Notes under the pieces: generated by a model
Told to the model about the DNA's origin: nothing
The model's input: only the letters and a program-made list of their open reading frames with translations
The model's database searches: none
DNA from: Eledone cirrhosa
Lineage: Eukaryota
Assembly: GCA_964016885.1 (NCBI GenBank)
Contig: OZ024742.1
Span: forward strand, 108,004,001-108,068,000
Length of the DNA stretch: 64,000 nt
Reading direction: 5' to 3'
Shown here: in pieces, positions 1 to 64,000 of the stretch
Layout of the letters: the number at the start of each line of letters is the position of its first letter
How positions within the stretch are numbered: position 1 is the first letter of the stretch
Made by a program: the position numbers and the translations under genes

Positions 1-478
1 GATGCACTTGGTTCAGTGGTCCACAACCTCGCGTATTCCCTCCAAGAAGATTTTCGGTTGGTTGTGCAACCATTTATGCACCGCTCCTTGCAATTCGTGA
101 TAACTCGCCGGTTCGTCATTACCACCTCTCGTCAGTGGTTGAGGTTGACGGATATTCTGCGCCTTCTTCCTGCGCCACGCCTGTCCGACCACTTTCAAAC
201 TCCTCGATTAACTTATACACTCTTTTATGCGGCAGTTCCTTGTCACCCTATTGTGTTAAAAGTCTCCGGTGAATTTCAGCCTCTGACACACCTTCCAACC
301 AGAGAAATTGGATCACTGCACTTTGTTCTTCCTTGGTGCGCACAGCTAGCGGAGTGGCCATGTTTATACTGAAACAACAACAAGAGAACTGGCGCGATCA
401 AGCTGAAACTTTGATCACGTGATCATAATGGTACCAACTATAAGCGCGCATGAGCGGATAACTTTTGACTTACCCTCG
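1..478 (-). mobile_element. Internally deleted mariner transposon, runs off the window start
   Basis: TIR ...CTTACCCTCG followed by TA at 479-480. Minus strand from ATG 361 reads MATPLAVRTKEEQSAVIQFLWLEGVSEAEIHRRL (mariner N-terminus), joined to the C-terminal ELQGAVHKWLHNQPK motif. Confidence 0.8.
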
Positions 479-484
479 TATATA

Positions 485-721
485 TGATGGCTGCAACTCG
501 AATTCGAATAATGCCATCGCTTGATACTTAAGCATGAGCAACACGGATAGGGACTTGCCTATGGCCAGCAATACCATGTGCAATGCCTGTACTTGAAGCT
601 TTTTTTAAGTGAAGAAAGGCTCTACACGGGGCCAATCCCACTCTCTGAATGCATTTGAACATCGAATGCATTTGCCCCAAAAAGAACTTGTCTACATTAT
701 TGGATGCAAACGAAGTCGCAG

Positions 722-729
<8 letters not shown>
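485..729 (-). mobile_element. Non-autonomous RTE-derived element, family 2 (degraded)
   Basis: Reverse complement matches 8320-8601 (AAAACCTG-GACTTCGTTTGCAT...AAGTATCAAGCGATGG...TTGCAGCCATCA). Confidence 0.75.
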
Positions 730-760
<31 letters not shown>

Positions 761-763
<3 letters not shown>

Positions 764-864
764 GCTTCTACAGGACTAGAACTGTTTCATTCGGGAGAAA
801 TCATCATGAATTTGTATTGAGTAACTAACTTACTGTGGTTACCCCCGATTGAACCCGGGATAAA

Positions 865-865
<1 letters not shown>
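761..865. mobile_element. Penelope-like terminus, family A, with an inversion, inside (TA)n
   Basis: 761-810 is the reverse complement of the hammerhead at 60104-60154; 813-865 matches the forward 3' end at 60185-60238. (TA)n on both sides. Confidence 0.75.
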
Positions 866-866
<1 letters not shown>

Positions 867-918
<52 letters not shown>

Positions 919-940
919 CGTATTTATATATATATATATG

Positions 941-998
<58 letters not shown>

Positions 999-1009
999 TA
1001 TATATATAT
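867..1009. repeat. (TA)n microsatellite, representative of dozens of (TA)n, (CA)n, (GA)n, (TATG)n and (ATT)n tracts in the window
   Basis: Direct reading; these tracts generate most of the YIYI/THTH/CVCV ORFs. Confidence 0.98.
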
Positions 1010-1327
1010 TTTTTGTCGATCGACTTTCGTCAAATCGGACCGAGAAAACAATGTTTCCGCTGGTCTTTCCAATTGCTAATACTATCTATCGGTCGCAACT
1101 CCACGTAGAAGGAGCAACGTGAAATAAAGTGTCTTGCTCAAGGACATAACGCACCGCCCGGTCCAGGAATCGAACTGACACACTGGGTTGAGATACCTTG
1201 TCTTTAATGCGTAAAAATATCCATGATGCCCAGCAGACTACTGATGAAGGAAAATGTCCTCTTATTTATAAGTACACCTTATCCAGCAACTACACAGCCT
1301 CTGTTTCTCCTGCCCCCCCCCCCCACA

Positions 1328-1452
<125 letters not shown>

Positions 1453-1779
1453 TTCTAGCAGATCCTTCCAACGGTAACCTGCCACTCCATATCAGCACTA
1501 CTAACTGACTTCTGCAGCCATTACTAGCGTAGACCAGTCAGACAAATACAATACCGTCTACTCAATGTGTTCACGTGATATATACGGGCTTTGTATGATT
1601 CTTATTGATTGCTCTCTCTTCAGTTACTTCATTAGCATTTGAAGCAAGTACAGACACACACACACATATATACATATATTGGCACCTATACATATATACA
1701 CACCACACACAGGCAGACACAGATACAGACCCCCCCCCCCCCCCCCCCCACACACACACACCCACTCACCCCACACACA

Positions 1780-1897
<118 letters not shown>

Positions 1898-2007
1898 GTT
1901 CGAAGGCCTGGAAAAACGAAAATCAGGATTACACTCGAGATTAAATTGCAGATTAGATACAGAAATATGATATACTAGTTTTCAATAAATCCAACCGTAA
2001 GCACAAT

Positions 2008-2154
<147 letters not shown>

Positions 2155-2223
2155 GAGAGAGAGAGAGAGAGAGAAAGAGAATATAAAATCGTAGTAATCT
2201 CAAACGTGGAAGTGTATGTACGC

Positions 2224-2313
<90 letters not shown>

Positions 2314-2438
2314 TGCTCCATGTAATAAATATATATTATTCTTGCCTCTATTCGCTATATATTTTCTCTGGTACTCATCCTTATTGAGTATTATATATAA
2401 CGTTCACACACAGAACTCATGGAAACAAACAATAATGA

Positions 2439-2753
2439 TGGTTGCATAATAATATAATTATTATGCCCATTCATCAACAATACATTAAATATTGCATTTC
2501 TTAAAAAAAATGTCAAAAAGATTTCAAAGTACGAGGTAGGTTTGTCGCATCCTGCAGTAAAAATATTTCTACTGCTATCCGCTCTGAATAAAAGGCAACT
2601 GGACCAACTGCGGACAGCAGTAGAAATATTTTTACTGCAGGATGCGACAAACTCACCTAGTACTTTGAAATCTTTTTGAAATCTTTCTGAAGAAATGCAA
2701 TATTTAATGTATTGTTGATGAATGGGTATAATAATTATATTATTATGCAACCA
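2439..2753. repeat. Fold-back inverted repeat, arms about 144 bp, loop about 27 bp
   Basis: 2439-2582 is the near-perfect reverse complement of 2610-2753. Confidence 0.9.
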
Positions 2754-3098
2754 ACACTCGTAGACTTATATTGTATTGAAACATATGTTAAAGAATGAAC
2801 TTTTGATAAAATTCTTCACTATTTTCTATACTGCACGCCTAGTGTTTGTTTTTCCTATACATTTAAAAATATTATTACTCCATGATCTTCCACCTGGATA
2901 CTGTAATTTGATCCCTCTTTTTGGACTATTACTGTAAGCTACAAGGAACCTGTTGAGAAAAAATACTTTAGTAAGCAATCTTACTTGTTTTATTTTTGTT
3001 TGTACACTGATTTACACAAACAAACTTTACTCGTACATATATTCATATATATATATACATATATATATATATAAATATATACACCCACATGCACACGC

Positions 3099-3164
<66 letters not shown>

Positions 3165-3423
3165 GTGTGAGTGTGGGTGTGTGTATGAAATAAACGTTAA
3201 GACAGAAGTTACATAATCATATTTATTATTATACGTATGTTTGTGACACCGGCATGGAGCTGTTGTGCGATTATAACAACAGTGACCTGCACCCGTATGA
3301 CGTCATCAAATGTTAACACAAGTATGTTGTTGGCTAACGCAACCATGTTTAACAAAGTAAGGAGAACATAATTGTGTTGCATAGTCTGCAACCTTTCAGC
3401 CCATTTATATATGGTCGAGAAGA

Positions 3424-3530
3424 TTGTTCAAGTATCTGCCATTTAAAAGGAATACCACTAATTTGGCGAACGAAATATGGCAGCTGAAAGACAAGAACAT
3501 AGATTTCTCTCATAAATGGTTAATTGTTTT
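3424..3530 (+). mobile_element. Penelope-like GIY-YIG endonuclease fragment
   Basis: Translation TTNLANEIWQLKDKNIDFSHKWLI resembles the T.LS..IW.LK......I.W.I segment of PLE endonucleases. Confidence 0.55.
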
Positions 3531-5249
3531 ATTTGATTATTTAAAAGATATTCTCTTTGGAAGCATAATGTTTTCATGGACCCCTAAAATACTATTGTGG
3601 ACCCCAATTTACTATTTTTTTGCGTGGACCCTAACATTCTTATATGGAACCCGGTTGAAAAGCACTGCTATGGACGATAAACGAATCTTGACTTTTATAA
3701 TGAGAATATCAGGGAGATTCAACCTGATATAGCGCATTCCATCGTGTATTGTGGTGAAAGTCGTTGAACATTTCATACATACGTGTAACATTAACGCAAT
3801 CCCCAGAGAGATTCAACGCGACACAGTCTGTGACAAGGATGGCCCTTTGAGTTATAGGTACAACCCATCTGGTATGATAGTGTAAATCACTGTGTATTCC
3901 ACAGGCACGTGTACAATTAATGCAATCCTTAAATAGATTCAGTCCGGCACAGTATGTCACAAGGCTGGCCCTTTGAATTACAGGTACAATATACTATTAG
4001 TTCGAATGTAAATTATCATAGAACAAATACGTGTATGATCATTCCGATACGGTTCTCGCCTTTAACGAAATATATATTAACTAGATGGAGGAACGTTTGA
4101 AGTAGAAGTTTATATCCACAGGCTAGCTTGGTGATTTCCTTAATCATAATGCGTGGATGTGTTATGCCAAATTTTTTGAATTGTTAATCATAAATATTTG
4201 ATTATGCTGAATCCAACTTGTAACTATGTTTCGAGATAAAATTGAAAGAAAATGTTAGTAATTTTGAATGTATATCCACATGGCAATAATCCAACTTAGA
4301 CTCCTATCTACTTTTGTTCGGCTTCAACATCTCACAACAAAATAAACCATCCATTACAACTGAAACATGATAACTAGCAATATAGAACAATTGATCTATG
4401 GAAAAAAACAAATGAAATGAAATTTGCAGTTCACACAATATAGGTTAGCTGGCTAGGTGGTTTCGTATGTGTTTAACGATAGGGGTCCCAGTTTTATCAT
4501 GTTATTTTATTCAATAAGGAGTTTCTTGAGTGTTTAATGATAGAGCTCCAAGTATTGAAAAGCAAAGCGAAATGAAGTGTTTAGTCAGATACGAACCGAC
4601 GATCTTATCATGTGAATCCAACACTCTAACCTCTAGGCTACGAGCCTTCACTATATGATTTATGCTACGCTATGTTTCAGCATTATTTCGTTGTTTTTTA
4701 ATAATTTGTTTTGTTTTGAAATATTTTAAAGAAGTAGTATGGTGAAGATATTAGACTTGTGTACCCATACCGTCAATAATGACGGCAATACCATTGAAAG
4801 TATTTAATGTTTGGTGTTCGGTACTGGCATGCCATATACGCCAGCATTTCCTAAAGTACCAATAATCAAACAGTGGGAAATTTTCATTTTGATATATCAA
4901 ATGGTTTGCACAAGATAAACCCTAGATTTATGTTAATTTCTGACACGCGGAAGTGATTAAATAATGTATATTCTAGGATATAATTACATAAATGTTCAGC
5001 ATATATGTACAGTTGACGCACAGGATTAAATGTATGAGTAAATTTGGAGAAATAACTATTTACAGGGACAAATATTGGAATAGAACCCTGGACATTGTGA
5101 CTGGAAAGCGAACTTCTTAATTTAGCAACAGGATTGAGATAAGAAATGCGCTGTGTGTGCAAGTTTTAAAGAGCTTCAGACACACACACAGACACACACA
5201 TACGCACACAGACACACACACAGACACACACACACTGACACACACACAG

Positions 5250-5340
<91 letters not shown>

Positions 5341-5934
5341 AACAAATGGTGTAATATTACGGTTGTTCTTTAATTAAATACGAACCTTCCGCTAATAATA
5401 AGGAATGCATTATTAACTCTAATGACAAAAACATCTAATGGAATTGTAATTGGTGTACATGACTTTCAGAGCCACCTTTAACTTGGTGTTAACTATATTT
5501 GTTGATCCAGTGTATAGTTGGGTGTACTATCGATATTATTGGTATCTAAGTCTTCTATACCGACAGACGATGACTTTGTCAACATTTAATGTAGATCTTT
5601 TTCATTACAATAATGTTGCTCTAAATTATTCCCATTGAAGAAAAATTGTGAAGGAAAATTATGTTTTTTTTTTGGATGAATCGTCAGACGTACGCAGAGG
5701 GAGTTAGATGAAAGATAATTAGAACTTTCTTGAACTAGAAGTTTCTCGAAATAATACACAGAGAATATATTGGTTATTGTTGTTATTGATGTTAAATTTA
5801 CGTAATTGCTGTAGCACAAATACCAAGACACCAACTTGATATCTATTTTTCGTTGCTGTTGCGTATGGATATCCGTCAGTTCCAGCGATGAATATTTAAG
5901 TTGTTCGAACAACGGATCAATTTCATTGTGAAAA

Positions 5935-6185
5935 TAACGTGGAAATGGTTGTGCATTTAACAGACACGTGTATCATCAACGCAGTTCTTAGGGAAATTTA
6001 GCCTGATACAGTGTGTGACATGACTAACCTATTTGAATTACAGGTTTAACTTATTTTCCCCAGCTGAGCAGACTGGATTAACGTGAAATAAAATATGTCA
6101 CTCACGGACTTAATGTGCTGCCGGAAATCGAACTCATGAACTTGTGGTAATAAGCCAAGCGCCCTAACCAGGAAACCACGCACCT
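5935..6185 (-). mobile_element. tRNA-derived SINE, second family (degraded)
   Basis: On the minus strand: TGGTTAGGGCGCTTGGCT...GAGTTCGATTTCC head followed by a body also seen near 18716-18850, 26520-26720 and 54500-54755. Confidence 0.6.
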
Positions 6186-6283
6186 TTATTAGTAGTTTGA
6201 CTATCTCCTTTCAGAGATCAACTCTGCAGAGATTAACTTCTCTTTTCACTCCTCCTGCATCTTGACGATAAGTGCAAAATATA

Positions 6284-6498
6284 CGAGGGTGAGCTGAAAA
6301 GTTCTTAGGCTGATTATGAAGAAATGATGTTAGGGCCGTGAAATCTTGTATGCATTAATTTCAACCCTTCTTATTAATAACTGCATTGTTTCTTTCCAGG
6401 GACTATGTTATAAAAATAAACCTCATTTCTTTATTCCATGAGAGTATGTTGGTCAGCCTATTAACTTTTCAGCCTATGAACCTTTCAGCCTACCCTCG
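6284..6498. mobile_element. Mariner-type MITE
   Basis: TA|CGAGGGTGAGCTGAAAAGTTC ... TTTCAGCCTACCCTCG|TA terminal inverted repeats with TA duplication; related copy at 39529-39726. Confidence 0.85.
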
Positions 6499-6635
6499 TA
6501 TATGGAGAGATGCATGGATGGATTGATATAGGTATATGTGTAGGTGTGCATATATGTATTTATGTATGGATGTATATAAGCATACATATTCTTTTGGTCT
6601 TATTTTTGTCACAAAGAGGGAGAGAAAGAAAGAGT

Positions 6636-6675
<40 letters not shown>

Positions 6676-7148
6676 GAGAAAGATAGAGAGACAGAAAGAA
6701 GTAGCCTTTTTATTGAAAGTAATTATTTACGTCTCTTTGCATGTTTGTGTGCAAGTATGTATATCACTGCATGTGTTTCTATATCTCTATATGTGTATAT
6801 GTAATTATTGCATGCTAAACTTCTGGAATGTTTTATATAATTTTACAGTTCCATTAATAGATTTGTGCTGAGGCAGTAAGTAAACTATCCAAGTGCTTTG
6901 ATGATCACAATTATAAATCTAAAACCATAGCCGGTATGAAATATCTGCATATTCTCCCATTAGTTCGGCATAGGTATTCTCATTGTACCTAAACTTTAAC
7001 ACTATATTAACCTCAGCTGGGCTGCTGATTTCCACCTCTGTACATGTCTTTACTCTGTCCCATATTATGTATGTATGTATGTATGTATGTATGTATGTAT
7101 GTATGTATGTATGTATGTATGTATGTATGTATGTATGTATGTATGTAT

Positions 7149-7540
7149 GCCTTTGTCAAGGCAGAATTCTAGGAGAAGGAAAACTCTGATATAACACCTG
7201 CAACCCTGATGGTATCCAATGATGTTGACTTGTTCTTCTTTTTGGTAAATATCATCTTGGTTAAGAGAGTGGGACTGGCTTTGTGCAGTGCCTTTGCTCA
7301 CTATAAAAGCTTCACGGCACAGGCATTGCTTTATATCTGGAGATCTCTCTGCACTTGTCCTCACATGGTACCATGGGCCCAGTACTATGTGTCAATAATT
7401 GTCACAAGTGTAGTGTTTGTACCAGAGTTTTCAAGTCGTTGGCTGGACTAAAAAGTCACACTCGTTCAGCACATCGGTAGGGGTTCTCCTACATGGATAT
7501 AAAGTAGTGGCCGTACTCGAAAACGAGTTGGCAGCCACCA
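7149..7540 (+). mobile_element. Bipartite non-autonomous RTE-derived element, family 1 (5'-truncated)
   Basis: 5' part resembles the RTE 5' UTR at 11706-11910; 3' part encodes CSVCTRVFKSLAGLKSH, then a CTCG-AAAA-CGAG stem-loop and (TATG)n tail. Confidence 0.85.
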
Positions 7541-7578
7541 TGTATGTATGTATGTATGTATGTATGTATGTATGTATG

Positions 7579-7612
<34 letters not shown>

Positions 7613-7702
7613 TTTATGTATGTATGTATGTATGTATGTATGTATGTATGTATGTATGTATGTATGTATGGACGTATGTATGTACGTATGTATGTATGTA
7701 TG

Positions 7703-8070
7703 TTCTTCTGGTTTTATAATTTCACAAATGTTTGCCAATAGAGAGAGTCGGCTTCTAGTATAGTTACAAGACTCTCTCACTGGAATTTCAAATCAACTAG
7801 GTAGATATGTCTGCATGAATGCATGTGTAGGTATGGGTGTTATTGTATGTGTGGATGTGTATGTTTTGAGTTGTATGTGTGCATATAGTGTGTATGTTGT
7901 ATATATGCACTTATTAGATGCAACATTTTTGGAATGTTTTACATATTTTTATTGTTCCATTAATGGATTGTACTTGTAATTTCCTAGCTAGTTGTGTTCT
8001 TTCTGTTCCTGTGAAGCCCAGTATTGAGGTAGTTACTAACATATCCCAGTGCCCCAATAATCACAGGCAT
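7703..8070 (-). mobile_element. 3' end copy of the R4/Dong-type element
   Basis: Closely matches 8699-9105; flanked by (TATG)n-like tracts. Confidence 0.85.
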
Positions 8071-8271
8071 TATCATGTATGTATGTGTGTATTATGTATG
8101 CATTATGTATGTATTATGTATGTGACATTTTTTGTGATGCATGGCTGGCCATAAGCAAGTCCCTAGCAGGACTAAAAATCCACGTCCGTGATGCGCATGC
8201 ATAAGTATCAAGCGATGACATTACTCGAAATCGAGTTGCAGCCATCATGTGTGTAAGATTTTTTTTATGAA

Positions 8272-8601
8272 GCGAGAGACTCCTAGGCTTCATTAAGATA
8301 TTTCTCTAGAAGGTCCCTCTGATATAAAACCTGTGACTTCGTTTGCATTCAATGATGTAGACCAGTACTACTTTTTGGGTAAATGCATTCGATGTTCCGA
8401 GAGTGAGACTGGCCCCATGTAAAGCTTTCCTCACATAAAAAAGCTTCAAGCACAGGCATCGCTTGCTATGTGATATTTTTTGCGATGCTTGGCATTGCTG
8501 GCCATAGGCAAGTTTTTAGCAGGACTAAAAACCCACGTCTGTGATGCTCATGTTTAAGTATCAAGCGATGGTATTACTCAAAATCGAATTGCAGACATCA
8601 T
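8272..8601 (+). mobile_element. Bipartite RTE-derived element, family 2 (a further 3' fragment lies at 8144-8249)
   Basis: Same layout as family 1 (AGAAGG...GATATAAAACCTG...AATGATGT...GAGAGTG..CACAGGCAT...stem-loop...CATCATGTA) with divergent sequence. Confidence 0.75.
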
Positions 8602-8698
8602 GTATCTATGTATGTATGTATGCATGCATGAGTTTATGTATTTATGTATGCATGCATGCATGTGTTTATGTATGTATGTAATTACATATGTATGTATG

Positions 8699-11186
8699 TT
8701 CTTCTGGTTTTATAATTTCACAAATGTTTGCCAATAGAGAGAGAGTCGGTTTCTAACATAGACACAAGACTCTCATTGGAATTTACACAACATCAACTAG
8801 ATAGATATGTATGTATGTATGCATGTGTAGATATGGATGTTATTGTATGTGTGGATGTGTATGTTTTGAGTTGTATGTGTGCATGTGTATATGCTTTGTA
8901 TCTGTACATGTGTATATGCAGTTATTAAATCCAACAGTTTTGGAATGTTTTACATATTTTTACTGTTTTACATATTTTTTTACATATTTTTACTTGTAAT
9001 TTCCTAACTAGTTGTGTTTTTTCTGTTCCCGCGAAGCCCAGCTTCTCAAGATTTGTATTGAGGCAGTTACTAACATATCCCAGTGCCCCAATAATCACAG
9101 GCATAAATCTGAAGGCATAGTCAGGGTGGAGTATCTGCAGATTTCTCATCAGTTAAATAAATATTCTCCTTTTCGCTAATCTTTGATATTATATTGGCAT
9201 CTGCTGGGCAGCTAACTTCCACTACTGTGCATGTCTTCTTTTTCCTGTGCCATATCATAATATCTGGTCTGTTATGCCTGCATTTTATTGGGGTTTTTAC
9301 TGGAACATTCCACCAGTACTCTTTCATATTATGTACATGGATGTCTTCCATGTTTATTATCGGGGCTATCTTTTTTACGAACTGCATTGTACAGTGTTTT
9401 GACGACTACATCATGCCTCATAGGTAGATAGTACCGCGATGACATCTTTGGACAGCTGTTGATGGCATGGGTGATATCCTCGATGTTAGTTCTGCAGAGT
9501 CTGCACTTGTTATCACACCTAGGTGTTTTGTATGCATCCCTATCTCTTTTGTGAATCAAGTATTTCGTGTTAATCTCCTGTTCTTGGATTGCAAAAGCGT
9601 ATCCTTCAAAGTGGGAGCCAATATAGCGGTTGTTGGTCCAAGATAGACTACTTTCCTTATCTATACTACTCTCACTCTGGAGCTTCCTGGCAACATATCC
9701 ATGCATGATCTATTGCTGATAAGCATGCAGTTTTTCATCCATGGATTCACTGCGATACTGCTGAGCGACATCCGTGGGTGTGAGTTTTTGATTATCACCC
9801 AGGGAATATCTCTCGAGGAGTTCCTTCCCAACTCTCATGATCTTATCTGTTTCATGCAGATAGACTTGCTCGAGAAACGGGCTCCTACGCTTCGAGGTTC
9901 GTAGATGTTGTCGGAGAGATATGATGCGACATTCAAATGTTGTCGGGACTGATGTTAGGCCTCTACCTCCCTTCTTACGTTTCAAATAAAGGCGGTCTAT
10001 GTCACTGTTGATGTGGAAGTTTCCGGTGTTCTTTAGTATTTTTCGAGTTCCAACATCAACTGCTCAGATTTCGTCTATCGTCCAATTGAGTATTCCAAAC
10101 GTTGGTGTTAGGACAGGCACAGCAAACACATTGTGAGCCACTGTTTTGTTTTGCGCATAGAGTTCCGATGACCAGATCTTTCTTAATCGGGTGTAGTATT
10201 CCCTGGTTACGCGTTCTTTATTACAGATACCATTATAGGATATGTTCTCATCTATCCCCAAGTATCTGTAGCAGTCTTCATCAGATATCGGTGAAACAGT
10301 TAGGCCATTGATGACAACGTTGCTAGATTGGGTTGTTGTTTTCCCCGCTTTACAGTAATGTATGAGCATTTATATTGGCCAAACTCCATTCCTATATCCT
10401 TTGAGAACGTTGTAAATAGGTCAAGATTTTTCTTCATGCCATCCATCTTCCTGGCATAGAGTTTCAGATCGTCCACAAAGAAATTATGGGTTAGGTTCGT
10501 ATTTCTGTCCTCCTGTGAGCCAATGATGTATCCCTCACATTTCTTAAGTAGAAAGGACAAGGGGTTTAATGACAAGATGAATAATATCGCAGAGACTGTC
10601 CCCCTGAAATATACCCCTGCAATATTTTATTTTATCAGTGAAAATAGAGTCCTCCCTCTCTGTCTTTAACCTTAGGATAGTAGCCTCTCTATAACTCTGA
10701 CAATAATGTCTGGGACTTTAGCAAGTTGGAGGGCCTCTATCATCCAAGAGTGGGGAACAGAATCGAAAGCTTTCCTGTAGTCCAGCCAGACTGTAGCCAT
10801 ATTCCTCTTAAGTTGTCGCACCTCCGACATCGCAGTTTTGTTGATTAGGAGTTGTTCAGCACATCCCCAAACCTCTTTCTTTCCAGCTGCTTGTTCATCT
10901 GTGATGATGTTATTATTTTCACAGTGATCTTGGAGGAATAGTTTCAGGCAGGCTGTATACATCTTATACATCAGGTTCTGGCATGCAATGGGTCGGTAGT
11001 TTTTTGCCAAGTGGGTGTCTTTGTTCCTGGAGACCAGTAATGTTTGTGCTAATGTCAACCATTCTGGTATAAGTGTATCTCCCTTAAGAACTTGTTGGTA
11101 GAGGTCAGTAAGATACCTCCAATAGAATATCAGTTTTTTGTACCAGTAGCCGATAATCATTTCTCTTCCTGGTGTTTTCTTATCTT
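8699..11186 (-). mobile_element. 5'-truncated R4/Dong-clade non-LTR retrotransposon (RT, CCHC finger, restriction-like endonuclease), frameshifted
   Basis: Minus-strand ORF pieces: YRPIACQN, WLDYRKAFDSVPHSW, RGIFQGDS, FFVDDLKLY, AIQEQEINT, CRLC..EDITHAINSC, MRHD, RPDIMIW..VVEVSCP, PVIIGALG. Both ends lie in (TACA)n. Confidence 0.9.
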
Positions 11187-11418
11187 GTATGTATGTATGT
11201 ATGTATGTATGTATGTATGTATGTATGTATGTATGTATGTATGTATGTATGTATGTATGTATGTATGCAGGATTTGAGCTCAGAGCATGGAGAGCCGTGA
11301 CTCTATGCTGTAAAGCAATTATAATAATACTGGACTCTAGTACGATCGGCTTCAACTATACAAACTCTTGAAAGTCAACAGTTGACATAATCTTGTAATC
11401 TTGTATCAGTAATGACGG

Positions 11419-11483
<65 letters not shown>

Positions 11484-11631
11484 TATATATGTGTGTGTGT
11501 GTGTAAGTGAGTAGAGTAGCGTGTGTGTGTTTGTTTGTATGTATGAGTGTTGCTGTGTGCGCGAATATGTATGCGTGTGTGTGTGTCGTACGTATAAGTG
11601 TCAATAAGTGATTTTTTTTTTTTTTTTTTTT

Positions 11632-14600
11632 GCGCGGGGACATAGAAATATTCGGGCTGGATGCCCGAACGCGCAGTTAAACCACTGGGAGTGAAGAACC
11701 TCTAGCCCTTGTCAGGGCATTCTTCTAGGAGAAGGCATCTCAGGAAACTGGGTTAACTCCGACATAAAACCTGCGGCTCAGTAGTTACCGATGATGTTGA
11801 TCTTTTCTTCTTTTCGGGTTATAGCTACTGTCGCTCAGAGAGTGGGATTGGCTCAGTGCACAGTCTTTCCTCACTTTAAAAACATTCGTCACGCACAGGC
11901 ATTGCACGAGTGCATTAATAATTATTAATAGTGTACTATTATTATTATTATTATTATTACTATTATTATTACTTTTTTTTTTTTTTTTTTCCAATTCAAT
12001 GATGTTCCAGAACAATATAAAAGAGATAATTGGCAATTTAGGTTCTGGAACAAAAAAGATCATTGGCAATAAGGGCTGTGGCCCCAGGTTATCACAGCCT
12101 GGGCCCGCTCGTCATCGTGCCATTGTAATAGAGCCAAACAAGGCATTTAGTCTTGGCTGCTGGAACGTACGGACGCTGCTTGACAGGAATTCCTTGGGGC
12201 GTCCTGAACGAAGGACCGCTCTTGTTGCAAAGGAGCTTCGACGTTACGATCTTGACATCGTGGCTTTATCTGAGACGAGGCTAGCTGGAGATGGTCATCT
12301 TACGGAATTTTGTGGAGAATATACATTCTTCTGGAAAGGAAGAGATGAAGGAACCAGAAGAGAGGCTGGGGTAGGATTTGCTGTTAAGACTGTGCTTGTG
12401 AACAAATTAGAAGAATTCCCAGCAGGGATTAATGAGCATCTTATGTCCATGAGAGTTCCGCTGGACAAGGGAAGATATGCTACCCTGGTGAGTGTGTATG
12501 CTCCAACTATGAGTTCTGTCGATGAGGAAAAGGTGTCATTTTACCATGCCTTGAAAGGTGTTTTAAGAAATATCCCTCAGGCAGACAAAGTCATCGTGCT
12601 TGGTGACTTTAATGCTAGAGTGGGTAGGGATGTTAACACATGGAATGTAATCGGAAGGCATGGGGTCGGAAAGTGTAACAGCAATGGTATGCTCCTGCTG
12701 CAGATGTGTGAGGAGCTGGATCTGTGTGTTACCAACACCATGTTCCAACAAAAGAACAAATTCAAGACCACATGGATGCATCCTGCATCTAAGGAATGGC
12801 ATCTTTTGGACTAGGTCCTAGTCAGGATGCGTGACAGACAGGATGTGCAGTGTGTTCGTGTTCTTCGTGGAGCTGAGTGCTGGACGGACCACCGCCTGGT
12901 ACGCGCAAAAGTGAAACTAATCACTAAACGTAAAATCCGGGCTCCTGGTGTTGCCCTGCCCAAAAGATTGAATGCTGCTCGTCTTAAGGATAAAAATGTG
13001 AAGAGGACATTGGAAGAGGAGATGCAGGCTGCAGATCTTGGTGAGGATTGGCCGACCCTTAAAAAGTCGGTTTATGATGTAGGCAGGCGTGTTCTGGGAT
13101 TGGCGCAGAGGAAACATCAGGACTGGTTTGATGAGAATGATGTACATATAGAAGACTTGTTGGCTGATAAGAGGCGTGCTCTGTCACGCTACTTGACGGA
13201 AAAACCACAGGAGAGGAATACGTTGCATGAGGAACTCAGGGATGTAAAATCACGTGTTAGGCGGAGTCTTTCTCAGATGAAGGATCAGTGGTGGAGTGAG
13301 AAGGCTGGTGAGATACAAACTGCGTCTGATTCCAATAACACAAAGCTGTTGTACAGTCTCTTGCGTGAGGTTTATGGACCGTCTTCTCTGGTGACACCGC
13401 TTCGCAGCAAGGATGGCAAAGAACTTATTCGTGACTCACAAGGAATTCTACGAAGGTGGCGAGAGCACTTTGATGATCTTTTGAATCAGTCGTCTATCGT
13501 CAGTGAAGATTTCCTCAATCTCATTCCAGAAAGTCCTGTGAAAGTAGCTCTCGCAGAACCTCCGACGCTTGTGGAGGTTGCAGTGGCTATTTCGAAGCTG
13601 AACAGTGGAAGATCTCCAGGTATGGATGGCATACATTCTGAGCTCCTACAATATGGTGGTGAGAGACTCCTGCAACATCTTCACTCTTTGTTTGGCAGGA
13701 TATGGGCTAATGAATCCGTACCTGAGGACCGGAAAGATGCAGTAATGGTGGTCTTGTACAAGGGAAAGGGTAACAGGAACGATTGTGGGAACTACAGAGG
13801 TATATCATTGCTTTCTGTCGTAGGGAAAGTTTTATGTAGGGTGCTTCTGGACCGTCTGCTGACACACATTGCAGATTGTGTTCTTCCTGAAAGTCAATCT
13901 GGTTTTCGTGCTGGACGCGGCACGACTGATATGATCTTCTCAGCTAGACAGCTCCAGGAGAAGTGCATGGAACAAGGCTTAGATCTGTATCAGGTTTTTG
14001 TCGATCTGACAAAAGCTTTCGATACCGTTAACAGAGATGCATTATGGAAGGTTCTCCAGAAACTTGGTTGCCCTGATAAGTTCCTTGCTTTAGTTAGGTC
14101 TTTCCATGACGACATGAAGGCTTGTTTAATGTCGGGGGTAACATGTCGGAGCCTATCTCAGTAAAAAATGGAGTGAAACAGGGGGATATTCCAGCACCGA
14201 CCCTGTTTGCCATATACTTTGCAATGGTTTTCTGTATTGCATTCAGGAATTGCGAGCATGGTGTTTACATCCGATATCGAACCTCAGGCAGCATATTTAA
14301 CATCAGGCGCTTTGCTGCGAAGACAAAAGTATTTACATCAATCATAAGAGACCTCTTGTATGCAGATGATTGCGATCTTGTAGCGCACACAGAGAGTGAT
14401 ATGCAGCACATTTTGAATACATTTTCTGACGCTTGCACTGCCCTAGGTCTGACTGTCAGTCTCAAGAAAACCGTCGTCATGTACCAACCTGCCCCTGGTA
14501 AGCAGTACACTGAACCAAACATCTATGTGTATGGCAAACGACTTGGAGTGGTTGATCAGTTTGTCTACCTGGGAAGCACTGTCGATCGATACAGCAACCT

Positions 14601-15737
14601 TGACAGTGAAATCTCACTTAGGATTAGGAAAGCAAGTGATGCTTTCGGAAAGCTAGAAAGGCGACTCTGGGGTCGGCGAGATATATGCAGGAGGACAAAG
14701 GTAAAGGTGTACAGGGCATGTGTGCTCTCTTGTCTTCTTTATGCCTGCGAGACCTGGGTCACATATCGACACCACCTTAAGCAATTGGAGCGTTTCCATC
14801 AGATGTGTCTGAGACGGATCCATGGCGTTCACTGGAGGGACCACATCAGTGATATCGAGATTTTGGAAAGCTCTATGTGTGACAGTACAGAAGCTCTTGT
14901 GCTTAAGCAACGATTCCGTTGGAGTGGTCACCTTGCCAGGATGAAGGCTTCTAGAATACCAAAACAACTCTTTTATGGAGAGTTGGTTAAAGGAAAACGA
15001 CCGCCACATAAACCAAAAAAGAGGTATAAGGATTCCTTGAAAGCCTCTCTGAAAGACGCTAACATCTCTGCTGATACATGGGAGAATATTGCTGCTGATC
15101 GTAATAAATGGAGAAAGACTGTATATGAGGGAAAGGTTGCCTTTGAGGCATCTCGAATCGCATACGAGAAAGTAAAGCGGGATGTGAGGAAGGGCATTGC
15201 TGTTGCACTTCCAGACGGTGAGGGTCCTCCTATGGTGCTGACATGCAGCGTATGTGCGACACTCTGCCTAAGCAAAGCTGGACTCGAAAGTCATCTTCGC
15301 AGTCATAAAGTATGACCAGTGGTTGACTACCAGGCTGCTGTTGGAGATGCTACTCATCATGCTTGCCAAACATGTGGTAGAGAATGTAAATCAGCAGGAG
15401 GGCTCAAGTGACATGCAAAAGTACACGAACTCCAACCACAGCCGACTATTCCCAGTGAATGTTTTGGTTGCCGACTCTGTGCAAGACATTTTAGATCATT
15501 GGCTGGGCTAGAAAGCCACATTCGATCGCAGCGCTGTTAGTTGCTATCGTGTGTGTGTGTGTGTGTGTGTGTAGATATGCTTATGTGCGTGCGTGTGTGT
15601 ATATATATATGTATATGTATATTATTATTGTTGTTGTCGTTATTATTATTGTTGTTATGATTATTATTATTATTATTGTTATTAATGTATGTGTGTGTGT
15701 GTGTGTGAGTGAGTGTGTGTGTGTGTGTATATGTGTA

Positions 15738-15820
<83 letters not shown>

Positions 15821-15950
15821 CTTTTCTTTTTTTTTTAAAATCCTTATTTTCTTTTTATTTATTTATTATTATTATTTTTTTTTCTTTCTCCTCGTGCAAT
15901 GGCCATACTCGATAACGAGGGGGCGGCCATCATGTATGTATGTATGTATG
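11632..15950 (+). mobile_element. Near full-length RTE-clade LINE with (TATG)n tail
   Basis: 5' UTR, single APE-RT reading frame, microsatellite-rich 3' UTR, terminal CTCG-ATAA-CGAG stem-loop and ATGT repeats. The 5' boundary is approximate. Confidence 0.92.
11999..15540 (+). pseudogene. RTE ORF: apurinic endonuclease, reverse transcriptase and three C2H2 zinc fingers; disrupted by three stops and one frameshift
   Basis: GCWNVRTL, LSETRL, LGDFNARVG, TDHRLV, YRGISLLS, QSGFR, FVDLTKAFD, GVKQGD, LYADD. TAG at 12812, frameshift near 14125, TGA at 15313 and 15409, final TAG at 15538. True start codon uncertain. Confidence 0.92.
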
Positions 15951-16557
15951 TCATGTCACCAGTTGGTGTTACTGGTAACATGTATCCCAGCACAACCTGT
16001 CTCATGGTCGGGTCGTAGGCGACTAAACTGGCAACCCCACCAACGTTTCTTGGTGAGGAGGGTGACTTTGGACATCCTGCAGGACTAAAAACAAAACCTG
16101 TCAAAAGGCAAAGGAGCTCTTAAGCGTCAATGGCCATCCAAAATCACCGGGAGAGATGACCCCTTAGCCTTTGTCAAGGCAGAATTCTATGAGAAGGAAA
16201 ACTCTGATAAAATACCTGCAACTCTGATGGTATCCAATGATGTTGACTTGTTCTTCTTTTTGGTAAATATCATCTTGGTTAAGAGAGTGGGACTGGCTTT
16301 GTGCAGTGCCTTTGCTCACTATAAAAGCTTCACAGCACAGGCATTTCTTTATATCTGGAGATCTTTCTGCACTTGTCATCACATGGTACCATGGGCCCAG
16401 CACTATGTGTCAATAATTGTCACAAGTGTAGTGTTTGTAACAGAGTTTTCAAGTCGCTGGCTGGACTAAAAAGTCACACTTGTTCAGCGCATCGGTAGGG
16501 TTCTCCTACATGGATATAAAGTAGTGGCCGTACTCGAAAACGAGTTGGCAGCCACCA
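15951..16557 (+). mobile_element. Longest copy of bipartite RTE family 1
   Basis: Extends about 215 bp further 5' than other copies and includes GTCGTAGGCGACTAA; sits directly in the RTE (TATG)n tail. Confidence 0.85.
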
Positions 16558-17351
16558 TGTATGTATGCATGTATGCACGTATAGATTGCACGTATAGATA
16601 TACATTATCAGTTCAGTCAATTATAGATTTTCATGAAATTTTATGGTGCAAAATACAAAACCTCATTATTATTTATATTATAAAGAAATGATTATTATAT
16701 TTAAATAAATACATAAAAATGATGAATATTCATATTTCTCTGCACCTCTTTGTAACATTATCATTAAAATTTTCATGATGGACATCATACTATCATCAAC
16801 ACCTTCATCAACAATAAACTTCACTAGTTTCACTTTAGATAAAGAGCTTGCGATAAATCACCAGCACTTGATTTAACAAGTGAACATATGTTAACCATTT
16901 AGCACGCATTATTTCAGTTAGGGCGGTGGATTGGCAGTACCGGTAGAGAGTCGGACGCCATGCTTTCCAGCATAGTTACGTCCCTTTACAGTCTGAGTTC
17001 AAATCCTGCCGATGTTGACTTTGCCTTTCATCCTTACGGGGTCGATAAACCACAGCCGACTATTCCCAGTGAATGTTTTGGTTGCCGACTCTGTGCAAGA
17101 CATTTTAGATCATTGGCTGGGCTAGAAAGCCACATTCGATCGCAGCGCTGTTAGTTGCTATCGTGTGTGTGTGTGTGTGTGTGTGTAGATATGCTTATGT
17201 GCGTGCGTGTGTGTATATATATATGTATATGTATATTATTATTGTTGTTGTCGTTATTATTATTGTTGTTATGATTATTATTATTATTATTGTTATTAAT
17301 GTATGTGTGTGTGTGTGTGTGAGTGAGTGTGTGTGTGTGTGTATATGTGTA

Positions 17352-17418
<67 letters not shown>

Positions 17419-17548
17419 CTTTTCTTTTTTTTTTTAAATCCTTATTTTCTTTTTATTTATTTATTATTATTATTTTTTTTTCTTTCTCCTCGTGCAATGG
17501 CCATACTCGATAACGAGGGGGCGGCCATCATGTATGTATGTATGTATG

Positions 17549-18155
17549 TCATGTCACCAGTTGGTGTTACTGGTAACATGTATCCCAGCACAACCTGTCT
17601 CATGGTCGGGTCGTAGGCGACTAAACTGGCAACCCCACCAACGTTTCTTGGTGAGGAGGGTGACTTTGGACATCCTGCAGGACTAAAAACAAAACCTGTC
17701 AAAAGGCAAAGGAGCTCTTAAGCGTCAATGGCCATCCAAAATCACCGGGAGAGATGACCCCTTAGCCTTTGTCAAGGCAGAATTCTATGAGAAGGAAAAC
17801 TCTGATAAAATACCTGCAACTCTGATGGTATCCAATGATGTTGACTTGTTCTTCTTTTTGGTAAATATCATCTTGGTTAAGAGAGTGGGACTGGCTTTGT
17901 GCAGTGCCTTTGCTCACTATAAAAGCTTCACAGCACAGGCATTTCTTTATATCTGGAGATCTTTCTGCACTTGTCATCACATGGTACCATGGGCCCAGCA
18001 CTATGTGTCAATAATTGTCACAAGTGTAGTGTTTGTAACAGAGTTTTCAAGTCGCTGGCTGGACTAAAAAGTCACACTTGTTCAGCGCATCGGTAGGGTT
18101 CTCCTACATGGATATAAAGTAGTGGCCGTACTCGAAAACGAGTTGGCAGCCACCA
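17549..18155 (+). mobile_element. Duplicate of 15951-16557
   Basis: Part of the tandem duplication. Confidence 0.85.
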
Positions 18156-18518
18156 TGTATGTATGCATGTATGCACGTATAGATTGCACGTATAGATATA
18201 CATTATCAGTTCAGTCAATTATAGATTTTCATGAAATTTTATGGTGCAAAATACAAAACCTCATTATTATTTATATTATAAAGAAATGATTATTATATTT
18301 AAATAAATACATAAAAATGATGAATATTCATATTTCTCTGCACCTCTTTGTAACATTATCATTAAAATTTTCATGATGGACATCATACTATCATCAACAC
18401 CTTCATCAACAATAAACTTCACTAGTTTCACTTTAGATAAAGAGCTTGCGATAAATCACCAGCACTTGATTTAACAAGTGAACATATGTTAACCATTTAG
18501 CACGCATTATTTCAGTTA

Positions 18519-18709
18519 GGGCGGTGGATTGGCAGTACCGGTAGAGAGTCGGACGCCATGCTTTCCAGCATAGTTACGTCCCTTTACAGTCTGAGTTCAA
18601 ATCCTGCCGATGTTGACTTTGCCTTTCATCCTTACGGGGTCGATAAAATAAAGTACCAGTAATGCACTGGGTATTTGCTGGCCTTGTGCCTAAAGTAGAA
18701 ACAATTATT
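18519..18709 (+). mobile_element. tRNA-derived SINE with a Meta/Sauria-like central domain; the most abundant family here
   Basis: Head TGGATTGGCAG...GAGTTCAAATCC (A/B boxes), core GCCTTTCATCCTTACGGGGTCGATAAAATAAAGTACCAG, ATT-type tail. Other copies near 16920, 19935, 20941, 21052, 23681, 24800, 25750, 42574, 48295 and 60425. Confidence 0.85.
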
Positions 18710-18909
18710 TCAGTTAGGGGGACACGTGCCTTAGTGTATGCCATGTTCACCTTACGATCCTAAGACCGCGAGTTCGATTCCATTCGGTGCGTTGGGTCCT
18801 TGAGCAAAATATCTTACTTCACGTTGTTCCAGTTTACTCAACTGGTAAAACATAGTTGTTGTTGTTGTTGGTCTTCTTCTTCTTCTTCTTCTTCTTCTTC
18901 TTCGTCCAC

Positions 18910-19135
18910 TTATTTCTGAGAGGGTCGTGGGGGCAGAGTCCTCAAACACTTCCCCAAGCAGTTCCTGTCAGAAGCAACCGTCTCCTACTGTTCCGGCTCG
19001 ATGCTCAAGCTCATGGATGTTATTCAACCATCCTGCTTGGCGTCTACTCTGGGTCTCTTGCCGATTGGTTTGGCTCGTAAAATCTGTCCAGCGATTCTTT
19101 TCTGAGACATTCTAGCCACACACCCATGAATCTTG
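18910..19135 (-). mobile_element. Old RTE LINE 3' fragment with (GAA)n tail
   Basis: Minus strand reads CVARMSQKRIAGQILRAKPIGKRPR; an (AAG)n/(AAC)n tract follows the 3' end. Confidence 0.65.
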
Positions 19136-20483
19136 GGAAAAAAGATAGTTGTTGCTGTAAATCTGTGTGAGACATTATCACACACTGAGCCACCCTGAAT
19201 CTCCACGAGATCTACGTAAAGAATACGCATGTTTATAGAATGCTTTGCCACTTGCATGTTAATTTTACAGGCAGGCAGTTCTGTTGTTCGAGCAACTGGA
19301 ACAATCGTCGTTGGAACCGACGGAGGTCCCACAGATATAATAATTAGGATGGCGAATTGGCAAAGTCGTTAAAATTTAATAAGAATGCTTTGTTATATTT
19401 GTACCAGCTCACTCGCTTTGAGTTCAAATCTCGCTGGGGTCCATCTTGTCATGGTCGATAAAAAAAAATTACCAGTTCTATACTGGGGACGTATTTTCAG
19501 CTATCTATTTCTCACTTCTCCCCACCCTGTCTGAGAAATCGGCTGGAGAGTGTTGTGTTCCGTCAGGCTTAAAATGCCAAAAACACAGTGTATATAACTA
19601 TAACTATAAGAAGTTACGTAGTCTTACATCATGGTGTGTAATTTAGGCACAAGGCCAACAATTTTGGGGACGTGCAAAGTCGATCAAATGCACAACTTTT
19701 CAATGGCGTCCGATATATTTTAACGTTTAAATCAATATCTGAATATAGAATTAATTCTCTTTATAAAATATGCATTAATCCTCTCGTTACCATATTTCTG
19801 ATAAAAGACACTGCCTATAATTTTCAAATAATTTTGAAAATAATCAACAATTTGGAGGAACTTAGTAATATAGTTATTTTTTTTACTATTTAGCTTGTGT
19901 TAGGAACATAACTTACTGAATGTTATTATGAATTGGTAGAGGATCGGACGCCATGCTTTGCAGCACAGAGTTACGGCCCTTTATGATCTGAGTTCAAATC
20001 CCGCTGAGGTTAACTTTGCCTTTTATCCTTACGGGGTCGATAAAATAAAGTACCAGTAATGTACTGGGATAATTGCTGGCCTTGTGCCAAAAGTAGAAAC
20101 AATTATATAAAATAATGATGAAATGTCTTTAGATAAATATAAACACTTTAAAACATATTTTTTTCATTCGTTCCGTAACTCCTAATGGAGTCATTGGTCG
20201 CTGTATACGGTGTATACGGCTTTTCTTGGACATTTTAAGCTTTGGCGGAACCCAACTCACTCCAGGTCTGAAACTCTCATTATCATATGTCTAATATGTT
20301 TTTCTTGGTTCAGGCAGACTGCAGCCATGCTCCACCCTGGTTTAGTCGATCTTACCCAATACTTATTTTTTCACAGGCATACACACACGCAGGCACACAC
20401 ACGCACACGCACGTACACACACGCACAATTATATATGTGTGTGTACATATATATATATATATATATACATACATACACACACA

Positions 20484-20560
<77 letters not shown>

Positions 20561-21570
20561 GACGTCAACCCACGGCTAGAGTTGAAGATACTTGCCCAAG
20601 CTGCTACTCAGTGGCACTAAACCCATAACCAATTGTTTGCGAAGCGAGCACTTTAAACATTCAGCCATGTCTTCACCCATACTTCTTAAACGATTATACC
20701 AAGTATTATTTGTGGGATTTAGTAATATTACTAACTTTCTTACTATTAAACTAGTGTTTGAAATACAACTTAACAAAAGTTTATACATAAAGTTATGACG
20801 AAATGTTTTTAGATAAATATAAACATTTAACTCATTAACATGTTTCTAATGAAAACCATTCCCTATAATTTTCAAATAATTTTGTAAATAATCCGGAATA
20901 TTCAAAGATTTAGTAACATAACAAACGTTCTCATTATTTAGGCAGTATCGGTAGAGGATCGGACGCCATGCTTTACAGCATAGAGTTACATCCCTTTACG
21001 TTCTAAGTTCAAATCCCGCCGAATGTGCCAAAAGTAGAAACAATTATTAAGAGCGGTGCATTGGCAGTATCGGTAGAGCGTCAGACAACATGCTTTGTGA
21101 CATAGACCTACGGCCTTTTCGCTGTGAGTTCAAGTGTGGCGGTCGTTAGCTTTACTTTCCATTCTTATGGGAGAGCGGGGGGGGGGGGGGGTGTCGATAA
21201 AATAAAGTACCAGTAACGCACTGAGGTCGATTTAATCGACTTTCCCCCTTTCACATCAAATTGCTGGCCTTGTGCCGAATGTAGAAATAATTATTTAACA
21301 GGTGTTCGAAACATGAGATTGTATTTGTATCATAGAACCAGAAGTAGTTTGATATGAAAAGGGGTTTACTATAAATGCTGATCGAGACAAGGAAATTATA
21401 ACTTCAGCCTCAATCCAACACCATCATGTCAATGATTTTTGACAGCAAATATAATGGTTTCTAACCAAGAATTACGCAATCAAGCTATTAAGTTTGTTTT
21501 AATGATTAAATCAATATATGCACGAATTATTTTACATATACACTCATACATGTCCCCCCCTCTCTCTCCC

Positions 21571-21636
<66 letters not shown>

Positions 21637-21779
21637 CATGTATATATATATATATATATACATGTATATATATACATATATATACATGTATATATATACA
21701 TATATATACATGTATATATATACATATATATATATACATGTATATATATACATATATATATATACATGTATATATATAC

Positions 21780-21840
<61 letters not shown>

Positions 21841-21847
<7 letters not shown>

Positions 21848-22264
21848 AAGTTAAATAAAAGTCAAATGATTAAAATTTAGCTTCGTTTATTACTGCTATA
21901 TATATTTCAGTGACAGCCATCTTTGGCTGTGACCTCTTCAGGCAGTTTGAATTAGTATGGTATAGACAAGTACATATGTTGTTTAGGTGTATGATATTGT
22001 CAATACTCTGATATGCCCAGTTCCTTGTTGGGTTGTTAATTCACTGGGGAACTGGAGTCAGTTAATTAACAACCCAACAAGGAACTGGGCATATCAGAGT
22101 ATTGACAATATCATACACCTAAACAACATATGTACTTGTCTATACCATACTAATTCAAACTGCCTGAAGAGGTCACAGCCAAAGATGGCTGTCACTGAAA
22201 TATATATAGCAGTAATAAACGAAGCTAAATTTTAATCATTTGACTTTTATTTAACTTTATTTTA
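21841..22264. mobile_element. Penelope-like fold-back element: 201-bp inverted arms, 22-bp loop, in (TA)n
   Basis: 21841-22041 is the reverse complement of 22064-22264; each arm carries a hammerhead motif. Confidence 0.9.
22159..22213 (+). ncRNA. Minimal type I hammerhead ribozyme (mirror copy on minus strand at 21892-21946)
   Basis: ACTGC-CTGAAGA-[GGTCACAGCC aaagat GGCTGTCACT]-GAAA-TATATA-TA^GCAGT. Confidence 0.8.
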
Positions 22265-22385
22265 CACTACTCCGGAGTAACCAAACCAACCTGCGCACTT
22301 CGTCGAGTGCTCCAGCCTGCATACTGAGGTGTTGGTATACAACCAACATAAACTCAAAATCTATATATATATATATATATATATA

Positions 22386-22597
22386 GGAGAAAGTATGACC
22401 CCGACGGCAGACCTCAATCCGTTTCGACAGCTATTTCTGGACTGAAATAGTCCAGAAATAGCCAAATAGCCGTCGAAACGGCTTGAGCTCTGCCGTCGGG
22501 GTCATACTTTCTCCTATTACCCACTCTACTACCCTAAGTATTGAGTACTCTGGTGCGTTATGGTCAATCTGGTTCCTTACCACAACTCCTCCGTTAT
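22386..22597. mobile_element. Penelope-like terminus with about 58-bp inverted arms and the 3' half of a hammerhead
   Basis: GAAA-CGG cttgagctctg CCG-TC^GGGGTC; (TA)n flanks; related copy at 56279-56360. Confidence 0.7.
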
Positions 22598-22647
22598 ATT
22601 TATATATATAAAATATATATATATATATATAAATATATATATATATA

Positions 22648-22706
<59 letters not shown>

Positions 22707-22732
22707 GCACATACGCCCCTCACACATATATT

Positions 22733-22771
<39 letters not shown>

Positions 22772-25020
22772 ATGTTTACTAATCCGCACATATATATGCA
22801 CTTACATATTCCTGTACACCCTGAGATAATTTAATGAGAAAATAGTATAATTATGTGACAATATTTATTACTCAGGGAATTACGATAATCTAAATTACTT
22901 TGTAATCATCAAATATATCTCATAAAATTGTCGACGTTATTAACATTGAAGTAACAATTAACCAAAACAACCAGAAAGCCGTTGATATTCAGCAATAGAA
23001 AATTAAAAGAAAACAAAACATAAAACAATATAGAATGAAGTTACACCGAGGTATCGAACTCCTTGGTTCATATCCCGCTGTCGATGTAGACTTTAACCAT
23101 CGATTTTCAACAACTGGCGAGTGGACGTCTCCACATGATAGCCACTGAAAAGTCATATAATCCATGGACTTCGTGTTTTGTTTCTATGGAAACGTAAGCT
23201 TCAAGTGTCAATGAATTCCCTAGGGAAGTTATAATATTTGTTTAATAACGAATACTCTTAGTTAGGTGAAGGCGTGAGATGTAGTAGTTAACGATGTTGG
23301 ACTTACGGTTGTAACGTCTTTTGTTCGATTCCTGAACCGTAAGGTGCGTTGTATTCTTGAGAAAAAGGTTTGGTTACATGTTGCTTTTCGTGTTAGAATT
23401 GTCGACACTATCTTTAAAACACACGGGGCACTTATGATATATAACCCCATGGAGAACCAGCTAAAACTGCTTAAGTATGAACGGTAACATCATTAAAACA
23501 CCAGATAAACTACTTCATATGACACGCCTCTTCGTGTAAGGACAAGCTAAACCTATATAGTTGGAGCTGTGACAAATAACAACACAATACGAGTTGGATG
23601 GGGCTCCTATCATTAAAACACGTGAGAAACGTTTTATGAAAGATAACATAGGTAAATTTCATTATCATTATCCCTGTAGACCGCCGAGGTTAACGTTGCC
23701 TTTCATCCTTACGGGGTGGATAAAATAAAGTACCAGTAATGTACTGGGTAATTGCTGGCCTTGTGCCAAAAAGTAGAAACAATTATCATTATCCCTGTAG
23801 ACAATATGTCCTAGGCTTTTAGAAATGTGTAGTGATATTATTTGTTCATGTACATGGCTCCCAAGGTCATCGATGTAGACACGTCGAAGTGGTTAATGAC
23901 TTCGCTTGGCAGTCATGAGGTTTCGAGTTCGATCCTACTGGCTGTAATCTGGGTCAAGCATCTTTGTCATAGATTCAGTTTGACCGAAGTTTTATGACTG
24001 ATACTTAGTAAAGGAAAACTGTACGGAAACCTCATCGCATAGATTGTACATATTTTGAGTCGTTATGGTTTTTTGGTGATGATGTTGCTTTAATTGATGA
24101 TGATGATGTAAATTGATGATGTTAAAATCCTCCTTTAATTGCTGTTAATAACAAATAAGTTGTTGTTTTTATTATTTCCCATCAGAGCTGCCAATTTACA
24201 CGGCTATCATTTTAATGAGAATAAATAATTGATATTGTTCCTTCATTTCATATTATCCTCTCCTCGTATATAGTTATACTTTCCTCGTATTAATAATCAT
24301 TTCAATTATTTGCTTCCATATATTTGTTTCATCATTCTATTACTGCATATTCCGCAAGTACATTTATAAACATACCCACCCCATATACATGTATGTATGT
24401 ATGTATGTATGTATGTATGTATGTATGTATGTATGTATGTATGTATGTATGTATGTATGTATGTATGTATGTATGTACGCACGTATGTATATATGTACCA
24501 ATGTATGTATAGATGCACGAATGTATGTATGTATGTATGTATGTATTTATGTATGTATGTATATATATGCATCTATGTATGTATATATGCACGAACGTAT
24601 ATATATATGTATGTATGTATGTAGCGCTGTCTTTCAATATTAGCACAATCACGCAATAATTGCAATTATTGTTATTGAAACAAATTTATCGTTAAAATTG
24701 AAAAGAGCTCATTTTTGTATACTTATTGATTTTTATTAGACATTTTACGTAGAATTCCTCCCGTTTTCTTTCTCTCGCTCTCTTTCTAATAATAATAATA
24801 ATTGTTTCTACTTTAGGCACAAGACCAGCAATTTGAAGGTGAGGAGAAAGTCGATTAAATCGACCCATTGCATTACTGGTGCTTTATTTTATTGACTCCG
24901 TAAGGATGAAAAGCGAAGCCTTACCTCGGCGGGATTTGAAATCAGAACGCAAAGGGCCGTAACTCTATTTTGAGAAATATATTGTCCGACGCTCTACAGA
25001 TACTGCCAACCCACCGTCCT

Positions 25021-25326
25021 TATAATAATAGTAATAATAATGAGAAGAAGCCGGTACGAAGTATTAATATAGCCTCACTATGTTTATTCGCTTGTGACGC
25101 GCGTTTTACGATCTATCAGCTCAAGGTACGATCGATATCGATAGGGCCTGACTCTAGAATCGATAGCTCAACGAATCCACAAGTCTGATGATCTACCGAT
25201 TCCAGAGTCTAACCCGATCGATACCGATTGTATCTTCAGCTGATCGATCGTGAAACGCGCATCACACGTGAATAAACATGATGCTGTATTGATACTCCAT
25301 TCCTGCTCCTTATTATTATTATTATT
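25021..25326. mobile_element. Diverged Penelope-like fold-back with hammerhead motif, bounded by (TAA)n
   Basis: Arms are diverged inverted copies; CTGATGA at 25185, then GAAACGCGCATC (the other arm gives AAAACGCGCGTC). Confidence 0.7.
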
Positions 25327-25690
25327 GACTCTCGAGCTTTTACTGCGGAAGCTGGAGCTGTTGCAGGGCATCCCGCTCAAACCGGGACGCGGACGACATC
25401 ACCGTGATGGTGTCGAACACCTCGGAAATCGAGGTTGTCGGGTAGCCATTCACATCCAGAAATGGGCCGAGAGGAACGAACCTTTCCTTAAAATCCGACT
25501 ATCGACCGAGTATATAGTGAAGATCACCCTACCGCCTTCTTTTGGCCGGGAAGAGCAGGCAGTTTTCCTCTGAGTGATAGCTGTAGCGAAAGGTTGTGTG
25601 GTGGACGCGACTGAAAGGTCTGCAGAAAGACACTATCTCTTCGACCATGCGCTCATCAACCTTTTCAAGTTACATTTAGAAAGGAAGATG
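25326..25690 (+). mobile_element. Degraded L1/Tx1-clade RT fragment
   Basis: LTLELLLRKLELLQGIPL followed in a shifted frame by ADDITVMVSNTSEIEVVG. Confidence 0.55.
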
Positions 25691-25934
25691 AGGGTGGAGA
25701 GAGAGAGAGAGAAATGCTACCTACCAGAAGATTTTTTTTATTATTTAATAATTGTTTTTACTTTTTGGCACAAGGCCAGCAATTTTTCCCAGTGTATTAC
25801 TGGTACTTTATTTTATCGACCCCGTAAGGATGAAAAGCAAAGTTAACCTCGGCGGGATTTGAACTGAGTCCGTAAAGGGCCGTAACTCTTTGCAGCAAAG
25901 CATGGCGCCCGACCCTCTACCGATACTGCCAATG

Positions 25935-25982
<48 letters not shown>

Positions 25983-26023
25983 AAGAGAGAGGGAAAGAAA
26001 GGAAGAAAAAGAGAGAGAGAGAG

Positions 26024-26125
<102 letters not shown>

Positions 26126-26984
26126 CATAGGTGATAGAACGTGAAACCCAGACGCACATCTTTTGATGTAATCACTTGGATGGTTTCAAATCGATGAACA
26201 TATCAACATCTATATATGAACTGATAGCTGCTGTAATCATATATTATTTTTTGTAATGCATATTATCGATTATGATGTCTAGTATTAGTGATGTTTGTTA
26301 TTAACCTTGAGATGTGTAAACTAATCAATAGCACTCATTGCTTCAGAAACGACTTTGATTTTAATATCAGCTCTATTGATCACCTACAATACCATAAACT
26401 TATCTAATACACTGTAAATATATTAGTCTATTTTTTTGTGTTTGCTCCTGATTTTTGTTGGGGACAGCAAGGGGATAAGGGCGTTAAAAGTGCGTTATGT
26501 TTTCATAAATGTTCCTGATTTAGTGGCTATAAGTAGTGTGCTTGGCCCATGATCATAGATCGATTGCCGGACCGGGTGGTGCAGTGGTCTGAGTTCTTCA
26601 GTTAAATACTTCATTCCACAATGCCCCGTCCCAATCTCCTGAAAACAATTAGTTGTACATGTAATTGAAAGGGCCCACTTTGTTACAGTTTATTCCGCTG
26701 AATCCCCCTGAGAACTAAGGTATAGATGAAAGCAATTTGCCCGTTAATTTTACGAGCAGAGCGCTTGTAGGAGAATTTAGTTGATTAGTTCTATCGCACC
26801 TATATGATGTCAGAACATATGAGGATGTACCTGTTTAAATATCGATCAGACCAATCCACCGTGCAATTAATCGACATAACTGTGAACATCATAATCGATT
26901 TGACTCAGGTATGTTTGATTAGTCTATTGGTACTAAAGCTCACACTTATGTAGGATTAGTTGGCTTTTTCCCAGGTTGTACTTT

Positions 26985-27430
26985 AAAGGAGGTTTCTCGA
27001 GTATTTTGATGATAAGGTTTCCAGTTTTATCATACACACAGATATGTATGTTGTTGTTACAGCTTACTACGCGGTTGTATCCCTAAGGAGGTTTCTTGGG
27101 TATTTTGATAATAAGCACCCCAGTTTTATCATACACACTGATATGTATGTTGTTATGGCTTACTACAAGGTTGTATCCCAAATGAAGATTTTGGGGTATT
27201 TTAATGGAGGGCCTCAATCCTATCAAGCTGTTGTTATAGTTCACCCATATGTAGATTTAGCTGACCTCATATGAGATTAATTATCATAGGAGTTTTCTTG
27301 CATATTATAATGACAGGGCCCCCAGTCCTTTCATACACACACATATGTTCTTTGTTACAGTTCATACCTATGCAGGTTTTGCTGAACTCCAGAGATAGTG
27401 TTATGATGATAGAAGCTCCAGCCCTATCAC
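26985..27430 (+). repeat. Degenerate minisatellite with a unit of roughly 90-100 bp
   Basis: Recurring GGTTTCT.G.GTATTTTGAT.ATAAG...CCAGTTTTATCATACACAC; related arrays on the minus strand near 23480-23650 and 40010-40250. Confidence 0.65.
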
Positions 27431-27773
27431 GAAAAGCAGCGTGAAAATAAATTTCTTGCTCAAGAGGACAATGTAAGGGCCGGTGCAGGAAATGAGCCCA
27501 CGATCTTATGATGGAGAGTCTAACGTGTCATTGCCCCTTCATTGGTCAAATAGAAATACGTGGTCTATTTCCTTTTGATCTAGTTCCCCACAAAACTCCG
27601 GCGTTATATTTACCAACACAGAGCTTCAGTGTTACATATAGAAAAGTAAGTAAACGGTCCTTAACATATGGAGTCGAAGGGGCGCTCACCTGACACATAG
27701 CGTGACAGGCATTTTCTTCTTCCTCTTCTTCTTCTTCGAGAGAGAAAGAAAGAGAAAGAGATATATAGATAGA

Positions 27774-27826
<53 letters not shown>

Positions 27827-28389
27827 CGTGCGTGTGTGTGATAGAGAGAGAGAGAGACAGAAAGATAATAAGAAACAACCCATTAGTGGACTGTTACTTT
27901 ATTTATCGACCTCGAAAAAAGGAAAGGCAAAATTGACCTAGGCGAAATTTGAACACAGCGCGCAGAGAATAGAGACCTTTTTAACCCGACGCCCTAAAGA
28001 CTGCTAATTCACCGGCTACATCCAAATGAACTTGTAAATCACATTACCATAACATATAGAGCTACAAAGTTGATCTCAATGTAACTTAAACCAAATAGCT
28101 AATCCGTTAAAACTGACACCAACACGAGTTGATATTAAATTAATTTTTCACAAAATGAAATTTACGAAAAACTCCAGGAAATAAAAGAATTAGGAAAATA
28201 AATCGGATTAAATTTGAGAAACATAGCTACTAAATAGGAAATAATCTTTTTTTTTATTGACAATCAAAGCTAATTGTATATTTTAGGCATGTTCCAAAAT
28301 TTCTCATTCTTCTGTATATATTTAGAGAGAAGCCTCGCTGTACATGATGAACGTCATACTTCTTCATAGAGATTTCTTCAAGAACGAGT

Positions 28390-28430
<41 letters not shown>

Positions 28431-28740
28431 AATAAATATTTAATGGAATGGTGAGGAGGGAGCACATATTACAACTTTGCGTACAAAAAGCGAAAGCGTT
28501 GCCGCAGAGAACAGCCAACAATACCTGCTGCATCGGCCATTCCACCACAAGGGATTCCACTTTTAAAACGATTAGCTCATACATTTTAACTACTAAATAT
28601 CAAGATATGATATTTAGTGGCTGCACAAGATAAATAAAATGACCAAACGTATAATATTATAGACCGATTCGTAGAGAGTTGAGCAGTTTTGTTTATAGTT
28701 GGAGAACCAGTACGCCTGTATATCGTTCGCAGTTATTTAA

Positions 28741-29331
28741 CCCATTCATCACCATATTTCTAATCACAGATATTGCCTATTGTTTTCAAATAATTAAGAA
28801 AATAATCAAGTATTTGGTAAGATTTAGTAACATAATTAACCTTCTCATTATTAAGTGTGCGTTTTGGAGAAGAACTTAGCAAAGGAGTTTACATAAAATT
28901 ATGATGGCGTTTTTGAGATAAATATAAATTAGAAATATTCATCCCTTTTGTTACTATATTTCTAATGAAAAACACTGAGGATTTAGTAATATAACCAACT
29001 TTCTCATTAAGTTGGTATTTGGAATATATCGAATCTTACATAAAATTTTATTGAAATTCTTTTAAATAAAAATTAATATTTTAACACTCAAATTACCATA
29101 TTTTTAATGAAAGGCGCTGCAATAATTTTGAACTAATTGAAAAGGAAATAATCACAAGTTTAGAAGGATTTAGTAATATAACTAACGTTCGCATTAAGTT
29201 GGTCTTTGAAACATAAAGGATTTGACATCAAATTATGACGGAAAGTTTTTAAATAAAGATGAACATTTGAAAGAAAACAATTGTATATCATAAAACCAGG
29301 GGCGGTTTCGTGTGGTTTGGTACCAAAAGGG
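28741..29331. mobile_element. piggyBac-like non-autonomous element with internal tandem repeats
   Basis: TTAA|CCC...AAAAGGG|TCAA ends; internal repeats TTAC.ATATTT.TAATGAAA...GATTTAGTAATATAAC. Fragments near 19775, 20690, 33850, 34360 and 61120. Confidence 0.6.
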
Positions 29332-29567
29332 TCAAAGTGTCAGGCGTTTCCATTGGTGTAATACAGAGTAGAAACGCCCGTGTGAGGAGAAAGTAAGGGG
29401 AGATAATCATAAATAATTTTACAGAGAAGTTGGGAGACATAAATGTATAATTTTAACTGATGAATTATTCATCTTTCAAAGATATCATTAATTATGCCAT
29501 GGTACATGTGTGAATATACACACATACATACATATACACATACATACCTACATATGTACATACATAC

Positions 29568-29669
29568 AAAATTTACAGTAAATTAAAAGTAAGCATTGCA
29601 AGCAAATAATACATTTTAAAAATAAAAATATACTTTCACCATGTGTATGTACATATGTGTGTATATACA

Positions 29670-29701
<32 letters not shown>

Positions 29702-29853
29702 CACATTCATACCTGCATATGTACATACATACATACACACATATGTACATGCATACATACATATGTACATACATACACATCGTGAAAGTATATTTTTATT
29801 TTTAAAATGTATTATTTGCTTGCAATGCTTACTTTTAATATACTGTAAATTTT
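29568..29853. repeat. Inverted repeat, arms about 84 bp around a (TACA)n spacer
   Basis: 29568-29651 is the reverse complement of 29770-29853. Confidence 0.88.
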
Positions 29854-30368
29854 TGCACCTAAATATAATTTTTGAAAAACGAAGCTCTACAAATTATAGT
29901 TTTTAGCCTATATAGTATTTAAGCTATTTATAGTGTAATATGACAGAAATAGTTTTATTTTAGTCAATTCTTATATTATATTATATATATATATACGAAA
30001 AAATATCGTTTTTTACAAAAACAATATAAAAATTGGAAGGAGGTAGGTGGAGAAGTTAAAACAGCTCAAAATACACTAATTTATTATATTAAACAGTACA
30101 AAAGGCTATGTTACATACTTCCTTGAAAGATTTTCCAGACAAGCTTTCGTACAAAATCCTATTATGTTAAAAATAATAATCATGCATGAAGAAAATTATT
30201 CATTAAAGTAATTACCAAATAAGTTTTTACATTAAAAATTGATTTGCGATCGTTTCGTCCCTTATTGGGACTTATCAAAATCAATCATTCATAAGCAAAT
30301 ATCTCATTATATTGTTTTACCAAGCAGATCGGCAATTCACAGTCTAAGCGTTTCTTTACATTTAAAAA

Positions 30369-30409
<41 letters not shown>

Positions 30410-30432
30410 ACAAACACACACATATATATAGA

Positions 30433-30917
30433 AGGGCCATAACTCGATGCTGCAAAGCATGGTGTCTGACGTTCTACCGATACTGCCAATCCACCGTATA
30501 TAATATAATATAATTGTTTCTACTTTTGGAACAAGGCCAGCAATTATCTAGTACATAACTGGTACTTTATTTTATCTACCCCGTAAGGATGAAAGGCAAA
30601 GTCAATCTCGGCGGGATTTGAACTCAGACCGTAAAGAGACGTAACTATGCTGGAAAGCATGGCGTCCGACTCTCTACAGATACTGCCAATCCACTGCCCC
30701 TATATATAATTGTTTCCACTTTTGGTACAAGGCCAGCAAATACCCAGTGCATTACTGGTACTTTATTTTATCGACCCCGTAAGGATGAAAGGCAAAGTTA
30801 ACCTCGGCGGGATTTGAACTCAGATCATAGAAGGAGGTAATATAATTGTTTCTACTATTGGCACAAGGCCAACAATTACCCAGTACATTACTGGTACTTT
30901 ATTTTATCGACCCCGTA
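30433..30917 (-). mobile_element. Head-to-tail cluster of four full or partial SINE copies
   Basis: Repeated AATTGTTTC.ACT.TTGG.ACAAGGCC...CCCCGTAA units separated by short TA/TAA tracts. Confidence 0.85.
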
Positions 30918-31208
30918 ATATAATAATAGTTAATTAGAAAAGTCATCATAGCCAGAATAATTTAATGAAGATATTGATATGATATCCGTATTGATAATTT
31001 ACGTTAACACATCTATATGCACCCGGCACATTATCCCTTCTTCATCCCAACATATATATCACCGGCCATCTATACTTGTTATATCAATAATGTTTGTATG
31101 AATAATGTAACATTGTTTATACGTACGTATTTACCACCTGCTCTAAACGATAAATATTTCTAAAATGAGAAGCTACTTTATACAGAGAGAGAGAGGGAGA
31201 GAGAGAGC

Positions 31209-31308
<100 letters not shown>

Positions 31309-31509
31309 AGAAATACCTATGATGGCTTGTAGATCACTGATGATGGATAGTCCTATATCTAATTCTTCATTTTAATTTGTATATATATATATATACATAT
31401 ATAGGAGATGAGTACATTGAGTATAATATCAGTTTCTTACCAAACGCAAAGAACCTCGATATATTAACCCCTTAGAGAAGAATACAGAATATAATAGCTT
31501 TTCAAAATC

Positions 31510-32695
31510 AATTGACAACCAAAGAGGTACTTCATTTTATTAATGTCTACACGCGTTTCAACGTCAATATTAACATATAATACTAAAGATTTTCAGGGCA
31601 TTAATTTAGGATTTGGATATTGAGAGCCCCAAAGAAACACAAGAATCGTAGTCAATAAAGTAAAGAAATTGAAGTTTATTTTTTAAAGGTTTTAAAGAAA
31701 CACAGAGAAAGATAGTTTATCTCAAAAGACATACACACAAAGCAAGTACTTAATTGTGCTAAATGAGCCTGAATTCTTTTCAGCAATAAGAAATAAAAAG
31801 GTTTTTGAAGAGATTTTTTTAAAAGAAGAATATTATTTTTATCAGAAAAAGCACATGCGGAGTAGTTGATTAATTGTGTAGAAAAGTCTTGGTTTTTTCG
31901 GCAGCAAGCGAATAATTATGAATAAAACCAGATTTAAAAAAAATAGTTTATATTAGATAAGAATATTAAATGCATGCTTACTTATTGAATATGCTTCTAT
32001 CATAGAGAAAGCAATGTTTTAAGAAGCTTTTGTATGGCGTCAATTCTGATATGCAAGCGGTGTTGCAAAACGAATGATATTATATGACGGTGTTATAATT
32101 TATTACGTAGCATATGAAAATATATCCCAAAAGATAACGCTGTAATCGGTTTTAGATTTAGTCATGAGTGTAGAATGATAGGGAATTACACCATCGAAGC
32201 GTATTGCTTTAAGTACAAATTACTTTAAAGTATTAGATGAATTAAAAATAAAGAACCCTATACATATCCTTAAAAAGATATGACTTGCATTAAAAGCCTT
32301 AGTTACATGTTAACGTTGTGTGCTCAAACTGTATTATATAAACCAAAAAAGAAAGAAGTGCGTTGCTTATTAGAGAACTAGAAAGAGTGCAAATTTACTA
32401 TAGTTTTTATATACCGGAGAAAACAAATTATTAATAATATATATGGCGCATTTCGAACATACGCCGATGAACTTTAAATAATAATTTCTTTCTCTGTATT
32501 TCTGTAAACAACTTTAGAAAAAACCCTTCAATTTCTTTACTGAATTGACTATGATTCTCGTGTTTATTTGGGACTTTCATCATCCAAGTCCTGAATTAAT
32601 GACCTGACGATGCGTTAGTATTATATGCTAATATTGAAGTTGTACGCGTATATACATAAATAAAATGATTTGAAGTGCCTCTTTTGTTTTCAATT
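31510..32695. mobile_element. Old Penelope-like element with inverted hammerhead-bearing termini about 1 kb apart
   Basis: 31510-31600 is a diverged reverse complement of 32601-32695; combined they give CTGA.GA...GAAACGCGTGTA^GACA. Confidence 0.65.
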
Positions 32696-32702
32696 ATGCC
32701 TC

Positions 32703-33175
32703 CATTATGGACCGACCAAGCGCTCTTGCCATAAAACACATTTTGAACTGATTATCCTCAAGAACTATGTATGTAAATAATATTCTTTCTTTCCCATTAC
32801 CTTATCATGTTCCACATCACCCCCTTTTTTAATTTTTTTAATTTTTTCTCTTTACGCAAAAACCTTGTTTGTAAATAATATTATTCTTTCTTTCCCATTT
32901 CCTTAACATGTTCAACATCACATTATTTTCTCTCCAACATTTTAAACCAATACAAATTCCACCCTTTGATAATGCATAAAATGCTGAAACCGGTAATAGA
33001 CAATTATTAAATATATAAATAAATAAATGGCATTGTTAATTAATAAATAAATTAAATAATACCTTAACACTTCACACAAAGTAAAATATTTTGTTTTAAA
33101 CATTTTCTAACCCAGAAACAAATAATAAAAGGAAAAAAATTTTTTTCTTCCCAATAATCGTCGTTTTCTCCCTAT

Positions 33176-33180
<5 letters not shown>
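32703..33180 (+). mobile_element. Penelope-like 3' terminus ending in (TA)n; second copy at 51034-51408
   Basis: Two homologous copies; degenerate hammerhead TTTGATAA-TGCATaaaATGC-T-GAAA-CCGG-TA. Confidence 0.65.
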
Positions 33181-33240
<60 letters not shown>

Positions 33241-33503
33241 AAGAATGAAGAGTAACATGGTTGGCTGTACAATAAGGGGCTTTATTTCAAGTACTGACAA
33301 TTGTTTCGTTGATCAGGTGAGTCTAGAGGTCGCTAATCGCTTGAAGTTGCGTCAAAGTTGCGATATATATATATATATAATAGAATTAGGATTTAACTTC
33401 AGGCATAGCTGTATACAGATATGTATACAAATTTCGTATTTCGTATTTCTAAAGAAACACGGTAAACGCCCTCTGATGGTGTCCAGCAGAAGCAAGGGGG
33501 ACA

Positions 33504-33546
33504 ATCGTCGATGCATTTCGACTTAACTGGTCTTCATTAGGACGAT
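33504..33546 (-). ncRNA. Minimal hammerhead motif with one core substitution
   Basis: Minus strand: ATCGTC-CTAATGA-A-GAC cagttaa GTC-GAAA-TGCA-TC^GACGAT; perfect 6-bp stem I. Confidence 0.6.
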
Positions 33547-34909
33547 CCCTCCCACACATGCAACTGTTGGACTTGAAAACAGTCGAGAATATATAGTTTT
33601 CTCGTCTACAAAACACAAATACATACCTATATATATATAGTATACATTTCATCCCACTCACGTTTCTCTTGTAAATATATCCTTACAACTTAACTGCAGT
33701 CTCCTAATACGCTATATTTGCTGCCACCCTTTTGTCAATCTAGTACAATATTGACTCAGCCTTTTGAGAGTCAACGAACTTGATATCAACCCCGCCGAAA
33801 CCGCTACCGATTATGCGATAAGCTGTTAAATTTGAAATGTTTATACTTATCTATAATTCTTTTAAAGACTTCGTTGAATTATGTTCCAGACACCAACTTA
33901 ATAATGAAAATGATAGTTATATTACTAAATCCCTCCAAATTATTCTTTTCAAAATGATTTGAAAATAATTGGCCGTGTCTTAGAAATATGGTAAATCAAA
34001 GGTTAAAGTTTCTATGAGTCCAGAGGGTTCTTTCAAAACAGCATGTCCTACCAATCAGGGATTTTATGGGAGTTCCTGGATTTTCTACTACTTTAATTCT
34101 ATTATAAATTCAGTTTATCTAAGACCTTTCTAAAACGATACGCTAGTTCACCTCCAGAGGTAGCATCGAAGAACATGACACTCTGGTTTTTTTGGCTGTC
34201 ATACCATGTGTTATCTGACCCTATCTTCTTAGTCCTTTCTATACTATTCCATGATTTGCTCCTGTATAGCGGGAAAATCCCATTCGCGTTATTCCTATAA
34301 TAGTCTTGAATGTCGGCATGGCTCCTTTGGCTCCTTTGAACGACTATATAAACGTAAATTGTTAATATTTATCTAAAAACTTTCCATCGTAATTTTATGT
34401 AAGAACATTTGTTAAGTTTCAAACATCAGATAAATTATGAGACAAGTAGTTATATTAGCAAATCCCTTCCACTTCTTGACTATTTTTGAAATGTTTTTCA
34501 TTAGATATATGTGATGAAAGGGTTAAATGTCATGAAAGAGGACACAATACAGAACTAGCAATATGAATGCAAAATGTTTTCAACACTTATTATGACAGAA
34601 CACAAAAGCAATGATTTATAAAACTGGTTACCAATACAACTATAATTTTCAATTTAATATGCGTTGCTATATAATTTTAATTTTAATATTTGCATAAAAA
34701 AATATTCACTGCCTAATAAGTATGTAAAATTGTTATAAATTTGATGATAGTACTATTAAATGAGAAGACCAATAATATATTTAATGATACGCATACGATT
34801 TCCCTATTAACATGTTTGTTTACAGTCATAGTTATCATGGTCGCATTTATTAATTTTGATATTATATTTTCCTATTTATCTCTTCATTTATTTCATTATT
34901 TGGTATTCA

Positions 34910-34995
<86 letters not shown>

Positions 34996-35577
34996 TTTGT
35001 CTCTGTGTGTGTGTGTTCGCGCGTGTATGTTGTCGATCTATATTACACTAGCTGTAAGTACAGATATTTGCTCGAATTCCGAAATAATTGAAACAAATTA
35101 CACCGGTAAATTGTAAAACATTTTAGAAATAGAGATCTTGAATCTGAATATATTTATGATTGCATCAAAATTATGCCTAATATACAAGAGTATCTTTCAA
35201 GGAAGACGAAATACTAAATCTTTAGTCCTAATACTTTGCTATAAACAATTTAGTGGATGTGGGGGAAATATTTGCAACGACTTTCTTTAGCCATATTTTG
35301 AAATCTCCATATAGATATGGCAAGACGCCAAAGAATGGAAAATGAGATCTCAGAAAACTACAACATAAATAATTTAGATATACTTGTACTCTTTTACTAG
35401 TTTCAGTCATTGGACTATGGTCAGTTTGGAGTATTGCCTTGATATAGTAGTCGATCATGTAGAACTCAGTATTTATCTTATCAAGTCTGCTCTCGTATTT
35501 ATTTTATCGATCTCGTACCCAAACTCAAAGTTACAGGAAATAAACACAGACACATGCACACAGACACACATATTATA

Positions 35578-35967
35578 TGGTGGCTGCCAACTCGTTTTCG
35601 AGTACGGTCACTACTTTATATCCATGTAGGAGAACCCCTACCGATGCGCTGAACGAGTGTGACTTTTTAGTCCAGCCAGCGACTAGAAAACTCTGGTACA
35701 AACACTACACTTGTGACAATTATTGACACATAGTGCTGGGCCCATGGTACCATGTGACGACAAGTGCAGAGAGATCTCCATATATAAAGCAATGCCTGTG
35801 CCGTGCAGCTTTTATAGTGAGCAAAGGCACTGCACAAAGCCAGTCCCACTCTCTTAACCAAGATGATATTTACCAAAAAGAAGAACAAGTCAACATCATT
35901 GGATACCATTAGGGTTGCAGGTGTTATATCAGAGTTTTCCTTCTCCTAGAATTCTGCCTTGACAAAG
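35578..35967 (-). mobile_element. Bipartite RTE family 1 copy
   Basis: Near-identical reverse complement of 7151-7540. Confidence 0.9.
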
Positions 35968-36117
35968 TATGTATATATATATATACATACACACACACAT
36001 ACACATATGCATAAATACATAGATATATACATACATACATCATTTTACGTCCGCTTTTCCCTGCTTGCAAGGGTTATATACACATACATATGCATATACA
36101 TACATATATAGATGCAT

Positions 36118-36194
<77 letters not shown>

Positions 36195-36489
36195 CACATA
36201 GATATATACTTACATACATAGATATTTACATATATATATATACACACACATACATACACACTCATACACATATGCATAAATATATACATACATACATAGA
36301 TATATTTGTATGTATATATATATATGTATATATACATACACATACATACGCATATACGTAGGTATATAGATACATACATACATAGATATATACATATATA
36401 TATATACACACACACACATACACACTCATACACATATACATAGATATATACATACATACACAGATATATAGACATACATACATAGATAC

Positions 36490-36536
<47 letters not shown>

Positions 36537-36687
36537 CACACACACATACATACTCATACACATATACATAGATATATATATACATACATATATACATACA
36601 TACACACACACATATATATATATATATATATTTCGTTTCTGAATTTGTTTAGCAAGATTCTTTATCTGAAAACGTGTGTTCAAACCG

Positions 36688-37088
36688 ATATTGTTATGCT
36701 TTGGGAGGGTCATGTTGCCAATAAGAAACACACGCACCAGTCGCTTTCACTCCAATTTATTATAAACTAAATTTATAAATTTAAGAATTTATAAATCTCC
36801 GGTTGGTTGGCTGGTTCCACAATCTGACGGTTGCTCATACATTGTCAATGGCGTAGGACAGTACAAAGGAGAGGCACAAAACAAAGAAAAGAATCCCTTG
36901 TCACTGAAGAGGTCACAGAATGTGTGACGAAAGAACTTTGACAATATATGAACAACCGTCCGGCTATGGAACCAACCAAACAACGGGAAATTTATAAACT
37001 CTTAGATTTATAAATTTTATTTATAATAAATTGGAGTGAAAGCGACCGGTGCGTGTGCTTCTTATTGGCAACATGACCCTCCCAAAGC

Positions 37089-37098
<10 letters not shown>
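36688..37098. mobile_element. Penelope-like fold-back, arms about 160 bp, hammerhead core in the loop
   Basis: 36688-36848 is a reverse complement of 36938-37098; followed by (TA)n. Confidence 0.88.
36898..36944 (+). ncRNA. Minimal type I hammerhead ribozyme
   Basis: TTGTCA-CTGAAGA-G-GTCACA gaatg TGTGAC-GAAA-GAAC-TT^TGACAA. Confidence 0.72.
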
Positions 37099-37136
<38 letters not shown>

Positions 37137-37142
<6 letters not shown>

Positions 37143-38654
37143 CACACGAAGGTAATTTCAAAAACGACAATATATCAAAATAAATTATAATTTGTCCCTC
37201 AACGAAATGAAAACATCTTTGGCGATCTCAAAAACAGTCGCGATTCTCTGCTGGTTGAGAAGTTCCTGCTTAGTTTGGGCCATTTCTAGCCTCGATTCCT
37301 CCTTTTCTAGCAGTAATAGGGACCTGTGGTGGTCCTGGCAGTCGTGGGAGGGCGTGGACCATGATGTGGGAGCCGGAAACGGCGCAAGGGTCATACTTGA
37401 GGACGACGTTGAAGAGGCGTGGGACTTTAGTCTTTTGTGAGAAGGCGGGGCCGAACATGAATCGTGTTCCTGGTGGTGGTAGTTGTCATTGTGATGATGA
37501 TGATGTTGTTGTTGTTGTTATTGTTGTTGTGATGAAGGTGGCGTTGGGGTCGATGTCGATGTTGTTGTTCCCGCCGTGGTGGTGGTGTGGGAGTAGGCAG
37601 CGTGGGCGGCAGACAGGTGACCCACGTTCAAACCCAAGCCAGACCCGATGTTATTACTGGTAGTACCACCACCACCATTACTGCTGCTGCTGCTGCCGCT
37701 ACTACTGCAAGCTGTGAAACCACTGCCGAGTTGCTGCTGCTGCTGCTGTTGCGAAAGACCACCACCACTACTACTACTGTTACTACTACAACCACCACCA
37801 CCACCACCACCACCACCACCACCACCAAGGTGGTTGTGGTATGAAGAAGACAGTGACCCCGCTCCGCCGCCACCGCCACCACCATTGCTTGAGAACATGC
37901 TGGCCTGACAGAGGGCGGTGAGGGCGATGGTGGCGACGGCCGTGGTCTGTGAAGAAATCGCTGTTGTTAAATCATTGCTGCTGCTGTTGTTGTTGTTGTT
38001 ATTGCTGTTGCTGTGGTGGCGGTGGTGGTGTTGTTGTTGTTCGTAGTCAGTTTTTATCTCAGGGCTTATACCACCACCACCACCACCACCACCACCACCA
38101 CCACCACCACCACCGCAACACCCCCTCCAGGGATAATTGTAGTAGTGGTGGTGGTGTCGTCGTCACTCGTGGAGGAGACTTCATGTTTGGGACTGATACA
38201 GAAGTCAAAGCTTTTGTTTCCTTCTCGTCTGTTGCTGTCGTTGTCGTCGTCGATAGACGGTGTAGATCCCTGCCGTCGTCGGTGACCCTCGGCCATGCTG
38301 TTTATGCTGTCGATTTCTAGCTTGTCCTCCTTCGTCTTCATATTTCCACCACCCGTGTCCTCCAGATATCTTGGACGGTGACAATGTCCTCAACATTGAC
38401 GAGAAAGATGAAGAAGATGATGGAGAAGAAAACGAAGGATTTGCGGTCCATGTGCGGCGACAGAGGAGCGTCAGACTATGGCGGGAGCGGTTGCTAACAG
38501 GCCCGCCGTCGTCATTAGACCACCACCAACAACAACAACAACAACAGCAACATATGGCCACCACCCACGACCAACACCAAGGCCACCTTATCGTTGTCAG
38601 TCCTGGGGGTACCACCACCACCATACCACCACCACCACCACCACCACCACCACC

Positions 38655-38703
<49 letters not shown>

Positions 38704-38864
38704 GCCTCCGCCGCCGCCGCCATCACACACCAGAACAACCCTGATCATCATCCCGACCCCCTCGGGTCCTCAGCAGCCCCCCCCCGGTACCCGTTTCTCT
38801 CCACGTGCCGGGGTCACTCGACTCCCTACCGATAACCCTGTCGGTGCAGTCGTTACCCACATAT
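37137..38864. pseudogene. Probable retrocopy of a host low-complexity (poly-Q/G/H/P) protein gene, with a 5' inversion
   Basis: 38369 down to 37185 is coding-like on the minus strand (ends ...RIATVFEIAKDVFISLRDKL*); 38366-38864 is coding-like on the plus strand. In-frame TAA in poly-Q at 37518-37520 and several frameshifts. Parent gene not recognised. Confidence 0.65.
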
Positions 38865-38872
38865 TATATACA

Positions 38873-39492
38873 TGGTGGCTGCCAACTCGTTTTCGAGTAC
38901 GGCCACTACTTTATATCCATGTAGGAGAACCCCTACCGATGCGCTGAACGAATGTGACCTTTTAGTCCAGCCAGTGACTTGAAAACTCTGGTACAAACAC
39001 TACACTTGTGACAATTACTGACACATACATATATACAAACATACATACATACATATATCTCGGGAATTTTATCCGCCCTAGATAGATAGATGGTGGCTGC
39101 CAACTCGTTTTCGAGTACGGCCACTACTTTATATCCATGTAGGAGAAACCCTACCGATGCGCTGAACGAGTGTGACTTTTTAGTCCAGCCAGCGACTTGA
39201 AAACTCTGGTACAAACACTACACTTGTGACAATTATTGACACATAGTGCTGGGCCCATGGTACCATGTGACGACAAGTGCAGAGAGATCTCCAGATATAA
39301 AGCAATGCCTGTGCCGTGAAGCTTTTATAGTGAGCAAAGGCACTGCACAAAGCCAGTCCCACTCTCTTAACCAAGATGATATTTACCAAAAAGAAGAACA
39401 AGTCAACATCATTGGATACCATCAGGGTTGCAGGTGTTATATCAGAGTTTTCCTTCTCCTAGAATTCTGCCTTGACAAAGGACAAAGGCTAA
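38873..39492 (-). mobile_element. Two adjacent bipartite RTE family 1 copies (38873-39027 and 39091-39492)
   Basis: Reverse complement matches to 7149-7540. Confidence 0.9.
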
Positions 39493-39528
39493 GATAGATA
39501 GATACATACATACATACATACAAACATA

Positions 39529-39726
39529 CGAGCGTCGGCTGAAAAGTTCATAGGCTGAATTTGAAGTAGTGATGCTAGGGCTGTGAAATCTTGCATGCAT
39601 TAATTTCAACTCTTCTTATTAATTATTACATTGTTTCTTTCCAAGGACTAGGTTGAAAAATAAACCTCATTTGGTAAATCCAGGAGAATATCTTGGTCAG
39701 CCTATGAACTTTTCAGCTGACTTTCG
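39529..39726. mobile_element. Mariner-type MITE
   Basis: Homologous to 6284-6498, with TA flanks. Confidence 0.8.
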
Positions 39727-39734
39727 TACACACT

Positions 39735-39878
<144 letters not shown>

Positions 39879-40289
39879 CATACACACACACACATATATA
39901 AACATTCATACATACATATATGACTGAATACTGAATGGCTTCTGCAGTTTCCATCTACCAAATTCTACTCGCAACACATTGGTCTGACGAGAAATCTATA
40001 ATATACAACCTATTGGAGACTGACTAAACCAACATTGATTTGAGTTTTAACAACAATAGACATATCCCCTATCATTAAACCATCCAAGAAACCACTTATG
40101 AGACACAACCTTGTAAGAGGACAGTTAAACTTACATAAGTGTGAGCTGTATCAACAATAACATTATAGGACCAGGGCGTCTATCAATAACACACCCAAGA
40201 AGTTCTCTTGTAGAGAGACCAGCTAATTATACATAGGTGTTATCTATACATTTCATTTTGTGTTTTATTCTAATTTATATTCTTATTTT

Positions 40290-41340
40290 CTGCAAGACTT
40301 GACAATATTACATCTCTTTGCCAGACTCTTAGTAATCTCCCTTGTCTACTGTTTTGAAAATTGGGATTATCGCTTTACAGATCCAGGCCACCCGACACAC
40401 GCGAGTCAGCTTGAGATTACCTTCTCTATTTAAGGCTTTTAACAACTCGGGCTAAATCTCATCTTGCCCAGAGATCTTTCCACATTTGGGCTCTTTGATT
40501 ACTCTGGTACGCACTGCCACCTCTCCTATTCATTATATTCATGAACAGGATTCACGTGCGCAACCAGGTTGGGAGTGATATCAAAACCGGCGAGTATAGG
40601 ATCAGTTGGCTAGAATTTGCTGACAATATGGTACTACTTAACTTGTTGGAAGGTGATCTTCGACTTGTACTGGATAGGTGTATTGCCGATTGTAGCACGG
40701 CAGGAATAAAAATCAGTGCTGCGAAGAATGAGACACTTGTCCTCTGAAGGACATGTGTGAGTCGAGTTTCACTGAAGCAGATGGAGAAGTTCAAGTATCT
40801 CAGCGCCATGGTCAGGTGTGGTGGAAGGAAGGAGGCTGAATGAAATGCAAGAATTGAAGCTTTAGCACTCGGCCATCAGTAGAAATGGGATAGGTGTAAA
40901 AGCCCAACTCGTTATTTTCAATTAGGTGTTCATGCCAAATCATGAATCTTGGGTAATGACTGAAAGAATACGATCGCGAATACAAGCAGCCGAAATAGGC
41001 TTCCTAGGAGGTTCTATAGAGTAAAGACACTTCATAGGATGCGTAGCTCAAAGATTAAAGAGTCGCTTCAGGTAAAGCCGCTACTTGGCCAAATTCTGAG
41101 ATGACAACTCCGATATTAAGGACATGTGGTTAGAATGGCCCAGGAAAGAATCGCTGGAAAGATTTTACGCACAAAGTCAACCGACAGGAGACCTAGTGGT
41201 ACACTATGAGTTAGATGGTTGGATAATATCCATGAACCCAGTTGGTCTCACTTGGGGATCTAGCCGGATCAGTTGGAGGCAGTTACTTCTGATAGAACCC
41301 CCAGGAGAGCATTTCATTCAGCCTCCTGGAATAAGTTGGT
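40290..41340. mobile_element. Old RTE-like LINE remnant with an inverted 5' part
   Basis: Plus strand 40520-41340: SPIHY/FMNRI, LEFADNMVLL, MEKFKYL, GHVVRM. Minus strand 40290-40500: GKISGQDEI*PELLKAL, IIPIFK. Confidence 0.7.
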
Positions 41341-42033
41341 GAAATAACAAAAAAAAACAAACAAAAGTTTTGCTGAATACGAAATAAAATATTGAGATAG
41401 GAAAATATTTATCGCTTTAATCTTAATCTTCATTTAATTACACGGATAATGATATGGAGGAAGAAACCATACAAGTGAAACCTTTATCACAGTACGAAAC
41501 GCTATATAAAGCCGTAAAAGAAATAATCAATGTGGAAATTGTAGCTATGCTAGCAATCTGATGTAAATTAAATATTAAGAAATCATAATTTAATAATTAT
41601 GATATATGTTATTATATGATAGATACTACGATCAGAACCTGGCACTGCCATTAGGAAGGAAATGCAGCCCCCTAGGGAGCATTACTGAAGGTGAAAGCAT
41701 CACTGTTTTATATGAATCTAAACTATAATAAAGGAGGGTCTGCGGGACTGCGTACGGTTTATTTTTTTTTATCCCGTCAGTAAAATAAGTTGGATTACTT
41801 TGAATAAATAATGAATGAATGTTACATAATTTATCTACTAAATTTCGTAAACAAAAATAATTTCGTAAAAATAAATAATTTAAAATTGACTTCTTTTCAA
41901 AGTTGCACTTCCTGTATATCGTTGCCACCACCACCACTTCAACTACCATATATATAGAAAGAGAGAGTGTGTGATGTCAACATTTCCGGTGGCGATCAGT
42001 TAAATAAACATACTAATTTTAGTTTATATATAA

Positions 42034-43497
42034 CTAGCAGAGGTACCCAGCGTTGCTCGGGTATTAAATACCAGTTATGTATACCATTTATGTATGCTGC
42101 TTCGAAAACTATACTTTTACAAAATCATCGGCTTTTTCTAAAAGAGGGTTCCTGCCCCTAGGGTCCCCTACTCAATATGTCCCAATTCTGAGAGTCCACA
42201 TACATCTGTAAAACAAACGTAGCCCATGTGTCAAGTTTTGTGAAAATCGGTTGCGAACTCCAGAAGTTATGACGTTTTGTTGCATTGCACTGCAGTGCTT
42301 CAGTCGACTCCAAGGAAGTGGTTAAAGGGGGTTATCTGCCGGGAGGCCCTATAATCAATATCTGGAAAAATGAAAGTGCCCATGACCATCCGGAGTACAT
42401 AAGTAACCTATGTCTTAAGTTTGGTGAAAATACTGTAGAAATGCATAAGGTTTACACGCACACACGCGCGTGTGTATTTGTGTGTGCGTATGTATGTGTA
42501 TGTCCGTCGGTGCATACGTATGTACTGGCCTAAATCTTCACTATTTACTTTTACTATTTTAAGGCAAAGTTAAAATCCCGTCGAGGTTAACTTTGCCTTT
42601 CACCCCTACGGGGTCGATAAAATAAAGTACCAGTAATATACTGGGTATTTGCTGGCCTTGTGCCAAAAGTACAAACAACTATTTTAATAATCTCTGTCAT
42701 TTTCGTTTACAATTTTATTTACATCATTATTAAACTCCGGGGCTGGAAATCATTCGGTTATTTTAAACTTTTAAATAGAATATTAGTCTAACGACTCCAT
42801 TTACACCATAAACTTGGTTTTGTCTTTGCATGAAATTGTTCTTCTCGGTCCACATAACGACGTATTATCCTCGCTTTTTTTCCGTTCATTACCAAATATA
42901 TTTTAAATATATACATAAACTACAATATTAAAGAAAATGCAAAAGAAGGGGGTGAACAACGGAGCCAACACCAGAGCAAAAGACAGCAACGTCGCGAGTA
43001 CTGGGCAAACTCTCTAATTTTGAGGCAAGCCAGCACACTCGCAGCGTTGCCTCGGGTGATGGCGAGGCTGATGCGCTGAAATATTGTTTTAAAATACTTT
43101 TTAATGGAAATGAAGCAAAATGGAAGCTTAATGTTCAAACTTCGAACTCATGAATTTTGCAGGTTTAAATTTTGCTGGCCCGAAAACTGAAATTTTTGTA
43201 CCTTTGCACGTAGATAAACAAATGAAGATAAACAAATGACGCCATAAATGGGAAATAACTCGTCTCTCATCTCTATTTATACATTTGAACTGAAAAATCA
43301 ATACATTACAAATTCGCTTTTTGCACTTGGCGTGGGTTGATTTGAAATCTTTTTTGACCGATGTCCCCGCCGGACCTTCATCTATCTATAAGTGTAGCAA
43401 TTTCACCGAAATTTGAACGTACGGTTTAAGAGGAGATGTGTGCCGACCGTTTTAGTAGATATACAGACAGACAACCTCAGTTTTATATATATATAGA
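42034..43497 (-). mobile_element. Non-autonomous Helitron
   Basis: Minus strand starts TCTATATATATATAAAA...TGTCTGTCTG and ends ACCCGAGCAACGCTGGGT (hairpin) ACCTCTGCTAG|T; may be composite and contains a SINE. Confidence 0.65.
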
Positions 43498-44564
43498 CTA
43501 GCAGAAAACCACCCGGTGGGCGGTTTTCTGCTAGCAAATCTAGTGTATATACTGATATTGTTGAGATTTGGATGAGAAATGTTTTCGGCACCACATGTTC
43601 ACCGTCTCTTGGTGTGTCTTTTATGCATGTATAAATATATATGTTATCTATACGGTGAAATCTTTGAAATAAATATATGTTAAAACGAAAAAGGAGAAAA
43701 TAAATAACTGGCGGTTAGAAAAAAATATTCCTATGAAATTTTAATCATGCCATTAGGTGTGAATAAGGAAATATTTTTTATTGTCAAAACAAATGTTCAA
43801 AAGTTAAACTTAAATTTTTTGAATTATTTCCAATTTTTTCATGAAATTGAACACTGGACATTGGCTGCTGGAAATGGAAATTAAATCGTATTTAATTGTA
43901 TTTAAATTTCTAACCTTATTTTATTATTTATATTTTTTCAATAAGAAATAAAAAAAAACAACAAAAAAAATTGAAGAAAAAAATTGAACAAATCAAACGT
44001 AGGTTATGGAACTGCGCAATCTGATTAATAAATTACCTCATCAGCAGCAACCTTCTTCAAATGGTCCTTATTATCAGCAGCAACAACCACAAATTCAATG
44101 TCAACCTTCTTCAAATGGTCCTTATTATCAGCAGCAACAACCACAAATTCAATGGCAACCTTCTTCAAACCACAAATTCAATGGCAACCTTCTTCAAATG
44201 GTCCTTATTATCAGCAGCAACAACCACAAATTCAATGGCAACCTTCTTCAAACCACAAATTCAATGGCAACCTTCTTCGCATGGTGTTAAGTCAGAACCG
44301 CCTCGGACTGGTTACTTCTGGCTTGTGCAAGGTGTCTCTATAGCAACCAGCGATTCCCTCGGCCTCAGTGACCAAAGTCAGTGGAGAGGGGAAGGTAATA
44401 TTTCGTGTTTTAGCGTCTATTCACTCTCTCTCTCTCTCCCTCTCTTCCTCCCGCTATCCCCCTCTCGTCGTCTGTCTCTTTCTTTCACTCTCACTCTCTC
44501 TCTACGCACGTGTTTCCACTGTCGGACAGACAGACAGAAATTGCTGGTTATATATATAAGTAGA
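43498..44564 (-). mobile_element. Non-autonomous Helitron with internal minisatellite
   Basis: Minus strand A|TCTACTTATATATATAA...TCTGTCTGTCTG; 3' palindrome CTAGCAGAAAACC...GGTTTTCTGCTAG. Confidence 0.7.
44040..44278 (+). repeat. Minisatellite of 54-bp and 29-bp units
   Basis: CAACCTTCTTCAAATGGTCCTTATTATCAGCAGCAACAACCACAAATTCAATGG repeats interleaved with CAACCTTCTTCAAACCACAAATTCAATGG. Confidence 0.9.
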
Positions 44565-44681
44565 TATCGTCTTTTTTTAATGTATCATGGATTACGTTGC
44601 TGATTACATAAGACAGTGTAACGTATCCTTCGTTCAATTTCTGTTTATATTGTCAATTACGATTTCATTTGATGTATCATA

Positions 44682-44769
44682 TCTAAATATATAAATACTT
44701 GCGTATAATATCAATATACACACTACACATGCTAGCAGAAAACCACCCGAAGGGTGGTTTTTCTGCTAG
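44682..44769 (+). mobile_element. Candidate 88-bp mini-Helitron
   Basis: A|TCTAAATATATAAA ... GCTAGCAGAAAACCACCC gaa GGGTGGTTTTTCTGCTAG|T. Confidence 0.55.
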
Positions 44770-45315
44770 TTTGTATAATTAACTTAAATATATAATTCAT
44801 GAAATAAATAAATATATCACTTAACAACATTGTCGTGTTGTGGAAATATCGAAAGTGCGTCATATAGTGGTATGACCAGTCATATAATTGGGCGTGAGTG
44901 AGAGTGAATTGTGTTGTAGTAAAATACAAGTTTAATAATATTATTAGTGTGATCACAGCAAATAGAAATACACACATTGACTTAGAATGCTTCTTTGAGA
45001 TTTTTTCGATTCTCTTATGTATCGTATGTGTATCACTCTCTTTCTCTCTCTCATTCCCCCTGTCTATCTCTCTCTCTATATATATGTATATATGTATGTA
45101 TATATGTATGTTTTGAAACAGCGAGCGAGTTTGAAAATAGAAATAGAAGCTTTCGCCATACTTTGGGCTAAAAAACCTTTTAACCTGATAGTGGGGTTTA
45201 GAACCCTCTAAAAAATGGAAAAAGAGGAGTATGGACGTATATGTACATAAATCCCATTACCAGGCTAAAATGTCTTTAGTCAAAAGTACGGCGAACGCTT
45301 CTATTTCTATATATG

Positions 45316-45824
45316 CAAGGTGATTGAAAATTAGCTCCCTATTTGAACATTTTTTATAATTTATTTCTTAATACTTTTTGCAAGAAATGAATATGAGAAG
45401 AAAGCGTATAGCATGGAGTTTTAGTTAAAATTCAATATGGGCACCAGAATTCGACACCAGCTTCTCAAGCCGCCTGGGAAGTGCATCAACTGATTTCATC
45501 AACTCTTGTAGGATGAAAGACATAACTTCTCGTATTCGCCCTTCAAGTTCTTCCAAAGTCGTTGGTTTGGTAGTGTAGACTTGCTCCTTTAACCAACCAC
45601 AAAGAAAAAGGTTACAGGGTGTTAAGTCAGGGCTTCTGACTGGCTACTCATGCGGACAACGACGACCAATCCATCTCCCAGGAACGTGGGCATTCAACCA
45701 TTCACGAACAACAATAGCAAAATCAAATCTTCAATATTTTCCCAAGTACTGATAACTGGCCAGATTTCATCTTGCAGCATGGCAAGGTACCTTTCAGCAT
45801 AGGAGTTACTTTTCAATCACCCTG
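45316..45824 (-). mobile_element. Tc1/mariner-superfamily transposon remnant
   Basis: TIR CA.GGTGATTGAAAA at both ends; minus strand reads PGRWIGRR...RSPDLTPCNLFLCGWLKEQVY. Confidence 0.85.
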
Positions 45825-45930
<106 letters not shown>

Positions 45931-46551
45931 TGTTTTGGAAATAAAGCCCGATTGTATTAAATCATTCATATATGGCTGACCGAATACGTGTGCTTTTTTC
46001 TTCATTTTTTTTTCCGTTTCTTCCTCTTCTCACTCTCTATTTTCCTATTTCATGTTTATTTCTCATCCCATCTTCTGATTAACTAATATGTTTCTTCATT
46101 TTACTGTCCCATTTGTTTTGTTATTTCTGTTTACTTTTTACACCCGCCCCCCCACACACACATACGCACGCGCGAACACACACACATATGTATATATAGA
46201 GAGAGCTAAGCATATGTGAGCGAGTTTGTGTTAGAGTGTATTTTTCTATGTACTTATGTGTATATGTAAGTGTGTACTCATGGCCTTGCAAGTCAGCCCA
46301 TAGTTGAGTAAGACTCTCAATTTCACGTAGTTCCAGTTCACTCAGCTGGCAAAATAATGTGGAAATGTTTTTGAAAAGTAATTGAAATGTCTAGCCTGGT
46401 AACACATTGTGTCACGTTGAATCTCATTGAGAATTACGTTAAGGATACACTTCTCCATGGAATGTTCAGATACATTAATAGTAGGTTGTTCCGTTGAGGA
46501 AACAACTGGAACACACGTTGTCAGAGCCGACGGGAGTCCATCACACACACC

Positions 46552-46642
<91 letters not shown>

Positions 46643-48884
46643 CCTACTCTTGATACTTAGAACGTTTTTAGACTTTGTGAAAATTTATCTTTATTTATAT
46701 ATTTATAGCTTGACAATTTATTTTTCCGACATAACTTGCCTTAAATATTTTTTCAACTTTTTTTCTTTTTAAATCATTTCCTATTGCATCTCTTCTGAAA
46801 TAACAATTTTATGAATTGACTTTATAGCCATAAGTTACATATAGATTATCCCCCCTTTTAGTTTCAGTTACAATAACAAGCAGGAAATTTAATCTGAAAA
46901 TTTAGAAGATAAATGAATCACATATCTTTTGAAACGAGTAAACTTTACTGTTTTCTTTGTGATTTAAGTATCAATAGGAGAGACGCTAAAGCGACAGCCC
47001 TCACATTCTTTCCTAAAGCTTTTCATGTTGCAAGTAGTAAAATATACATGAAATTAATGCGGTTACACTTTTAATTTTGAACGATTGAATTTCGGTTACT
47101 GGCTGGCGGATAAGAAATTACTGAGAAACCCACATTTAAAAAGCAATAATACAGTAACAATGTAATGCTTTGTCTTGATAGTTACAGCAGTGATTACGAT
47201 AATGGCCAAAAACCCAAGTGAATTTAGTTGAACGTTAATCTATGTTAAAGCCATTCTGATGGAGAGGGACATTTGTTTTATTAGAGATCTATTCAAGTCG
47301 TAGGTCCTTAAATCAGTATGGATTCACAGGGGGGCGATGTGATATACGGTATGTCTTAGGCATTTTGAACCTGGTAGAGCTTATACATCTGCAGGTCTGA
47401 ACACACTTGATTTCTTCAAAAAAGAAGTAAAGAGCGTGAGAATAAGAAAGTAATAACGAGGATGAATCAACTCTAGCATTGAACATGTATATTATTTATC
47501 GAATTCGGAAGGATGAAAGACAAAATTAACTTCGGCGAGATTTCAGTTGGGATTTCAACAGAGAGCCGGAACAAATACCGCAAAACATTTTATTAGATGT
47601 TCTAACGATTCTGTTAATTCGCAGTCGTACATATTAAAGATGGTATGGTTCAGTAACTCGTGATAGAGACGTAGAGGTGCCGTATTCACATACGGTATGA
47701 CATAAGCAGTTCGAACCTGGTAGAGCCTATCCATCTGCAGGTCTGAACACACTCGATTTCTCCAAGAAAGAAGGAGGGAGCGTGAGAACAAGAAATAGAT
47801 ATCGATAAAGAATCGACTCCAGCATCCCGAGGGATTCGTAGGGGCGCCGTATTGACATACAGTGTTTCTTGGGCATTTTCAGCCCGGTGGAGCCCATCCC
47901 TCTCCACTAGATTTCTTCCAGGGAAAGGTAGAGAGTGAGAGAATGGAAGTGAGAAAGAGATATAGAGGAAGAATCAACTCCAGTACTTGACTGGTACTTT
48001 TTTCTTTTTATTAACCTTAAATGGATGAAAGGCAAAGTTGACCTCTGTGGGATTTGAACTCAAATAGCAGAAAACCGAAACGAATACCGCAAATCATTCT
48101 ATCCGACGTTTTAACGACTATGTCCATTCACCGCCTGCATTAAAGCTACAAATGACCAAATAAGGCTAGTAGTAGAATTTTGAAAGGTTAGCGAAGTAAA
48201 AAAACTTTTACGTTTGAAATATTTGAGAAGCTGTAAAATATTTATGAATACCTTACACAAGGTATTGGCATAAGGTTTGGAATTCCATAATAATAATTTC
48301 TTATATAGGCACAAGGCCGGCAATTCCGGGGAGGGGGGGGGGGGGTCGATTAAATCGATCCCAGTGCGCGACTGGAACTTTATTTTATCGACCCTGTAAG
48401 GATGAAAGGCAAAGTTATCCTTGGCGGGATTTGAACTCTTGGAATTCCATAATGATAATAATAAATGTATTCTAATTGAGTTCATGAAGTGTTGTCGTAA
48501 TAAAACATCTGAAAACGTATCAATTTTGGTGTTATTTGCAATTTTTCACATCAACTCAAATAATTCAGATTAGATTTAGTTTGGACAGTATTCCTTATCA
48601 AATATATTTTTATCAAATTTGATATAAGCAAGTGACTATTTTAAACATTTATGTCACTATATTTATCACAATGTTATTGTGATTCTATATTAGACGGTTG
48701 TTTAGCAAGTGGAAGTTAATATGAATACGAGTAAACGTGAATACGACAGCCAGTCCTTTCGACGATAATGTAAACAAGAGAACTAGAAATACAAAACAGT
48801 CAATTATACACACACACACATACACACACACACACACATACACACACGCACACATATATATATATTTATATACATATGTGTGTG

Positions 48885-48939
<55 letters not shown>

Positions 48940-49017
48940 TCATATATATATATATATACATTCATATATATATATATATATACACATATATATGTTTTAC
49001 ACAGCCCCACCCATATA

Positions 49018-49062
<45 letters not shown>

Positions 49063-49068
<6 letters not shown>

Positions 49069-49999
49069 TTATTCCGGGTTCAATCGGTGGTAACCACAGT
49101 AGGTAACGTACTCAATACATAGCAGAGTATAAATATTTAATATAGAACTGGCTTCTACAGGACTGGAACTGTTTCATTCGCAGGATATTATCAGGAAAGC
49201 CGACTGTCAATGTAATATGGGGGTATTTATACATTTTCTGGTGGTAGGGGAGGGTGGTGATTGGGATGGGTGGAGGGCATTGGGTAATGGATTTAAAGAA
49301 AGGGGATTATTTAAAAAAACTATATTTAGAGAAAAGGTATCCTCGGCCCTAGGGCTACCTCCCTACTCACCACCATAGGCGCTGAGCTGGCCAGCCGCAG
49401 GTGTGAGCCTCGCGACCTGGAATGGCTTTTGCAGCGCGTCTCTCTTGCCGTCCTCCGGGGAAACGCCTTCTCCATTCTGTCCACCGGGGCTGTGGGGAGG
49501 CCACCCATATGATTGACTGACTTGTCATTTTATCAGTCAGATACTCACTCATCCACTCCATTAGATATCTTCATTGAACTTCATCGTTTTTTTATTAAAT
49601 CACAAACACAAACACAAACACACTGAGAGGCACTCCTAATTTTCAAGGTTCATTTAATTCAAGGTTCATTTATTCCTATCTACAGGTGCTCCGAGTCGGG
49701 GCTTGTAACCTTGAATCGGTAGATGTTCTTCACTAGGCATACATTTCTTAGGGGGCATAATGTGGGTTCCTGCAGTTGCATGAAGTAGTCAACTCCTGCA
49801 TGCTTACTGCGAGGTTCCCATTATGTAGGTTGGGGCGGTAGATCCCTGTGACTAGTACAGCGTCCTTGGGCTGGTTGGTGTTCCTCGGGTCTGTCCCGGG
49901 TCACCATTTACCCACTCATGGCTCTGCTGGGTGGCTATAGGATCAGCTGTTGTCTGTATAAAGGTCCTAAGACAGACATCAGCTGATCCTATAGCCACC
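49063..49999 (-). mobile_element. 5'-truncated Penelope-like element, family A: GIY-YIG remnant, hammerhead terminus and short 5' inversion
   Basis: Minus strand CNCRNP/LCPLRNVCLVKNIYRFKVTSPDSEHL*IG (49780-49675); hammerhead-like motif at 49150-49201; inverted repeat 49930-49957/49972-49999. Confidence 0.8.
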
Positions 50000-50108
50000 A
50001 GATCCTTGGATTAATAAAACCACACTCCGGATCTGAACATATCAACGAATTAACAAGTTAAAATCTAGTCCAACATTAAGTTTTCGTGTTTTTTTTGTTC
50101 AAGTTCTA

Positions 50109-50197
50109 ACTGCCTGATGAGGTCATAGCAGTTGAATAATGACTATTACTGAAATATATATAGTCCTGAAATATATATAGCACTGAAATATATATAG
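50109..50197 (+). ncRNA. Hammerhead motif with a triplicated GAAA-TATATATA-G module
   Basis: ACTGC-CTGATGA-GGTCATAG...CTATTACT-GAAA-TATATATAG, with CTGAAATATATATAG repeated three times. Confidence 0.55.
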
Positions 50198-50233
50198 ATG
50201 TGTCGGTAAACAACCAACACATACTCAAAGTTA

Positions 50234-50364
<131 letters not shown>

Positions 50365-50566
50365 CCGGTCAGCATGGCTTCATTGGAAATTTAGACGCTG
50401 GTCTGAGACTTTTACTTCCCTCCGAAGAAGAGATATTATCTCGAAAATTAAGGACATTTAAATAAATTCAAGGTGAAAGACTAATTCTCACCAATATCTC
50501 TCACTATTGCATTCTTTTTCTATGTCCATATCTGCATTGTCTTGGCCTTATTACACATATTCTAAC

Positions 50567-50605
<39 letters not shown>

Positions 50606-50608
<3 letters not shown>

Positions 50609-50900
50609 GATATTAACAAATGGAAACTATATTTATAAAACCATATTTATTTCATTATACATATTTCAAGGACACCAAGTTAAATTATGGTGTGCTTTCA
50701 TCAGATAAAATATAATATAGAGGAGTTTTATAAATAAATATTGACATACCCTTAAATAATGCAACCATTACTGTTGGAAGCTCCCGGATAGTGGAGTTAT
50801 ATCTTTGAAAGCACACCATAATTTAACTTGGTGTCCTTGAAATATGTATAATGAAATAAATATGGTTTTATAAATATAGTTTCCATTTGTTAATATCGTA
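50606..50900. mobile_element. Penelope-like fold-back, 95-bp arms, hammerhead on the minus strand at about 50652-50707
   Basis: 50606-50700 is the reverse complement of 50806-50900; minus strand TAT-CTGATGA-AAGCACACCA..TGGTGTCCTT-GAAA-TATGTA-TA^ATG. Confidence 0.82.
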
Positions 50901-50986
50901 TTTTTACTCTAATTATTTGTTGAGTGCTTTATATAACTTATAAAAATATTTGCTTGTTGTATCCCAACAATTTAAATAGAACTTTT

Positions 50987-51039
<53 letters not shown>

Positions 51040-51403
51040 GGACCAACCAAGCGCTCTTGCCATAACACATTTTGAACTGCTTATCCTCAAGAACCATGCC
51101 TGTAAATAATATTATTCTTTCTTATCATGTTCCACATCACATTATTTTCTCTCCAACATTTTATACCAATACAAATTCCAGCATTTGATAATGCATAAAA
51201 GGCTGAAACCGGTAATAGACAATTATTAAATATATAAATAAATAAATAAATGTCATTGCTAATTAATAAATAAATTAACTAATACCTTAACACTTCACAC
51301 AAAGTAAAATATTTTGTTTTAAACATTTTCTAACCCAGAAAAAAGAGAAAAAATAAAAGGAAAAACAAATATTTTTCTTTCTAATAATCGTCTTTTTCTC
51401 CGT

Positions 51404-51440
<37 letters not shown>

Positions 51441-51507
51441 CAGACACACACAGGCACACACACAGACCCACAGATACACAGACACGCATACGCACACACA
51501 CATATAT

Positions 51508-51578
<71 letters not shown>

Positions 51579-51896
51579 GGTGTGTTTCAATGTGCATTTG
51601 TGTGCGTGCGTGTTTATGTGTGTATATATTCTAAGAGATTAATCATATCACATCAAAGAAAAATAAGCAGGCTGAGAACTTGAAAGAACGTTGCCTTCAA
51701 CCATATAATATTCTCTGAGAACAGTGCAAAATGCCATCTTCAGAATGATGGAAAGTGTTCTTTTTTCTTGACATTCTAGTCGCCTGGCAGACTATTGCAC
51801 AAATAAGGAAGGAAACAAATCCATGGAAATAGAGAATTTCTTTCTAAAGTAGACGAAGACACACACATACATGTACACATACATGTACACATATAT

Positions 51897-51973
<77 letters not shown>

Positions 51974-52320
51974 GTAAAAGAGAATGAGGTGTTAATGAAA
52001 ATATTTTTTATTTATCATGAATTGTGGTGTGTGTTTCACAGATGATTAGCTCGAGGTCTTAATCGGTACAATCGACGTGACTCTGATATCTATCTGCTCA
52101 TCAGGTATACAGATTAGAAAGAAAACATTTCCTCTAAGAAAGTGTATGCTCCCTGTCTATTTATTTTGAATTGAAACTTCGTTCTCTCTTACAAATATAT
52201 AACACACTGATACCGTGTTAAGTACAGACTTTGAACTGGAATCACACTGTTCAAATAGTAACAGTGAGTGCTTATACTGGTCTCACCTAGAGTAATTAAC
52301 AAGCATTGCTAAATAACAAA

Positions 52321-52365
<45 letters not shown>

Positions 52366-52413
52366 AAAGTAAGATCCTTTATATCTCTCACGGATAAAAC
52401 TATAGGAAATATA

Positions 52414-52856
52414 AGAAAAAGGAGTTGGAAAAGCAATTGGAGTCATTAAGAAGGTTTCTATACAATGACTTTACCGGTTTCACAGCTTCATGATTATCAA
52501 AATGTAAGTGAGATGAAAAGATGTGTGGCTATGCCGTGATGTATCTCGCATCTGACGGCTTAGAAAATGTCTTTTCGTTTATGCAAAAAAGTATCTCAGA
52601 TTGCTATCTGTTTAAAGAATAATTTGATTAGTTGTGGAAGATCACGGGATTTGGTGTAGAGTTTCGTTGTAGTTTTGCACCAAAACATGGTAATGTCATG
52701 GGTCAGTAAACGTGCTGCTTTTGGTATTACCACTAGCCATGTTCACTAAACCATGACACTCCCAAATTTTTTAAATCATAGAACTGCGAAACCGATAAAG
52801 TTATTGTAAATATATTTTCTTAAAGACACCAATTGAATCTTCAACTTCTTTTTCCT
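52414..52856. mobile_element. Old diverged Penelope-like fold-back
   Basis: About 52414-52504 is a diverged reverse complement of 52766-52856; contains GAAACCGGTA. Confidence 0.55.
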
Positions 52857-54780
52857 ATATATATATATCCTGTTATTAGAACTATAGAGTATTTTTATCT
52901 CTAATCATAACAGCCCTTGTGTTTGGAATAGGAAATAGGCTACAGCAATTGAACTCGTATTGTTATTTCTAAATTATTCAGATAATTTTTATATTTCATA
53001 AGTGGAATGGACCAAATATGATAAAATTTACATATAAGTGGTTGACCATTCCACAGCCAAATGTACCCCTTAATGTAACTATAAGGGAGATTTAGTCTGA
53101 CAGTGTGTGTACCAAGGTTGCTGGCCCCTTTGAATTACATTCCATCTGACGGACTTCCAAGTAGTTTGTGTTTACTCAATTTAACTTACAAAACTTGTGT
53201 TGACCCGAGCCTATGGTAAATTACACATGCCTAAGATGCCACGCAGTTGGATTGAAACGGGTACCTAATGATTGCGATGCAAAATTCTTAACCATTGGCC
53301 AAGTTACGTCCACACTAATCATAAAAAGAGATATTGTATATGGAAGATGAAGTAGAGCAGACCAGCTGAATCCATATTGCTATCTAGAAATTATTCAGCT
53401 AATTTTAATATTTCGGAAATATGTAGGAAGACAAATAATATAACTATAAGTAGCAAAGGTCTGTAACGTGTCTTCATCCAAATGAAGGAAATATGTAATT
53501 ATGATTTTTAAAGGAAAAACTGATTTTTCTCAATATGAGATGCACCATATGGACAATATAATTTGTGAGACAGTTTGAATTTGAAGTATTTGTAAAACAG
53601 TTTGAATTTGAAGTATTTGTAAAAACGCTGAGACTGAGAATAAGTATACATTGTGAGAATCTAAAGTATATGTTTACCTAAACAAAAAATAGCATTTGTA
53701 GGTGCTTAAGTATATATTTAAATTTAGAACAAGAACTATTTCCTTTCCTTTCACAAAATGGCAAGGTATTATTTGAGCGAGATATCGCTGCTATTTCTAG
53801 CATGCTGGAAACCACACAATTATTCCTCCGTTCTCTGTAACGAATGTAAAAAATGTATTTACAGAAAAATAGCTAAAAGAAATCAATTTTTTTTGTTCCT
53901 GCCTGAAACAAGAAACCATCTTCCCCATATGAGAATATTTTATTAAAAACTCCATCGTAATACTATTTGCATTTCTAACAAAATATATGGGAAATATTAT
54001 AAACAATTTAATCCATATAATTAATGCAATCACCTATAATACTGAAACAACCTAGCAATGAAGCTGATTAAAGTAAAAATGGTGGAAATGCCAAAAGAAA
54101 TACAAAAAACAAAAAAAAAACAAAAACAAAAAACAACAACAAAACAATAACAACAAAGAAATTAAGCAGAATCTATAAAATATAAAAACAAAAAGTACTA
54201 TATACTTGAAAAGCACCAAAGAATTGGAAAAACAAAATATCGTAAAAATACATACAACTAATCTGAATAACAATTGAGGAATTTTTTCAGCCAAGATAGA
54301 GATGATGGTAAGATTAAAAATGAAAAAAAATCATTTCGAGATGTTGACGGAAATGACGGATAAGTGACATACCTCTCAAAAATAATATAACAACATACGT
54401 GATTATAAGGTCTATAAAGACAAAGTAAGTAAAAATGGATCTCCGTCAGATTCGAAGACAAGTTTTCCAGTTGACTGATCAAAAGGAACAGACTACTCAT
54501 GAAAATTAACGTATGTGGTTGAGTATACTACAGACACATGTACCTTTAAGGTAATTCTCAATGGTATTAAGAGTGATAGTTTGAGACAATTTGGCCTTTT
54601 GGATACCAGGTAAAATGCATTTGTCCCAGTTGATTAGATTAGAGCAAGATGAGATGAAGTATCGTAATCAGGGACAAGATGTGACACAAAGAATCGAACT
54701 CACGACCTTACGATCCTGAGTTGAACATCCCAACCCCTAAGCCACGCACCTTCACATACACGCATCACACACACGGATCA

Positions 54781-54875
<95 letters not shown>

Positions 54876-55614
54876 CCGTGACAAGGCTGACGTCTGTGAG
54901 ATGTCGAGGTGTGAGTGAGCGCGCGCTTGTGAACGGACCGACGTAGGGAGGTGTATAAATATGTATATGGAATTTTGCACATACATACTTACACACATGT
55001 GTAGAAGCACTCAGAAGGGGTCGTACAGAAAAGGAGGCGGTAGCGAATACTGTCGTTGCTTATATATTTTATTTCGTAGTATGGCTGTAAGAGAAACTGC
55101 ATAGCTTCGGATATGACGATAGGGTGGTACAACAGCCGAACTACAAAGTGTGAAGTCACTACATGCGTTGGGAAACATTTAACACCGTAAACATTAGCAC
55201 TGGGTGCTAAGCGATCACAGACGTGTGCGCAAGAGAAACAAGCACACATGCACCTTCAAACAAGGACCCTAGGGTGTGTGTGTCGGTAATGTGTGCGCGT
55301 GCACACGTACGCATGCGCCAGAAAGTGTAGGGGGAAGGAGACTGTGTTATAATGACAATGAATACAGATATATTGGTATATGATGCAGCCGTATGTGTGT
55401 GGATGTAGGTTCTGTGTATGGAAAGCTACATTTGTGTGTGGTAGGACCGATGGGTCCGACAGGGTGGATATGCATGTGTGTAAATAGGAATTTGAGGGTT
55501 ATGTGTGTCAGAGATATATATGTGTTGGGTAGTATATACGGGTGTTGTGAATGTGTGTGTATTGTGTGGTGGCTGGAGTTGTGTGTGTGTATATATGTGC
55601 GTGTGTTAATTAAG

Positions 55615-55787
55615 TTCTGCTCAGTGCTGGTGGTGTGAATGACTGGGGATCCGTGGTGTAAAACGAAGCATGAGACAGCGAGGTGTTGAGTAGTGAGGTT
55701 GGGGAACCGAACTGACGAGCGACAGGGTTGTCTTTTCCTGGTCTGGTCTTATGTCCCTCAGATGTTCGGCGAATCGGCCCGCCAGAC

Positions 55788-55790
<3 letters not shown>
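55615..55790 (-). mobile_element. Penelope-like GIY-YIG endonuclease C-terminal fragment
   Basis: RLAGRFAEHLRDIR and, in a shifted frame, DNPVARQF, followed by an AC-rich 3' region. Confidence 0.7.
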
Positions 55791-55825
<35 letters not shown>

Positions 55826-55832
55826 GAGGGAG

Positions 55833-55867
<35 letters not shown>

Positions 55868-56075
55868 GATAGAGAGAGAGAGAGAGAGAGAATTGTTTCT
55901 GCTACACATATCACTCATTTCATGATTAATGAGTTAAGATTCCACTAATTAATGTTTACGATACATACAATGTGGATTTATATGTTGAGTTTGATCAGAG
56001 ATGTTGGTCTATTGCCAAGAAATCACTGTACATATATGGATATTTATTGACATGTTATATCTAATTACGTATATG

Positions 56076-56152
<77 letters not shown>

Positions 56153-56241
56153 ACATACACACATACACACACACACACGCATATATATATATAAGTTTAT
56201 ATATATATGTTTATATATTTAATTGCATATTTAAAAAAAAA

Positions 56242-56283
<42 letters not shown>

Positions 56284-56811
56284 CGAACGAGTTGTGGTAA
56301 GTCCAGAAATAGCCGTCGAAACGGCTTGAGCTCTGCCGTCGGGGTCATACTTTTTCCTATATATATATATATATATGTATGTGTGCATGTGTGTATGTGT
56401 ATGTATATGTTTGTATATTGGATGTGCGTCATAAATGTTAGCTCAACTCATTTACATAGACTAGTCACATACAAGGATATTAACATGATGGAAGTAATTG
56501 AAGTAATATATATATATGATATTGGTTGAAGGATTTACTTTGCCCTTGTTCAGTTTCAGACATTGATATCTAATTAAAGTTAAATACCGTAATCTCTATG
56601 TAAATTTGATTTCCTTTTGATTGCTATACTGCAAGATTATACACAATTCATGGACACTTAAGTCGTTATAGAGTCAGAGAAACCTCGCTGTACTATAGTA
56701 CATAGTGAACGTAATACTTCTTCATAGAGATTTCTTCAAGGAAGAGTGAGTGAGAGAGAGAGGCAGAGAGAGAGAGAGAGAGATAAAGAGGGAGAGAGGA
56801 TGATAGAGGGC

Positions 56812-56850
<39 letters not shown>

Positions 56851-56949
56851 GAGTCTGTATGTGTCTATGAGAAAGAGAGAGGGAGAAAGTAGTATAGAGG
56901 AAAAATCGATCCCAGTACTGGACTGCTATATATTTTTCTATTTCGAAAG

Positions 56950-57345
56950 AAATAATTGTTTCTACAAGGCCAACAATTTACACAGTACATTACTCGTACT
57001 TTATTTTATCGACCCCGTAAGGATGAAAAGCAAAATTAATCTTGGCAGGATTTGAACTCAGACCGCAAAATTGACGAAAGCATGGCGTCCGATACTGCCA
57101 ATTCACCGCCCTATTTCGAAAGAAATAATGATTTCTAGTATAGACATAAGGCCAGCAATTTGGGGGAGGGGAAACTTGATTAAATCGACCCCAGTACGTT
57201 ACTGGTGCTTTATTTTATCGACCCCGTAAGGATGAAAGGCAAAGTTAACCTCGGCAGGATTTGAACTCAGACCGCAAAGAGACGTAACTCTATGCTGGAA
57301 AGCATGTTGTCTACGCTCTACCGATACTGCCAATCCACCGACCTC
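56950..57345 (-). mobile_element. Two tandem SINE copies
   Basis: Same family as 18519-18709; CCTATTTCGAAAGAA-like flank repeated at 56938, 57111 and 57343. Confidence 0.85.
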
Positions 57346-57796
57346 ATTTCGAAAGAAGTAATGAAAGGCAAATTTAACGACAGAGTGGTTTGAACACCGA
57401 GCGTAGAGAGGGCCGAAAGAAAGCACCGCAAATCATTTTATGTGACGCTTGTAATGGTTCTGCCATTTCACCTTCGCCATAAGTTTTTACTCTAATGTTT
57501 AGTAAATATTTACATCAACTCCAATCATTAGGATCTTAGTATTGGTCATTAGTGGCCAACATAATGAGAAACATCTATGATTTTATCATTAGCTTTTATA
57601 TCGATATTTGCCTTACTTGAACGTTCATGTTACATGATATCATTTAATATTCATCAATAATCATCATTTCCATAGAATATTCAAAACGTTTGTCTTGTTT
57701 ATCTGATAGGAAAAAATCATTTGTTGCTATGTATGATTATTTATTTAATTAGCTTTTAGCTATGCTCAAGCTAACATACGAAAATCAAACCATTCG

Positions 57797-57865
<69 letters not shown>

Positions 57866-58041
57866 TAAATGCAATTAATGGTAGGGTCCAATCCGTATGA
57901 AGAACTCAATGTAATCCGTATGTAGAAGATGTCGTGAAGCAAAGTTTAAAATACAAAATTTCAACCCATTGGAAGCAGAGTCAAAATAATACAAATAGTG
58001 AAAACAATGAAATTAAACAAAATACGGGTAATTCATAGTAG

Positions 58042-58186
58042 AACTCATTATTTTACGATCGTTTCTGGGGGGTAGTTCTCTGTATGTTCATTCTATTCGT
58101 GATCTATGTAAAATATATTACAAATTATCAAAGTAAGAAAATATACATACGTCTTCCCTACCCGCCGTCTTCAGAAATAATGAGTT
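58042..58186 (-). ncRNA. Type I hammerhead ribozyme with 12-bp stem I and a stem II insert of about 100 nt
   Basis: Minus strand AACTCATTATTT-CTGAAGA-[102 nt, GGGTAG/CTACCC base]-GAAA-CGATCG-TA^AAATAATGAGTT. Confidence 0.75.
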
Positions 58187-58298
58187 TTGTTTATTGAAGA
58201 ATATAAAAACATGTAAGAATAAGTAACCTTTTAAGGACAAGGTTGAGATTGACCAATAGTAAAAATAGGAAGGGGCAATATAGAGGATTAAGCTGGTA

Positions 58299-58386
<88 letters not shown>

Positions 58387-58391
<5 letters not shown>

Positions 58392-58942
58392 TAAGTATGT
58401 ACACGTACATACATATATGTATATAGACGTACAGTAGTATGTATATATATATACATACATGCACACATATATATAAGTACGTATGGAATCACCGAACATT
58501 TATTATAATACTCGGTGTGTTTGTAAACAAACATCCCGTATTAAGCCGTAGCGTCCAGCAACCATCGTTGCTCGTTTGTTCAACACTGACAAAGGAACGC
58601 TGTACTAGTTTCAACATGCAAATTGGGCTACTCAGCCGTTAATATGCACAAGGTATGTATATACGTTCAACAATCTGGCAGGAAGGTATACGTTGCTGAC
58701 GATAGCTAATAAGCTTGAAACTAGTACAGCGTTCCTTTGTCAGTGTTGAACAAACGAGCAACGATGGTTGCTGGACACTATGGCTTAATACGGGATGTTT
58801 GTTTACAAACACACCGAGCATTATAATAAATGTTCGGTGAATCCATACGTACATATATATATATGTGTGCATGTATGTATATATATATACATACTACTGT
58901 ACGTCTGTATACATATATGTATGTACGTGTACATACTTATAT
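58387..58942. mobile_element. Penelope-like fold-back, arms about 228 bp, 100-bp loop
   Basis: 58387-58614 is a near-perfect reverse complement of 58715-58942; (TA)n nearby on both sides. Confidence 0.9.
58691..58731 (+). ncRNA. Minimal type I hammerhead ribozyme
   Basis: CGTTG-CTGACGA-T-AGCT aata AGCT-T-GAAA-CTAG-TA^CAGCG. Confidence 0.82.
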
Positions 58943-58995
58943 TTAAGTAACAGCCGTACTAAGAGTGGGAAATGAAATTTCGTTTCATTTTTTCC

Positions 58996-59053
<58 letters not shown>

Positions 59054-59211
59054 TATTTACGTATCGAGAAAGAGGAAAAAAGGGGAGGATAGGTGATACA
59101 TATAGTTATTTGCCAAGTAACGTATGCCAAAGGTGCTCGATACTAGTGCCGGCAGTATTAAATATTCGAACTGTTAATATTTAATGGGCTAGAGAGTTAG
59201 CAGAGCGTAAG

Positions 59212-59545
59212 CACGTGGGAAAGTAAAAAAATCGGAGAATAGACCGTTAAAACATGTTTATTTAAAACAGCACCTACGTACGTTTCGCCTAGTTGGGCTT
59301 CTCAAGGGCATAAATAATCACAAGTGTTCCTTATATTGCTCGGAAAGAGTTTTTTGGGTTAAATCCACATCAAGGTTCATTGCTCGCAAAAATATCTTGT
59401 TTTGATTTCTTCAGCTGGATTAGGATGAGGAGTGAAACCGTACACCGGATCTCCCTGCAACAAGTCTTAACACCCCGGCGGGCAAAATAACACCCAGGAA
59501 ACTATCCTTGCATACCAGACCCAGCCTCAGACAAACAGATGCGGC

Positions 59546-59576
<31 letters not shown>

Positions 59577-59825
59577 TCCGGAAAGACTGCCCTAACACCG
59601 GCCAGAGTTACCTCCTTTGACCTGCTGCAAAATCAAAACAAGATATTTTTGCGAGCAATGAACCTTGATGTGGATTTAACCCCCAAAACTCTTTCCGAGC
59701 AATATAAGGAACACTTGTGATTATTTATGCCCTTGAGAAGCCCAACTGGGCGAAACGTACGTAGGTGCTGTTTTAAATAAACATGTTTTAACGGTCTATT
59801 CTCCGATTTTTTACTTTCCCACGTG
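59212..59825. mobile_element. Penelope-like fold-back, arms about 197 bp, variant hammerhead in each arm
   Basis: 59212-59408 is the reverse complement of 59630-59825; TGCC-CTTGAGA-A-GCCC aact GGGC-GAAA-CGTACG-TA^GGTG at 59728-59767. Confidence 0.88.
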
Positions 59826-59905
<80 letters not shown>

Positions 59906-59944
59906 TATATGCATATATAAATATATATACATATATATATACAC

Positions 59945-60031
<87 letters not shown>

Positions 60032-60032
60032 T

Positions 60033-60245
60033 AAATGGCTTCTATAGGACTAAAACTGTTTCATTCGGGAGAAATTATCAGGAAGCCAACTGTCGGGACA
60101 GTCGGCTTCCTGATGATTTCTCCCGAATGAAACAGTTTTAGTCCTGTAGAAGCCATTTCTATATTAAATATTTATACTATGCTATGTATTGAGTACCTTA
60201 TTTACTGTGGTTACCCCCAATTGAACCCGCGTTGAACATACACAC
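60033..60245. mobile_element. Penelope-like family A terminus with 62-bp inverted arms and a 2-nt loop
   Basis: 60033-60094 is the reverse complement of 60097-60158; homologous to 49063-49208. Confidence 0.88.
60104..60154 (+). ncRNA. Canonical type I hammerhead ribozyme
   Basis: GGCTTC-CTGATGA-T-TTC tccc GAA-T-GAA-ACAG ttttagtc CTGT-A^GAAGCC; predicted GUA cleavage after 60148. Confidence 0.85.
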
Positions 60246-61289
60246 CCACACATACACACATATACGTATATATGATAATTTAATACAAATAGGGATGAGG
60301 TGTTTTATTTCTATATTACTGTTTCCGTAATTCGATCGTTGTTCATGTTACAGAGTCACAACAGCCATCTGTAATTTTATAGCTATCTCTTACCGAATAT
60401 TCGGTTATCATGACTTTTTAATCATAATTGTTTCTACTTTTTGGCACAAGGCCAGCAATTACCCAGTGCATTACTGGTACTTTATTTTATCGACCCCGTA
60501 AGGATGAAAGGCGGGATTTGAACTCACATCGTTAAGGGATGTAACTATGCTGGAAAGCATGGCATCCGACCCTCTACCGATACTTGCCAATCATAATGAA
60601 ATATAGTTACATCTACTTGTAATCATCCACACGCGTACACACATATACAATATAATATACATTATAGATGCAACTCTTTAGAATTTATGCACACACACAT
60701 ACACCCAATGCATTTCCTATCTTAGTCATGTCACTACAATAAGAAGTTTCATTTCCGATCACAGTTTTATGGGTTCTAATCCTATGTTTCTCTCTGTAAT
60801 TATTTATTTTTGAAAAGTTTCTCATATGTTTAATCATGTTATTTGTATATAGAAGAAGAAGAAGAAGAAGAAGAAAAAGAAGAAGAAGAAGAAGAAGAAG
60901 AAGAAAAAGAAGAAGAAGACGAAGAATAAAGCCCCCAAAAGAGAAAGAAATAAGTAAAATATACAATCGAATGGACATCTTAAATGTCATTGACTATAAA
61001 TATTTATTATAAAGTGATATCTTTTATGATAACGACTCCATTAAACCTGGCGCTTGGTTCTACATAGAATATATGGCATACATTTTATATGCAGTAGCAA
61101 TATTTTATTTCATTATCTTCTTTAACTCTTTCGTTGCCATATTTCTAATGAAAGACGTTACCTATCATTTTCAAAACATTTTGAAAATCAAAAATTTGAA
61201 GAGACTTAGTAGTATGAACTAACTTCCACATTATTGACCTAGTGTTTGGATTATAACTTAACAGAGGTTCTTACATAAATTATCCTCAT

Positions 61290-61725
61290 CGTTATCGAGT
61301 TCCCTCAGCTGGTGCAGCCAGTAGTTGAGGTGTTAACTATAGACGCTTTTACAGCAAGCAGTTGCCACTGGTCTCTATTCTCCATCGTGCGTAGAAGAGT
61401 CACAGTGTTGTGGCCTGTCCAGTCTTTGATATCGGACAAGACTTATCTTTGTTTGCTTCTCCTTCGTCTTCCCTCAATTATGCCCTGAGGATGGTTTTAT
61501 ACGGGGAGTCGTGACGGGGTACATGACCGTATCAAGCAAGTTCCCGTCATTTATCGTTGCAAGAAGTGGTTCTTGGCTGCCTGCATATTTGTTGACATGC
61601 TGCCTGACAAAACTGTTAGTTCTGTGTTCTGTGTACGGGATGCATAGTAGCCTTGTGAAGCACTTGTGCTTGAATGCCTGGACTCTTCGTTCCATGTCAG
61701 CTGTAATAGTTCAGTTCTCACACCC
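61290..61725 (-). mobile_element. Old RTE LINE 3' fragment
   Basis: ERRVQAFKHKCFTRLLCIPYTEHRTN, then GHV and GRRRRSKQR segments. Confidence 0.75.
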
Positions 61726-64000
61726 AGGAACATGCGGCGAATAGCTTAGCTCAGAAAAGAAAGATTCCGGTTGATAGTCATAACCAGAATTTAAAAATCA
61801 ACACCATGCCGAACGACAGTACTGTCTGAGGTGGGGTGGCTGTTGCAATGGGTGTCGCTGGCCATTGTCTGCGGAAATGCTTCTGTAATTTTGTCTGCGG
61901 GGTCGTTGCTGAAACACCACTCTGACCTAGGTGAAGAGTTTGTCACCCTCTCCTCTTCCACCCTTCTTTCTTCCATTGCCTAACAGTCCTTGTCTTTTCC
62001 GCCCTTTCCTCTCATTTATGGCATTTATAGTCCTATCTTTTACGTTCCTATACAGCCAGATCTGCCCTTCTTGACCCCTTCCTCTTTTTTTATTGTATAA
62101 GTTTTGTCCAATAAATACAAGGTTATCCCAATTTTCAAATCATTTGGGGTGGATTCAATAAAATAACTATCGTTCTTATTATTAAGCTGTTGGTTGGAGC
62201 ATCACTTAACAAAACCTTCTAAATTAGAGACAAAACACATATTTGCCAGCCGAGTGGACTGGGGCAATAAAGAGTAGTGTCCAAGGACAATGCAGTGCCG
62301 GCAATCAGTACCTTGTATAGTGGGGTGAATGCTACTGAATAAATGCTTAGTAATTATTAAAAAGACCCAACCACACGTATTCGATCGCCACTCGAAGAAA
62401 TTTCATTTTTTCCTCAAACTTTTGCAGAAAAACATAGACGTTACGAATATAACCTCTCCATTCGGTTTAGCCAATAAGTTTCTTCGGAGGTTAATGCATT
62501 CCGTTAATGAAAAAAGTTCCAATGAAACGATTTATTGCTCTATATTCTTTTATGACTTATCTGCACTTCCTATCTTAGGCGCCAACTTTCAGCATAAACA
62601 AATTCGGATTTACCTTTCAATAGGTAAAGTGGACCTAAGTCATCTACTTATCCTATTATGACACTATAGAAAGTAAGGCATTCTTTTGTTATTTTTTTTA
62701 CACATAGAATAGAATAATAATTTTAATTCTACACCGACTTCGTTTGACAAAAAAAGCGGCAAATAGATAGACAAATAAATTGTTAGCGGAATCACTACGT
62801 TAACAATTCAGACTACAGCAATATTCAATGAGTATTGACTAGCGAAATCTAGGGAGGATTATGCTTGTCGTAAGGAATCTGTGTTGATGTGTTGAAGATT
62901 TGAAATATTCTATTGATAGTGCAGAGTTACTATTCATACTTTTGTTGTTCTTAGGGAGATGGATTCATGATCATAAGGTTGTGAGTTCGAGTACTCAAAG
63001 GGGCGGCGTATTGAGTTCTTGAATAAAATCCTTTGTTTCACGTTGCTCGTTCTGCCAGGATTTGCGACAGCCAGGCAGTATCATAAAAGGAAAGATCAAT
63101 GGAAACATTGTTTCTTTTCTGCGATCTAATGATCGTTTCCTTTTTTATTCTCTCTTTTATTCCAATGTTGAACTGATCTGAACTCTATAATCCAGTGAGA
63201 ATCACAATGTTCTATGATTTTATATATATTTTCACATCAACAAGATTAAGCAAGTAATTCTGTGCAGTTTGATAACATAGCGCTCTCTAATTATCATCTC
63301 TAATTAAGGCGGATTTCATCCATATTTGCTTCTAAAGAGAAATAAATTAAAAGTTGTTCTTTGATGATTCTCTGTGTAATTGTGATTTAAAACCGAAATA
63401 GTATAACAAGAAAGACTAAAATAAAATTAAATAGGCGACAAAAAAGCAAACATATTCAGTGAAACAAACTAAGATAAAACAACAAAAATTAAATAAAATT
63501 GAACGAAAAAAAAATGGAAGTCAAAAGAAAATGAATTGAAATTTTTCTAAAAAAATAAGAACATCGTCTTTGATATTGTATCTTTGATATCGTTTCACCT
63601 CTCTTCTTTTCGAATTCTCTTTACATCATTTCATTTGTGAGCGAACGATAAAATAGAACCAAACTGGAACGAGTTTCAGAAATATTATATATGGTTTTAT
63701 AGAAAAGGGGAACTGGGATTATGAGATTCAGGATTTATACAAGAGAATAGTAAACAAATGGAAAATGAAACCGCGTCTAACGAAAACTGACTAACCAGGA
63801 ATCTATATCTTCGTTCTTGTCTCCAGACAAGAATGCTCCTGTGGTGGTGGCAGTGGTGGCAGAAGCAGGAAGGACTATATTGCTGTATGCAATTACACAC
63901 CCTATCTTGCTGAGTTCAAATCCGCCGGGATCTATTTTAATTTACCCACTCCAGATGGAATCATAGGAGAAGTGTTTTGACACAGCTTGTTTTGGGCACT

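Follow-up and report, generated by a model that had tools for sequence, protein, structure and literature searches.

The segment at 37137-38864 of the window (the whole 64,000-nucleotide stretch of Eledone cirrhosa DNA analysed here) is a GC-rich island of trinucleotide repeats, surrounded by animal DNA that is rich in microsatellites. Sequence comparison identifies it as a 5'-truncated and 5'-inverted copy of a Myb/SANT gene located on contig C27. The copy probably arose in one RTE-driven retrotransposition with twin priming, in which the transcript was tailed by a short element, here called X, contributed by an earlier or allelic X or through a template switch.

The inverted copy and its parent gene

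The uninverted parent was found by searches of the animal's own genome at G000:C27:18560062-18557177 (minus strand), where it forms an unbroken frame of 961 codons, and a further copy is present on contig C2. The parent coding region has no intron and its frame is unbroken across the copied part. The encoded protein carries a Myb_DNA-bind_5 domain (residues 20-96, E 1.8e-15). An HMMER search found an ortholog of 490 aa, in a cluster that includes a Sepia pharaonis protein; it has landmarks in common with the parent from the first residues to the last, and the parent is therefore a conserved host gene. As an example, the peptide EKLEIVS is present in the ortholog in the same context as in the parent. 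The parent has 961 codons against 490 in the ortholog by way of trinucleotide-repeat expansion. A paralogous source gene was ruled out: the Myb part is single-copy in the genome, and the 3' end has no closer copy among the loci found.

The strand switch of coding-like DNA described in the original prediction was confirmed, and the host-gene origin, the twin-priming geometry and the lack of poly(A) are all supported (Table 1). The GATATC palindrome at 38365-38370, which had been taken as the breakpoint, instead lies within the inverted block, and positions 38331-38370 align to the parent in plus orientation. The plus block stops at 38858, with 38859-38864 belonging to the flanking DNA. An in-frame rejoining of the two blocks had also been proposed and the joined frame is indeed open; because the breakpoint is at about 38329 and not at GATATC, this join is an artefact and the true join is out of frame. 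The proposed frame stays open only by taking in 6 flanking nt and 35 nt of antisense (net 39 nt), and its peptide LEDTGGGNMKTK is an antisense reading of parent codons about 345-356.

Table 1. Positions in the window of the features that make up the insertion and its flanks
Feature	Position	Strand	Remarks
Inverted 5' block	38326/31-38858	+	Parent codons about 343-528; blastn and tblastn against the C27 and C2 copies
Inversion junction	38326..38330 (about 38329)		2 nt exact microhomology; 4/5 nt against the present parent
Non-inverted part	37185..38330	-	Parent codons 530-961 and stop
47 nt after the stop, then (TA)n	37095..37184	-	Both also in the parent
Fold-back, putatively Penelope-derived, 466 bp	36630..37095		Nested in the copied (TA)n
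Parent-derived microsatellite spacer	35968..36629	-	24-mer sharing with the parent; contains a 37-bp SINE-tail fragment, 36038-36074
5' direct repeat, 12 bp	38858..38869		CACATATTATAT on +; 1 nt common with the inverted block
3' direct repeat, 12 bp	35567..35578		X end followed by the 12-mer occurs once in the genome
X copy, 5'-truncated	35579..35967	-	3' end flush with the direct repeat; same sense as the copied gene
Separate short X copy, outside the insertion	38870..39027	-	Adjoins the 5' repeat
Separate X copy, flanked by a 12-bp direct repeat of its own	39087..39487	-	Sequence match

The inverted block is the 5' part of the copy and abuts the 5' target duplication at 38858. The inverted and forward blocks were adjacent in the RNA, as the 2 nt that separate them in the C2 copy are absent from the window. 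One frameshift is found in the inverted block, within a CCA/CAA tract, and the non-inverted part contains a frameshift near 38117-38132 and a nonsense codon at 37518-37520. With two frameshifts and one in-frame stop in total, the window copy is dead and makes no new protein.

The original prediction had named misassembly as a possible source of the junction. The junction is not an assembly error because contigs from three of four runs span 38181-38530 without a differing letter, these three runs representing one sample that is possibly the assembled one. Furthermore, 182 of 1171 aligned sites differ between the window copy and the parent, and an A tract is absent at both candidate 3' ends. These observations speak against an assembly artefact or an ordinary poly(A)-primed, L1-type retrocopy with a decayed tail. 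The available parts of PMC4245944 and PMC2912911 document twin priming best for L1, but we regard either of these explanations as scarcely credible.

Boundaries of the insertion and the nested fold-back

The insertion spans 35579-38857 and is bounded by 12-bp direct repeats. Within the window, the 12-mer CACATATTATAT was observed at two places only (38858 and 35567), and the combination of an X end with this 12-mer is unique among the 25,939 exact X ends of the genome. The repeat is likely to be a target-site duplication. In the accessible text of PMC4245944 and PMC6007223, target duplications of RTE elements peak at 10-12 bp, a range that includes the 12 bp found here.

In line with the original prediction, the stop codon (37185-37187, minus strand) is followed, after 47 nt, by (TA)n at 37095-37137 with no A tail, and a fold-back lies beside it (36688-36848/36938-37098). 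The prediction had placed the end of the insertion at this (TA)n, whereas the end was found about 1.55 kb further on, at 35579. It had also suggested that Penelope machinery retroposed the mRNA into (TA)n, and had named beforehand, as the result that would speak against this, a (TA)n at the same position in the parent; the parent was found to have (TA)n at exactly this place, 47 nt from its stop, leaving Penelope unsupported as the driver. Penelope-like elements do favour (TA)n and can move host genes, according to the part of PMC8557442 that was accessible, and modest sequence evidence suggests that the fold-back itself is Penelope-derived. Against a Penelope-driven event stand, besides the parental (TA)n, the position of the fold-back inside parent-derived sequence, its absence from every other Myb copy and the clean 12-bp duplication in a target that is not (TA)n. 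A Penelope end at the insert boundary, with (TA)n as target DNA, would be expected of such an event and was not observed. We consider this origin most improbable.

Beyond the fold-back, the window contains interrupted microsatellite words specific to the parent, 49 and 42 nt long. Matches to the parent were found for 53 of 451 spacer 24-mers; 40 control tracts gave no more than 2 of 112. A first spacer test with 12-mers gave 0.66 for the window with 3 of 24 controls higher, and the test that separates spacer from controls is limited to interrupted 16-24-mers. Since the parent-derived microsatellite continues past the fold-back, the fold-back is nested inside the copy and is likely to be a later insertion into it.

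The fold-back is an independent repeat with whole-length copies elsewhere (3303 candidates, of which 40 were scored), and all five of the other whole copies inspected sit in (TA)n without Myb sequence. At one of six other loci fetched, the repeat lies downstream of a frame with a weak GIY-YIG match, just under the cut-off; a second Penelope-like frame gave no Pfam match. Searches of Rfam returned sub-threshold microsatellite matches only and no hammerhead. Fold-backs were observed at related loci as well: at L023:3450-3650 another fold-back lies in the (TA)n of a copied spacer, paralleling the nested one in the window, and several fold-back repeats in (TA)n are present upstream of the parent gene (L020:2400-3760).

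The 37-bp SINE tail was ruled out as the mobilising end, as it lies inside the spacer and differs from the SINE variant of the parent. The placement of the cluster within one old SINE, which a resemblance had suggested, was also rejected, with no joined halves among the loci examined. A perfect 24-nt palindrome (35968-35991) is located directly before the junction of the window X.

Element X and the sibling insertions

Element X is about 610 nt long, and its copies differ from the majority sequence by 0.3-3.8% (18 copies). It contains a conserved 15-nt motif of the RTE 5'UTR, which occurs 74 times as an RTE 5' part in the accessible portion of the supplement of PMC5786205. Compared with the LINE at window 11630-15930, its 5'UTR is 69% identical over 226 columns and its 3' end matches at 28 of 34 nt. 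X also keeps a zinc-finger-like (C2H2-like) peptide remnant similar to one in the endonuclease-RT LINE. By these features X appears to be a bipartite, non-autonomous, RTE-derived element. The autonomous partner of X was not found. The reverse transcriptase of the window LINE, a putative RTE element, gave matches to RVT_1 clusters only. The predicted 3' stem-loops of X and of the LINE fold no better than shuffled sequences (z -0.78 and -1.04). None of the 40 top-scoring loci of this LINE was observed to have an opposite-strand piece, in a sample biased to long copies of a family that is only a relative of the partner of X; this result counts against inversion being frequent among RTE elements at large.

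The LINE at 11630-15930 is near full length, with one stop and one frameshift, and has many copies of 96-98%; six of the 40 scored loci stop at query positions 2468-2488. A tandem duplication of about 1.6 kb at window 15440-18660 includes a full X copy together with the 3' end of the LINE. Window 9329-11355 (minus strand) contains broken-up frames of another retrotransposon, perhaps R4/Dong-like.

The parent gene is followed 7 kb downstream by another X of the same sense, located after 14 extra tandem units. This parent X carries an 11-bp repeat of its own, and its fold-back 5' junction is unique. It begins with an inverted duplication (L019:945-1043) for which folding predicts a long, almost perfect hairpin (-82.7 kcal/mol, z -17.7). 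This duplication may have arisen by twin priming or snap-back and, if transcribed, would give double-stranded RNA. The 14 tandem units (L019:1594-8130, downstream of the parent) show a higher-order repeat of about 3.2 kb, each unit being composed of the last approximately 12 codons of the gene, the stop, UTR and microsatellite. Between 0 and 2 or more of the extra units are held by the retrocopies, and these numbers may record the growth of the parent array.

The parent X junction occurs at ten places, namely the parent and nine dispersed loci, seven of which carry the 3' end of the gene and two of which carry spacer only. At least eight dispersed loci bear the gene's 3' end (the seven siblings and the window), a lower bound from the best-scoring candidates, and seven of the eight carry the junction of the parent X. 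The eighth, the window copy, likewise ends in a same-sense X, but one without a fold-back at 35967 and hence without the source junction. Truncation at the 5' end affects all copies, the gene-bearing siblings included, at differing points, and they are spread over five contigs. In the C2 copy a later LINE lies between the gene and X. The background density of X is one copy in 111,840 bp (22 control loci).

A source copy with its own duplication, together with a diagnostic junction on nine dispersed siblings, is the pattern of 5' transduction from one source. Because the unique junction of the parent X is common to all nine, they are likely, on this sequence evidence, to derive from the C27 locus by 5' transduction. 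Read-through from C27 would be the simple reading for the siblings, which point to read-through over template switching. For the window copy, an X without the fold-back gives no sign of read-through from the present C27 locus.

Two siblings, L024 and L025, are also 5'-inverted, with two blocks that are adjacent in the parent and an outer end at the direct repeat, giving three inverted insertions in ten. In L025 the two blocks meet within an (AT)n tract, the inverted one reaching parent position L019:1519 and the forward one setting in at 1525. For L024 the forward block sets in at 1116, which by eye is also where the inverted block stops, the aligner having run on into flanking (TA)n; a 16-nt filler in this copy matches the parent coding region, though it is of low complexity. 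Microhomology at the internal (second) priming site is 1 nt in the window, while (AT)n tracts are found there in L024 and L025. Sibling direct repeats are 8-24 nt long, lie in microsatellite and are individually weak.

This set bears on whether the copy could have formed at the DNA level, by duplication of the C27 3' region followed by local inversion. Loss of introns cannot be demonstrated for the window copy because the parent coding region has none, and tandem duplication does occur at the 3' end of the parent, both of which leave room for such an origin. The 3' end is nevertheless fixed at X while the 5' ends vary between flanking direct repeats, the outer inversion breakpoint is at the repeat in all three inverted copies, and no copy contains parent sequence beyond the end of X. 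A DNA-level origin is therefore very unlikely in our estimate.

A closer competitor is the same twin-primed retrocopy with its 12-bp duplication as an older event independent of X, in which a non-LTR reverse transcriptase was primed on the (UA)n of the 3' UTR and X was inserted later at the same nick site. The Myb part of the copy is more diverged than its X: private changes number 31 of 641 sites in the window and 8 of 641 in the C2 copy, against 5 of 391 from the consensus in the window X (Fisher p=0.002 for the contrast of Myb part and X, unpolarised). The window copy is also the longest branch among three dead copies, with 13 private changes in 278 sites where the other two have 3 and 1. 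Since the copy lacks the fold-back and is seemingly older than its X, the window X may have been added later. Furthermore, X copies often lie within earlier tails and another X is located 4 nt from the 5' repeat. Under a stricter mask the age difference is not significant (9 of 358 private changes, p=0.28). The older, X-free event also requires a later insertion exactly at the repeat boundary without a proper duplication of its own (the window X has none at its own 5' side), and an X tail is present on all seven other dispersed loci that bear the gene's 3' end. We view the older event as a tentative alternative that is rather unlikely. All readings other than this event and the X-tailed one are, even jointly, improbable.

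The distances themselves need some care. Against two dead copies the parent has 19 private changes in 358 sites. Of these, 14 are synonymous, 15 lead to G/C and none leads to A/T; this GC-biased change explains much of the distance between parent and copies. Part of the 31 private changes may thus reflect the parent's own GC-biased drift or CpG decay. Eight of the nine strict-mask private changes of the window copy are non-synonymous, and the copy has a 24-nt coding segment that is missing from the others. Frozen RNA editing was rejected, with five A>G among 28 private changes and no clear A-to-G excess.

A proposed mechanism and its relation to known systems

In the favoured X-tailed event, RNA of the gene would run through the microsatellite into X, or the enzyme would start on X RNA and then switch to the RNA of the gene. 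By either route X would supply a 3' end recognised by the RTE protein, so that poly(A) would not be needed. As the C27 junction is absent, the window copy would trace back to an X that was earlier or allelic, or else to a template switch. The first nick would prime at the X end, and the second, 12 nt away, would prime inside the coding region at codon 528, with copying back to codon 343. The two cDNAs would then join at 2-5 nt of microhomology. The observed arrangement begins with the repeat and the inverted block, continues with the forward block, the spacer and X, and closes with the second repeat; 2 nt are missing where the blocks meet. Later arrivals would be the Penelope fold-back and the SINE-tail fragment.

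Twin priming is reportedly due to Ostertag and Kazazian, who in 2001 are said to have described it for 5'-inverted L1 insertions; mRNA retrocopies formed in this way are known as well. The window copy resembles L1 twin priming, as presented in the available sections of PMC2912911 and PMC4245944, in that the inverted 5' block is flush with the target duplication, the blocks are adjacent in the RNA, the inner junction has microhomology and the duplication falls within 10-20 bp. It differs in having no poly(A), in a 3' end formed by an RTE-derived element and in its invertebrate host. In human cells, 5' inversions were seen only with L1, bar one Nimb-2 insert, in a test that included no RTE (PMC4245944, in the part at hand).

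The sibling set is similar to the SVA 5' transduction groups of PMC12593883, where, in the sections available, a non-autonomous element carries upstream host sequence from one source copy into several insertions and sits downstream of a host promoter. Unlike SVA, the carrier here is a bipartite RTE without poly(A), its cargo comes from the 3' end of a protein-coding gene, two of nine siblings are inverted and the source junction is absent from the window copy. X itself is built like RTESINE1/2, MAR4, WALLSI3 and Bov-A, which the accessible text of PMC5786205 and PMC3747384 describes as an RTE 5'UTR joined to a 3' end, with no full ORF and a microsatellite tail, but it belongs to a different family. 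In addition, the U6/RTE and RNA/L1 template-switch chimeras, as far as PMC4476161 and PMC13174262 could be consulted, share host RNA 5' of a truncated retroelement within one duplication; unlike these, the cargo here is a long part of an mRNA with an internal inversion.

According to the portions of PMC4245944 and PMC3747384 that were available, stringent LINEs need their own 3' end and are therefore not expected to mobilise ordinary mRNA, and twin priming has been described almost only for mammalian L1. Our literature search, which mainly covered main texts outside the subscription journals, turned up no account of twin priming by RTE elements or of 5' transduction by RTE in molluscs. The insertion set is small and traceable, and one source locus with ten dated products suggests how an RTE system evades both limits. 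On balance, we consider it slightly more probable than not that a stringent non-L1 (RTE) reverse transcriptase twin-primes host-gene RNA, and that an X in its 3' region has turned a conserved cephalopod gene into a repeated donor of retrocopies without poly(A) (ten insertions, three of them 5'-inverted), with the microsatellite-rich UTR giving internal priming sites. If this is true, twin priming by RTE elements on host RNA would generate retrocopies and inversions quite generally wherever such elements dominate the genome.
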